From Fistulifera solaris (Eukaryota), in assembly GCA_030295235.1 (NCBI GenBank), contig AP026133.1, positions 806,001 through 870,000 on the forward strand: a DNA stretch of 64,000 nucleotides, given 5' to 3'. A program made the translations under genes and the position numbers. Positions 1-64,000 of the stretch are shown here, one piece after another; position 1 is the first letter of the stretch; each line of letters opens with the position of its first letter. Under the pieces are notes generated by a model that saw only the letters and a program-made list of their open reading frames with translations, was not told the DNA's origin and ran no database searches.

Positions 1-781
1 AGGGTAACTTAATATAAAGATTTATAGAAAGACACATAGAAATTCTGTTGAAGTACGAAATCGCGAAGGCTGAGAGCCGAGACTACTACTATAAAGTAGA
101 TTAGAGGAGTTCCAAGTTCCAACTTCCAATTTTCAAGAAAGAAGGGATGAAGAACGAGCACGATCGTATTCTGAGGTCTGAGAGGTCAGAGGTCTGATCT
201 GAGACTGGACCTGAGAACTGAGAATGCTCACTTCACTCTCAACTTCATATTGGTTGCAACTTGCATCAATGTCTGACGGTTAAATAGAAATAATGAAAAA
301 TACAACTGACTTAACGACGTTGGATTTGTTGAAAAAATGAGTTCGCATTTTGACCTTCGAATTTTTGCTCATGTTGATCGAGTCGTCTCGAATATGATTT
401 TTCAATTCCGACTAACGTCTGATAACAAAAAGACCTTTCTCTGTACGTATAGTCTGGATTTTAAGAAGTGGAAGGAAGCATCCCTTTCTCCGGCTGTTGT
501 TGGCCGTTGGTCCAAATGGCACCTGGAAGAAGACTCATCGCGACAAGAGTCTTCTTTCGTCATCCAATGGGGAATGCAAGGCAGAAATAGAGTGATGGTA
601 AACTAAAATAAGTTCTCCACCTTCACTAAAATGACAACTATCAGGAATTAAGTTCGAAAAGACAATTTAAGCAGTAAAGCTTCACTAGTTAGTTATCTGT
701 CGAGCATAATTTAGTAAAGATGAAAAGCTTTGAGCCACTGTGGGACATTCCTAGCAATTAGCCGACAACAAGGATACGGCA

Positions 782-1660
782 TCACTGAAACATATATCCG
801 GATATAGCAAAGTTTCCATCTCCAGCCTGTTGGTCGTATATGATTCGAGGGGATCCTCCAGCGGCTGCCGTAACCAACAATGGCAAAGATGCTCTTCTCG
901 TGGATGCGCGAAACGAGCCGATGGAGCATTTTTCCAGTCGCGTAACTTTTCCATCGGGTTCGTCATTACCGCGTCCTTCAGCCAGTTGTTGAAATCGTTG
1001 GATTTCTTATACGATGCCTCGTCTGGATTTCGCATCGCATCGAAATTGTGGAACGCAAAACCTGAGCCCAGCAGCAGTACGCCTAACATATGATGACAGG
1101 GTGAGTTTCTTGAGAACTGACGAAATTATTCACTTTTCAAATCATGACGTACCTTGGTCTTGTAGTGGAGCCAATGCATTGCCGAGTGCGAGGTGAATAT
1201 CGGGAGATAACGAGCTGTGCAAAGACACACAAACCACGGGAATATCGGCTTCCGGATACATGAGCATGAGAGGAACAAAAGCGCCATGATCAAACCCACG
1301 CTTCGCATCCAGTTGGCTTTCAATACCCTTTTCCGAAAGAAGATTTTGAATTTGTCGAGCTAGCTCTGGATTTCCGGGTGCTGGGTATTTGAATTGATAC
1401 GTTTCGGGCGGAAACCCATAATAATCAAAATACATGCTCGGCTTGGCAGAGGACGTGATCGCGATTGGGTTGGCTTCGTGGTGTGCGGAAATTACCACGA
1501 TCGCACGCGGCTTTTCGGTAATATATTCTGTAACACTTTGTTGCAAGTGATGGGCGATCATGGGCTGTCGCCCCATCAGAGGCATGGGTCCACCGCCGTG
1601 ATTCACAAATAGGGCAGGCATTCTCATCATTGGTTCATTTAATGAGCAGACTTCTGACAT
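782..1660 (-). CDS. LigB-family extradiol ring-cleavage dioxygenase (DODA/YgiD-like)
   Basis: Motifs HGGGPMP, VISAH, YFDYYGFP, RGFDHG..VPL..MYP and HPREEH. GT-AG intron 1083-1152 joins QDQG|VLLLGSG. One frameshift at the A-run near 885 restores HLLPLLVTAAAGG..AISGYMFQ* with the stop at 782. Confidence 0.9.
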
Positions 1661-2075
1661 GATACAGCGGTATCGGCAATAACTGAAATAACAAGCAGCT
1701 TTTTCGTTTGATGTTTCGAACGTTTTCGCAGGTTTTTCCGGCCGCACTTCCAATCGCATCCGACGTGTTCTAGCATTCGTTATTCGATGTCATAGTATAA
1801 GTGCCGGTAAGGCATAGAATCCGTTTCGTGAATACGTAGTAGGAACAGTTTACTTCACACGCTAGTGTACAAAATCTCCTCCACAAAAGTTCACACTTGC
1901 TCGACACATTCCTATTGCCGCTGTGAAGGGTAAATAACCGATGATTCACACATCAACCAAATGAATGCTTTCACCAAACGATCTTTTGCAAGTCACTGAA
2001 CCGAATGGCTTATAAAATTATGCTGCTCGTTGCAACCACTCATCACTTGCAACACAATTGAAATATACAACGACA

Positions 2076-3591
2076 ATGACCGGTCCTCTTCTCGAGCTCA
2101 TTCCCAAGGAGAACATGACGCCGCGGCAAAAGGCGCTCCTCCCGGCTATCTACAGAGGCAGACTCCCCATGTACAAGCTGTTGCGGGAACCTGCACATCT
2201 GGATGAGTTCGACTGGGAGAATAATTAAAACGTGATGCTTTGGTTCGAAAACGGATCGTTCCTTTGTTGGTTTGGGGCAGCTTTTTTCTTCGAGGAGCAC
2301 GACTACTGCTTCATGATCTCAGATATGGACGAATCTAACAAGTATTTTCTCGAGTGCGCGGTTCATGGCGAATCGGAAGCCAAGATTCTAGAAACAGTCA
2401 CGTTCCTGTGGTCACTCCAGCAACTCTGGAAGAAAGTAGGACACGGTTGGCCGTTTCGGAGTCATCGGTAGACGACACGGATTATGCTTTTGATTTTGCT
2501 TCTCTTCAACCGGAGCAGATCGCCCGTATCCTTGACGCGAATCCGTCGCGCCGAATCTTCTTCAATCAAGGACTCTGGAGTCCGGAGCAAGCCGTCGTTC
2601 TGGCGTCGCGCCCGAATACTACGGATCTGTACATTATTGACGGCTACTTTGAAACTGTCGCATTTGCATTCAAAGACGACGGGACTGCCTTTGTAAATGA
2701 GTTGGAAAAGCGAAAGTCTTCCTTCGGTACTCTTTGCATTGACGTGGACGAAGACAAGTTTCCCTTTAGCCGCGCAAGCTTTCAAACGTCTGTTTGAACT
2801 AGATGTAATCGACAAGCTCGAAATCGGTACTCGACAAGGAATTAGTGCTACTACCCTTCTCCGCAAAGGCCAAAACTCTATCCTACAAAATTCGCTCCGA
2901 CTCTATGCAGCCAACAGAGTTCGAACCTCTTGAAATTGTACCCATAGATCTTCATATCAAAATCTACGTGAATGCCGCGGACAAGGAATGGGATGCGCTT
3001 CCGGTTGCATTCCTGAATCGAGTGACTGCACTTGGTAACTTCGAGAAACTGTCCTTTCTAATCTTTCGAAGGGGTCAGAGAAGGCAGCGGTTCCATGCCA
3101 AGAATGTGGAACAAGTCGCTAAAGCATTACTTCGTGTCATTAATGCAAATCCGAACTTTACAGTATCTGAATGTGGGTGCCACCATCTATGAAGACCCAA
3201 AGAGTTGCCTTCATTGGGACGTGCAGCCTCTTTTCAATGCCGTTGCAGCACACCAGGGCATCAAGACGCTGATCGTGGGAGACTATCCGCCGGGCAATAA
3301 TCCAGCAAACTATTCCTTGCTCGAAGAATTGCTCTCGCGCAACCGAAATCTTGTTGTTCTGGATCGTAAATGCAATAGGATCTCGAATGGAACAAGCGTC
3401 GACAAGCTGTACGCACTGAACGCCTTTTACAATGGATCGGCTGCACTTGGCAAGAGACGGCAACCCTGCGTCAATCGCTGGTAGCGACGACACTGGTTGA
3501 AAGCGCATCGCGCAACTACCAGTACACTTCTTTGTTGCTGTCAAAGTATACAGATCTCCTCTATGATTTGATTCAAGGTTTAGCAGACTGA
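2076..3591 (+). pseudogene. Lineage-expanded hypothetical family, copy 1 (interrupted)
   Basis: ATG 2076 reads MTGPLLELIPKE..YKLLREPAHLDE, then an in-frame TAA at 2226-2228, then ORF pieces at 2232, 2354, 2845 and 3095 in shifting frames. Collinear similarity to the 5557-6985 gene (e.g. DKLYALNAFYNGSAAL vs EKVYSLNRFYRGSASL). Confidence 0.7.
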
Positions 3592-4189
3592 GATGCTTGA
3601 TGATGTCTCGCGAACCGACCGAACGCAAAACCGAAAGACGCGGACAGGAAAAGAGAGTGCATAAAACAATACCTCATATTATATAATATATTTGAGCGAT
3701 CAATCTTCAATATTTCTAAAGAGTGAAGGTTTACATTCAATATAAATCCTTGCCATTAGCCGTCGGACGTACAAATTACGACTATTTCCCGCTTGGCGAG
3801 GCAGCGGTATTGTAATACGCCCACGCGGCTTTCAAAACCTTTGAATTCCGAGCCTTGTGCCGTGAAGCGCGCGGTAGTGAGAGATGGCACCCGTTTTGTG
3901 TCAATGATTCAGCACCTTCTGAACGGTGATGTCTTCAATTTAAACTGCTTCCTCAGTAGCAACACCGAGTTTCGTGTATTGCATTAAGTTTTCCAGATAT
4001 CAGCAACGCCCTCTCAACCTGCTATAAAGGCTTTATGCGGTGGGCTGGTATGCTATCCAACGCGTACAATTATTCGCGATAGATTTTTATCTCAACGAAA
4101 TGCTTCTACGTACAACCTGCTCTCATTGCTCATTCATCAGCTTTTCTGTTCGGCTTGGTATACTGCATTTTTGAACTAGATTCAAAGAT

Positions 4190-4951
4190 TCACAAGGCAT
4201 TACTCTCAATCCGTTCTTCGCAGACCACAAGTTCCAATTCGCCATTACTTGTCGGCACTTCATAAACAGCAGAAACGATTATTGTGCCGTCAAGTCTATC
4301 ACTAGGAATTCGGAGAGAATCGCCAATTAGATCCCCCGCGGCAGCTGCAGCAATTATATCGGTCTCTCCCTTTTGCGTTACCCTCTCAACAAACACCAAC
4401 ACCAAATCTGTTTGCGAAAAGGAAACATGCCAGCTTTCCCTACTTCTAGTAAACACAGGACGTTTGTCGACTGGAAAAGAATCGTGTCGTGCAGAGGCCA
4501 AATCCGAGTAAATGATTTGTTGCCACGCGTTTCGCAGCTGAAGAAGCTCCCCTACATGAGTATCAGGTAAGGGGTTTTCCTCATTGGAATTCGATTCATT
4601 CGGTTGACTATCTAAACATGCTCGAAACGCATCAAATGATTTCGCACAGTCTTCGGTAATCTCGTCTTCCGATCGGCCGCTATCTGCAGCTTCCTCGGTA
4701 CAGTTATACCATGCGTAGAACACCTCTTTACACGGACCTCGGCCAAATTGCTGACATAACGGACAGTCTTTTTGTTGAGATGTTGAATCATCGCTTCGCG
4801 ATCGACGCTGTTGCGTGGACTGGTGAGCGAACCAGGTTCCTGCAACAGCAAAGCGCGCCGCAAGAAGCTGATTGCGATCAAGATTCTGTGTCTTTACAGT
4901 GGCCGCAGATAGCCATCTCGTTGATTTTTCTAAACATTGCCTACTTGTCAT
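4190..4951 (-). CDS. GCK-domain (Cys helical hairpin) protein, probably mitochondrial
   Basis: Intact 253-aa ORF. CPLC..GPCKEVFYAWYNC..EDCAKSFDAFRACLD matches the GCK Cys pattern. Arg/Ser-rich N-terminus resembles a presequence. Confidence 0.75.
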   Translation of the reverse strand: MTSRQCLEKSTRWLSAATVKTQNLDRNQLLAARFAVAGTWFAHQSTQQRRSRSDDSTSQQKDCPLCQQFGRGPCKEVFYAWYNCTEEAADSGRSEDEITEDCAKSFDAFRACLDSQPNESNSNEENPLPDTHVGELLQLRNAWQQIIYSDLASARHDSFPVDKRPVFTRSRESWHVSFSQTDLVLVFVERVTQKGETDIIAAAAAGDLIGDSLRIPSDRLDGTIIVSAVYEVPTSNGELELVVCEERIESNAL

Positions 4952-5556
4952 CTTATGAAGGATTTATCGTGGTCTCGAGGGCGAACGCAACGCAAAACAA
5001 ATACTCCCAAAACACGACGACATATCCGGGTATCCCCTTTGTTTATAAATTTCCCTACGGGCCTACGTGAAATGCACGTAGACATTGGGGAACATTATTA
5101 CATCTGTTGTCTTTTTCATGCTTGGTGTTCCAACTACCAGGTAATGTCAATTCTTGCAAATCGTCTCTATGTCAGGTATGATGAGGAATGTTTTAAAATC
5201 GGATTAGTCGCTTTCGGACCCGGGAGTCGGTGAGGTTGAAATTGATGATTGTCGGGTGCTAGATCGATAAAATCCCTACTGCTTACGTGAATTTCACGTA
5301 GACATTCGCGACTACATTTCCGACGCGGGAAACGGCGTTAAAATAATCCTGCCTCGCCGTAGATGCTACGTAGAATCTTGTACTGGGAGGCAGAATTTTT
5401 AACGTCCTTTCCGTTTGCAGCTTGCTGCAGATCGCATCCACTACAAAGTATGATGCGATTTTCATCATTCCGTGATGCCCGTCCTTTGTCATTTTTATTA
5501 CCGCGCCAAAATAAAAGCAGCTATCGCTTACTTTCTAGTTCTTTGAATTTCTTGGT

Positions 5557-6985
5557 ATGGCAAAGAATCGCGACTTTGATTCCTTATTTGAAGAGGTGCC
5601 CTCGTCACCGACCTACAAATTATTGCGTAAACCAAACAGCCTGGACGAGATTTTCAAGCATAAGCGCCGAATGATTATTTGGAGGGATAACGGTACGCGC
5701 ACGTATGTATCAACACGAGCGTTCAATAATCTTCCTCCTGACGCTGGGCAACATTATGTGTCACTGACACTTGATGACGAAGGTGTCGATTTAACCATCG
5801 TCGGTAGCACGAACGATGTCATTTCACAAACGGCTGCATTCTTCATCAGCTTGATGCGACCACCGACAAACATTTCCCGCCTTGTAATCCGCAATAACTT
5901 CTATGACCACCACCCTTTCAACTTTAGTGCTGCTGATTCTCGGTGCTTGGTGGACTTGTTCGAGGCACTTCCATCTCTTCAATTGACGATTCAAAATCTT
6001 ACACTAAGCGCAGCACAATCAAATGTTTTAGCAACCAGATTGCATCCCATAGCGATGACCATTTGTGACGGCAACTTTGCAGATGGAGGGAATGCATTCG
6101 TCAGTGCGCTACAAAGCCGCGAATCGGCATTCGGTTCGCTAACCTTTGAGTGTGACGGACGGGATTTCATAGACATAGCTGATGATATCTTCAAGCGTTT
6201 GCTGGAAGTCGACACTATAAAGCATTTGAGTCTGCCCTACCAGTATGTCGACAAAAGTCATGAAATCATTCTTTTTCCTTTTTCGGCAAAGGCGGATTCT
6301 CTCAATTATCACATTTGGTCCGATGACTTAACCGCAGCCGATTTGAATTCCTTGGTCATTAATACTTCAAAACTTTCCCTGCGCATATGTTGCAGCGAAG
6401 AAGAAGCAAATTTTCCGACTGATCTTATTCTTGCGTTTTGGCAACGGGTCGCATCCTTGGGTCATTTTGAGGAGTTGGAAATTGAAGTGTTGAACAGAAT
6501 TGAATTACCTGATTGTGTTGTGTTGGAAATTATCAATGCTGCAGTTGCAAACAAAAGTTGAGGTTCCTTAGTTTGTGGGATTCTGACCTGGATTGGGCTC
6601 CACATTTGAGATCGCTTTTCACGGTCTGAAAGATCACCAAGAACTTCGTACCCTTCAAATACGTGTGGATGATGACGAAGCATTCGGTCACCGGTTTTCG
6701 TATTTGACTGATTTGCTGTCGCATCATAGGAACATCACAGTGGTCAACCACCGTAAAGTTCCTTATTCAGATGGCTTACTTGTGGAGAAGGTCTATTCTT
6801 TGAATCGCTTCTACAGGGGTTCGGCAAGTCTTGCCGTAAAGCCACAATTGGAGCGCCCAAAGCTAGTGGCTACAGCTTTGACGGAAAGCGCGTCGAACGA
6901 TTTACAGCGCTCTGCTCTGTTGCTCTCAAACCACCTTGATGCATTGAATGAACTAGTTCATTTTGCCCGACTAGAAGATGAGTAG
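5557..6985 (+). CDS. Lineage-expanded hypothetical family, copy 2
   Basis: 334-aa and 130-aa ORFs joined by one frameshift at the A-run near 6555. Shares YKLLR.P..LDE, F.D.G.AFV..L..R.S.FG.L, L.PFSAK, RV..LG.FE.L and ESAS....ALLLS blocks with copy 1. Confidence 0.75.
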
Positions 6986-7145
6986 GATGACAGCATTTTT
7001 CAAAAAAAAAAGGAGAAGGATTCAGCCGCCAAAAGAATTACGAATTTTATCATCATGAGAGATGCGCAGTTCTCTAGAGGTCAAGCTGACTTTTTTCCCT
7101 TTTTGAAATCTAAAAATTATACAAGATATTCTTTGATTTATATAT

Positions 7146-8839
7146 TTAACACTGTATGCTGCACTGCTCCTTTACTTCGCTTTGATTCCACCCAAAAATT
7201 GTATCGACAAGTTCCGTCGCTAATGAGTTCACCACCGGTCGTCCTCCCTTATTCAAATAAGTACTGACAGGATCGCGACTAAAGGCTACAATCATGTTAT
7301 GCCCACGAGGCCATCGTAATATTTCTTCCCCAAATAAAGGATGTGTCGATAGTGCGGCGGCAAGGTCACTCGATGAGACCACATTTCCTTTTTGTTTTAG
7401 TAAGTTAACGGGATCGCTCCGTGTCTCACCGCCCACATTTACGTCATCCTTGTCTTCCTGCTTTACAGTTTCCAACGTATCAGATTCATCTGTACTGACT
7501 GTTCTATTTTTTCGGATCAAAACGGTTGGTAGCGATATCTTCGGGACGGAAGGCAGGGGAATGCTTGGAATCATATTCCGCACATCGATGAACACTTTCT
7601 TCCACCCAAGAGAATCCAAAGATCGCGACATTTCAACGAGTTCGTCGTTTTCGTCGTCACCCACCGAGTTATTCGAGTCTTTATCGACCACGTGTTGAGC
7701 AAGAGTATGTAAAGTTGCAATGACAAGCCCATTGTCATCGACTACTAGTTTGTCGGCATCATCGCCGTCTTGTACGAAATGATGCGGGTAAGAGGAGGAT
7801 TCTGATAGAAAAGCAGCCGTTCTTACTGGCACTGGAAAATCGGTGGCGTATGCATTCGCGTAAGCAATTCGTTTGCGAAATGCTCGGAGTGGTCGCAAGA
7901 ATTCGTCCGTTGTGGCCATGCGCTTCAGCAAATCGTTCACCCGGAATAGATCTCTGCCTGTTTCACCCAAAGCATGAGCAACGCCAATTTCTGCCGTGCG
8001 AGGAATGGGAAAAAATGTATGACCGGCAATACCGAGATGAGGCGTTGCGGTGGTGCAGAACACGTTTAAATGCAAAGCATATTTGCCGTCCAGAATGAGT
8101 ACGGAGGACGTACTATCCTGTGGGTCACACCATGCGCTTAACTTGGCGATAGCATAACGAGAGTAGATTCCTCCAAGACTGTTACCTATTATTGATATTG
8201 TAACGTTCTGTAGATTGTCGGGCGAAGCGAAAGGACGTCTCTTGCTCATTTCTTCGCGTATTGTTGTAATCATCTCTTCGACCAGTCGCTCTCCACCGTT
8301 CGCCACACCGTCATCTGTTTTCCGCTCATTGCAGACTACCGCATGAACTACGAGTTCGTGTACGGCACACTCGAGTTCCGCGGCCCGTTCCTCTGCCGTC
8401 AAATTACTCAATCGTTTGATCCTTTCTCTTTTTCGTTTCCTGTTGACTTCTTTGGCCACACGTTCCATTTTATGCTGCAAATAACTCAAATCGCGCGAAT
8501 ATCCGCGATGTCCGTGTACGAGAAAGCAAAATGTGTGACCGTCGGTCTTTGTTCGGGAGAAGAAAACTCACTGCTTTCAGAGAAATCACTTTCATCTTCG
8601 TCATCCTCGCCCATGGAAGCATATACATCATCCTCGTCGTTCTCGTCAACTTCGTCCGCCAACGAAAATGGCGGAGCCAGATCCTTCCACCAATCCTCAC
8701 TACTCAATGTAGAACTCCGTAATATCGAAACACGTTGTTGTGATTTCGTCAGAACGAATTGCGAAAACCAGGTCATGCCGTTGACACTGTGACTGGGTAA
8801 AAACCCCATATACAATCCCAACAGCAATAGAAACACCAT
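7146..8839 (-). CDS. DUF676 alpha/beta-hydrolase (putative lipase or serine esterase)
   Basis: Nucleophile elbow IGNSLGG, TATPHLG and RIAYANA. A frameshift near 8528 joins the hydrophobic N-terminus (MVFLLLLG) to LVHGHRGYSRDL. Start codon uncertain. Confidence 0.85.
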
Positions 8840-9434
8840 GATGACGATATTGTTGGCACACAAGGCGTTGATAGAGTCGGTTTGGTACCAACTCAACAGG
8901 AAAGTGTCCATAAATATGTAGATCGAAGGAGAGGAGACCGTATGCTCAAAGTCGTTATTTTCTGTTATTGTCTTTTCTTTCGTAACAATAATAATACCTT
9001 CAACGATTTGCTGCAATTACGGGGCGAAGACGATAGATGGAAATACTAGGAAATGATGTAAAGCAAACGTAAGTTAAGAAGAATGACAATTTAAAAACGA
9101 TTGCAGAGTTTGCTTTCCGGCTTACTCGTTTGGGACCGTTGAGGTTTGATGAGATGTACCAGGTATTCTGACGAGAAAAAAAAATCGACAGAAATCGAAC
9201 TCGGCGATAATTTTCGACTGTATGAAACGAACAGCATTTTCAGACGCGTTCCGACAAAATTCTGACACGTTCCACATAAGTGAGTCATGTCACGTTACGG
9301 AACCAACGACAGACCGCACGCACATCATTTTGGCGTTGCCACCAATCGGCTCTTTATTGTTATCGCTTCTTTAAATTCACAATAACCCTTTTATCAACGA
9401 AATAAATCAACTGATAACACAGAACTTCACCAAC

Positions 9435-10920
9435 ATGGGATCCGGATTGTCGAAACACGAAGACGAAATGAAATCGCCCTCGGCAAAGAATGTAACGGCG
9501 GAAGATGCCAATCGTATCACCACAAATCTAGCGGACGATGACGAGGAAAGCAAATGCCCCATGAAATTAAGTGATGGATCTTATCGTTATGATTGGGGAG
9601 CTTTGTTTCGAAAAGATTTTCCTCATGGTCCGAATGGGAGTCGTCCGATTACACCATCCGAACCAGTCACACAAACGACGACGACGACGACGACGACGAC
9701 TCAAGAGAATGCGACATCGGGCTGTCCTGTCAAACATCAAGAATACAATGTGTATTCACAACCTCTTGATCCTACCAACAACATGCCTAAAGTTGCGAAT
9801 CAATTACCCGCCCCGAATCAGACGAGACCGATCTCTACCAAGCGTGTGGCTAGTTCAATTCTCAAGGTACGTGAGGACATGACAGAGCTCTCTGTGTTTA
9901 CTGCTGTGACGAGAATGACTCACAGCTATCTTACTACTGGATTCAGGGAGGAGCCAAAGAAGGAACAACTTGGACGTATCCGTCTCCACAGATGTTCTAC
10001 AATGCTTTAGCACGAAAAGGAAAGCTAAGTGAAGAGAACGAAGAGGAGGAAATGATGGAAACGGTGGTGGCTTTGCACAATGACATGAACGAAAAGTCGT
10101 GGAAGAAAGTGTTGCAATGGGAAGCTGTAGTTTTCGACAAAGACGAAGATGCGATCGCCAAAGAAACCAAATTACTCAAATTTCAAGGGAGACCTACCGA
10201 TTTGAGTCCTAAAGCATGGTTCAAACATTATGTCTTGGGACATCCTCTGCCTTTTGATCGACACGATTGGGTTGTATTGCGTCCCGATGGTAGCACCGTG
10301 CGATACATTTTGGACTATTACTACAACGAACCAGACGAGTCAAATAGCAACCCGTCAAGCTGCGGCCCTTCTTCGCAGACGTTGTTGGTCGACGTCCGCC
10401 CCGCTCTGGATGGTATTGCTCCATTATGGCATCGCTGTGCCTTCATGCCATGGGCTCGGCATATCTCGCAATCTACTTCATTTACTCCGTTACCCATGTT
10501 ACCGACAAGTGGTCTGAAATCACAAGTCAGTGAATCTGTACAGGTTTGGCAAAGCATTCAGGCTTCGGTGGCGCAATCCAAATCGGGCCAGCCTGTTGGG
10601 AATACGATTGCGCCCATTGGCGAACAAGAAGCACGAAAGCTGATCGAAGATTTTTCCACAGCCACGCAAAATGCCAGAAACAACGCGCTGCACTGAATCA
10701 GTGTGCTTCCGAAGGAGATTGCACTCGCGCTACGATGGATTTAACAATTGGGATGGGGCAGATTCTTTGTCCGCTGCAGCATCAAACATTACTTCAGGTT
10801 TTGCAGCAGAATGACGACAGCACCATTGAAGCAGCTCTAGAACGCGTCAGTGAATGCGTCACTTTGAAGAGCCAACAGCATGCCGTGGCCAAACAACAAC
10901 ATCCCAAGCTATTTTCGTAG
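9435..10920 (+). CDS. HCCS: Holocytochrome c synthase (cytochrome c heme lyase)
   Basis: Heme-regulatory CPM and CPV motifs, WTYPSPQMFYNAL, HNDMNE.SW, PFDRHDW, RYILDYY and DVRPALD. Intron 9867-9946. Frameshift near 10670 leads into a Cys-rich tail. Confidence 0.93.
9675..9698 (+). repeat. (ACG)8 coding microsatellite encoding poly-Thr in HCCS
   Basis: Eight perfect ACG units read directly. Confidence 0.95.
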
Positions 10921-11340
10921 GGTTTGGGAGTAATAGTGTCCCAGACGCCTGCTGAAGGTGCTGAAGCAGATATTGATATCAGTTCCACTGTTGTGTCCCG
11001 TTACTACGTTTCTTCATAATTCATTCACTCCAAAGCATCGGAAATATTCCCGTATATTCATTTTTCACCCCTTTTTATTACTCTGGGGGTAGTTTCGACT
11101 CTGTCTAGTATCTTACCGGTATCGAATCAAGCAGAAGACTTAAGCAAGGAAATCGCGGGCTGCACTACAGTGTACCGAACAGCACCACAATTCCAAGATG
11201 TTCCAGGAACTCGTCTTGGATGTTCCTGGTTCCTGGCTCGGAAGCGAAAATATCCATCGGTACCACCTTTTACACCACAACAATCGTTCCTCCATCCTCA
11301 AAAATAGATAAGCCAGTCAAGCGAAACAGGAACAAAACAG

Positions 11341-12784
11341 ATGACATTAACTGTCGTGGTAGGCTCTTCCGGATCCGGAAAGACAACCTTCTTGAACGAC
11401 GTGCACAAGTCGCACAAGTGCATCTACATTCGTCAATATCACAACATCCGTCCCTACGTAACGGTTAGCAAGATCCCAAACTTTGATCCGACGCGTCTAC
11501 CGTTTTGGGATATCTATGAACGCGAAGAAACTGCTGCGACGATCAAGGCTGGTGGAACAATGGCGGGAGAATTTACGGCCGGTCTTTCTGGAGGTCAACG
11601 AAAACTCCTGCTCTTTGAATTGGTGGTCCAGCGCGTTGCTTCTCAGAGCAATCTTTTGATTGCACTAGACGAACCATTTGCAGGTGTCACTGACGATTAT
11701 GTGCCTTTCATTGTTAAGCGCTTGAATGAGTTGCGACAGAATCACGAAATTCTCTTGGTCACAAACGATCACGTCGACACACTCAAAGAAATGGCCGACA
11801 ACACCATCACCGTCAGTGCGATCGATCGCACTAAAGTCCAAGTAAACAAAATCGAGGGCGTTAGTCGAGAAAAAACCATTCTTGCCCTAGCGATTGGAGA
11901 CGCTTATGAGTACAAGGGCTCTTGGGACGATCTCCGATTCTTCCTGGACGTTGAAGTTCTTAACAACGGTGCATTACTCGGTGTGGCGATGTTCACACTT
12001 TTGTCTTCGGTCTCTTCCTTGCTACCTTCTGGGACTCCAGGGAGGAAAATGCTGCGCTTGTTCTGGTGGCAGGTGGTATTGTTGCATACTTTTGTTTGAA
12101 TCCTTACTTGTTATCGCTTGCTGACTGGCGCAACTTTATGGGCGAAGAAGCTGAAGCTCTTTTGCACGCCTCAAAAGACATGAACAATTTCCTAAAGTCT
12201 TCGTTGACCATGTTTTTGATCTTAATTGTCTCAGTTGTGCAGTTTGGAATCACGAATGCAGTGATCAATGGCCTTGAGAGTTCTTCCTTCTGGGTGGCCA
12301 TGCTGATGGATAGTGCTAGCATGACATTTCCATTCATTTGCTTCGGTCTTTATACGAAGCTTCCATTCCAGGCTGTTGAGATCATTGCTAGCATGCCCTT
12401 CTTGTTCATGATCTTCTTTTCTACAACGTTCTCACCTGGGTCTGGTGTTGCCGTGTTGAAGGAGTTGCGATACTTATTTGCACGATTCTACTTTTGGTGC
12501 ATGATCCCAGGAATTCGTGATGACATGGAAAACTGTCCCAGCACCGACGAGAAGAATCTGCTGTACATGATTTTATCGGCTTTGATCGGTGTTGTGCTCT
12601 TTTGACTGTCATGGGAGTAAGCTCATTGCTGCGTTCCAAGAAAGTCAAGAAAATGAGCTCGAAGAAAAATGCTTTGAAGGATGACGAGTTCCGTGATTTG
12701 CAGATTGAACTCTATGGTGAGAAAGCCATGGATATTCAGAGCACGAACCATTCCACAAGCTCGAAAAAGACCGAGGGTGTCTAG
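11341..12784 (+). CDS. Atypical ABC half-transporter (NBD-TMD, ABCG-like topology)
   Basis: Walker A GSSGSGKT, signature LSGGQ, Walker B IALDEP, then several hydrophobic TM segments. Frameshifts at T-runs near 12000 and 12600. Confidence 0.85.
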
Positions 12785-13340
12785 ACGACGAAGACGGACT
12801 GTATTATATAAAAGACCACGTTGGGGGTTTATTTTACGTGGTCAGACAGATAATTACAAAGTTCAACACTCCTAGTAATTTATGGAATTTAACGAAAAAC
12901 TGATCTCTTTTGGGGTAAAGAATGTACTTGTACCTCGGGTTGCTTGTTTTGGCGTATGAATCATCCTCTTTAGCAATGACGACTCACAACTCGCTCGCTC
13001 GGGACACCGTGACCCACATGTCCGTCAACCGTTGTGGATGGCCACGTCTTGCTATAGTAAATTTGTACGTTGCTAGCACGAGGCGTTGGATCTTCGTGGA
13101 GTTCCGATTCTGGAGAACACAAAGATCGTCCGCAACGGCACCAAATTCGAACTATCGGATCGCAATCGTATTGGCTGCGGCGTCAGTTTCTCATTGAGGC
13201 TTGTTTTGCGTTCATTTGCAAAAAAAGTGTCCTCCGTTCGTAAAAAAAGCAAGGACACACACTAGCGACGGAACGGCGGCAAATTACAAATTCTTTGTGA
13301 AACGAGCGCGCAATTGAACGAGAAAAAACACTGATGCACA

Positions 13341-14248
13341 ATGAAGCGCTTGACATGCTTACTTTTGTCGTTAATTGGGACTATTGAAGGGTTTATAATT
13401 TTACCTGACCGATCTTCTTCGTCGAGCCTTTTCGGTATATCGCGACAATTTCGTTCTAGCAATCCTCGCCGGACAAATATCGCCATGGCAGAAGCAGACT
13501 TCGATGCACCTGAACCTCGCAACAACGACCGTCTCGACAACATTAATGAGATCGAAATGGCACGTGGACTGCCCGATCAAAAACCGAAAAATGGAGGAGG
13601 AGGACTCGGTGGCTACGATCCTTACGAAGATCTGCGCGGCAGCGAAATTGACGTCGGAGATCCGCAAATTAAGTTGAAAGAGAAAGAACGTAGCGTGACA
13701 TCGATTTTGGCCGAACTAGCCGCGATTCAGCAGCAAGGACCTCAGAAATACTGTATTTTGGGGACTCGTCATTGCAGCTATCTGCACCAACAAATTATCG
13801 AATTGCTGTAAGTGACTGCGGAGTGATCGACGTGCATTCACTGTGTTGCTATTGTTTTGATGCCTCACATCTTCTCGCTAGGGCGTATGCTTTGGTCTTA
13901 TCTGGAAACCACGTTTATACATCAGGTGCGGGAGGAACAAATGCTGCTACGATCAAGGGTGCGTTACGCGCGGAGCGACCGGATTTGTTGACGGTAGTTA
14001 TTCCGCAATCTATGAGTCGGCAGACGAAAGAATCACAGGAATTGCTGAAAGAAGTAGAAGATGTGATCGCCATGCCGCAAAACGATGATTTGTCACTAGA
14101 TGTGGCCAGTAAAATTTGCAACTCGTATTTGTTGAGTTTGACAGACCAGTTAATCAGCTTTGCGTTTCATGAAAGTAACACGGTCATTGAAGCGACGAAA
14201 GAGGCCAAGAAGCTCAACAAGTTAGTCACGGTACTGTTCCTTGACTGA
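13341..14248 (+). CDS. Plastid-targeted DprA/Smf-like (SLOG superfamily) protein of cyanobacterial type
   Basis: Signal peptide ending IEG|F plus a Ser-rich transit peptide. ELAAIQQ.G...ILGTRH, YALVLSGNH.YTSGA.GTN.A.I.GA and FAFHES. Intron 13808-13881 joins the two ORFs in frame. Confidence 0.85.
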
Positions 14249-14984
14249 CTTGATCACCTACTCGCTCACGCTCTCGCTTAATTGGAAGGCCCCTCATCAC
14301 TTTTGTCAACCCCGTGACATCCTCTAGAAACCTCTGACCAATTTACAGGAAAGGTACATCCATCAATAAAAACTTTTGGCTAGATTTGATTAGTAGTCGT
14401 CTCGGTCACTCTTATTTGTCGTCATTACGATTGTAGCCTAAAAATTGAAGAAGAATCCAAGATGCGATAGAAAGGTACGCTCGCTAAAAACGGCAGGAGA
14501 TCAAGAAGTTAGGGGCAGGTATTTCTTTGCGAGCTTGATATTATAACTTCGTTTCGTCCTTTAAAGACTACTCGGAGTATTTTTTTTCTAATCAAACCTT
14601 GAACCTTGTTTCCTTTCGTACTTTCGGTTAGCCGTTAGCCAGATTGACTTGGAGAGGAGTCAAAGTCGTATCGGTATACGGATGCCGGCTAGAATAAATA
14701 GTGAAGATTTCGTTTTATGATTTTTATTTATTTCTTTTGTTTTTCTAATTAAAGCACACTTACAAGTTTTGTAGTTTCTCACGCCGGCAGAGTTTCACCT
14801 CTATTTTGTGGCGATCAATCGATGCGATCTGCTATTTTGACAGAGCATTGCAATTGTTCTTGTGTTGCTGTTCTTTGGAACGTTCCTCCACTCCTTTTCC
14901 TTTCGCAACTATTTTAATACTTATTTTTGAAAGGGTTCTTTGATTTCTGACGTCGTACACGAGAGGCAACGAATCAAAGAAGCC

Positions 14985-15874
14985 ATGTTTTCCAGTCGTC
15001 CCATAACAATGCTGCACACCAGCCACATCGTCAACGATGAAAACGTGACAGAGCTCAACAAGACAACTTCTGCTATTACTAAAGATTCATCGTTGACAGT
15101 GCATAAGACTCCTGCAGGAACGAAATCGCGACGCGCTTTTGGTGATATCTCCAATAAACGTCCCCAGAAACATCTTGAAAGAGAAGGTGATGACATCGCC
15201 TGGAAATCAGCAGCAGCTCCACGAACCCCTGCAGCAGCAATGACGAAGAAATCCAGCAAGAAATCCTCGAAAAAGACATCGGTGCGTTTATTTCCCAATC
15301 CAGACACGAAGCGAGGTGTGACTTTTGCAGAGGAGAAAGTTGAGAGTTCCAAGATTCCTTCTACCCTACACACTGCCGTTTCCGAGAAGAATGAAACACT
15401 AGAGACGAGTGCTTGTGAAGACGACGATAATTATGATGAGCCGGAGAAGCCTTTGGGGCGCACTTACCAGCAGCAGTGGGAGAATGGCGACCATGATGAC
15501 GACGAAACCGTGTTGTCATTGGAAGGCGTCTACGACATCGCGAAGAGATGGAAAGAATTCGACGAGAAAATCAACTCGCTACAGCCATCGTACGAAGAAC
15601 AGTTTCAGCAGCATATAGCTGATTTCGATCGAGAACTAGAAGAGTTCACAAAACAAGAAGGTGGGTTGGATTTCTGTTATCTAAACTTGCAATTAACCGG
15701 ATATCATTATATCTCACTTCATCGTCTATCACGACAGCATCTTGCGTCGATACATTCCCATCACCAGATGAGTCCGCCCTCTTGTCGTTTCTTAATGAAT
15801 TGGAGGATGACTTAGATATCTTCGCAGCTGACGATTCCTCAGCCCCAACGAATCTAGAGATTTCATTTGGCTAA
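14985..15874 (+). CDS. Disordered protein with an APC/C D-box (securin-like candidate)
   Basis: DEN at 15036, RRAFGDISN at 15129-15155, basic middle and acidic C-half. Intron 15661-15737 gives the acidic tail ...LEDDLDIF..LEISFG*. Confidence 0.7.
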
Positions 15875-17530
15875 ACATGAGCGAGGAGGGCGGAGTTGGC
15901 TAATGTGCACATTATTCGCTTCCCGGTTCCTTTTGTTGTTACTAGAAACCTTTTTAGATCTTCTCTAGCCTCTTGAAGACTTTGAGTTGTAAAGTTGGTC
16001 TTCTTTCAACATAGCATAGTTTTCGTAATGAGTTAGATCGGAAACGACTACAAACTTCCGTCGTAACTCCACGGCAGAAGCGGTAAAATATAAAATCAGT
16101 TTCAATTTCATAAACGAGATACTATTACACTCGCCCCGAAACAGGTGCAATAAAGTTGCGTGGGTTTGGGCGGTACTTTGCACATAATGTAGCACGTGCA
16201 ATGATGACGATGAAGAGCAATTTAGCCGATGCTTATTCAACCTGATGGATGAGGACTCGTTGGGAGAAATATGTCATTGCCAGAGAATGCACCTGGGGCA
16301 GATTCGTCTTCCATATCGCTACCTAATCGCTCGGCATCGAAACAGTCTTCGATTCTCTGCTTATAAATCGCAAGAAAAAGTAGCCTACTGCTTAGTTTGA
16401 GGACAGGGCAACCAGCTTAGGGAGTTTGTCTCTGCGAGCTATCGCAATCGTAGGACTAGCCTCTGACTTTCTCATAGCTCGCAAGTCGCCAGTCATTTTC
16501 GACACAGCAAATCACGGGAGGAAATGTCTGCATGGTACTCTGAATGTTCAACAATTCGCTCATCTGTAGAAATTTGTTTATGTTGCTGACTAACCTGTAA
16601 GACAAAGCATTGTTTTCTAGAACCAGGGGTCTAGACATTCAGCTTTTGTGATGTATTTAGAACAATTGTAGCATTCGTAGTAACGACGAGATTGAAAGAA
16701 ACAAAGATGGGCAATAACTTCCCAGATATTGATGATCGATAAAAAATGGGTCATCTCGAGAACCTGCGTTACCAAACGCGTAGGTCAAGCCCTCTTGTGG
16801 GCTATCAAGTCGTTAATCAAAAGTAGGAATTGATCGAAGCTTGGTGAGTTTCTGAGCGTTGAGGAGGCAGGTGACGAGGTGCTCGTCAACACGCAGCATG
16901 ACAACCAACACTACCGACATGCAGTTATATGACCCAACCCCGAAGATATAAAACCAGCAAGCAGAAAATCGCCGATCAACATCGTCACGGTGATCATCGA
17001 CCACCGAACCGATCCTTAATCAATATACCTGGTAATTTAGTCTACTCCGTATTTTTCGGAAGACCCTGTCTGGGAGATTTCTCTGCAGAAGTGTCATCCG
17101 TCCTAAGGAAGGCGTTCTTCCAAATTTTTGCGTGTTGGATAACCTTAATCAATCGAGCAAAACCGGTGACCCGTGAAGGTTTTCGGCCTACACAGTTGAT
17201 AATAGTCCAAAAATGGTTTTCGATCTTTATATTACTACGTATACAATTCACCATGTGTCCAGGTGTAATCCGTGACATTTTTCAAGGGGGATTGTAAAGG
17301 CAAAAATTTGGACGAAAGGTTTCAGTAATTTTTGCTTCGTCGCGCAGCTTTGCATCAGCCTTGTACTTGTACTCCATCTTTTATTTCTGGAGAAGGCAAT
17401 GGTCTGGCTCCACGCCTTCAATTCAAAAAAAGCTTGAAGGAGCCCTGAGCCTCGAGCCTCTATCGCAGCAATCATTGTTTCGCAACTGATCGAGGCTGCT
17501 ATTTACATTGACTTCATAAATCAGTCGCAT

Positions 17531-18649
17531 ATGCATGATCCTAATATGACGAGTTCATTTAAAAATAACATACTCTACGGACAAGTCGTGGTGGGTCCTC
17601 CCGGCGCGGGAAAAACCACTTATTGCAATGGTATGCAACAATATCTACGTCTGCTGCAACGCAATGCGTGGGTGATGAATATGGATCCGGCGAATGATCC
17701 GGGCGATCTGTACGAAACAATATTCGATGTGCGAAACGACATGGTAGATTTGTCGGTTGTGATGGACGAAACGGAACTAGGACCGAATGGTGGGCTGATG
17801 TATTGCATGGAATATATGGAGCAACATGTCATGGACATTGTCAAATGTGTGCGGAATCGACAGCAGCAACAACAGGAGAGCGACTCATCATCTTCGAAAA
17901 CGAAGAACGATCCTCTGTATTTGCTATTGGATTTTCCAGGACAAGTTGAATTGTATACACACTCGATGTTTGTCCAGAATTTGTTATCGCAATTGCAAAA
18001 ACAGTTGAATTTGCGATTGACGTTGGTGCAATTAATCGATTCGCAATATTGTTATCAGGCGTCGTCCTTCCTATCAGCGGCATTACTCGGGACAACGACA
18101 TTGTTGCGGATGGAGTTGCCTACAGTGAGTGTATGGACAAAAATGGATTTGTTGCGGGGGAATGATTTGCCCATGCCTTGGGAGTTTTTCACGGAATGTT
18201 TCGATTTGGAACGATTAATTCCGTTTCTCGATCAAACGAACATGAACAGTCACGCAAATAAGGATAACGATGAAGAAGATTATAAGAATATCGAAGACGA
18301 CGAAAGATATAACGCCGTCTGGGAAGATCCCGATTATCAAGCAGCACGTCAACGTCGTAAGCAATCCAAACTGAATCGCAAATACACGAAATTGCACGAA
18401 GTCATGGCAGAAGTGGTCGAGGATTTCGGATTATTGAATTTCATACCGTTGGACATACAGGATGCTACACTTGTAGGGCAGGTCCTGGCCAAAGTAGATC
18501 AGTGCAATGGTTACGTATATACACAACAATCGATTCCGGAAGATATGTTCCAGTGCGCGGCGGCGTCATCCGACTACACAGGGGAATCACAATTGCAAAT
18601 ACGGGAACGGATCCATTCGTCGCCGCCATCTTTGAAACAGCAACCTTGA
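17531..18649 (+). CDS. GPN2: GPN-loop GTPase 2
   Basis: Intact ORF with GPPGAGKTT, NMDPAN, LGPNGGL, DFPGQVELYTH and TKMDLL. Confidence 0.93.
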   Translation: MHDPNMTSSFKNNILYGQVVVGPPGAGKTTYCNGMQQYLRLLQRNAWVMNMDPANDPGDLYETIFDVRNDMVDLSVVMDETELGPNGGLMYCMEYMEQHVMDIVKCVRNRQQQQQESDSSSSKTKNDPLYLLLDFPGQVELYTHSMFVQNLLSQLQKQLNLRLTLVQLIDSQYCYQASSFLSAALLGTTTLLRMELPTVSVWTKMDLLRGNDLPMPWEFFTECFDLERLIPFLDQTNMNSHANKDNDEEDYKNIEDDERYNAVWEDPDYQAARQRRKQSKLNRKYTKLHEVMAEVVEDFGLLNFIPLDIQDATLVGQVLAKVDQCNGYVYTQQSIPEDMFQCAAASSDYTGESQLQIRERIHSSPPSLKQQP

Positions 18650-18732
18650 CGCACACACACGCTTAGCAAGAACATTATTTAAATAGAAGTTATAAGTACA
18701 TAGGTTTAGTCATTTGATCTTGTTCCACAGTA

Positions 18733-20454
18733 TTAATCTTTCTTGGGAGAGGTCTCCTTTTGAGTCATGGTAGCTGGGGCCGGTGCTGCTGCTAATGGTG
18801 CTTTGGGTGCAGCACTTTTTGACACAGAGGAGGTCTCCTTTGTAGTACTTGGTTTTGCTTTCTTTTTGGGTTTAGTGCTTATGGAGAAAGCAGCCTCATC
18901 TGATGATGGAGCCGTGTTAGGAAAAGCAGGCGGTGCATCTTCTGACTTTCGTTTCCGTTTCACTGCAGGTTTCTTTGTCTTGGTGTCGGCACTTGATGTT
19001 GTCGTTGCTGTTGGTGCGCCGGCAGACGCTGCTGTCGTACTGGAGGAGGATGCTGTCGCAGCTGGCTTTTTCCCCGCCAGCTTGGATCCGGTAGCAGTTT
19101 TGCTGGCAGACGCTTTAGCCTTGCCCGGTGCTGCGGCGGCTGCAGTGGCAGCTGGACCTTTCGTCACTGGCTTGGGTCGTGGCGCCGGAGGCGGGCAATG
19201 CCCAGAAGAGTCTCTTCGTCCACCACGCGAATATTACCACCCATTTTTGCCAGTTTGAGACGTCGAGCACGCAGCACACCTTCTTTCTGAATCACTTGTT
19301 TCTGCAACAACAGCCACGTCAATGCGTCTCGACGGACAGTATCCATCAAATCACACGCCCGTTTTGTAGCAATCACAGTAGATGGCACATTCATTCCCGC
19401 CAAGAGAGCCTCCATACGAGCCACCAATGCTTTGGAAATACCCGTTTCACCACCAGTAGCGGGAAGTACCAATCGAGCTGATTGCAAATAAGGGACACCG
19501 GGCACTGGTGTCGGAGCCGTGGTCGTCATAGCTTGATCAACCTGTTGCATGGCCACTTCGGGAGCCGGAATAGGCGTTGCTGCCCGTGAAGCTGTCGTCC
19601 CACTCGCCGCCACGACATGCGCTCCGCGCTTCTTCAATTTGCGCAATTGTGTCTCCACCTGCTTGAGTTCGTTCCGTAACGCCAATTCTTCCGCTTCTTC
19701 TTCCTTTGTTCGATTCCACAATGCCTCCCAATGAGCGCGTCGCTCCTTTTCGTACGCTAGATCAAAGACTTTATTACTCGTTCCAGTCCCTAAATGCTGC
19801 ATGAGCGGCTGGTGTTGCGGATCGGAAGACGCCAAAGAACGAGCCGCCGCTGTTTCCAGCAACAATTTCGGATCCTCAGCATTATTGGTGGCGGCAGCTT
19901 CCAAGGCTTTTGTTTCAACAGCCGCTTCATGGGAAACACGCCGCTGCAACAGTTTTGCCGCAACGGTGTAAAATCGATGTTTCAAGTCTTCGACGGGCCG
20001 CGGGGGACACGCGGCACACCAACGATCATGAATAACGGGCCATCGCAATTCAAAAATGCGTGCGTAATCCATCAAGGTGTCAGTTTCACTTTGCGACCAG
20101 TTTTCTGATGTCAACCACGCTTTGTATTCCTCTATTGTGTATTGTACTGGATCTAAATGAATATCAAAACGAGCGTATGGATAATCGGGGTATTCGACAT
20201 TCGCACGGACCCAGTGGTTTAAAAAGAAGCCCGTCAGGGCGGCTCGACGATGAAAACGGAGCCCAGGTCCATTTTCGCGCTGGTTTGTGTGAATTGATTT
20301 GTTTATTTCCTATTTTGATGAATGTTGGGACTGTTGTTGGGAGTTCCGTGGCAGATCCGGTGAGTTCCGAGTAAGGCTTTGGTAGAAGACTTTTGTTGCT
20401 GCCGACTGGTTTAGGGGCGCTTTTCACGCCCAGTATTTCAGCAACGTCGGTCAT
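18733..20454 (-). CDS. DMAP1: DMAP1/Swc4 (NuA4/SWR1 subunit, SANT domain) with a low-complexity Ala/Lys/Pro tail
   Basis: MTDVAEILG, WTWAPF.SS.R.DGL, reconstructed HWVRANVEYPDYPYARF, SANT W...ETD.L......LRWPVIHDR..VEDLK.RFY, and FD..YEKERR. Frameshifts near 20222, 20188 and 19194. Confidence 0.9.
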
Positions 20455-21181
20455 GGCGGAATCAGTCTTGCTCAGAAGTCTCTCCGTCGAGAAAGAAAAG
20501 AAGATTATAGATTATAGAGTGTTACCGTTGCTTTTGTTTGATCTGTTATGCGCGCACACCGACACACCGTCGTTGATCGCGTCGATGGCGACCTCGCACA
20601 GTCGCACCTCGAGCCGCGTATTTTTCGTCCTCCGTCCGTCGACTGATTCGAGTCACCCGACATCCGACATGACATCATCAATCTAAATCCTTTTGGATCC
20701 AGCATCCAGCCATTTTGACATCAATGTGGATGCTGCAAAAAAGCAGCTGCATTGCAATGAAACTTTTACTAAAGAACAAATGAAGCTTAGATAGCAGTTT
20801 GACTCGGCAAAGACATGCGGAGTATGAATCAGGGTTCATGACTAAATTGCAGTCTTGGTGAAGCTGACCTACATGTTCACTCTACTTTGTATAGTAATTA
20901 TGGAAGCTCACGATCGTCTTCAAGGCTTGTTCGACATCATGGTGTTCGATTCATTCTGCATTGCACAATGCTGCTGAAGACTTTTTCATTGAAACATAGA
21001 CATTGAGAATTACAGTCGAACAAAGGCATATGTCGTACCGAGCTTGCAGAACATCTGGCTGAGAAGAGTTTTATACAAAGCGTGGATCCATTTTGACAAA
21101 AACGCAACAAAAGAGCACTTGAAATATATGTTTTCGGTCACTTCTTTCTTTAGCTTCGCTAGCACTACTTATCAATTGTTC

Positions 21182-21664
21182 TTATATGCCATACTTCAAT
21201 TTCATAGTCAACAAACCTTGTTGACCCAGCAATATTTCATTAACAAACGTAAAGAAACCCAACCACACAATCGGCGTAATATCCACTCCAAAGGCCGGAG
21301 GTACCACCCCTTTAATAGCCCGCAACAAGGGCTCGGTCGGTACTGCCACGATTATCCAGGGAAAGTCACTCACTTTGGTATTCGGATACCACGATAAGAC
21401 CACGCGAGCCAACATGGCAAACGACAAGAAATTCAGAAAGGGACCAAGAAAATCTGCAGTGGGTTGTACCCAGGCTTCGGTAGCTGCCGTCAAGAGCGAC
21501 GACGACGAAGAAGAAGTAAACAAAAAATCGGTCGTAGCAGAATCTGTCAGTGCGTGTCGGGCCGTCGTTGTAACGAAGGAGCGCGGTGGCAAAGTAAAAG
21601 CCGAAACACACGAAAGCCATGTAAGCATGCAGAAGCAGATTTTCATAATTGATTGTGAGTTCAT
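21182..21664 (-). CDS. CCB3: YggT-family cytochrome b6 heme ci assembly factor, plastid-targeted
   Basis: RVVLSWYP, PTEPLL, GVDITPIVW and EILLGQQGLL. Bipartite presequence with VSA|FT cleavage site. Confidence 0.88.
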   Translation of the reverse strand: MNSQSIMKICFCMLTWLSCVSAFTLPPRSFVTTTARHALTDSATTDFLFTSSSSSSLLTAATEAWVQPTADFLGPFLNFLSFAMLARVVLSWYPNTKVSDFPWIIVAVPTEPLLRAIKGVVPPAFGVDITPIVWLGFFTFVNEILLGQQGLLTMKLKYGI

Positions 21665-22118
21665 GATCTTGAGGAATTAGTGATGGTTGAAATAATGCCG
21701 TTTTTCATTATATCTTGACAAGTTTGATGATCATTTACAAGGCGACGTTTGTTATTGCGTTGATGCTTCTGCATCGTCGGCCGTCGGCCGACGTTTTGCA
21801 ACCGTGGAAGATTCCGGATTCCGTTTCGATTCACTGACACTCCGACCAGGCAATTCTACTTCGCATTGTATAGTCACACGGTTTCACTTCAAACTTCGAA
21901 CTTCAGAAGCGGGATTCCAACTTTATACGGTACACATATACGCAATCGAATCCGTGTTCTACGTGGTGTGTGGCGGAGAACATTCGCTACTGTCACAGGC
22001 AGAGCTCGCTCCTTCGCAAAAGAGGCACAATTGCTGTTTCGGTTTTTAGCTCCTCCGCATTCTGGTTCCTTCAAACGCCAAGTTGTTAACCTTTACGAGT
22101 ATTTCTACTTGCAGCACA

Positions 22119-24180
22119 ATGAACTCGTTTCTTTATTGCAACCGATTCAAGTTGATTTGGCTGATAATGGCTACAGCAATCAAGCGGAGCTATGGTCAAC
22201 AAACGACGGACTCGGATGTCACTGCATCAGCACAGCAATCATCAAAACCCCTCAAGTTCGGAATGATCAGTGGAGGATCCTCTTTCTTTATACCCATCGG
22301 AGAAGGATGGATGACTGCTTGTGAGAAATTGGGAGTTGAATGCTATTATGAGGCTCACAACGCTACACTGTGGCCGGAACAAGAAGGCGAGTGCGCTTTC
22401 CGTAGCTATCTCGCCGACCAATGGATCGCCGAAAAAGTTGACGGTATCGCGTTCAAAGGATGCGGCAATTGGTCGATCATGACCGATGTCGTAAACAAAA
22501 TCATTGATAATGGCATCCCCGTCGTTACATTTGATCATGACGTCGAAAACACTACCCGCACTGCTTATATCGGCACCGATCAAGTATTCCTGGGCCAAAC
22601 GCAAGCGCGCTTGTTGCGTCAACTGCGTCCCGAGGGGGGAAAATACGCCATTATCTGTCGCAAAGATGGTCGTTACGAAGGATTCATACAAGAGATATCT
22701 CGGTATAATAACAACAAAGACAAGGCAAGCTGGTACGAAGCATTCGAATTTGACCGGGACGATCAAAACTATACGCTCGAGTACGAGATTGGCCTGGAAT
22801 ATGGAGCGGATGTTTTTATTTTTCAGTGTCAAACTCCCATGAAGGACGAAAATTGGACTTACTTTGCTGCCGACATGCGTGCCAGGAATGTCACCCTAAT
22901 TGGAGTCGATGGAAGTGATTGGCAAATTGATTACTTGAACAAGAGAAGTGTGGATGGTTTGATTGGTCAACTTCCGTTCGAAATTGGATCGAAATCTATT
23001 CAAGTGCTCTATGATACTGCAATGAAACGAAAAGCGCAACAAGGAATCATGTCTACAAATCTTGTTTCGTACAATCTTATTCCAGCGGACTTGCCCCCAT
23101 TAAATGTCGATGACAATTTGATCGGAAATCTCGTGTACATTGGCTACACGTGTTTTGTTGTGATTGCCTTCATGGTCCTGGTCTGTGTGGTCTGGACGAT
23201 TCAACACCGTAAAGATCTTGTTGTTCGAGCGGCTCAGCCGTTCTTTCTCTTCATGGTGGCTGGAGGTGTACTCATCTTGGCGTGTGCCTTGATTCCTTTG
23301 ACATTCGACGATAATGGCGAACCGGACTCGTTAACTTCAAGACAAGCAGTCACCATTTGCATGAGTGTACCGTGGCTGGTCTTTACCGGTTTTACGGTTG
23401 CCTTTTCCGCGCTCTTTTCCAAGACGTGGCGCATCAACCGTCTATTCTTTTCCAAAGTACGAATGGCACGCATGCAAGTTACAGAGAAGGATGTTCTGGC
23501 TCCATTTGTAGTTCTGCTTACGAGTAACATGATTGTCCTAATCTGCTGGACGGCCATTGATCCTCTCACTTATACACGACATGAAAACGAAGGATTGGAC
23601 TATTGGAATCGTGTTATCTCCACGTATGGCGTTTGCAAGTCCGACTCTGCCTTGGCCTTCTTGTCTCCACTGGCAGTGATCAACCTGGGAGTTGTGGCGA
23701 TTGCCTGTTGGCAAGCTTATCAAGCCAGAGCCATCAAGTCTGAGTTTGCCGAGGCCAAGTATATCGCTCTTGCGGTATTTTTCTCTCTTTCAGGCTTTCT
23801 TCACCGGTGTACCTGTTTTGATTGTTGTAAGGAACATGCCGGAAGCATACTACATTCTTCTGACTATGATGATCTTCATTCTCTGCATGGCTTTATTGCT
23901 CTTGATCTTTTTACCCAAAATATTTATCCAGAAAAAATACGCAGGCTTGAGTGAAGAAGAACAGAGAAAGATGTTGCACGATACCATCCGAAAACATGGC
24001 AGTTCTGACTTTGGCTATCATCCACAGCGGAGGCATGCTCAACAACCGAGTTCCGTCCGAAACGCCCAACCCTCCGACGAAACAAAAGAGACAATCGCGG
24101 GTGAAATGGGGTCGGATCGATATGATGAGAAGGACAAGTTTGTTCATAACTCTCCTATCGAACGCCGCAACTCAATATAA
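22119..24180 (+). CDS. Class C (GABA-B-like) 7TM GPCR with an N-terminal RbsB/LacI-type periplasmic sugar-binding domain
   Basis: Ectodomain KVDGI, GIPVVTFD.D and AYIGTDQ..LG. 7TM motifs VVRAAQPFFL, ALFSKTWRI, SEF.EAKYI and IFLPK. Frameshift at the T-run near 23778. Confidence 0.88.
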
Positions 24181-24566
24181 AGTTGGTTTCTAGAGGTGTT
24201 ATTTGATCGAGGACCGCCAAGAAGAACACTCAGCTGAGGCACAACCTAAACAGTGGGCGTCGTTCACTGCCCGCTGTTACGGCGACACAGAACTGCCTAT
24301 CTGCTGCGTGTCGTTGTTGCGCCTCGGTCGCATGTTGTGAACTTGAGAACGGAACTCAAGTGTACCGCGCTCCCTGGCGAAGCTTTCCTAATTGCATCTA
24401 CAAGTTCTGGATCAACAGCAGAAATAGTTCTACCAAAGAAACTTCTTGCAACGTTTAAAAATGAAGTATTCACATTATAAACAAGATTGTTTAACAAAAG
24501 TTCTTGCAAAGTCATGCAATTCCATGTAAATATACAAAAGGGATGCACCAAGGAAACGCAGACCAT

Positions 24567-25016
24567 TCAGCAGCACCGCGCCATATTAACAGGTGATACA
24601 ATGGGTGCAAAGGGTGGCTGATATCTGGAGTGTGACGGAGCCTTGTGTTCCGCGAGAAGAGACAATTTGTTCAAAGGGAGAGTGATGATGGTGGCAGAAG
24701 AGTCGAGGGTTGACAAATCACCAGAAAAAAGCTTTCGATCGCTTGAGACCGGAATGAGGGTCCGATCGGATTCGTTTTCGTGGCATCATTTCAGGAGAAA
24801 GAATGGAAATGTCGTCCTCATCATCCAACGGCCACGCGAGCGAAGGGAAGGATTCGCTAGTCTCACCATTGATGGAGTCGAACACGCTCCCAAAATCAAA
24901 AACAGCGTCCAAAGCGAGATCAGAAAAGCGATCTGGTGTTCGACGTCTTTTAAAACTGCCTTCCAACGCCTCTGTAGCAGGACCGAGGCATTCAAAAAGT
25001 TGCTAGAAGGATCCAT
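24567..25016 (-). CDS. Small hypothetical protein (about 150 aa) ending in -CC
   Basis: Reconstructed across two homopolymer frameshifts (near 24995 and 24728): MDPSSNF..ATEALEGSFKRRR..FPSLAWPLDDEDD..GLKRSKAFSGDLSTL..NMARCC*. Confidence 0.5.
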
Positions 25017-26288
25017 CGTGTTGCAACGCGTAGGAAATGTCTATCCGATTTGTATTATGAATCTTGTTAGCTTTCGTTTCGGTATCCAAAAAAGGCAAGG
25101 CAAATGTGGCCCCTTCGACCAGATCAGTCGTCGTTCGCTGCCACGCCACCTCCTATTCATTCAAAGAACAGAACGATTGTCCGCATCCGGTACTCACGTT
25201 CGCGATGACGATCATTCGAGTAACTTCGAAATGTACTGCTGAACCTGATCTCATTCATTCGTCAAGGAAGCGGTTCAGAACAGGGAATGCAAAGAAGCAT
25301 TCATTGGCAGCAACGTGGCAACATTTTACGAAAGCGAACAGCGAACGTTTCGTAGCAAGGATAGACTGAGTACAAAGTAGGTTGCCAATTGCCACATGTC
25401 CGGTGCGCACGAGTTTTGTTTCCTTTGTATACCACGTCGTCGGTCGTCGTCGTTGTTCCACACGCCCTTCAACAATGAAGTTGAAATTCATTGCGGAGAC
25501 GACGCCAACTACTAACTACTAGCCCCTTGGTCAAAACCAAAACGCGGCTCGCTGCTCTCAAGGTTGGGAGTGAGAAAACAGAAAACGCACGCTCCGGATG
25601 GAGAAAAGGCGCCGACCAAAGCCGGAAGCCGGAACCAGAAGGCAAAGGAACAAAGGTTTTTCTCTAGGAAAGCGCATAGAGAAAGTACGAAGTCATTAGA
25701 TAGAGGATAAAGACAGAGTATTTTTCCGCAATCTTCAAGTCGGTGCCATAGCTTTGTTGATGGACAAACTGCGACCTTGAATGGAAGGAGGAGCTGCGAA
25801 ACTAATTATCTTTGCAAGGAGGATAAATGTGGCAAATGCAAATGCTAGTTATTGTCAAGCAGAAAGCAATCGCTTCAAAACAGCAATTCTGACTCATGAC
25901 TGATTTTTAGTCGTGGTGAAGAACCACCTATATTATTTGGAACTATAGCTAATCTTGAGGCGCAACAATAAGGAGGATTTTCTCTTCAAAACGAATGATT
26001 GATGTGTGCGTAGTGTGTAGTGTAACTTCGCTTTGAAACACAAACCAATACCAGGTAACGATTTTGGCATTCAATGATAAACCGGTTCATGACAGAAAGG
26101 TTTCAGTCGTGGCTACGTTCATACTTTGAACACTGTGGGATTATTACCTGGTACTTGTTAACCTTCTCGACGTCATCATGACGACTTTTTAGAGATCGCA
26201 AGAAAACAAGGGGGCGAAAAGATGCGATGCGGAAACCAAGAATAGAAAATAATTCGTAATAACAATGGATCTCTACTTTTAAAAATGC

Positions 26289-28095
26289 ATGGGAAGCATG
26301 GAAACGCCAAATCTGACAAGCGAACCTACGCAAGTCAATGAGACTCGAACGACAGCGCTTGATATCGCGGAAGAGGAACACGAATACGACGCCGTAACAG
26401 CTGTTTTGATCAATGTGACCTTGATTGGTTGCTTGTTGCTAGCGTATTATGTGAAGCGATTCCGAATATACTCGCTTCCTGAATCAGCGGGAGCACTTTT
26501 GATAGGCGTGCTGGTTGGTGGAGTAGCGAGGCTTTGTACCAACAGGCTTGTTCTTTTGAATTTGTAAGTATCAATCACATAAAATATTGCCGGTATTGAA
26601 TGCATGTCTCAGCTTTCTTCGCCTTCAGTCCTCAGAGGTATTTTTCTTCGTTCTTTTACCCCCAATTATTTTCGAAGCTGGTTACTCGTTAAAGCGCAAA
26701 GATTTTTTCGAAAATATTGGTGCAATTACCTTGTACGCCATGCTCGGGACTATGATATCTACGTTCGTCGTCGGCGGACTTTGTTATTATTCAGCTATCC
26801 TGGGGATCATACCAGATATCGATAAAGAAAACCCAATGGAAGCTTTGTTGTTCGGAGCGCTCATTAGCGCGGTCGATCCCGTTGCAACTCTCTCGATTAT
26901 GGGAAATACCCATTTGAACTGTGATCCGCTGCTTTATAGTTTGGTATTCGGCGAGTCTGTCCTCAATGACGCTGTCGCCATCTCACTGTTCAAGGTCTTT
27001 GCGAAATACTACAAACCTACAGGTCCGGACCTGTCACAAACCGAAATCCCTGCGGCTTTGGGCTCGTTCCTCTTCGTCTCTCTCTTCTCCGTTTTTGTGG
27101 GTGTCGGGCTTGGGCTTGTTGCGAGCCATCTTTACAAACACACCGATTTGTCGGAGTTTCCTCACTTGGAGACCTCGTTGCTATTTTGTTTTTGCTACCT
27201 GTGCTATGCGACGTCGGAGGCTGTAGGGTTGTCGGGAATCATGAGCTTATTTTTTCAGGGAATGGTTTTGTCTCATTACAACTCTTACAATCTATCCCCG
27301 ACTGCACACGTTGCATCCGAGCACATTTTTTCGACCTTGGCGACTGTTGCTGAAACTGTCGTTTTTCTTTACATGGGGATGTCACTTTTCACTGCACGTT
27401 TCAGCAAGTACAACGTGCTCTTCTCGCTAGTAGCGCTGGTCTTTTGTCTCATCGGCCGCGCTTTGAACATATTTCCACTTTCTTGGCTGGCCAATCTATG
27501 CCGTCAAAACCCCTCAAATTCTGCTGAAAGTAGTGGCGGTCGTCTTATCTCATTTTCAATGCAATGTGTGCTTTGCTTCGCGGGGTTGAGAGGTGCCATT
27601 GCTTTCGCGCTAGCTTCAGGTATGCCTGGCCCGAATAGAGAAGTTTACGCCACAGCCACTCTATTCATTTGCATTTTTACGACGGTCGTTTGCGGAGGTC
27701 TAACGGACACCGTTCTAACCTATTTTGACATGAAGCAGTCTAGGTCTATGGCCATTAATGATGATGACAATGACAGCCACGACGCTATAAGCACAAACCG
27801 TTTGACTTACAGTCCCCACAATGGCAACTCTACAAACAAACTCGTCCATCACCTACCTCTGGTGCGCCGAACTAGCACCAAAGTGTACAATGGCGCAAAG
27901 AAGGCATGGAAGCAATTCGAAAACGATGTTCTGAAACCCAACTTTGGAGGACGCTCGAATGTAGAATCTGGGACTGGGACGCATCCTTTTCTAGAAGGCG
28001 GGGCCAACGGCCGTGGGAATTATGAGCTGGGCTTCTTCAATTCCAGTGACGGTGACGAGGGAGAATTTGAGCGAAGTTATGATGAGTCTGAGTGA
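26289..28095 (+). CDS. CPA1 Na+/H+ exchanger (intracellular NHX/NHE type)
   Basis: LPES, FFFVLLPPIIFEAGY, FGALISAVDPVATL, LVFGESVLNDAV and GLRGAIAFALA. Intron 26564-26628 with a frameshift just upstream of it. Confidence 0.95.
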
Positions 28096-28168
28096 AGGAG
28101 AAAGCCGGAGCAGGTAGGGGGTCTACAATACACTCTTTTATAATTATTCGGAGTTTGTTTGAGCTTTG

Positions 28169-30098
28169 TCATCGCTCAGTTTGAATAGCGTTTCGCCAAG
28201 CTTGTGGAAACATCTCATTGGGTATTCGAATATCGTGGCGAAAGGCATTCGTGAGAAAGATATCAGAAGTATAAGGCTTGTCTACAAACCGAATCGCTTG
28301 TCGTGGTAAATGTTCCTCGAGGTGATTGATAAGGAGGCTGTCGTCATCAGGGTCTGGTTCTTTCATGACAACGGTATACCGTAGTTGCCCGTCAATTCGT
28401 TCAACGCGCATGATTTCACAAGGAAGCAATTCGTCTCTATGTGACCGAAGATAGTCATCGATTGTGTTATTTGCCGCGAACTCTTCCCAATCGTCGTTAT
28501 CGAGAAACAATTTTTCACATTTAATTTCCACGTTCGCAGGGTATCTGGGAGACTCGATCTGATCAAACTCGGTGTAAAGCCGGCTTCGCTTGTCTGCATT
28601 AAGTTGTCTAGCCGATGTATAATTGCCAAGATCATCACGATGATCCTTAACTTGTTGTTGCCATTTCACCAAATGTCCATGCCATGCTTGCTCCCATTCT
28701 TCTCCATAATCAAGATAAATCTCTTCACCCGCTTGAATGTCTCGCAACGCCACTAGCTCGAAAGCCAGCTTGGCTGTCGCATTCGTGTCGAGCTCTTCAA
28801 GGGAACGTTCCAATAGTTCCGGCATGTGGTTGCCGCGTTGTGGATCCGCCCATCGCAATCTGACATTAGCTTTCGTTGCATTGTGATTGATATAGTTGAC
28901 CATGGGACCGTACGGACAAAGTAAAAGTGTGCTTTCGCCGTGCCCATAACAATAGTTCAATAGTATCTGTTGACCCAAAAGACCTTTCGATCGGCTAGGC
29001 CTAAGCTGCTTTGATCGCGTTTCTAGTTGGTACATGTTGAGCCGACCGCGGTCCGATATGTGAATAAGGGGCACGTGTGCTACAACAGTGTCCACGGGAA
29101 GAAAGCGAGAGGCAAAGGCCCCGCGACCCGCTTGGGCCAATTCAGATGGACCTGCCTTCAGATGGTCACCGCATGTTCCATGTTCTTCAATCCATTCCAA
29201 TGATCGGGTACTTTGCAGCTTTCGTAAGCTCTGCAAGCTCATCTTTTCAATATTTCCAGCTCGTTGGGGTCATCGTGGTGGAACGCACCCAGAATCCTTG
29301 AACCGTCGAATTTATTGTTCCGAATAAAGACATCCCAGAGCTCCTTTGCCATTTCTTCAGGTATACCTTGTTCTTTGTCAACTTGAATTAGTTTTCGGAA
29401 GCTTCGAAACAGTTGATTCGCTCTTTTAAGGTCTTTGAAGAGAGGAACAGTTTTCATTTGAGGCCGAGTTTCAAACCAGTTTTCTCCGTAACTAACAAAG
29501 AATTCTTGACCAGCCGAAATGTCCCGTTTTGCCACAGAAAGACGATTCCCATACATTGAAAAGCCCCCTAAGCCGGGATCTTTCGAGCGATGCAGAGAAG
29601 CTGTTTCGTCGTAGGGCATTGGCGAATATTCTTCGACATTAAAAATGCCCAAAAGGAGTTGGCGGCAGCTCCGAAGCCCGGAGACGCCACATTGACGTGC
29701 CCGAAACCCTCATGATCCATTTGCAGTGATTCTGCATCCCAGGTGTATTCATCCCATAGGAAATTCCATTTCTCTGGACTGTATTCTCGCGCGTGACTTT
29801 CAATGTCGATGATGGGGATGACGACATCACCATATTCTTGCAACAGGTCACCCTTCCGGAAATCTCTACCAGCGTACATACCCAAACCAGCGCCAGGGAT
29901 TGTCGACGGAGCTAACCAGATGCCACACTCGGTGCTTGGGTTCGAAGGCAGAGACACTATTTCTTCCGAGATGCCTTCTTCGATTAGTGCATCTTGAGCC
30001 AGAGATCGAGTCAATACGGTGTATTCAATCGATGAGGCGTGAATGATCGCGAACGCTCCAGCAACTAGAGTAATCCACATTTTGAAGCTTGGCATCAT
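28169..30098 (-). CDS. Secretory-pathway protein with two SET-like domains (diatom-type)
   Basis: Signal peptide. SET1 has LAPSTIPGAGLGMYAG..AANS..RDISAGQEFFVSYG. SET2 has AGRGAFA..NYINH..ALRDIQAGEEIYLDYG. Frameshifts near 29645 and 29243. Confidence 0.88.
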
Positions 30099-31027
30099 TC
30101 ACAGCTAAAACGAGAGGAAATGAATACAGTGCAACAGTTGTATTCTTTAATTTTGATCATCGTTCTATGAGTGTTTTCCAAAATATTATTCGGTGGCAAG
30201 TGGCAACTTCCGAGCAACAATTTTGAAACGGATCGATCGTTTACACAAATGTATCGAGACTGCACATTTTCAACGGTTACTACCGGTACCCAGCTTGTTG
30301 TTTTAAATTCAACTGCATCTTGTATCTTGTCTCAGTGACGACACTTTCTATGGAGTCAAGAGTAGGGGTGACTTGCTCCAACGACGTCACCCGTCCTTAT
30401 CTGGACTCCAGTCCCGAGTCCCGAGACGAGGAGTCTGACTGAAATGCGGTCGTGGTTATTACGTACGTAAATTCTACACCTTAAAAGGTCGACTTATCGT
30501 TCAATTCCACAAAAACACGCCTTGCAAAAACAGACCTCATTTATGGTATCGTGATAAGAAATGGTGGTGTTGCTGCTGTTTTCTAGCGGTAGAGAAAGAC
30601 TATTTTCCGACGCAAACTGATCCCAGTCCCGGGAATAGTAATCTAAACCCATGATAACAATTAGAAGGAAGGAGATCAAAAGCTAAAGAAATACTTAATT
30701 CTTTGAATAGCCCGACGCGTCGAACGCACCACGTAGAACTTGCTCCGCACATGCAAGAAGGTGTCGGTGATGCTTTTATTTCTTTTGCGGCTTCATTGAC
30801 TTTCTTGCTTTATAAAGAAAAAGTTTATTCGTGCTGGAAACAAGTCTGCTCTCCTTTCCGAGTGTCGGCTTTATTCTTTGATGCAGATAGAAATACTAGT
30901 AAGTATGAGTAAACTGGATTCTTAGGCTTTTTCTATTCACAAACAATTTCATGAGGAGCATCTAAAACGAATATGAGTAGCAGTAAAAGGCACATAGTGC
31001 CAGATTTCCAAAACAGGATTGGTGTGC

Positions 31028-31639
31028 CTATGAGGAGGCAAGTGGTGAAACAACAGCGGCTCTCTCTTCGGAAGAATGCGACCACGATCGAAACAGTGAT
31101 GATTCCACTTCGGCTTCATTGGACTTTGCAGGTATATCCAGCAAACCCATGTTTATCATATTCGCTTGTTCAACCTCCACCAAGACCTCATTCACTTCTG
31201 AAGCTCGTGCTTCCCACGACCGCAAAAGTGCGTTAGTTTTTGGTTCAGTAGCCGCATCATCCACGAGTTCTACCACCGAGGATGCTATTGTAGTGGATGG
31301 AGATGATTGAGGCCGAAAGGATTTCGCCTCTGCTGGCAAGTGCATGTCCCCAGATTTGTCATTGATCCGCGCAGCGTTCGCTTTCCACGAACGCAGCAGT
31401 GCATGTTGACGCGATGCAGGCGTCTCCACCTCTGATATTTCCGGTACTGAAGATGCGGGGGAGGATTCGGAGGAAACTGATGGCAAAGATTCAACCGCTG
31501 CATAAGTAGCTACATCCGAGTTCGTTTCTCGTGATGCCTCGGATAGTTGCTTCGACCGCTCTTCTTCCTGTTCCTCTCGTCGTCGTTTCTCCCAAACCTT
31601 ATATCCGACAACAGCAACAGGTATCAGAAACAAGACCAT
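31028..31639 (-). CDS. Hypothetical protein with an N-terminal membrane anchor and three L[LF]RSW repeats
   Basis: Intact 203-aa ORF: short hydrophobic N-terminus, charged coil, Ser-rich linkers and the repeated motif. Confidence 0.7.
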   Translation of the reverse strand: MVLFLIPVAVVGYKVWEKRRREEQEEERSKQLSEASRETNSDVATYAAVESLPSVSSESSPASSVPEISEVETPASRQHALLRSWKANAARINDKSGDMHLPAEAKSFRPQSSPSTTIASSVVELVDDAATEPKTNALLRSWEARASEVNEVLVEVEQANMINMGLLDIPAKSNEAEVESSLFRSWSHSSEERAAVVSPLASS

Positions 31640-32161
31640 ATTGTTATATTCTGTGTTTAATCAAGACTTTGCAAGAAAGAACATAAGGAAGGCGGACACA
31701 TTCGTCGACGAGACGAAAAAAAACCGTGTCCTTCGCTGAAGGCGCGCGGAACGCGGAACTATTATTATTTTTTCTGAAGACTTTTCGAACTTCGAAGATG
31801 TCGACCTAGTTTTAGAATAAGGAGCTGGTAACAATACATAGGAAACATGGTACCCACTACCACTGTCCGAATCCTAATAGCCAAAACTGCTCCTCTAGTT
31901 AAGCTATTTAGCGTACTGCCTATTCAGATACTACGTACTAGTAACGAGGATGTAAGTACTTTTTGCCATACAGAATACCGCTCAGATTTGCATAGTGAAC
32001 ACATTTTACTTGAGAGACCAATCCGTGTCCGACACAAGACACAGCCGCGAAAACCCACTTCATGTTGCATCTCCATCGTCATGTTAAGTTGTCCGGGTAT
32101 TAACTTGAAATATCAGGATTGTAAGAAAGATTACAATTAACGAAAGAAACGAATACATCTA

Positions 32162-33256
32162 ATGCCTCAATATCTGCGAGTACGTCGTCGACGAAACGCG
32201 TCTACAGCTGCTATGCTTCGTCTCGAAGGACTCATGGACCCAGACGCTGTAAATAACAAGAGGAACAGGGATATTTCGCAAGAAGAAGAAGCCTTTTCGG
32301 GAATGAACTTGTCGTCGGAGGATAGCCATTCTGAGAGTTGCGTTGATTCGTCTGAAATATCTCTTCCCCAACGAAAAAAGATGAAACGTAGCGCCATTTG
32401 GCGTCACGTAGAATCGACGACGACAGGGCCATCTCCAACGAATGTGCAATTCATTGATGCCGTACTGGAAGATGATGAAATCGTTTCTTCCAAGCGACGA
32501 CGGACAAGTCAAAAGCTCACTTTGATCGACACTAGTACTACCGGCAGTTTCATCCCCGTGGAAACAACCAAAAAATCATCGTATAGAGTACTCAATCCAC
32601 TGGAACGTATGGTCGATGACTCGTTGAAAGAGGTATTTGTTGGCTCGAAATCGGCATATGTACACTGGAACTGGTGTCGAAATGATAGCAACTTCCTGCA
32701 CGATCGCGCGAAGTACATACAGTGGTGTGGGCAAGGAAATTTATTGCATGCATGTGCACTTTGGAATGATACGGAGACTGCTGGTGAATTGCTGATGTGG
32801 GTTTCTGCACAAGGTTCGGTAGAAATGTTAACCCAGGCTGTTGATGCAGAGGGGAATATTCCGTACAGAACAGCTCAATTAGTGGGACACAACGCCGTTG
32901 CCGACGTGATCGCATCATTTGGTGGGGATGACGATTATGTGTACGATGTTTACTGTTTAGACGAAAGCCCCCCCGATGATGATGACAGTAATCTCTCATT
33001 TTCAGCAGAAAATCCTGAGCAAGTAAAACTCTGTCATTTGGAAAACGGAGTGGGGTACTGGGATGAAAAGGGTGAGTTAGTGGTAGAAATTCCTGCGCCC
33101 CAAACCGGTTTTCGTCCCATTGACCAGGATGATGGAGACCAAGACTCGAACAGTGAAAACTGGGATGGCAACGACTACCCTGATGACGAAGATTCAGAGG
33201 ATAGCGACAAAGAAGACGATGGGACCTTTCGAAACGCAGCTTCGAATTGGTCTTGA
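32162..33256 (+). CDS. IWR1: Iwr1/SLC7A6OS-like RNA polymerase II import factor with a central ankyrin-like segment
   Basis: N-terminal LRVRRRR. DDYVYDVY and DQDSNSENWDGNDYPDDED are Iwr1 hallmarks. NLLHACAL..DAEGNIP..A...GH is ankyrin-like. Confidence 0.75.
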   Translation: MPQYLRVRRRRNASTAAMLRLEGLMDPDAVNNKRNRDISQEEEAFSGMNLSSEDSHSESCVDSSEISLPQRKKMKRSAIWRHVESTTTGPSPTNVQFIDAVLEDDEIVSSKRRRTSQKLTLIDTSTTGSFIPVETTKKSSYRVLNPLERMVDDSLKEVFVGSKSAYVHWNWCRNDSNFLHDRAKYIQWCGQGNLLHACALWNDTETAGELLMWVSAQGSVEMLTQAVDAEGNIPYRTAQLVGHNAVADVIASFGGDDDYVYDVYCLDESPPDDDDSNLSFSAENPEQVKLCHLENGVGYWDEKGELVVEIPAPQTGFRPIDQDDGDQDSNSENWDGNDYPDDEDSEDSDKEDDGTFRNAASNWS

Positions 33257-33341
33257 AATGCACTTGAGTTTGAATGCATGCATTATATTTGTATCTGTCG
33301 GTTAGAATAGTAGCGTGGTTTACTTTAGCAATGTTTTCTCT

Positions 33342-34798
33342 TTACCAATTCTCCATGACTGCAACACAGTCACCGACCGTCGCAGCCCCTCCTGTGAGTC
33401 GTTGTGCCATTTCTGTTACTTGTGGACGATTAGTACGCAGCAATACATCCGCTTCGGCGTAGGCCCATTGAAGTAAGTCTTCTCGTTCTTGTGGATTGTT
33501 TCTCCACCAGAGATCGGGACTTTTGGCTAATTCAGGTAGCTCTTCCAAACGATCTAAGAAACCAGCTGCCTCCCGGGGATCTGACATGATCAATTGAGGG
33601 TAAAAGCACGTTCCATCGCCACGGGCGCCATGAGCCATACCAACATACGTAAAATTCCCGAACTAGTGAGGAGTGAGTCGACGGGACTTTCTTTTTGAAT
33701 GGATTCGACGACGAGCACAGAGCTTTCGTACGCGTTCGGTCGAAACGCAAAACAGGGTAATCCGAGAACATAAGCTGCATACAAGGCGGCCGCTTCGCAT
33801 TTAGATTCACGTTCAGCGTCTACGGTCAGCAGCCGTGTTAAGCCCCGTACAACGTTTCCCGTCCATTTCCCTGAACCCAGTCCCAAGGGAAGCGTGTCTT
33901 TCGCAGGCAGTTTCCAGTCATCCTTATTCATTTCTTTGGCCGCCCATTGCGTTGCTTGGGTGAGAATATCATAGAAGTTATCAACAACGCCGACCGATAT
34001 CGCTCCACACAACAAAACATTCGTCAGTGGCGTAATATCGCTCATACCCAACACGTTGGCGGTCGTGCAAACCGCAAGAAACGTCCCAAACGCCAACGCT
34101 GCTGTTGTTTCTTCGACGCGATTGTCGGATGGTACGGCATCGACACTCTGCAATCGTTCTCGTCGAGTTTTGACGGTTCCGTCGGGGCATTTGACCGTTG
34201 TAGTAGGCGTGGCGGGGAGTAGCAATAGATCCGCCTGTTGTGCACCGTACTGAGCAATACCTTGGCGATTACGTCGACACAAGGAGAGGACTGCCGCCAT
34301 AGTGGGAGCGTCTTGTGTTTTGACCGTAGACTTTAGGTTCGAATGGGAAAGCGATGTTGAATGTGAGCGTCCATAAAGCGTCTTTATTTTTAACAACAAA
34401 AAATAACTTACATCAACAAGCGCCATTAAAGATCGCGGACTAGCTGGAATATTCTTCTCGTTCATTTCTTGCACCAACTGCATCGGATCTTGCAAGGCAT
34501 GTTTATCGAGATTGTTGCTTTTGTTGTCATCGAGTAATTTTGCGCACAGCCCCGTCAAGACAGCATCGTATTGATCCGGTAAAGAGAGCGCAGCGAAAGC
34601 AGAAAACAGTTGCGTCTTTTCCTCGGAGATAGCTAACGAATTATTGGCAGAGGAATCATCGCCATTCACCGACAATCTTGTGCGCGTCACGAAAGATGAA
34701 GTTGTTTGCGTCAAATGAGGCGAAAAGGCGAAGCAATTCTGATTTAGCAATAATAAGTACGTCACGCAGCAGTTTCGAAACAGGATGGACAAAGTCAT
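33342..34798 (-). CDS. Plastid-targeted short M41/FtsH-protease-domain-like protein, zinc motif degenerate
   Basis: Presequence CFA|FSP, two TM segments, ERESKCEAAALYAAYVLGLP at the HEAGH position and C-terminal TVGDCVAVME. Probable in-frame intron 34331-34411. Frameshift near 33603. Confidence 0.7.
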
Positions 34799-35104
34799 TG
34801 CAATAAAATCATGAATCGCTTACAAATGATTCAACGAGTAATTTGAAACAAAAGCCAGGAAAAAGAATGACGGTCCATTTTTGTGGTCAAGTTGAACGTT
34901 GACGTTTTTTGCGAGCATCGCACCTAGTTGTGCACAGATGTCACAGTGGCTACGCATGTCTGCCATCCGTACGAATCCAGCGCAGCGAGACGCTTTTTCT
35001 TTTTGGGACGCACAAAACCGCAATAATAAATTATTTTGTTCAACTGTAGTTGTTATTACAGTTGTACTTCTTTTAGTTTTCTTATTTTATTAACACTAGG
35101 CACC

Positions 35105-35491
35105 ATGGGAGGCGGCGGATGGTATTATGTTCCGAAGGTAAGGGGTGTGCGATGTGCGTCTAACGAGGAAACACATTTTTGAATTATCGCTTTTTGTTTA
35201 TGAATTGGATCATTTTTCTTCTGACATGACTCTCGTCTTTACATTTTCTTTCCTTTGTGCTTGTATGTTATTCATCATCAGGTTTGGTCCCCTGCTGGAG
35301 GATGGTGGAACAACCCAGCGAACTGGAAACGAAATACAGGCATTGCTGGTGCCGTAGTGGGCATATTGGCAGTGGGTCTCTTTCAAGTATCGAGCAGTCG
35401 TGAACGTCGTCCCATTCCACCGCCATGGCATATTCCCAGTCAGTACTGGTGTAAACATGCTGTAGAAGATGATCCACGCTTGGCGAAATAA
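35105..35491 (+). CDS. Small mitochondrial complex I accessory subunit, NUUM-like
   Basis: Exon 1 35105-35137 (MGGGGWYYVPK), intron 35138-35281, exon 2 VWSPAGGWWNNPANWKRNT followed by a single TM helix. Confidence 0.75.
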
Positions 35492-35809
35492 AGAATAGAA
35501 ACGGGAAAGGCTAAGATTCGCGATGCTTTTTACAAGTAAATAACAACTTTTATACTACAAAATAAGCCAGATTTGTTGCAGTTAATATCACTTTTCCAAT
35601 GTCCTTTCAAGGAAGTCGTGCACGAAGGGTTTTCATCGTTGTGGATGATCGGAAACGATAGTATAATATTAGAGTAGATGTAGAGAATCTCCAAATACAA
35701 AGGCATACATCTTTTAGTGAAACTATTGCTGAATGTGTCCTAGTTATATCGACTGTAATCGCCCTTTTCCTCTCTCGTCTTCCCTTTTCTTACTCAATCA
35801 CACGTCGCT

Positions 35810-36233
35810 TTACCAGATCTTCCACCACGGCTTTTTTCGAGTTGCAGGGTTGTCGTCTTCCTCTTCATACCTGTCTGGATCGTAGTCACCGGCCTTAAAC
35901 TTTTCCAGCATATCCTGCGACTCTTGTGCTTGCTTCTCTTCCTTTTCGTGTCTTTCTTGTGCAACCATAGCTTCTTGTCGCAAAGCCGCGATCGGGTCGT
36001 CCCCGGCAGCGGCTTGTCCGACGGCGCGCATACTGTAATAGGCTACACCCCCACAGAAACCCAAAAGAACCACGGCTAGGCTAGTATTTTTTTACATGTG
36101 TACCAGTCGACACCAAAGAAGTATCTTGTTCGATTGGGGAGGGAGCCGCGCTGCTGTCCCTGAACCGCCGGTTTGTCAAATGTCGTACGGCGGTTCGTGT
36201 CAATGGAGTCAAACGAGCTGCGGAAATTGACAT
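35810..36233 (-). CDS. COA3-like cytochrome c oxidase assembly factor
   Basis: Arg-rich presequence MSISAARLT. A frameshift at the T-run near 36090 gives KNTSLAVVLLGFCGGVAYYSMRAVGQ followed by a coiled coil. Confidence 0.6.
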
Positions 36234-36819
36234 AGGCCTCGTTAATGTGGTCGCTACTATGGTTGCGAATACAAATTTGGCAAAAGTAGAGTAATGTGAA
36301 ATATTGAGGATTACAAACAAGCGAAACGACGAAAAGTGATGCATTTGTTGCTGACTTTGGCTTGCGAAAAGAAGACGTACGACTTGCAGACCAAAGGCGT
36401 AACGTCACAATTCACAATGTCGCTATGATGATGTCACAACACCGGACTCGAGTTCAGTCCCGTTAGTCGTTAATTTCGTCTCGAGCTGTTGCCATAATAC
36501 TTTTCATTCAAACCTCAATATACACACTCCTTACCTGCTACTTCGCACTTCCTTGCCGCTATTCAGGGTTAGGGTTCGTAGATTTTGTTTTCTCGTGCTC
36601 TTCGTAAAGTTGAAAGCATAGAGCGATTACTATGGAATGGACAAGCATTTCCTTTTTAAAAGAGCTAAGAGTATCCCTGCTGCTTTCGTCGTTTTTGACT
36701 TTAACGACAATCAAATTGAGGTTGAGACCCGAATTAATACGGATAATCAAGTATGTTTGAAAAGACTATCTTTTAAACAACAATATATACTCTTAAGTAT
36801 TACTTGCTCTCTAATCTTA

Positions 36820-37460
36820 TCCCGAGACTCAAGACTCAAGGACTCAAGTCTGTTTGGACAAGAACCAAAACCAAGAGTCTCTAACGGAGGTCTACCTGGT
36901 ACTTTTACGTTAACGGTACGGTACCGGAACTTGTCTCTTGTCCTTGTCGCTTGTCTCCACTCTCCACTCTTGAATCCCCTCTGGTCTCCGGTCTGCGGTC
37001 TCTCACTGGTTACTCGTTGCTGTCGTGATTACTTTCATATTTATTAGGTTTCAGCTTCAGCTACTGTGACTGACCTGTGACAAAGGTATACTTATTTCTC
37101 CACTTTTAGCTTTTAGCTTCATCGATCAAAAAAAATCTATCGAGAAAATAGAACTAGTAAGCCGAGAGCCGAGAGCCATTTTAAAAGTTAAGGACTTAGG
37201 ACGTAGGACCACAAGTTTAAGACCCAAGAGCCAAGAGTAAAGACAGTAATGTGCAGTATATGCGATGTAAAGGGTAAAGACAATTACTGACAAGGACCAG
37301 CGGCAAATTTGCGAGCATCATTCATCATTCTCAATTCTCAATTCTTAAATCCTACTCCATATCCTAGATTCTTGAACGAAGAGAGTCTTTACTTTTTACC
37401 CGGTAGTCTATAGTTTCGGCGAAGGGGAATTTGTGAGTTGTGAGTAGTAAGTTTAAACTT
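36820..37460. repeat. Non-coding block dense in unrelated 7-bp tandem duplications
   Basis: AGACTCA x2 at 36825, TCTCCAC x2 at 36954, CTTTTAG x2 at 37103, AGCCGAG x2 at 37160, CCAAGAG x2 at 37224, CATCATT x2 at 37316, ATTCTCA x2 at 37327 and TTGTGAG x2 at 37431. Confidence 0.85.
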
Positions 37461-37871
37461 TAAAATGCGAATAGAAAATTGCTAAGACTCAATGCGGTTA
37501 CTTACCGGAAATCGGGACTACAGTGCTAGAGTCTGCGTGGGCCTTTATGTGAAAGTACTAAGTTTTTCTGTACCATATGCCAGATAGACCATTTCACGCA
37601 AGCGTACTGTTACGAGGTACGGTAGGAAGTTGCCCTGTCTACCCTGGTACTAAATTTCAGGCGATGCTTTCGTATATTTTACTACGAATCTTCATATTAA
37701 AGATATGGCCTCCCGTTTTGTGTTCGCAATTATTGGACAAGCACTAAGTTTTTTTTGGTTGGGTCTTCGATCTTGCAAACCTCGCATCTTCGCTAGACGC
37801 TCAAGCCTTTTCATAAAAGATCGTTGATCCGTTTTCTATTTTACTAAATTTATTCTCCCCACAAACACATC

Positions 37872-38624
37872 ATGCCAGCCTCGGATATCCTAAAGTTAAA
37901 CAACCACGGAGTGGAAATGCTCCGAGTCGGCAAGTTTGGCATTGCCGAGCAACTATTTCGCCAATGCTTGTTGGGAAGCCTAACAGAGTTCAATCCTTGC
38001 AATCGAATCTCCCATCATCCTTTCTCCTCGGCGGCTGGTATGCAGGCTTCTTTCATTCCACTCGAGCAGCAGCTTGGTCATGAAGAAAACCATTTCGGAA
38101 GCAACACTATTCCCCACACACAAGGACTTTGTTTGGATGAGACTGTTTTAACGATCTACGATGACATTGTTGCCACGCAATCGATTATCTCCGCGATATT
38201 CATTTATAACCTTGGCGTAGTCGATTTGTGCTTCGCTTTCGGACAATCAACTTCTTCGGGGGCACCAAAGATCACGGCGTCAAGAAGAGAGCAACTACTC
38301 TGTCGCGCCCTGTGTTTATTTGAAAAAGCCATTTTCATTCTAGAACGAACGGGGATTGCGGGTGTTACTAACGTGGCCATTGCGGATTTCTTTATGGTGG
38401 CTCTGTACAATAACGTAGGCTGCATTTTAGTTGAAACCGGGCAGTTTTCTGCAGCCAAGGTGGCGTTCAGGAAAGTTACTAGAATGGCGATCGCGCTTCA
38501 ACGCTTTCTGTTAGCGGAAGCTCAAAAGAATCATGGAATAATGGATTGTATGAAAGGCCATCTCGAAAGCTTCACTCTTAACGCGCTGCTGTATCAAGAG
38601 CCCAGTTCAGCATCCGCTGCATAG
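37872..38624 (+). CDS. Hypothetical helical (TPR-like) protein
   Basis: Intact 250-aa ORF with LNN.GV, IYNLG and YNNVG.I motifs typical of TPR-like helices. Confidence 0.75.
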   Translation: MPASDILKLNNHGVEMLRVGKFGIAEQLFRQCLLGSLTEFNPCNRISHHPFSSAAGMQASFIPLEQQLGHEENHFGSNTIPHTQGLCLDETVLTIYDDIVATQSIISAIFIYNLGVVDLCFAFGQSTSSGAPKITASRREQLLCRALCLFEKAIFILERTGIAGVTNVAIADFFMVALYNNVGCILVETGQFSAAKVAFRKVTRMAIALQRFLLAEAQKNHGIMDCMKGHLESFTLNALLYQEPSSASAA

Positions 38625-39066
38625 TATTCAGTGCGCCTTCATCCAGCATCTTAAAAAGCTATAGTTTCATTTTTGTTTCGTTTACCATACAACTGTTTCA
38701 AATGACAGAGCAGATGCGGGCTGTATTTGATCGATTGAGGACGGAGCTAGGACCGCGAATCGTTTATACTCAGCTATGATTAGGTCTTCAGCGCGAAGGA
38801 ATTTCCGGCAAGATTCCTGGCAATTTTCAACTTTATTCGGTATGATTGACTAGCGCAAAGCCTGAGACAGAACGAGCCGCAATGCAGACTGCATTCATAA
38901 CATCTTGGATTTAACTGGCGGGCCCGTAATCATGACAATTGGTTGTAGCATGACCACAAAACAATACCCATATTGGCGTTTCGAGATCTTTTTTTAACGA
39001 CTGCTTGGAAGTAACGTGTGAGAGGGCGCTTGCTTTTCTGCAAGTTTTCTAGTGCGCGCTTTTGTT

Positions 39067-39936
39067 TTACTTGCAGAGATAAGATGTACGGAGCTGATAT
39101 ACTCGGATATAGTCGACCGTCATTTCCATTGGGAAAACCATGGAGGGATCCACAGTGCCGCCCCAACCACCGACGGCGACATTTAAAATGATGAAGAAAG
39201 GATGATTGAAAACCCAAGGATCCGGTGTAAGGGTCGCAAAAGAACGACCATCTAGAAAGAAACGTAGCTCAGTGTCGGTCCATTCCAGAGCATAGACATG
39301 AAAGCCATCCGTGATGCCGTAAACATCAGCATGTTCCGATTGTCCACCGCTATATCCAGGTCCGTGCGCGGAACTTCGTGTCGCGTTGCCGCGCGTTTGG
39401 GGAAAACCATTGCCGTTGAGATTGTAGACCCATTCCATGATGTCAATCTCTCCGCAACCTGGCCATCCGACTGATTCGAAATTCACACCGAGCATCCAAA
39501 ACGCCGGCCACAAACCCGAAGATTGACGCGGAATACGAATTCGAGCTTCAAAACGTCCATATTGAAATTCTCGTTTTCCTTTGGTCAGGAGACGAGCCGA
39601 AGTATAGGCGTTCGTTTCATACTGTTCGTTTCGCACCACAATATGAAGAAAGCCATCTTTAACGAAGCTATTTTCTCGACGATCGGTATGATATTGAAGC
39701 TCGTTGTTGCCCCATCCCCATCCTCCGATATCGTATCCCCAAGATTCCGGATCAGGGGCACCATCTACATCAAATTCATCGCTCCATACTAATTCTATTG
39801 CGTCCTTGCTAAAGCGCGGAAAGTTGCTCCATTGAGACGAGACTTGGGATGCCGTCGTCAACTCGCTTCGATTGATTGCTTCGATTGCAACACAACAGCA
39901 CGATATATGAAGCCACTGCTTAGCTCGAATAATCAT
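39067..39936 (-). CDS. GH16 endo-beta-1,3-glucanase (laminarinase-like)
   Basis: LVWSDEFD, GWGNNELQ, YTSARL, YGRFEARI, WPAFWMLG, catalytic GEIDIME and DYIRVYQ. Intronless with a probable signal peptide. Confidence 0.93.
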   Translation of the reverse strand: MIIRAKQWLHISCCCVAIEAINRSELTTASQVSSQWSNFPRFSKDAIELVWSDEFDVDGAPDPESWGYDIGGWGWGNNELQYHTDRRENSFVKDGFLHIVVRNEQYETNAYTSARLLTKGKREFQYGRFEARIRIPRQSSGLWPAFWMLGVNFESVGWPGCGEIDIMEWVYNLNGNGFPQTRGNATRSSAHGPGYSGGQSEHADVYGITDGFHVYALEWTDTELRFFLDGRSFATLTPDPWVFNHPFFIILNVAVGGWGGTVDPSMVFPMEMTVDYIRVYQLRTSYLCK

Positions 39937-40113
39937 AACCGAAGGCACATGAGTTGCAAAGAAAAGTAGAACAATTTCGTGGACACTTGGTACAATTATG
40001 CAAGAGGATGACGACGGATGCACAGCACTGCAACAGAAGTTAAGATCGTCCACAAGTTCGTGAAACGTGAAACATCCAATCTGGTGTCCGTTGCACTGTA
40101 ACGGAGAGACTCA

Positions 40114-40305
40114 GGGCCATTTCTAACCGGAAGTTTCGTATTCGTATTTTCGCATTTTGCGTTTGTATCCAAGGTTTTACGGAGAAAGTGACAGACGATA
40201 ACTTCTCTATTTTTCATTTCTCTCCCGTTTGGGCAAATTGGGCAAGTGTGGGAGCACGCGAAATACGAAAATACGAAATACGAAACTTCCGGTTAGAAAT
40301 GGCCC
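40114..40305. mobile_element. 192-bp MITE, PIF/Harbinger (Tourist)-like
   Basis: About 50-bp terminal inverted repeats GGGCCATTTCTAACCGGAAGTTTCGTATT...AATACGAAACTTCCGGTTAGAAATGGCCC. 3-bp direct duplication TCA at 40111-40113 and 40306-40308. Confidence 0.88.
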
Positions 40306-40513
40306 TCACCGCCAAATCTCTCGATGGAACTACGCCACGACTGGATTTTATTCCGGAATGAATATAGTGATCTTTCATCTCGTCGCTGCGGCGCGTTGTT
40401 TTCTTGGGAAAAAAAAGACAGAAATCAAATACCTGGTACAATGATGAAACGCTATATTTTTTGAATTGCTTCGCTAACAAACTTATAAATCACATAAATT
40501 GAAAAATGAAACA

Positions 40514-43500
40514 TTACAATTTCTCTTTCGAAGCCCCACGCGTCAAGCGACTGGAAGCACGAGCTACAAGATCTTCCTGACTTTTCTCGCTCAACTCGCC
40601 GTCCTCGTCATCGATCTGCTTTTCGACTTCCGCAAGAAAGCCCTCATCATCCGACAAGGTATCGCTACGGAACATTCGTGAACGTAATGGGACATGGTCG
40701 GCATCTTGAATGTCGTCCAGGCGAACCTGGTGATTGGCGTACTCCGCTGTGTACTTTTCAACCAGCTTTTCGACAACTTGGTGACCTTGAGCTTCCCACT
40801 CGGCGCGGTTCTTCTGGGCATAGTTCAAGTACTCGTCACTGGATACACCAAAGACACCGCATTCCTTCAACTTCTTGGCCAACGGGATGATGTAGAAGTC
40901 AAAGAAACCGATCTCGCCATTGTACCAGAACTCAGACGGATCCTTTTCAGAACGGCCGTTGCGCCACGCATCGTACATTTCGTGAAAAAGACGTTCGTTC
41001 CACTTACGGTAGATATGCCAATGCTGCATAGTATGCGCAATATCGGAAGCTTGAATCAAGTGCTCGATGACGATCGTTGCCTTACGATTGTTGTTTTCGC
41101 GAGAATCAACCTGATTTTCTTCGGCAAAGGCTTTCTCCCAGCGTGCATTACGAAGCGCCTTGAGCTCCTTATCCACAATATCTGTTGCCATCACGGAATT
41201 GACAACGAGCTCACGGAAGTGGCGCATCTCTTCATCGGTCTCGCAGATCAAGTTGCGGAGGTCTTTGTAATTCTTGTGCATCAGCAAGTCCCATGCAATG
41301 TCAACGGAGTTCTGCTCGGCGACTGACTTTCCATCATAAATCTTGGCGACTTCCGCGCCCTCCTTCACCAGCTGAGCATTGGGAACACCAGAATGGTCCG
41401 TGTCGTGGATAAGCGCGGCAAACACACACGCAAACTGGGTCAACGGGTCCGACGTAATGCCATAGGTGTGATCGTGCAGAGTAGCCGCATGGTCCTGGCT
41501 GTTCGCATTCTTCGAATTCACATCAGGGGCGATGATTCGGCTGAGGAGTTTTACAACAGACATGGTTACGTGAGATGCATGCTCAAAATTGTGGAATGGG
41601 TTGTCGCGATAAAGGTTGCAACCAGCATCACATAATCACGAAGTTGCTTTTGTGCCGCTTCTCCAAGATCGATACTTTGAGGATCTTCCTGATATTGCGC
41701 TGCCAAAGGGTCGTACTCGGGGAGTTCGATGATCTCTTTCACTTCGTCAATGACAGTGCCACCAGACTTTATTTCGAGTTTAGCAGGTGTACTACTCGAC
41801 ACGGTTCCTCTCAGCTTCTTGATGGCATTGCGATGTGCAACAATCTGGCGGAGGAGACGAGCGAGCACGTCCGAGTTCCAGTCCACCAAGCGTCGCAGCT
41901 TGTCCTCGTCCATATCAGCTTTACTTTTGGCTTTCTCTTCTTTCTTGGCCGCCTTCTCCTGCTCCATTTTCTTGGCTTCTGTCGGACTCATGCTTTCTTC
42001 GCTTTGGCCATCCGATGCACTTGAACCTGTAGGGGCAATGGATGGAGCCTTGACTTCGAGCCAATAGGTTTGCATATCGCCCTTGACCTTTGTTCTGATA
42101 ACATCTTCTCTTTTCCTGAGCCAGTGTCCCTTCCCAGCAGCGTCAAGAAGACTGGCGGTTTCGGTAGATAGGTGAATTCGGTTTCTTGAACCAGAACTTT
42201 CGATCTTCGAAGCTGTATTGACAGTGTCACCAAATAGTTGGAACCGAGACTTGTCACCACGCAAAACACCTGCGGTGACAGGTCCACTATGCAGTCCGAT
42301 TCGCATGGAAAGATCACCGGTATCTGGTCCAAGTGTCAGCTCCAGTTTCTTGGTCAGATCATTCATCCTGTGAAGACAGTCACGAGCAAAGCGAGCCATG
42401 ACCACAGCATGGTCTTTGCGAGCCTCGGGCAGACCAGCAACTGCGACGTAACAATCACCAACTGTCTCGACCTTGAACACCCGTCGGCTGCGCGCAATCT
42501 CGTCGAATGCGTGGTACACAGTCTCAAGGAGTGAGAATACTTGCGTAGGCTCTCGCACACTTGACCATGCAGTGAAGCCTGTAATATTGAAATATCAAAG
42601 TGAGTCAATGGTCAGGTATTATGCGGATATTCTGGTCCAAAGTTCAGCCGTGTACGTACCAACAATATCTGCAAACTGCGAAAGCGATAGATACGTAATA
42701 GTTGTTGAAGGGTGAGTCGACTGAAATGTAAATGATGACTTTGCTTTGAAGGTTCAACAATCAACGTACCATGACTGTCGCGTCGGGGAAGAGGTCTGCA
42801 ATGGGCTTGCTATCAAACGCAGAGTTACCGTTTTCGAGGACGTTGTCATCTTGAACAAAGTCCTTGAGCTGGGCCTTTGCGCCAAAACCAAAGCTTTTCT
42901 TATTCATTTGAACTTGAATTTGCTCATCGGCTTCTTTTAATATTCGATCACGGACGTTTGAAGGGAAGAGAGCTGTAACAATCTTGTTGGTTCGGCGGGC
43001 TGCCTCCACTACCTTTCTTTGCCGAAGTAGCACAAGATAATCGTATAGAAGGAAGACAAAGGCTGTGCACACGAAGACGGACACAACGACGATTGTGTAC
43101 ACAACGGGCTTGCTTGAAAGGTATTCCTCTTCGAAGATCGAAGTCGGGTAGACATGAATTGTGTAGTCGCAACTTTCTTCAGTATGCGCAAATCTCGAGT
43201 GGTCGCCGAATTCAACAGCAAGTCCCATGTAATCATAGTCGGGATCATGGTGGTCTCCGTACCCAAGGAATGAAGCGGCTGGTCCATTGATACTGTAGGT
43301 GAAATGCTGACCACATGTGTTGTCCATCACAACATCAATGCCATTTACTCCCTCTGGGATCATATTTAGAAGTAGCTCATCAAATGGCAAGACGATGATC
43401 AATGATGCAACTACGTCATGGTATGTATGACTTTGACCGTCTTTTGTGAACGAGCCGAACACTGGGTAAATCACATACGTGTGAGGGTGCTCGAAATTAT

Positions 43501-44405
43501 CTTCAATGGCGCCTTTAGTTATGAAAGAGAGGTCAACTGCTTCAGAAAAGACCGGTTGACCAGTTGTCTGCATGGCATGGAACAAGCGCTGAAGAACAGG
43601 GTGCGACAGAATGTCGTAATTCACAATTTGTGTGTCATGAGGGGCAGGACTCTGTTGCCACAGAGGAGCAAAGTATTTGACACCATCCAAACTAAAACCT
43701 TCACCGTTTTGAACCACGCTCGTCCCAGAGTCGCCATCAGCGAAGCGCCACACAAAATCTTCGATGGGTTCATCCTTTTCCTGGGTGTTTTCGGTGAGCT
43801 GGCGTTCTTTCGCGACAGCTAACCCCTCGTCGATCCACTCCTCATTCTGTTGAGCGTATATCTCCCATTCTTCCTTTTCATCCGCACGTACCAAAGGGAC
43901 AAGCGATACTTGCAGTGCTTTTGATAAGATATTGTTATGGTAGCCTCGTAGTTCAAAGTCAGGTACGGTTACTTGAGGCCACGCAGCGAAAGAGGCAAGG
44001 GCAAAAGATGTTATTGAAACAGAGAGACTATTTCCAGCTGCTAGAGCACTATTTGCCTCTTGAAGGATGATATTGACAATTTCAACAGCGTATTCGCTGA
44101 ACTGTAGAATCAGAGACTGTAAGCAACGTAGTCAACTTCTGCTCGATATGGTTTCGCAGCAACAAACTTGCCTGATTTTCAAAGTCATCCTCCTCTCCAT
44201 TTCTAGCGAAAACAAATGTCAAACTTCCCACAAGAATAGCCGCAACAAAGATAACAGCGGCCACAATGTATTTGGATCGGGTCACACGGCGCGTGTCGGA
44301 TCGGCCGAACGAACTCGAGCCCGTTGTGCTCGCATGGGACACAGACGGCTCACCAGTTTCCAGGCTTTTAGTATTCAAATCGTCGTCTTCATCGTGATAA
44401 GTCAT
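40514..44405 (-). CDS. Membrane receptor nucleotide cyclase fused to a class I phosphodiesterase (TM-ectodomain-TM-cyclase-PDE)
   Basis: Cyclase FADIVGFT, KVETVGDCY, GLHSGPV.AGV and QLFGDTVNTAS. PDE FHNFEHASHV, IHDTDHSG and QASDIAH. Introns 44102-44171 (GC-AG), 42676-42769 and 42579-42659. Frameshift near 41612. Confidence 0.93.
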
Positions 44406-45384
44406 GATTTGCAAAACAGAAGTTTTTTCACTTTTCGCTTTCAATGTGTTGATAAAAATGAAAGCCATCAACAGCCGAAAACTATCAGTTAGTATCTTGA
44501 AGAGGCAAGAGGCCCGCATCAGAAAGAAGCCAAAAACGCAAGAAAGAAGCCCAAGAGAACACCAAAGAACACTAGAATTTTCAATGCTCAATAGTTTCAT
44601 TGAGGAAAAAGGAGAAGTGTTTCGTAAACAGACCCAAGAATCCTCTCTCCTCTTTCCTCTTGAGGTCATCTTCACGTTTCGCGGTCATTTGTCAATTGTA
44701 CATATCATCGCGTACGGTTGTAACGCTTGAATGGACAGCTGCATGAGTGGCCATACCTGGTAGCGTATTCAAATTGAAACATCTTTGCTTCGGAATGACG
44801 AAAAACCACGTCAACGGTCAAATACAGCTGCAGTAAGGTTTAAGGATTGAATAACTTGCATCATCTCGGGCGGCTGACTTGAGACCAAGCCGACGGTTTC
44901 TCATGTCGAGTTTTCGCATTCGTATTCGGGATTAAAATGTAGACAATGAATGACGAAAGCTTTTGTACCATTGTTCTGAGCTTCTGTTGTTTCGAGCAAA
45001 CACAATACCCCCGGAGTAATTTTTTAAGTTTTAAAGGAAGCTATAGACCCAAAGTGTATGCGCCCTTTTTCACGACTGAATTTCAGTCCTGAATGCAATT
45101 TTCCGCCGTTTTACCTCTGTTCATTCTCCTACATGACAAGCTAAACTTGTTTTCTACATGAAATGAATACCATCCGTAGCAATTTAAATGAGACATTAAT
45201 TTATGTATCGAATTTCGTTGCGCATCATTGTCTTTTAGTATGTTTCCTGTACCTGGTATTGTCCAAAGTGTTGATTCTACCTAACCACGACTGCGTTGCA
45301 GTCATGAACTGAAAGTTTCCGATGCAAAATTTGCGGCCTCGTTGTCGCGTCTTGTATTTATTTTCAAGCTAAACGAGGAGACAA

Positions 45385-47237
45385 ATGAGTTATTATAGTG
45401 CCGTATGCATCTCTCCTTTGCTTTCTTGTCCCTTAGAAGACATTTTCATCCATTACGAGAGGGAACATGATGATCAACAGTTTCTAAGCTCGCTGCAACG
45501 CAAGATCTTGTCGCTAGACAAACACGACGACGAGGATCCAGAAAATGTGATTCCGACACTGCTGATCCGCCCCAGCGACGGCTCTTCAGGCTTGTTTGCT
45601 TACCACAATCCTACAATTAATCGAACCAATCCACCCAATATTCGAGCGACTCGTTTGGCGATGGCTTGTGGCTTGTTTGCGATGCGGTTTCATGGTACCG
45701 TCCTCATCTTTCAACGACCACAGAAAAAAGAAGCTTTCACTGCGGCACAATTGGAAATGGCGTGTTGTGGTAGCCCTGACTTACGGTCCAGCATTTTGTC
45801 TTCGTTAGGAATGAAGAATAGTAATGCTCCTAGATGGCTACTCCAGGCTGCACAGAGCAACTATCACGATCAGGCAGTGGTGCAAAAACTAGCGTCTGTC
45901 ATGCAAAATCGCAACGGAAGTAGTGAAGAAGAGGAAGAAAGTGATGATGAAGTACAAGTTACTAGAGCGAAGCAACAGCCTTGCGGTGACAGAGAACGCA
46001 GGGAGTTTGTTAGTAGCGTACCTTTGTGTTTGCATTGTCGACGACCCGCGAAGGAGCTTTGCCCTGGTTGTCACGGCGTTTACTTTTGCAACGATATGTG
46101 TCGACAAGAAGGGTAAGGCTATTGCTGATCCTTGTTTTCACGCTTTTCCAAAATGATGTTTTCTAACCAAGTGGTGTGCGCGCCTCGAAGGTGGCCGCAT
46201 GAGTGTTTTTGTGCAACGTTCCGTTTGTACACGGGGCGGCGTATCGAGCTGTCCACATTTGATCACATTAATGAATGGGCCAGAAGGCTTGTTGATCGGG
46301 AATTCCAGTTGTCGGTAAATCCTTATGAGCAGTTTCTAGCCGAACATGGCATTACGCGAGAAACTTGTTCCTCCTGGTGGAGGACGGAAATGGACGGCTG
46401 GGCCGGTGGATCCAGTGAAAGTGCCCAAGCAGTCGATGTAACCAAACGAAAGACATACGAAGAAGGCTTCTACCCAGTTACATTTGAGCTTCCAAGAGAA
46501 GAGTCTTTGAACGATAGTATCTACACCACATGGAGAAACAAGAATGAGCTTGGCTTTTGCGACTGCAGTCTTGGCAAGATTACTACCTCCTGAGGGGAAT
46601 CCCCGAATCTAGTATTGTGGCTTTGCTGATGACCTTTCCTCTGACGTTGTACAATCTCATTGTAGAATATGGCCAAGTACCATGTATGGTTGCTCAAATG
46701 CTTGATCGACCATTGCGAATTCACATTGTTGGTGCGGAAAAGGAACTTAATTTTCTGGACATTTTCCGAGAAGTTGTATTTCTGCTTCCCCACGATGTCT
46801 CGCTTCAGCTGGTTTTTGTGGTGCGACAAGATATGATTCCAGAAAAATTGAAATCGAACATGGCGAACGAGCTTGAAATACCCTTCCACGAGCGTCTCGT
46901 AGTTACTTTGGTTGCCGGAACCTATGGCGATTCACTGGATCCTGATTTCGACTGTCATGGTTCACCAGACATCGTAGTCGCCTTCAATGCCGGCTTGTTC
47001 GCATATCCCAGTTGGAGAAATGTTGTGGAATATCTCCATCGGAAGCCATCCGTAATCGGGATGTTTACCGATTATAACGAAATGAGCGGCGCCCAGTGTG
47101 CCAGCCTTGGAGATAGTCGAGAATCCGTTCAGATCAACCCGTTCCGTCAACCTCGTGCAATGCCTGTTTACAGTATGAACTTGCCTCAATTCTCCAATGG
47201 TTTCATTTATGTCTTCAATCCTCAAACATTGGACTAA
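45385..47237 (+). CDS. MYND zinc finger protein with an MSS51-like C-terminal domain
   Basis: CLHC..CPGC..YFC...CRQEGWPHEC across intron 46113-46190, then W.DYY..RG, IHIVGAEKE, FNAG and NPFR.P. Frameshift near 46556. Confidence 0.85.
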
Positions 47238-47317
47238 TCATTGATTTTGACGCTTAGAGCTAGCACACACTAGGTCTCGGTTAAGTTATACAATTGTTGA
47301 CACTAGAGCAATAACCA

Positions 47318-49358
47318 CTAATGTGTTGTTTCCGGAGAAGATGTTGACGACACCACGTTGAGAATAGCTTGGATTGGCCGAAAAGTGAAGAGGACGTCGA
47401 GCACATCATACTGGGGGTCGTCAAGATTGTACAGTGGCACTAAAAATAATGGTGTAGCTTTCTCAGCAACGATGATTTGTTCGTCTTGTTGCGGTTGATG
47501 ATCTCGGATAGCTTGATTGAGAGCCCTTGTTATCAACGCCTCATTCATTTCACCGCTCTTTAACTTGTGAATCATTTGGTTGGAACGTTGTGGGTCGAGT
47601 CGAAGTCGCTTGGAGGGCGAGGCCGTCGATGTGTACTCGTCGCCATGTATGTCGCCTTCTTCTCGACGCTTACGCATTCCTTCAAGTATCCCGTAAAGCG
47701 ATCGACTTACATCTGGTATGTACTTACGGAGTCGATTGGACCGCTCTTTCGCATCCTTAAGAGCGGTCCGTTTCACCAAACGAACTTTGAGTTGCTGACA
47801 ACAAGACTGTATCGCGCGTTTTACGGATTGCTGGATTTCGGTAGCATCATCTCCGATGTATTCCTTCGATGTCCCTTTGAACGGTATTTTGGTACTGACG
47901 ATGCTCACATAGACGCCAATTTTGTCCCGCTTGAAATCAATCTTGTAAGAAGACCATTTGATTTTGCTATTGGCGACGCGCGTTGATACATCCGCGCCGC
48001 TCTCAAACAATAAGGGAATCCGATTGGCGAATCGTACAACTGTAATGCCTTCTTTCATTGTTTTGCCTCCCAGACTGACAGCGGCTTCCACCAAAAAGGA
48101 TGCCCTTCGAAAGCCGCTGGCTTGTCACGAGCCGTGGCAATCAAATCCGGTTTTTGTACGAACTGAATACCCAGATTGAGATTGTATTCTCCCAACGGAC
48201 TCAAGCAACTTCCATCGGGCGCTTTGAAAATTTCCACGCGTTTCAGTAGCTGCACCAACCGAGTAATGTGTGCATCGGTCAATTCTCGCGGATCCATCTC
48301 TTCGTCCACTTCGTTCAACTCTCCGATCAGACGCTTGGCCATCGCCGGACTCACCGAAGCCAGCTCCGTGGACAAGAATTTAACCAGATTCTTGGCGCGT
48401 GTCATTTGAATCAATTGCTGCACAATGATATTGTTGACCGAGGAGGGATGATGCTTGACGGTAGCCGCCGGTGGAGGCATCTGTTCGGAACGACGCTGGT
48501 ATTGCAGTTGTAGATTTCGTTGCGGTTCGGAAATATTCTCGTAATCAAGTTGCAAATACGCGTACGGCGTGATGATCGCTAGTTGCTGAATGTACTGGAC
48601 GATTCTGGATCGATAGGTCGTCCAATTTCCCGCAATCAACAGTTCCATCCGCGTTCCAATGAAGTTTTCCTTATTGGCGTATTTCCTGTGTTCCATGATG
48701 ATGGGTTCATTCTTGGAAATATCAATATCGAGTACGCAAACACTGCAGTGCGTGGGAATGTCCGTCCCCGAGCGTCGATGTGCCGTCTGAATCCGAACCG
48801 GCTGTCCACTCGACTTTTTACTCCAAATCAGAGCCATCTTGGCCCCCAATCCGAATTTTCCGCGCGTCTGCCGCACACCGTATTTGCTCCCCGACAATAC
48901 TTTTCCGAGCAAATGGGGGATCGCGTTGTGTTCCATGCCGCAGCCATTGTCTTGCACGACAATACGAAAATAAGCATCCTGTGAGGCCGTTTTGCGTTTC
49001 TTTGTGGACGATTCGTTCGTTTCTTGCGTGAGTTGTGGTTCGGTGGGTGGCTTTTTGGGAGTCTTGGTTTTCTTTTGAAAGAGTTCTTGATCATTCGCGT
49101 TCTTCCGCGGCGATTCGGCAAGTCCGGCGACTTTATTGAATTCTTTTGCGTGTATTCTGTGACATGAACGGATATTTCCGGCAGAATATTGGCTGATTCG
49201 CAAGCATCGAGTGAGTTTTCCACCAGTTCACGGATGCTCGTATACAAGGATTTGCCGAGATTGTCAAAGCCCGCAATCGCTTGATGTTCAGCGAAGAATT
49301 CGGCGGGGCTTTTTTGTATCTGGACTTCACTTGGTGAAGAATCTTTCGATTTCGGCAT
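47318..49358 (-). CDS. TOP6B: DNA topoisomerase VI subunit B
   Basis: SPAEFF..IAGFDN.GKSLY, RELVENSLDA, DNGCGM, QTRGKFGLGAK, RFANRIPLLFE and PFKGTSKE. Frameshifts near 49145 and 48095. Confidence 0.96.
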
Positions 49359-49596
49359 GTTTTTTTTTGGTTTTAATCTAGTTGTTTTCGTTCGTAAAGG
49401 GTGGACAAACAATCGAAAATGCGGATGAATGAATGCGCGCGTCTAAATTATTTTTGTCTGTCATTGCGGTCGCGATCGAGGCCAGTCAATTGACGGGACT
49501 GCAAGCAAGTTGAGTCGAGGTTTGTTCAAGAATACTCTAATCCTGATAGTGTTCATGCATTGTTTCTTTGTCGGCTCGACTGGCGCTGTCCAACGT

Positions 49597-49604
49597 TTTC
49601 GCGC
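49597..49604 (+). promoter_or_regulatory. Candidate E2F/DP site (TTTCGCGC) in the shared TOP6B/POLE1 promoter
   Basis: Exact match to TTTSSCGC about midway in a roughly 500-bp divergent intergenic region between two DNA metabolism genes. Confidence 0.45.
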
Positions 49605-49854
49605 GCTGGAAAAGTGTACATCTTTGCGGCTATTTTTTCAAACAGAAAATCTCCACCTCCATTCTCCCCAAGGCGCGCTCGAGGCTCGAGCAAGCCAAAG
49701 ATGTGGCGCCCATCCATCGCAAAAAAGCATACCAGGTACTAGGTAACAATGCGCATAAGTTGTTGACTAACACATCTCTGAATAGAAAGAAGAAACAGCA
49801 AGAGACCGGAAACAGCAAGTCAATAGAGCAGCGTTGCCATTCAAGCTTCACAGG

Positions 49855-52800
49855 ATGCCAGGCTTTCAGCAGCAGCGCAAAGTCTTCGGGCAGTCGATGC
49901 AAAAGAAAACTTCGTATCAACGTCAGTTTGGTGGTAGCACCTCGTATCGATCAGGAGATACCGATGATGCCGCTGCCAAGGCTGCGTTAGCGGCGGAACG
50001 AAGAAAGAGGAAGCAAATTGCTGCCGAAAATGTGGAGAAAGCCTTTGGGATTGATCAGTTTGTCATTGATAAGGAAAAATCGCAACCGAGGCGTGGTTGG
50101 CTTTACAATGTTCTTCCGACGACGGTACGTACGCGATGGACGCTGACAGAGATTTATCTCTTTTGTTTAAAAACGCAGCAACTGGTTCCATTTCTCATCT
50201 GTTTCGCTCGCCTTTTTAACAACACAGGTGCCCGCGACCGACGGATCGATCGGTGAACGCTCGGGTCTTGATTTATATTTTCTATCGGAATCAGGCAAAG
50301 ACAACTTCAAAGCAACCGTTCTTTATCGTCCTTTCTTTTACATTCTGCCTGATCTAGAGGAAATAACACAGGCCGATATTGCCTTGGAGTTGCTCACGTC
50401 GACGTTGATGCGTCAGTTCGAATTGCACAGCGTCAACGTCGTTCATCGCATCGATTTAGACCAGCCCAATCATTTGGCCCCCAAAAACAGACACGGACGA
50501 CCGTTGTTGCAACTCGTTTTCGACACGGTGAGTCAGCTCACTCAAGTTCGCGATCAACTACGCTCGATCGTGGAAAAGAATGCCCAGAGATCCAAGGCGG
50601 TTGTTTCTTTCCAAATGAACGACGCGTCGCTGCACGACGAAGTCCTCAAAGATCCGCTTTCTCTCTTGGGTGATTTGAGAGAATACGATGTACCGTATGT
50701 GGTGCGCGTTTGCATCGATCGCTCGATTCGTGCCGGAACCTGGTACACTGTGCAAGCCGATGAAGAGTATGGTGTCGAGTTGGTCGATGCCGACAAGGAG
50801 CATAAAGCTGACCCGGTCTTTCTGGCCTTTGACATCGAATGTACGAAAGACCCTCTGAAGTTTCCCAATGCGGAAAGAGATACTATCTTTATGATTTCGT
50901 ACATGGTCCGTACCTCCAGGGGCAGTCAAGGCTACCTGATTGTCAGTCGAGATATTGTCGGTCAAGACATTGTAGATTTCGAATACACACCGGATAAGCA
51001 GTATCCTGGACCCTTTCAGATCTTTAATGAGCCCGATGAGAGAGCATTGCTACAGCGTTTCTTTCCGAATACCGAAAGCACGCGCCCCAGATTGTCGTCA
51101 CCTATAACGGTGACTTTTTCGATTGGCCGTTCGTGGAGACTCGCGCAGCCTACCATGGTTTCAATATCTTTCAAGAAATTGGAGTCGAGCGCATTCAGGA
51201 CGAATTTCGCGGTTTAAGTTGTGTTCATTTGGATGCGTTCCATTGGGTACAGAGAGATTCGTACCTGCCTCAAGGTGCGCAAGGCTTGAAGGCAGTGACC
51301 CGTTATAAGCTGGGATATGACCCCGTGGAAGTGGACCCAGAGGACATGGTCGAGTTCGCGAGACGTAAGCCGGTTCACATGGCTACGTATTCGGTCTCCG
51401 ATGCGGTGGCTACCTACTACTTGTACGAAAAGTATGTCCATTTGTTCATTTTCTCCTTGTGCACGATCATTCCCATGGGACCGGAGGACGTCCTGCGCAA
51501 AGGCAGCGGCACTTTGTGCGAAACTCTCTTAATGACTCAAGCTACGTCGAAGAATATCTTGTGCCCCAATAAGCAAACGGATCCCCTGGCCAAGTTCCAT
51601 CAGGGGCATTTATTGGAAAGTGAAACGTACATTGGTGGCAAAGTAGAGTGTTTGGAAACGGGTGTATATCGGAGTGATATTGAGTATGATTTTGATCTGA
51701 AGCCTAGCGCTTTCCAGCAACTGATTGACAATATTGACCGTGACTTGGTGTTTGCAATTGAAGTCGAGGGAGGAAAGAAAAAAAGAAGATTTTGTCAACT
51801 ATGATGAGGTATGTCATTCACGGTGGTTGGCAAGAGCACTTCACGGGTTCTTCATCTAACGCACTCTTTTACAGATCCGGGGCAAGATCGTTAAGGAGCT
51901 GGAGAAACTTCGCGATCGACCTAAACGCAAAGAAACGCCGTATATTTACCACTTGGACGTCGGCGCCATGTACCCGAATATCATTTTGAGTAATCGTCTA
52001 CAGCCAGGTGCTATCGTTGACGACGCTACGTGTGCAGCTTGTGATTTCAATCAATCCAAGAACAATTGTAAACGCCGCATGCCATGGATTTGGCGCGGTG
52101 ACTACAACCCCGCAACGAAAATGGAGTATGATCGTACGAAAGATCAACTGTCCAGGGAACTCTTTCAAGACGGCGTGCCTTTCTCCCAGTTACCGGACAG
52201 CGAGCAAGCAGCCTTAGTTGCAAGTCGCCTGAAGACTTACGCGAATAAGGCTTACAAAAAAACCAAAATCACCGAAGAGAAACTGCGCGAAGACGTCGTC
52301 TGTATGAGGGAGAACGATTTCTACGTCGACACAGTTCGTCAGTTCCGAGACCGACGATACGAGTATAAAGCTTTGAAGAAGACGTGGAGCAAAAAATCGG
52401 AAAACGCGACAGACCCTGCAACGAAGAAAGAATGCGAGGATCGTTTGCTAGTCTATGACTCGCTCCAGGTGGCGCACAAGTGCATTTTGAACAGTTTTTA
52501 CGGGTATGTGATGCGAAAAGGAGCGCGCTGGAGATCTATGGAAATGGCTGGGATAGTTACAAAGAATGGAGCAGATATTATCACACAGGCGCGTCGACTT
52601 GTGGAGCAGATCGGGCGGCCTCTTGAGTTGGACACCGACGGTATCTGGTGCATCTTGCCTGGCTCATTCCCTGATGTCTATTCTTTCCTCGCGGAGGATG
52701 GATCAAAGTTGAAACTTGAATATCCATGTGTTATGTTGAACGCGGCATGCCAAGATGAGTTTACCAATCATCAGTACCAAGTCTTGGTTGATCCAGAGAG

Positions 52801-55800
52801 AGGACTTTATGAGACGCGGAGTGAATGTTCAATTTTCTTCGAAGTCGACGGACCGTACCGATGCATGGTACTGCCAGCAAGCACTGAAGAAGGCAAGTTG
52901 CTGAAAAAGCGCTATGCCGTCTTCAACTTCGACGGGTCTTTAGCAGAACTCAAGGGATTTGAATTGAAGCGACGTGGTGAGCTGGAGCTTATCAAAACGT
53001 TTCAATCACAAGTGTTTGAGCGCTTCCTTGACGGCGGATCATTAAAAGAGTGTTACGACAGCGTAGCCGACGTTGCCAACCATTGGATCGACGTTATTGA
53101 GACTAGAGGTGAAAATTTAGATGACGATGAGCTTGTCGACCTTATCAGCGAAAACCGCAACATGAGTCGTCAATTGGAGGACTATGGTGCTCAAAAGGAA
53201 CATCACAAACAACTGCTCGTCGTCTTGCTGAGTTCTTGGGTGCCGAGCTGATCCGGGACAAGGGACTCAATTGTAAGTTCATCGTTTCTGAGCAGCCATA
53301 TGGAGCTCCTGTCACCGAGCGAGCTGTGCCGACAGCGATTTGGAAAGCGCCACCCAACGTAGCGCAAAGATACCTCAGGAAGTGGCTGAAATCACCAGGG
53401 CTTGAAGGCGACGCTCTCGATATTCGAAATGTTCTTGACTGGGATTATTACTTGGATAGACTCGGCAAGACAATCCAAAAATTATAACCATTCCAGCAGC
53501 ACTACAAAATATTCCCAATCCTGTCCCGCGTCTCGAGCACCCTGCCTGGCTTGGCTCCAAAGTTAATCAAATGAACGACAAGCACAAACAGCAAAGCATC
53601 ACAGGAATGCTGGTGAAGCGGTCTGAACGTAGCCCACTAGTCGACATCGAAGACATAGGCACCAGAGGAGGGAATCCAAAGCTTCCAATTGTCCACAAAC
53701 GGGTTCGAAATAGATTTTCACGAGAAAACGATAATGATGCGACGCTGGAAAAAGAGTCGAGCTGTCTAAAGAAAACTTTGAAGTCTGGCTAAGACAGAAG
53801 AAAGCATCGTGGCGAAAGGGTCGAAAGGAACGTCGCTCACAACGTACCTTGTCGAGTGATCGCGACATGGAAAAACGAGCCAAGACAGCAACCAGTATTG
53901 AAGGATACATCCGCGAAGCCGCGCTTTCGAAGGCACGACGGGAGTGGCAGATCGTAGAAGTGCGAGAAATGACATCTTATGAATCCTTGTCGTCTGGCTC
54001 TGGTGAATTCGTCGTATGGGCTATGGTCGGCACTGACTCTCTCCAGAAAATTATTGTTTCAGTTCCACGAACTGTTTACATATCTTCAAGAACTGAGTTA
54101 ACTCATTCTTCCACCGATATCACACGCTTTCGTCGAGTTGAGCGCCATCTTCCCCATTGCAAAGCAGCTCAATTCCTCTACGAAGCCTCTATGCCCGAGC
54201 ATGTTTACAAAAAAAAAAGACGTGGGTGGATTCTCTCTATCCAATCGACCCCAGCGTCGAAAAAAGGCCACGCCATTGAAAGTGTATACCAGTCAAAGAA
54301 TCCGTCCATGTTACGCTTACTCTCCGAGCTAGGCCACGTAGTTCGACTGGAGAGCTCACAAGACGCGATCAACAAAAAGTCGTACACAATTGAAGACTTC
54401 AAACGAGTGGACAAGCTTTCAGGTGGCGACTATCTGAATGCCCAACTCTCCTACCGACGTTTGTTTCTTTACGTGCGAATCAATGCGAGTCTAAAAACTG
54501 GACTCATTGCTTTGTTTGACCTCAAAGGAGGAAGCGGTTCACTTGGGAAGGAGACCAAGAATGGTGACATCACACGACCAACCGATGCCGGGCAAGGCAA
54601 TTTCGACATCAGCTCGTTTTGCAACTTGTGGATAGTGAAACCAGGATCTGGTCGAAAAGCGCAGCGCAACGTTTCATTGAAGGAATGCAAGAACATGTTC
54701 AAGGAGCTCGTTGAGTCTATTCAAAACTCCGCTGGACTCGACTCGGACTATAGTTGCATTTTCCCCGAAAGCCATATCGAAGTTAGCAACTTGTATTTCG
54801 TGGACAACGAAGAACAAGCTCTCGCCGGTGCCAATGAAGTAATTTCCTCTGCTGTCAAAAGCAGTACAGGGCCTGCGTTTGTATTGCTCAATTGTAGCAA
54901 GGAGCATAGGCAACTCCGTCGAATAATGACTTCTTTCAATTCGTGTCCCGTGCTGAACATGCCTTTCCCTCCCGGCCCAGCGCACAACCCAGCTATTGCA
55001 TCACTTCCAGCTCTAAACTGGGAGCAGCCACTCATTCAGCTGTCTTTGGAAGCGTACTTGTTCATGGTTGTAATCTCGTTCCCGAAAAGGGTTTCGTACG
55101 CGCGCTATGGGCAAGTCCCTTTGGGAAACCTTGGCACAGATGAGAACATAACTTTGTTCGACGCAGGTATGACGCGCCTTTTACAGAAAAATTCCGCTCT
55201 TTCATGGGCTAGCTCAATTCCTGGAAAACCTGATCTCGGGGAAAATTTTCTTCCATCATTTAACGGCGGCACATTTGCCCAAAACGAGACCGGCACTGTC
55301 CTCTATAGCTTAGATGATGCATGGGGAGATGAAGATGATCTTATTAGCCCTACCATCCGCCGCGCCGGAGTGTATAGATCGGTTTGCGTGGACATCGATG
55401 TGCAGGATTTGGCAATCGCCGCTTTATCCGACATGTCTGTTGCTATCGCTTCGATTGGCCCAGGAGTTGTTCAGCAAGACTCGATTCTGGGACAGAAGCC
55501 TGAGTCACCGACGTCCGTCACTGCTTTACAGGAAAGTTTTCAAACCACAAAAGCCACGGGTCCTCTAGGTGATGAAATGTCCACTTCGATTTCGCTGTCA
55601 ATGATTCGTTCCATGGTCAGCAACTGGCTTCGAGACGCATTTCACGACGGTAGTCTCGTTGCAGATGAACTCTTGCACCATATTTATCGACTCATATCAG
55701 ATCCTAATACGCTTCTTCACGATCCTGCTCTTCACAGAGTAGTGCATGCTCTCATGAAATCAACGTTTTTGAGGGTTTTGGGTGAGCTTCAACGACTAGG

Positions 55801-56949
55801 TTGTGCCATCATATACGCCTCTTTCAATCGCATCACTGTCGCAACCAACAAGATTGATCTCGCGGATGCCGAGGAGTATGTCGACTTCGTGATAAACACA
55901 GCCAAGAACAAGTCGGAAGAAGGCAGTGTACTCTCCAAAGTCTCGCTTCGTCCCAAGCAATTTCATACTCATTACATCTTTCTGAACGAGTTCAATTTCG
56001 GAACTATACATTTGGAGAGAGTACCCGCAGACGAAATGGAACCTGACGCCGAACTGGTGTTTATTGAAGACGGGGGTCGCATGCTATCATTACTTCTGTG
56101 GTAACTGGCTGGAGCCTGACAAATTACTTGGGCAGCCATCTGGCCCAGGAATACTTCAAAGCCATCATTGCTCGATTTTCTCGCGACGTTTTGAAGAAGC
56201 AGATGGAGCTACATACCCACGGAAACTCTGGTTCGTCTTCCTTGCTTACCGGAGAACGTAACGAACTTTCCGCCTTCCAAAAGACGTTGATCGAGAGGCA
56301 CTTTTCATCTTACTTGACGCGTGCAGTCGATGAGATCATGAAAGAAGGACCAGACGACAAGGTCTTGCCACCGCTAGTAAACGACGACACTGCGCGCTCC
56401 AGTATGCCCGCGCTTGAGTTTGTGAAGAACCTCATTGCTGTTTTGGAACTCGATCCCGAGACAACGAAAGAAGTGCACTCTTTGAAACGAAGTCTGCTGG
56501 CTCAAGTGGATGTACCCGAGTATGCCCGAGTCGCGCAATGGAAGGATCCATGTCCCACTCTCATTCTCCCGGATGTGTTTTGCAGCGAATGCCAAGACAG
56601 TCGAGATGTAAATCTCTGTTATGTTCCACCCCGTGATGAAGAGGAAAACACCTGGAATCATGAATGGGCCTGTGAAGATTGTGGGACACCGTACGATGTG
56701 GTCGCAATGGAACACCGTCTCGTGCAGATGCTGCAAAAGAAAGTAATGCGCTATCAACTCCAAGACTTGCGTTTGCGCAAGACGCGCCGTGTCTCCACTT
56801 GGGCTTTGCGTTCGGATGACTGCGAGACCGACATACATTCCGATCAAACAATGAACGAACTGAAGCTCGTGCGAAATCTCGCCGAGTTGCATCAACTCGA
56901 AACGCTCAATGAAATTACCACCTTTTTGCTTGAGAGTTTCGAAGTTTAG
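49855..56949 (+). CDS. POLE1: DNA polymerase epsilon catalytic subunit A
   Basis: Exo [32 protein letters not shown] (CysX), [19 protein letters not shown] and CysA. Introns 50125-50227 and 51809-51874. About six single-base frameshifts (near 51062, 51780, 53195, 53480, 53755, 56075). Confidence 0.97.
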
Positions 56950-57101
56950 TTATGATTGCCGTTTTCCAGTAAATAGAGACGATAACAACTAATACAAGTA
57001 GCGATGATTAAGGATAAAAGCAATCCGACGTTAGCCAGGAATTCCTGACGAAGAACACGAACAACTATATGCTGTGGTCAATTATTTCGCGCACAATCTA
57101 T

Positions 57102-57478
57102 CTATGCGGAACTGTATTTCGCCAGTAAAGCATCACGATGTGCCTTTGCTTCTTCTGCGTACGCCTGAGCGGCGCTATACGAACCCCGAACGCCGGCCGC
57201 CGAAGCTTTAACATCCGCATGCGCCATGCCGTACATGGGCAACTCGGTGGCATTTGATTGACGCAACAGCGAGGGTGTCACTGGAGTACCTGCCGCTATT
57301 TTTTCAGCATAAATAGCCGTACTAAGGCAAAAGAGAGACGAAGTTTAATAATAAGAAACATAACAAGAAAATACAAAATAAATAAGCTCATTCTCGACAC
57401 TCACACTGCAACGCGCTCTCGCAATCCGGCGTCTCTTTCTTGCTGCGGTTCCATTCCGCTTTTCCAAAACGACGACAT
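57102..57478 (-). CDS. Small two-exon hypothetical protein (97 aa), absent from the ORF track
   Basis: Exon 1 57478-57405, intron 57404-57322 (GTGAGT...pyrimidine tract...TTAG), exon 2 57321-57102. The spliced frame is open: MSSFWKSG...ALLAKYSSA*. Confidence 0.75.
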
Positions 57479-57884
57479 CTTAGCCCAAGATTCTCTTTAA
57501 AGTGATGTATCAAAGTGAAGAGTGCTCTGCAATTATAACAATGAATAAGAGAGCAGGCAATGGAAACGCAATACCTGGTACCACTGCGTTTATTGCGTTG
57601 CGTTTTCGTTTTGCTGCGCTCTACAGAATTTGGCGTACCGGTAACAATGGGTATATTCAAGAAGTACCGGTGTGCATTCCAAACAACTGACAATCGCTAA
57701 CAAGCTTGTCTGACATTCAACCGAAGTTGATTCAGACCCGAACCCCATTCTCTCTAGAGGCTATTCCGAACTCCGAACTCCAAAGAGTTTTTACGATCGT
57801 GCATTTGCTCGCTACTTTGTACACATGATGATCATCGTGAGTTGATTGACATCATAAAAGCAACTTTAGCATCTACCTGCCACG

Positions 57885-60379
57885 ATGTTAGAAACAATCA
57901 AACACTTGATCGAAGAGCGGCTTCCAGAGTTGGACGCCGACATTACAGACTACGTGCTTGGCATACTAGAAGACGGCTTGCCAGAAGATGTGGAGAGTTT
58001 TCTTTCTCCGTTGTGTGGTGATGACGATGAGACCAAGGAAATTCTTTTGCAGGAAATTCATCAGTTGAGTCAGCCAGAATCTGACAGTGCTACTTTAGAA
58101 ATATCAAACAGAAGACCGGTCAAGCTCAAAGATTGTTTCCAAGATGAAGAAGCAGCTCTCGCACAATCGTTTGAAAAGGCCAGTGTTACCGACAAAGAAA
58201 TAAATGCAACAACGACACCCGAACGTCACAATCGAAAAAGCAAAGCAAACAAACAGACACATCACTCTGAAAATCAGGAATCAACATCATCGTTTGTGGA
58301 AGATAATGCCAGCGCATGGGAGCAAACTGTACAAGAAGAAGGAACATGGGGCGGACGAGGCAAAGGAGGTAGAGGAGAATACGCCGGAGCCGTAAATTCG
58401 GTCAAGAGTAATATCCATCTCTCCGACGTATCGATTTCTTTAGACAACGGAATGGATCTACTGCGTAATTCCACCATGGATATTATGCGCGGTCATCGAT
58501 ACGGGTACGTTGCAACAGGTATAGTTTCCGTTGCGTTGCCAAGCTATGGGTTGCTCTTTATCATCAATCGCCCCTCTAACACTCTTTACTAATTGACACG
58601 CTGCTAGATTACTGGGAAGGAACGGTGTTGGCAAGTCAACGCTACTGCGTAGGCTGGTGCAAAAGTCTATTCCAGGCATGCCGCATGATATGCGAATCAT
58701 TCTGGTACAGCAACAAATTGAGGGATCAGAGCTGTCGGCTTTACAGACATTAGTGGATGCAGATATAGATCGCTTACAATTACTGGAAGAGCAGGAGGAA
58801 ATGGAGACTAAACTTGAGTCGGAGGAGTGCACTTCAGACGAGTTGGCTCACGTAGCAGAGCGTCTCGGGGAAATTGCGGATGAACTCGACGCCATTCGAG
58901 CCGATCAAGCAGAAGAGCGCGCGGAACAAATACTGAAAGGTTTACAATTCACAGATGACATGATCCATGGGAAAACTAGTCAATTGTCTGGTGGATGGAG
59001 AATGAGACTCGCATTAGCGCGATCCCTCTTTGTGCCGTGTCACTTGCTTCTTTTGGATGAATGCACCAATCACCTTGATTTGCACGGAATGAGCTGGTTG
59101 ATTGAATATTTGCAAAAGAAGTCGGATCGGACGTTGATTGTGGTATCACACGATTCGAGCTTCCTAGACGCCGTCTGTACAGATATCGTTGTTTTACAGC
59201 ACCAACGACTTACCTATCATGTGGGGAACTATTCCGAATATATTCGTCAGCAGAGTGAAAGAGCGACACGAGAAAGTCAAATTCTTGACGCCGCAGCGCG
59301 TCAGCGCATAAAGCCGAGGCTTTTGTTCAAAAGCAGCAGGCGAACCGCAAATCGACCGACCCCAACAAACAAAGGCAGGCCAAGATGATCAAAGAGAAAA
59401 AGATGGATCGAATAGGAAACTACCGCGAAGATGGAAAGCGCTACAAGCTACGGTCGCTAAAAACCCTCGACGAGTCAAGTGTGCGACTTGCTCAAAAGGT
59501 CACTGTCGAAGTGGATGACCCTCTTATTGAAATAAAATTCCCTAATCCAGTGTGGCCTCCAGGCGTCGCTCCTGGTGATGACATTGTACGAATAGAAGAT
59601 CTTTCCTTTGGTTTCACCGACGAGAAACTGCTTCTGGATAGCGTGACTTTAAGCTTGACGCGTGGTAGCAAGGTGGCGTTGGTCGGCAATAATGGATCGG
59701 GCAAGTCCTCTTTAGTAAAACTCATAACAGGAGACATCGACAGTGCTTCGGCAAAGGGACGCTTTGGAAATACCCAACTCTCACCATGGGACATGTTTGC
59801 CAGTACTCTGTCGAGGAGCTCGAAAGATATGCGAGTATGACAGTCGTTGAATATGCGGAAGAGATCCTTAGTAAGTCAAAAGCCGCAATCAAAGTCATGA
59901 AGAAAGGTTCGGGAAATATTCGTCAGTATTTGGGTGCTTTTGGTCTCGGTGGAAGTCACGCGCTCCAAGCTATTGGCAAACTTTCGGGAGGGGGAGCGAA
60001 TGCGCCTTTGTTTTGCCACTGTATTGGCAGATGAACCACAACTTCTGTTGCTCGACGAGTCTACGAATCACGTGGATATTGAAACACTCGAGTCTCTTTC
60101 CCATGCGTTGAACACGTTTGAAGGTAGCGTCCTTATGGTCTCGCACAACCAAGCTTTCCTTAGTGGCTTCTGCAAAGAGCTTTGGGTGTTGGCTGATGGC
60201 AAGATCGATGTGATGCACAGTGACACATCATCGTTTGACGAAATTTTTCCGAGTACAGGCATCGGATATCATCGTCTGCAAATGGAACTTCGAGTGGCAG
60301 ACGCAAAGAAAAGGCAAAGATGGCGAAACAGGCGAAGCAACAACAAATGGGAACCAAGCAAAATACCGCGCTTTTGTAG
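57885..60379 (+). CDS. ABC-F family ATPase (ABCF3/GCN20-like), two NBDs and no TMD
   Basis: GRNGVGKST across intron 58505-58607, LSGGWRMRL, LLLDECTNHLD, second NBD GNNGSGKS, LSGG and LLDESTNHVD. Frameshifts near 59310, 59765, 59992 and 60246. Confidence 0.92.
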
Positions 60380-60829
60380 TCCATTTTCTCATCGATCTGT
60401 CAGAATAGCCAAGCTCATCACTTCTCAATTTTCTTTCATCAACATGTACCTTGTTGCAACAGTTGTAGACGCTGCGTGCTCCTTATTGAGTCCCTCACCC
60501 GTGCTAATGCGCTAATGCTACTTTGCGCGCGAACCGTAACTTAACAAAGGAAGTTATAGGACCAAGTTGAACAATGACTCTTTCAGTTTTTATTACGTAG
60601 TATTCTATCAGCCCACAGCCATGTCAGCCGACCCGTGTCGTTCAGAAGGCAAGGGGCAATATTGCTCCTTGTGAGAAGGAAGTTGGAAGTTGGTGTCGCA
60701 ATGAGCACATTTCTTCCACATAGCACGTTTCTTCCACATGGCGTTTCTGAAGCACAGACGCACAGGATTTTTTCGCTTTAATTATAGAAACACCGCGCCG
60801 CATCATCATTCGGCCGCCGACAATCAACT

Positions 60830-62060
60830 ACAAACAATTCCAATCAACGATCCCAGCCAATGAAGGGCACCCCGCAGAAGCTGCTTTCCATTCAACTCAT
60901 ATGGGTGGCTTCGTTGTCCTCGCCTTGGCAATGCCAACCAGATTTTATCATATCCTCAGTTCATTGGAGCAATGACAATCGACCTATACTCTTACAGCAG
61001 AGCATTTGTGAAAAGTTTCGATTTGTAGGCAAAGAGAGCCTACAGATGATGCCGAATCGGAAATGCGGCTCTGGGTTGTTCGGCTTGTTTACCTATTTAT
61101 TCATTATCATCAGCACCGATCCGCTTTTACCGTGGACGCAAAATACAAAGTCTAGCGTCAAGAAGCCGGTATCGGGTCCTTTGATTTTAAATGTGCTACC
61201 GCGAAGTTCCTCGTCAAGGGATCATTTTACGATAGCGGCATTGTAGGCAACATGAGGTATGGGGCTGTCCCGGCCTCGATGGCGAGCCTCGCAACGGACC
61301 GAGTGGAACTATTCGTCAATCACGCTCCATTTTTGCAGTAACCGTGGTCTTAAGTAAAATGTGAACGTCGCGACACACAGTGCTTCTTGCTGCCGTCGGG
61401 TCCGTGTGTTTTGAGGCATCATGAGGTAGAAGAGGCGCATTCAATACAAAAGAGAGAAAGGCATCCTCTATTATTTGGTCGGAAACTCTTCCAGAAGATC
61501 GACAGGAAGCTCGCGTGCTATTCTTGCAGCTCCCGTTCCGAGTGCAGCGCATTCCTCATGAACGGTTTAATTATACTGACGCTGTCGTTCTCTCGACTCG
61601 ACAATATACCCAGATGGCAATCTGGGCCGTCATAAAAAATAGTCTGGCTCGGTGGAAGACGAAATCAAATGCCACCCGTGTTGGAACTAGCTGGCAATGT
61701 CAACTCAAGGTCGCGGTGTCCTCCTCAATGACATAGCAGAAGAAATCGCTCTTTATGGCCCTACAGATTTCGGCATTTATAGTTCCTCCATTGGACAATT
61801 ACTTGGCGTTTATAGGAGCTTCAGAACTAATACGGCAAAGCTGACCACTCTTGCCTTCAAAGATATGATCGGCATGTATTTCCGTGCGAAGAAACGTGCG
61901 GCCTTCTATCCATTTGTCCTTCACTTGCTGAATGAGGAGTCACGACGACACCGCTCAGGGTAGCCCGTGTTTTCCCCAAGACGTTTAGGCTTTCGGTTCT
62001 ACTCCAATTGGACGCTGCCCTGGCCGAGTGCTTGTTTATCGGTTCGAGAGAGGCATCGAA
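60830..62060 (+). pseudogene. Decayed gene resembling diatom alpha-1,6-fucosyltransferase-like proteins
   Basis: The frame from 61021 reads RLVYLFIHYHQHR..*..GSFDFKCATAKFLV..SLATDRVELFVN..*PWS*..CERRDTQCFLLPSGPCVL, with stops at 61153, 61339 and 61351. Family assignment is from memory of motifs and boundaries are approximate. Confidence 0.55.
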
Positions 62061-62146
62061 ACACGATTCGAAAGAAAAGCGGAAGTGACAATCTCCATTC
62101 AAACCATTAAGCCCAAAGAAACCGAATGAATAGAGCTTCTGAGTTG

Positions 62147-62186
62147 CTCACAATGGGCCTGATGGACTCACAATGGGCCTGATGGA
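62147..62186. repeat. Perfect 20-bp tandem duplication (CTCACAATGGGCCTGATGGA x2)
   Basis: Read directly. Confidence 0.95.
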
Positions 62187-63555
62187 CACTTTACCAAGAC
62201 GTTGGGTGATTTTCTATGTATTGACGCTTTGGTGATTCGATATCGGCGCTTTTTTCTCTGCTCTTTGTTGGTGATAGGACGGTAGCACTTCCTTCCGTGC
62301 ATTGGGAAAGAAATCAATATGCAACGTTGAAACGCAATAAAAAGTCTAAGCGAAGTCGGGAAAACATGGTCTTGCCGAAGCGGTCGAATGGTCAGGACGT
62401 TTCGAACGAAGATCCTAGTTTGATTTTGATGGGTGCACCAGCAATTAATGGGTCCCTTCCGAAGCGGGTACGATCTGCCGCACACACTTTGTGAGAAAGA
62501 ACTATTGAGTCCATGTAGAATTGATTTATTCATATATCTAAGCTTTTCTACTGTATAACGTAGTGTGTCCTTTGTCGAGTTGCTACAGTTTGACTTGCCA
62601 TTTTTGTGTCTCCTCACTCCAACAGGTAACCATCAATCGTTTGAAGTGCATGTAAGGATCCCTCGCGGACACCGCGTCTTCCTACAATGTTCGATGGTCA
62701 CTTTAACAAAACTATGGCCAATAAAAGATGGATGAGTAGATTAGCACGAGTATCGTTCCAACCTTGTTGAGCAAGAACCTTCCATGTAGGAAAAGTGAAA
62801 GAATGGGTATGCAAGCTTCGGACCTGCATCAGTTCGCGCTTCTCCTTATAATCACACGTCTAATCAGCTTTGTTTGTTCTGACTTTCAGCGCCCACATTC
62901 AATACGCATAACTGGAAAGTTAATTTGGTTGTCAATTTGAAATCTACACGGCTTTCTATACAAACCCGATAACTAGGAAGTGCCTTCCTTACCCCAGTGT
63001 GGTTTTTATCATGCTCCAGGAGTACAGCACGATGGAGCGGCGTCTTGCTACAGTACATCGAGTCGAAGCCAAGGGTGTACTGATTTAAAAGATTACGATG
63101 ACAAGCTTTCATATAAACCATAGTTTGGAACTTGAGCGTACCGTACGTTCGAAACCTATGCGACGTCCAAACAAAGGATATCTTTTACAACGTACCAGGT
63201 ACCCCGTATTATTTTGCGTTCGCACAAACTTGATTTTTTTTTGAAACTTGTCCTTTTATAGTATTACTTTCTCTACTTGTTAATGACGGAGAAACAGTTG
63301 AGTTGTATCTGGTACACTCAGACGGAAAACGGAAGATTGCGAAGGAGCCGCATTAAGAACACGGTCAGTAGATAGAAAGACCCGCACCATCGAACCAAAG
63401 CGGATGAGAGCTAAGGGGCAACGCGCTAGGGCATGCAAAATAAATGATCACGTACAAGAAACGCATCGTCGAGCATTAAGGAACACATCAAGCCAGGTAG
63501 AACAGTCAACATCCTTCGTAAAAGAAGTCATTCGCTCGTAAAAACAATAGCAAGA

Positions 63556-64000
63556 ATGGCCGGTGATTCCACCTCGTCATTCATCGAGGACCTCGTTCAC
63601 TCACTCGCACATCACTTTATTGTGGAAAAGATCCGCCCTACGAAGGGATAGATACATGCTTGCAAGAAGATCCTTGGTGTGCAACCTGTCACAAGAGACC
63701 AGAAAGCGGTCTCTTGTGCTGCTCGCGTTGTCATACGGCTTGGTATTGTAATAGTAGTTGTCAGAAAGCTCACTACAAATCCGGACATCGCGAGATATGC
63801 TTGTCCGTTGCCAGAGATATAAAGAGCTTAGAAGAGGAGATTATTCCATTACTCAACACTCCCTTTGGCGACGACCCAGCACCACACAATATATTTGAAA
63901 CAGAAATCGGAATGTTTAGCGAGGGACCTGAAGCACATCGCTACATGGTGGCGCGCCGTGAGTTGGTCGAATCCTATTTTCAGGCAGCATTTGACGTCGA
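63556..64000 (+). CDS. MYND zinc finger protein, 5' part (runs off the window end)
   Basis: Open frame from about 63618 to the end: WCATCHK..LCCSRCHTAWYCNSSCQKAHYKSGHREIC. The ATG at 63556 needs one frameshift at the T-run near 63616. Confidence 0.8.

What the first reader, a model, noticed from the sequence alone, without database searches (positions are those of the whole stretch)
14985..15874. Candidate diatom securin or APC/C-regulated mitotic inhibitor
Seen: an apparently disordered protein of about 270 aa with this order of elements: KEN-like DEN (15036), D-box RRAFGDISN (15129-15155), Lys-rich linker, YDEPEKP (15432-15452) and an acidic/hydrophobic tail. Established: securins (PTTG1, Pds1, Cut2, plant PATRONUS) share almost no sequence but do share this layout, including a non-cleavable (D/E)xExx-non-Arg separase pseudosubstrate. 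I know of no characterised diatom securin. The assignment is inference from motif order only.
Basis: inference. Interest (0 to 1): 0.72.

Follow-up and report, generated by a model that had tools for sequence, protein, structure and literature searches.

The report
Probable diatom securin, separase's inhibitor
This small diatom gene most likely encodes securin, the brake that stops chromosomes separating too early, because it carries destruction signals and an uncuttable look-alike of the site that the chromosome-splitting protease cuts, and a structure prediction places that look-alike in the diatom protease's active site; nothing has been tested in cells.

Summary
The stretch is a two-exon, 270-aa gene (Fistulifera solaris FisN_2Lh394, annotated hypothetical) with relatives in Phaeodactylum and Chaetoceros. 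In 42 family members the D-box is invariant (42/42), an xEN motif precedes it (40/42), and a central patch reads [DE]-[IVP]-E-x-P-[ALYS]-G-R, never with Arg at P1. This patch mirrors the ExxR sites of related Rad21 kleisins (D/E-V/I-E-L-x-R). Co-folding the patch with the organism's own separase protease region scored 0.78 against a best control of 0.01 and placed it on the catalytic His/Cys. Solved securin-separase complexes exist, so the model may partly recall them. Language-model features also point to securin clusters (0.86-0.90). Against: no Pfam or PDB securin match, 6/42 members lack the P4 Glu, this lineage's patch (EPEKPL) is degenerate, and expression and degradation were not tested. 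Securin is already proposed to be pan-eukaryotic (van Hooff et al.; their supplement, unseen, may list a diatom orthologue). Verdict: probable securin (about 0.8), a new member of a known kind.

The parts
14985..15660 (+). Exon 1 (residues 1-225 plus 1 nt)
   Evidence: matches annotated FisN_2Lh394
15661..15737 (+). Phase-1 intron, 77 nt, GT..AG
   Evidence: Acceptor kept in the homoeologue while the alternative AG is not; the annotated Phaeodactylum orthologue departs from its genomic read-through at the equivalent place; not shown by RNA
15738..15874 (+). Exon 2 (residues 226-270, acidic/hydrophobic tail, stop)
15036..15044 (+). DEN, a KEN-like degron candidate (as in the plant RSS1 DEN-box)
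   Evidence: xEN upstream of the D-box in 40 of 42; Asn invariant; strict KEN anywhere in only 2 of 42; RSS1 DEN-box in PMC3104554
15105..15113 (+). KTP, conserved CDK-type site just before the D-box
   Evidence: Thr-Pro invariant in 42 of 42; that it is phosphorylated is inference
15129..15155 (+). D-box RRAFGDISN
   Evidence: RRA[FL]GDISN in 42 of 42; weak match to the cyclin B1 N-terminus, E=1.2; 2 copies in the genome
15243..15278 (+). Lys/Ser-rich disordered linker (possible ubiquitin acceptors; inference)
   Evidence: pLDDT below 50; poorly conserved
15312..15326 (+). RGVTF, RVxF-like PP1-docking motif (family consensus RRV[END]F)
   Evidence: 35 of 42 in the linker vs shuffle mean 3.7, max 12; 23 of 30 after collapsing at 50% identity
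15438..15455 (+). EPEKPL, predicted separase pseudosubstrate P6-P1 (family consensus D-[IV]-E-x-P-A)
15456..15479 (+). GRTYQQQW, conserved prime-side segment with a short predicted helix
   Evidence: Gly 42 of 42, Arg 40 of 42; helix 162-167; in the predicted interface
15480..15524 (+). Acidic patch followed by S-L-E, a possible exosite-binding motif (inference)
   Evidence: Ser 90%, Leu 62%, Glu 76%; part of the acidic patch is in the predicted interface
15528..15659 (+). Long predicted acidic helix (runs a few residues into exon 2)
   Evidence: AlphaFold2 helix 183-230 of the homoeologue, pLDDT about 83-96; no fold match

Best explanation
This is the diatom securin. Its C-terminal half binds separase as an extended chain, and E-P-E-K-P-L (D-I/V-E-x-P-A in most relatives) occupies the substrate groove as an uncleavable copy of the Rad21 sites, because P1 is Leu/Ala/Tyr/Ser rather than Arg. 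At anaphase onset APC/C-CDC20 recognises the DEN and D-box in the disordered N-terminus and has the protein destroyed, freeing separase to cut Rad21 at DIEIRR and EVELPR. Shown here: gene structure, motif conservation, likeness to kleisin sites, presence of separase, Rad21 and APC10 in the genome. Predicted only: docking on the active site. Inferred from other securins: inhibition, APC/C-dependent destruction, timing, and the kleisin cleavage sites themselves.
For: (1) Layout equals the one Cromer et al. give as the only conserved features of securins: KEN and D boxes N-terminally plus a patch with a conserved Glu (PMC6690013). D-box 42 of 42, xEN 40 of 42, P4 Glu 36 of 42, P1 never Arg 42 of 42; after collapsing at 50% identity 30, 28, 24 and 30 of 30. 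(2) 59 of 65 Rad21-like loci carry [DES][IVMP]ExxR (95 sites vs shuffle mean 10, max 21). A P6-P2 matrix built from all 196 ExxR words ranks the family patch first in 22 of 42 proteins, against 2.2 expected among Glu-centred windows. [DES][IVMP]E occurs at the patch in 35 of 42 and in 22 of 700 other Glu-centred windows. (3) Co-fold of homoeologue residues 140-200 (interface residues identical to the window protein) with the 718-aa separase C-terminal region: score 0.78 in three runs, best of 3 controls 0.01, partner pLDDT 58, runs agree in at least 60% of contacts. The mark was reached by 51 of 78 solved and 2 of 108 mismatched microbial pairs; on eukaryotes by 71 of 105 solved (39 of 65 without a like complex) and 2 of 126 unrelated pairs. 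Contacts include His574, Cys606 and 651-659; the predicted P1 Leu touches Cys606 and 653-655, 658. His574 and Asp659 align to human His2003 and Asp2070. (4) ESM Atlas features: PF04856 securin cluster 0.86 for this protein (rank 20); a cluster named Securin 0.90 and the PF04856 cluster 0.88 for the Phaeodactylum orthologue. (5) Single locus per subgenome; separase, Rad21 and APC10 present.
Against: No Pfam securin hit for any of 27 aligned members or 6 proteins scanned whole. No securin chain among PDB sequence hits up to E=10. 6 of 42 members lack the P4 Glu (24 of 30 keep it after collapsing), 5 of them in one well-supported clade, although the separase Arg after the S1 Asp is kept in 84 of 88 separases. 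The window protein's own patch ranks only 7th of 257 windows on the kleisin matrix because of Pro at P5. LPE (2 of 42) and NxLx-phi-E (1 of 42) are absent. The co-fold may rest on memory of solved securin and substrate complexes (one search lists 7NJ1, 5U1T, 5MZ6); the test is uncalibrated for peptides and disordered chains; no control was another acidic Glu-bearing peptide; Arg660 is not among the confident contacts; and the tightest contacts of Cys606 are to residues 161-162, so the exact register is not proven. Atlas scores under 0.9 are leads only, and only 5 of the ten best named hits share a family. Homologues were found by similarity, so motif counts are partly circular, and 7 of the 42 are close Fistulifera-like sequences. 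No expression or degradation data.
Confidence: 0.8

Rival explanations
1. An APC/C-degraded PP1 regulatory subunit or inhibitor: the RVxF motif is the business end and the acidic patch only resembles a separase site.
For: RVxF-like motif in 35 of 42 linkers vs shuffle mean 3.7; 6 of 42 lack the P4 Glu; the rice securin homologue RSS1 and wheat TdRL1 bind PP1 (passages of PMC6690013, PMC12109034).
Against: RVxF is lost in 7 of 42, as often as the Glu; it does not explain the kleisin-like patch or the co-fold. It is compatible with the securin reading as a second function.
Confidence: 0.08
2. An Acm1-like or OSD1/UVI4-like pseudosubstrate inhibitor of APC/C, whose degrons block CDC20 or CDH1 instead of marking it for destruction.
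For: The most invariant block is the KTP plus D-box region; CDK-type S/TP sites cluster in the N-terminal half (mean 2.3 vs 0.07 after the patch).
Against: ABBA-type motif in 3 of 42 and IR/MR tail in 0 of 42 (motif definitions recalled); one D-box only; gives no role to the conserved central patch.
Confidence: 0.05
3. A separase substrate or docking partner (for example a spindle or centrosome protein with a long helix) that binds the groove but is not the stoichiometric inhibitor.
For: A 48-residue confident helix follows the patch; the co-fold cannot tell inhibitor from other groove binders; a nearly invariant Arg lies two residues after the proposed P1.
Against: No ExxR at the patch in any of 42, and only 1 of 42 has a [DES][IVMP]ExxR anywhere; the spacing Glu to Arg is five, not three.
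Confidence: 0.05
4. A sororin-like cohesin protector, or a detached cyclin B N-terminus.
For: Disordered, Lys-rich, degron-bearing; D-box resembles cyclin B1 (E=1.2).
Against: FGF 0 of 42, YSR/PIM 0 of 42; the C-terminus is acidic, not K/R-rich, and has no Pfam sororin or cyclin hit; the gene ends at 15874 and the next ORF is a GPN-type GTPase.
Confidence: 0.02

Closest known systems
Vertebrate securin (PTTG1, Pfam PF04856; separase complex 7NJ1)
   Same: Disordered N-terminus with KEN-type and D-box degrons; acidic P6 and Glu P4 with non-Arg P1 (human EIEKFFP, PMC6858450); DIE-type motif (PMC10317155); Atlas feature likeness 0.86-0.90.
   Different: No sequence-profile match; DEN/NEN instead of KEN; P1 usually small (Ala) or Leu rather than a large aromatic; no LPE or NxLx-phi-E; extra RVxF motif and long C-terminal helix.
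Plant PATRONUS / rice RSS1 (plant securin family)
   Same: DEN-box plus D-box, central conserved Glu patch, acidic C-terminus, about 200-270 aa; RSS1 binds PP1 and CDC20, and the diatom family carries an RVxF motif. A Streptophyta cluster scores 0.91 in the Atlas but is unnamed.
   Different: The central patch is D-I-E-x-P-A-G-R, not the WAGE or ExFLH motif; no alignment to plant sequences was made here.
Fungal securins (Pds1, Cut2, Chaetomium securin)
   Same: Pseudosubstrate logic and antiparallel binding model.
   Different: No detectable sequence similarity in PDB searches; direct comparison with these sequences was not run.
Pan-eukaryotic securin set of van Hooff et al. (bioRxiv 10.1101/2024.01.07.573240)
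   Same: They detect securins across eukaryotes by short linear motifs and place securin in LECA.
   Different: Main text names no diatom or stramenopile; the supplementary tables were closed, so a diatom orthologue may already be listed there.

Membership tests
Securin | N-terminal D-box | tested here: met
   RRA[FL]GDISN in 42 of 42
Securin | KEN or KEN-like box upstream of the D-box | tested here: met
   xEN in 40 of 42; strict KEN in 2 of 42; DEN form has precedent in RSS1
Securin | Conserved Glu patch resembling the kleisin site with a non-Arg P1 | tested here: met
   P4 Glu 36 of 42, P1 Ala 30, Leu 7, Tyr 4, Ser 1; present in the window protein but degenerate (rank 7 of 257); 6 relatives lack the Glu
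Securin | Largely disordered chain | tested here: inconclusive
   Residues 1-145 mostly pLDDT below 50, but helix 183-230 is confident
Securin | Binds separase over the active site | tested here: inconclusive
   Prediction only: 0.78 vs best control 0.01 with contacts on His574/Cys606; like complexes are solved and peptides are uncalibrated
Securin | Exosite motifs LPE and NxLx-phi-E (vertebrate, partly yeast) | tested here: not met
   2 of 42 and 1 of 42; not family-wide features (PMC6858450 finds LPE in vertebrates and some lower eukaryotes); a conserved S-L-E may stand in (inference)
Securin | Match to Pfam PF04856 | tested here: not met
   known securins are also conserved only between close species (PMC6690013), so this is not defining beyond its clade
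Securin | Inhibits separase; destroyed by APC/C-CDC20 at anaphase onset | not testable with these tools
   Needs biochemistry and synchronised cells
Sororin | FGF/YSR PDS5-binding motifs; K/R-rich stretch plus C-terminal Sororin domain | tested here: not met
   0 of 42 for FGF and YSR/PIM; acidic C-terminus; definition from PMC11148194
Acm1-like APC/C inhibitor | ABBA/A-motif beside KEN and D-box | tested here: not met
   ABBA-type regex (recalled) in 3 of 42
PP1-interacting protein | RVxF motif in a disordered region | tested here: met
   35 of 42 vs shuffle mean 3.7, max 12; definition in PMC12109034; binding itself not tested

The most novel reading that the evidence does not exclude
Diatom securin is a two-target regulator: it blocks separase through a kleisin-mimic patch and also recruits or inhibits PP1 through a conserved RVxF motif about 45 residues upstream, so that one APC/C-triggered destruction releases both the protease and the mitotic-exit phosphatase. 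With PP1 binding by rice RSS1, this would make a securin-PP1 link shared between plants and stramenopiles. One diatom clade would moreover inhibit separase without the supposedly pivotal P4 glutamate.
Probability: 0.3. Interest if true: 0.75.

Novelty: new member of a known kind. Interest (0 to 1): 0.55.

Why it matters
Securin has been shown by experiment in animals, fungi and plants. A named candidate in diatoms, with an orthologue in the transformable model Phaeodactylum tricornutum (XP_002183422.1 / B7G873), makes it directly testable whether the APC/C-securin-separase switch also runs anaphase in a stramenopile, as the proposed LECA origin predicts. It gives specific residues to mutate, candidate Rad21 cleavage sites, and a testable PP1-docking motif. 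The concept is not new, and the orthologue may already sit in an unseen supplementary table.

Tried and rejected
Pfam scans: no securin, sororin or cyclin hit. PDB sequence profiles: only chance-level hits. Foldseek on the AlphaFold model: nothing at E<=0.001. Atlas structure search of the Phaeodactylum model: all TM at or below 0.31. RNA evidence: no RNA holder listed; the three runs laid gave contigs without a spliced joint, and the main run reads through the intron, so it says nothing on splicing or expression. A 107-nt intron using the AG at 15766-15767 was rejected because the homoeologue lacks that AG. The 1-nt deletions in the homoeologue in this assembly are probably assembly errors: the annotated FisN_2Hh394 is an intact 271 aa and no such deletion is listed in the contigs. 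An MSA-like AACGG element upstream (14631) was rejected: chance-level count and absent from the homoeologue. Expression in Phaeodactylum: the accession was not found in the 6 readable supplements of PMC5156380 (two large tables unreadable), and I had no Phatr identifier. Paper searches: one search was swamped by 'securing'; one search did not force 'securin' and gave nothing useful; one search found 0 papers with the accessions or 'diatom securin'. Rows dropped before counting: P0025 (1366-aa repeat protein, false hit) and P0013 (fragment); P0033 and P0043 were replaced by cluster mates P0063 and P0056; kleisin locus L010 (homoeologue) was left out; 88 of the 120 listed separases were aligned. 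The submitted alignments were not used by the co-fold.

Full report
Verdict. All support is computational.

The gene. The ORF starts at 14985 and the named motifs lie where stated. Exon 1 ends at 15660; an intron 15661-15737 gives 270 aa. The homoeologous copy keeps that acceptor and lacks the alternative one. The annotated Fistulifera solaris hypothetical protein FisN_2Lh394 equals residues 9-270. The genome holds this locus and one homoeologue, annotated as FisN_2Hh394, 271 aa, 234 of 271 columns identical. The runs that hold the stretch are not on record as RNA and show no spliced joint, so splicing and expression are unproven.

The family. Three searches gave 43 distinct proteins, one a false hit. 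After dropping that and a fragment, adding the homoeologue and swapping two for named cluster mates, 42 were aligned. Only three taxa are named by the sources: F. solaris, Phaeodactylum tricornutum (XP_002183422.1) and Chaetoceros debilis; the rest are unnamed and only presumed to be diatoms. Mean column identity is 19%, and conservation is confined to blocks: xEN, KTP, RRA[FL]GDISN, R[RK]VxF, D-[IV]-E-x-P-A-G-R-x-[WY]-x-Q-Q, an acidic run and S-L-E. Counts: D-box 42 of 42, xEN before it 40, P4 Glu 36, non-Arg P1 42, RVxF 35; after collapsing at 50% identity 30, 28, 24, 30 and 23 of 30. These counts are partly circular because homologues were found by similarity. No Pfam family and no PDB securin matched. 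AlphaFold2 gives a disordered first 145 residues, a short helix at 162-167 and a confident helix at 183-230.

The pseudosubstrate test. Separase cuts after Arg in (S/D/E)xExxR, and securin replaces that Arg (PMC10317155, passages; PMC6858450, passages). The genome's Rad21 has DIEIRR and EVELPR. Unfiltered ExxR words are enriched for Asp/Glu at P6, Val/Ile at P5 and Leu at P3. A matrix from these words ranks the family patch first in 22 of 42 proteins; 2.2 would be expected among Glu-centred windows. P1 is Ala 30, Leu 7, Tyr 4, Ser 1. Against this: the window protein has Pro at P5 and ranks 7th of 257; that form marks the clade containing Fistulifera, and Pro at P5 also occurs in some kleisin ExxR words. 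Six members lack the Glu, five in one clade with 100/99 support that also holds two members keeping it. That these ExxR words are true cleavage sites is inference.

The co-fold. Separase is present in both subgenomes. P0066, a 718-aa C-terminal region, shares exact stretches of 269, 146 and 241 residues with the second copy. Folded with residues 140-200 of the homoeologue, whose interface residues are identical to the window protein, it scored 0.78 in three runs; best of three controls 0.01; partner pLDDT 58; runs agree in at least 60% of contacts. The mark was reached by 51 of 78 solved and 2 of 108 mismatched microbial pairs, and on eukaryotes by 71 of 105 solved and 2 of 126 unrelated pairs. 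Residues 151-165 and 168-174 lie on His574, Cys606 and 651-659; His574 and Asp659 align to human His2003 and Asp2070. The predicted P1 Leu touches Cys606, 653-655 and 658. Caveats: securin-separase structures are solved, so memory can contribute, although no sequence likeness to those securins is detectable; peptides and disordered chains are uncalibrated; no control was an acidic Glu peptide; Arg660 is not among the confident contacts and Cys606 sits closest to residues 161-162, so the register is likely but not fixed.

Independent lead. ESM Atlas features place the protein near unnamed oomycete (0.93), arthropod (0.92) and streptophyte (0.91) clusters and a PF04856 securin cluster (0.86, rank 20 of 30). 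The Phaeodactylum orthologue, searched among named clusters, gives a mollusc cluster called Securin (0.90) and the PF04856 cluster (0.88). These are leads, not alignments, and may reflect shared degrons.

Mechanism. Most likely the C-terminal half holds separase inactive until APC/C-CDC20 (APC10 present) reads DEN and the D-box and destroys the protein; separase then cuts Rad21. Gene, motifs and kleisin likeness are shown; docking is predicted; inhibition, destruction and timing are inferred from other securins.

Rivals. Sororin and Acm1-type readings fail their motif tests (sororin features from PMC11148194, passages; the ABBA and IR-tail patterns are recalled). A PP1-regulator reading has real support: RVxF in 35 of 42 linkers against a shuffle mean of 3.7. 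Rice RSS1, a plant securin homologue with a DEN-box, binds PP1 and CDC20 (PMC3104554, PMC12109034, PMC6690013; passages). I read this as a likely second function, not a replacement.

Prior knowledge. Eme et al. 2011 found securin only in animals and fungi (PMC3195147, passages). Cromer et al. 2019 added plants and green algae (passages and section 9). A Chlamydomonas study speaks of a hypothetical securin analogue (PMC9448001, passages). Van Hooff et al. report securin as widespread and present in LECA, detected by short motifs (abstract, outline and passages); their main text names no diatom, and the supplement could not be seen and may list one. Searches for diatom or stramenopile securin, and for these accessions, found no paper describing it (listings only for papers not named above). 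Most subscription papers are not in the library.

Score. New member of a known kind; interest 0.55. It makes a clear question testable in a model diatom and adds a possible PP1 link and a Glu-less clade, but the concept is established.

Noticed in passing
L007 (G000:C8:712.4-718.7 kb, minus strand) and L008 (G000:C7 about 823-830 kb): Separase lies on the same contig as this gene, about 100 kb away, in both subgenomes. Not adjacent, so probably chance. Both copies are broken into overlapping frames in this assembly while a database copy of the last exon (P0066) is intact, which points to assembly indels.
   Followed up: partly
P0066 residues about 395-435 (separase; L007 about 1800-1950): Diatom separases carry an insert in the protease region with the pattern of a SAP-type DNA-binding helix pair (consensus TVxxLKxxL...RKxxLxxLL in alignment A3; several hits carry PF12949). 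The SAP label is recalled, not tested.
   Followed up: no
L009 (G000:C2:673181 onward) and L010: Rad21/Scc1 kleisin with two candidate separase sites, DIEIRR and EVELPR; related loci mostly show two such sites at similar spacing (37 of 65 with two or more).
   Followed up: yes
P0014, P0015, P0019, P0021, P0031 and P0028: Family members that keep the D-box and the PAGR(T)W block but lack the P4 glutamate; five fall in one clade. Unexplained; their own separases could not be paired.
   Followed up: partly
window 13341-14248 (+): Upstream neighbour: an apparently two-exon gene with a signal- and transit-peptide-like N-terminus and no Pfam hit for either piece; the sequence suggests a Rossmann-type (DprA/SMF-like) domain, a recalled impression only.
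   Followed up: no
window 17438-18649 (+): GPN-loop GTPase-type protein (PF03029, E=5e-51).
   Followed up: no
window 19164-20309 (-): DMAP1/SWC4-like protein (PF16282, E=4e-25).
   Followed up: no
window 11308-12784 (+): ABC-transporter-like gene (ATPase followed by membrane segments) spread over three overlapping frames, probably again assembly indels.
   Followed up: no
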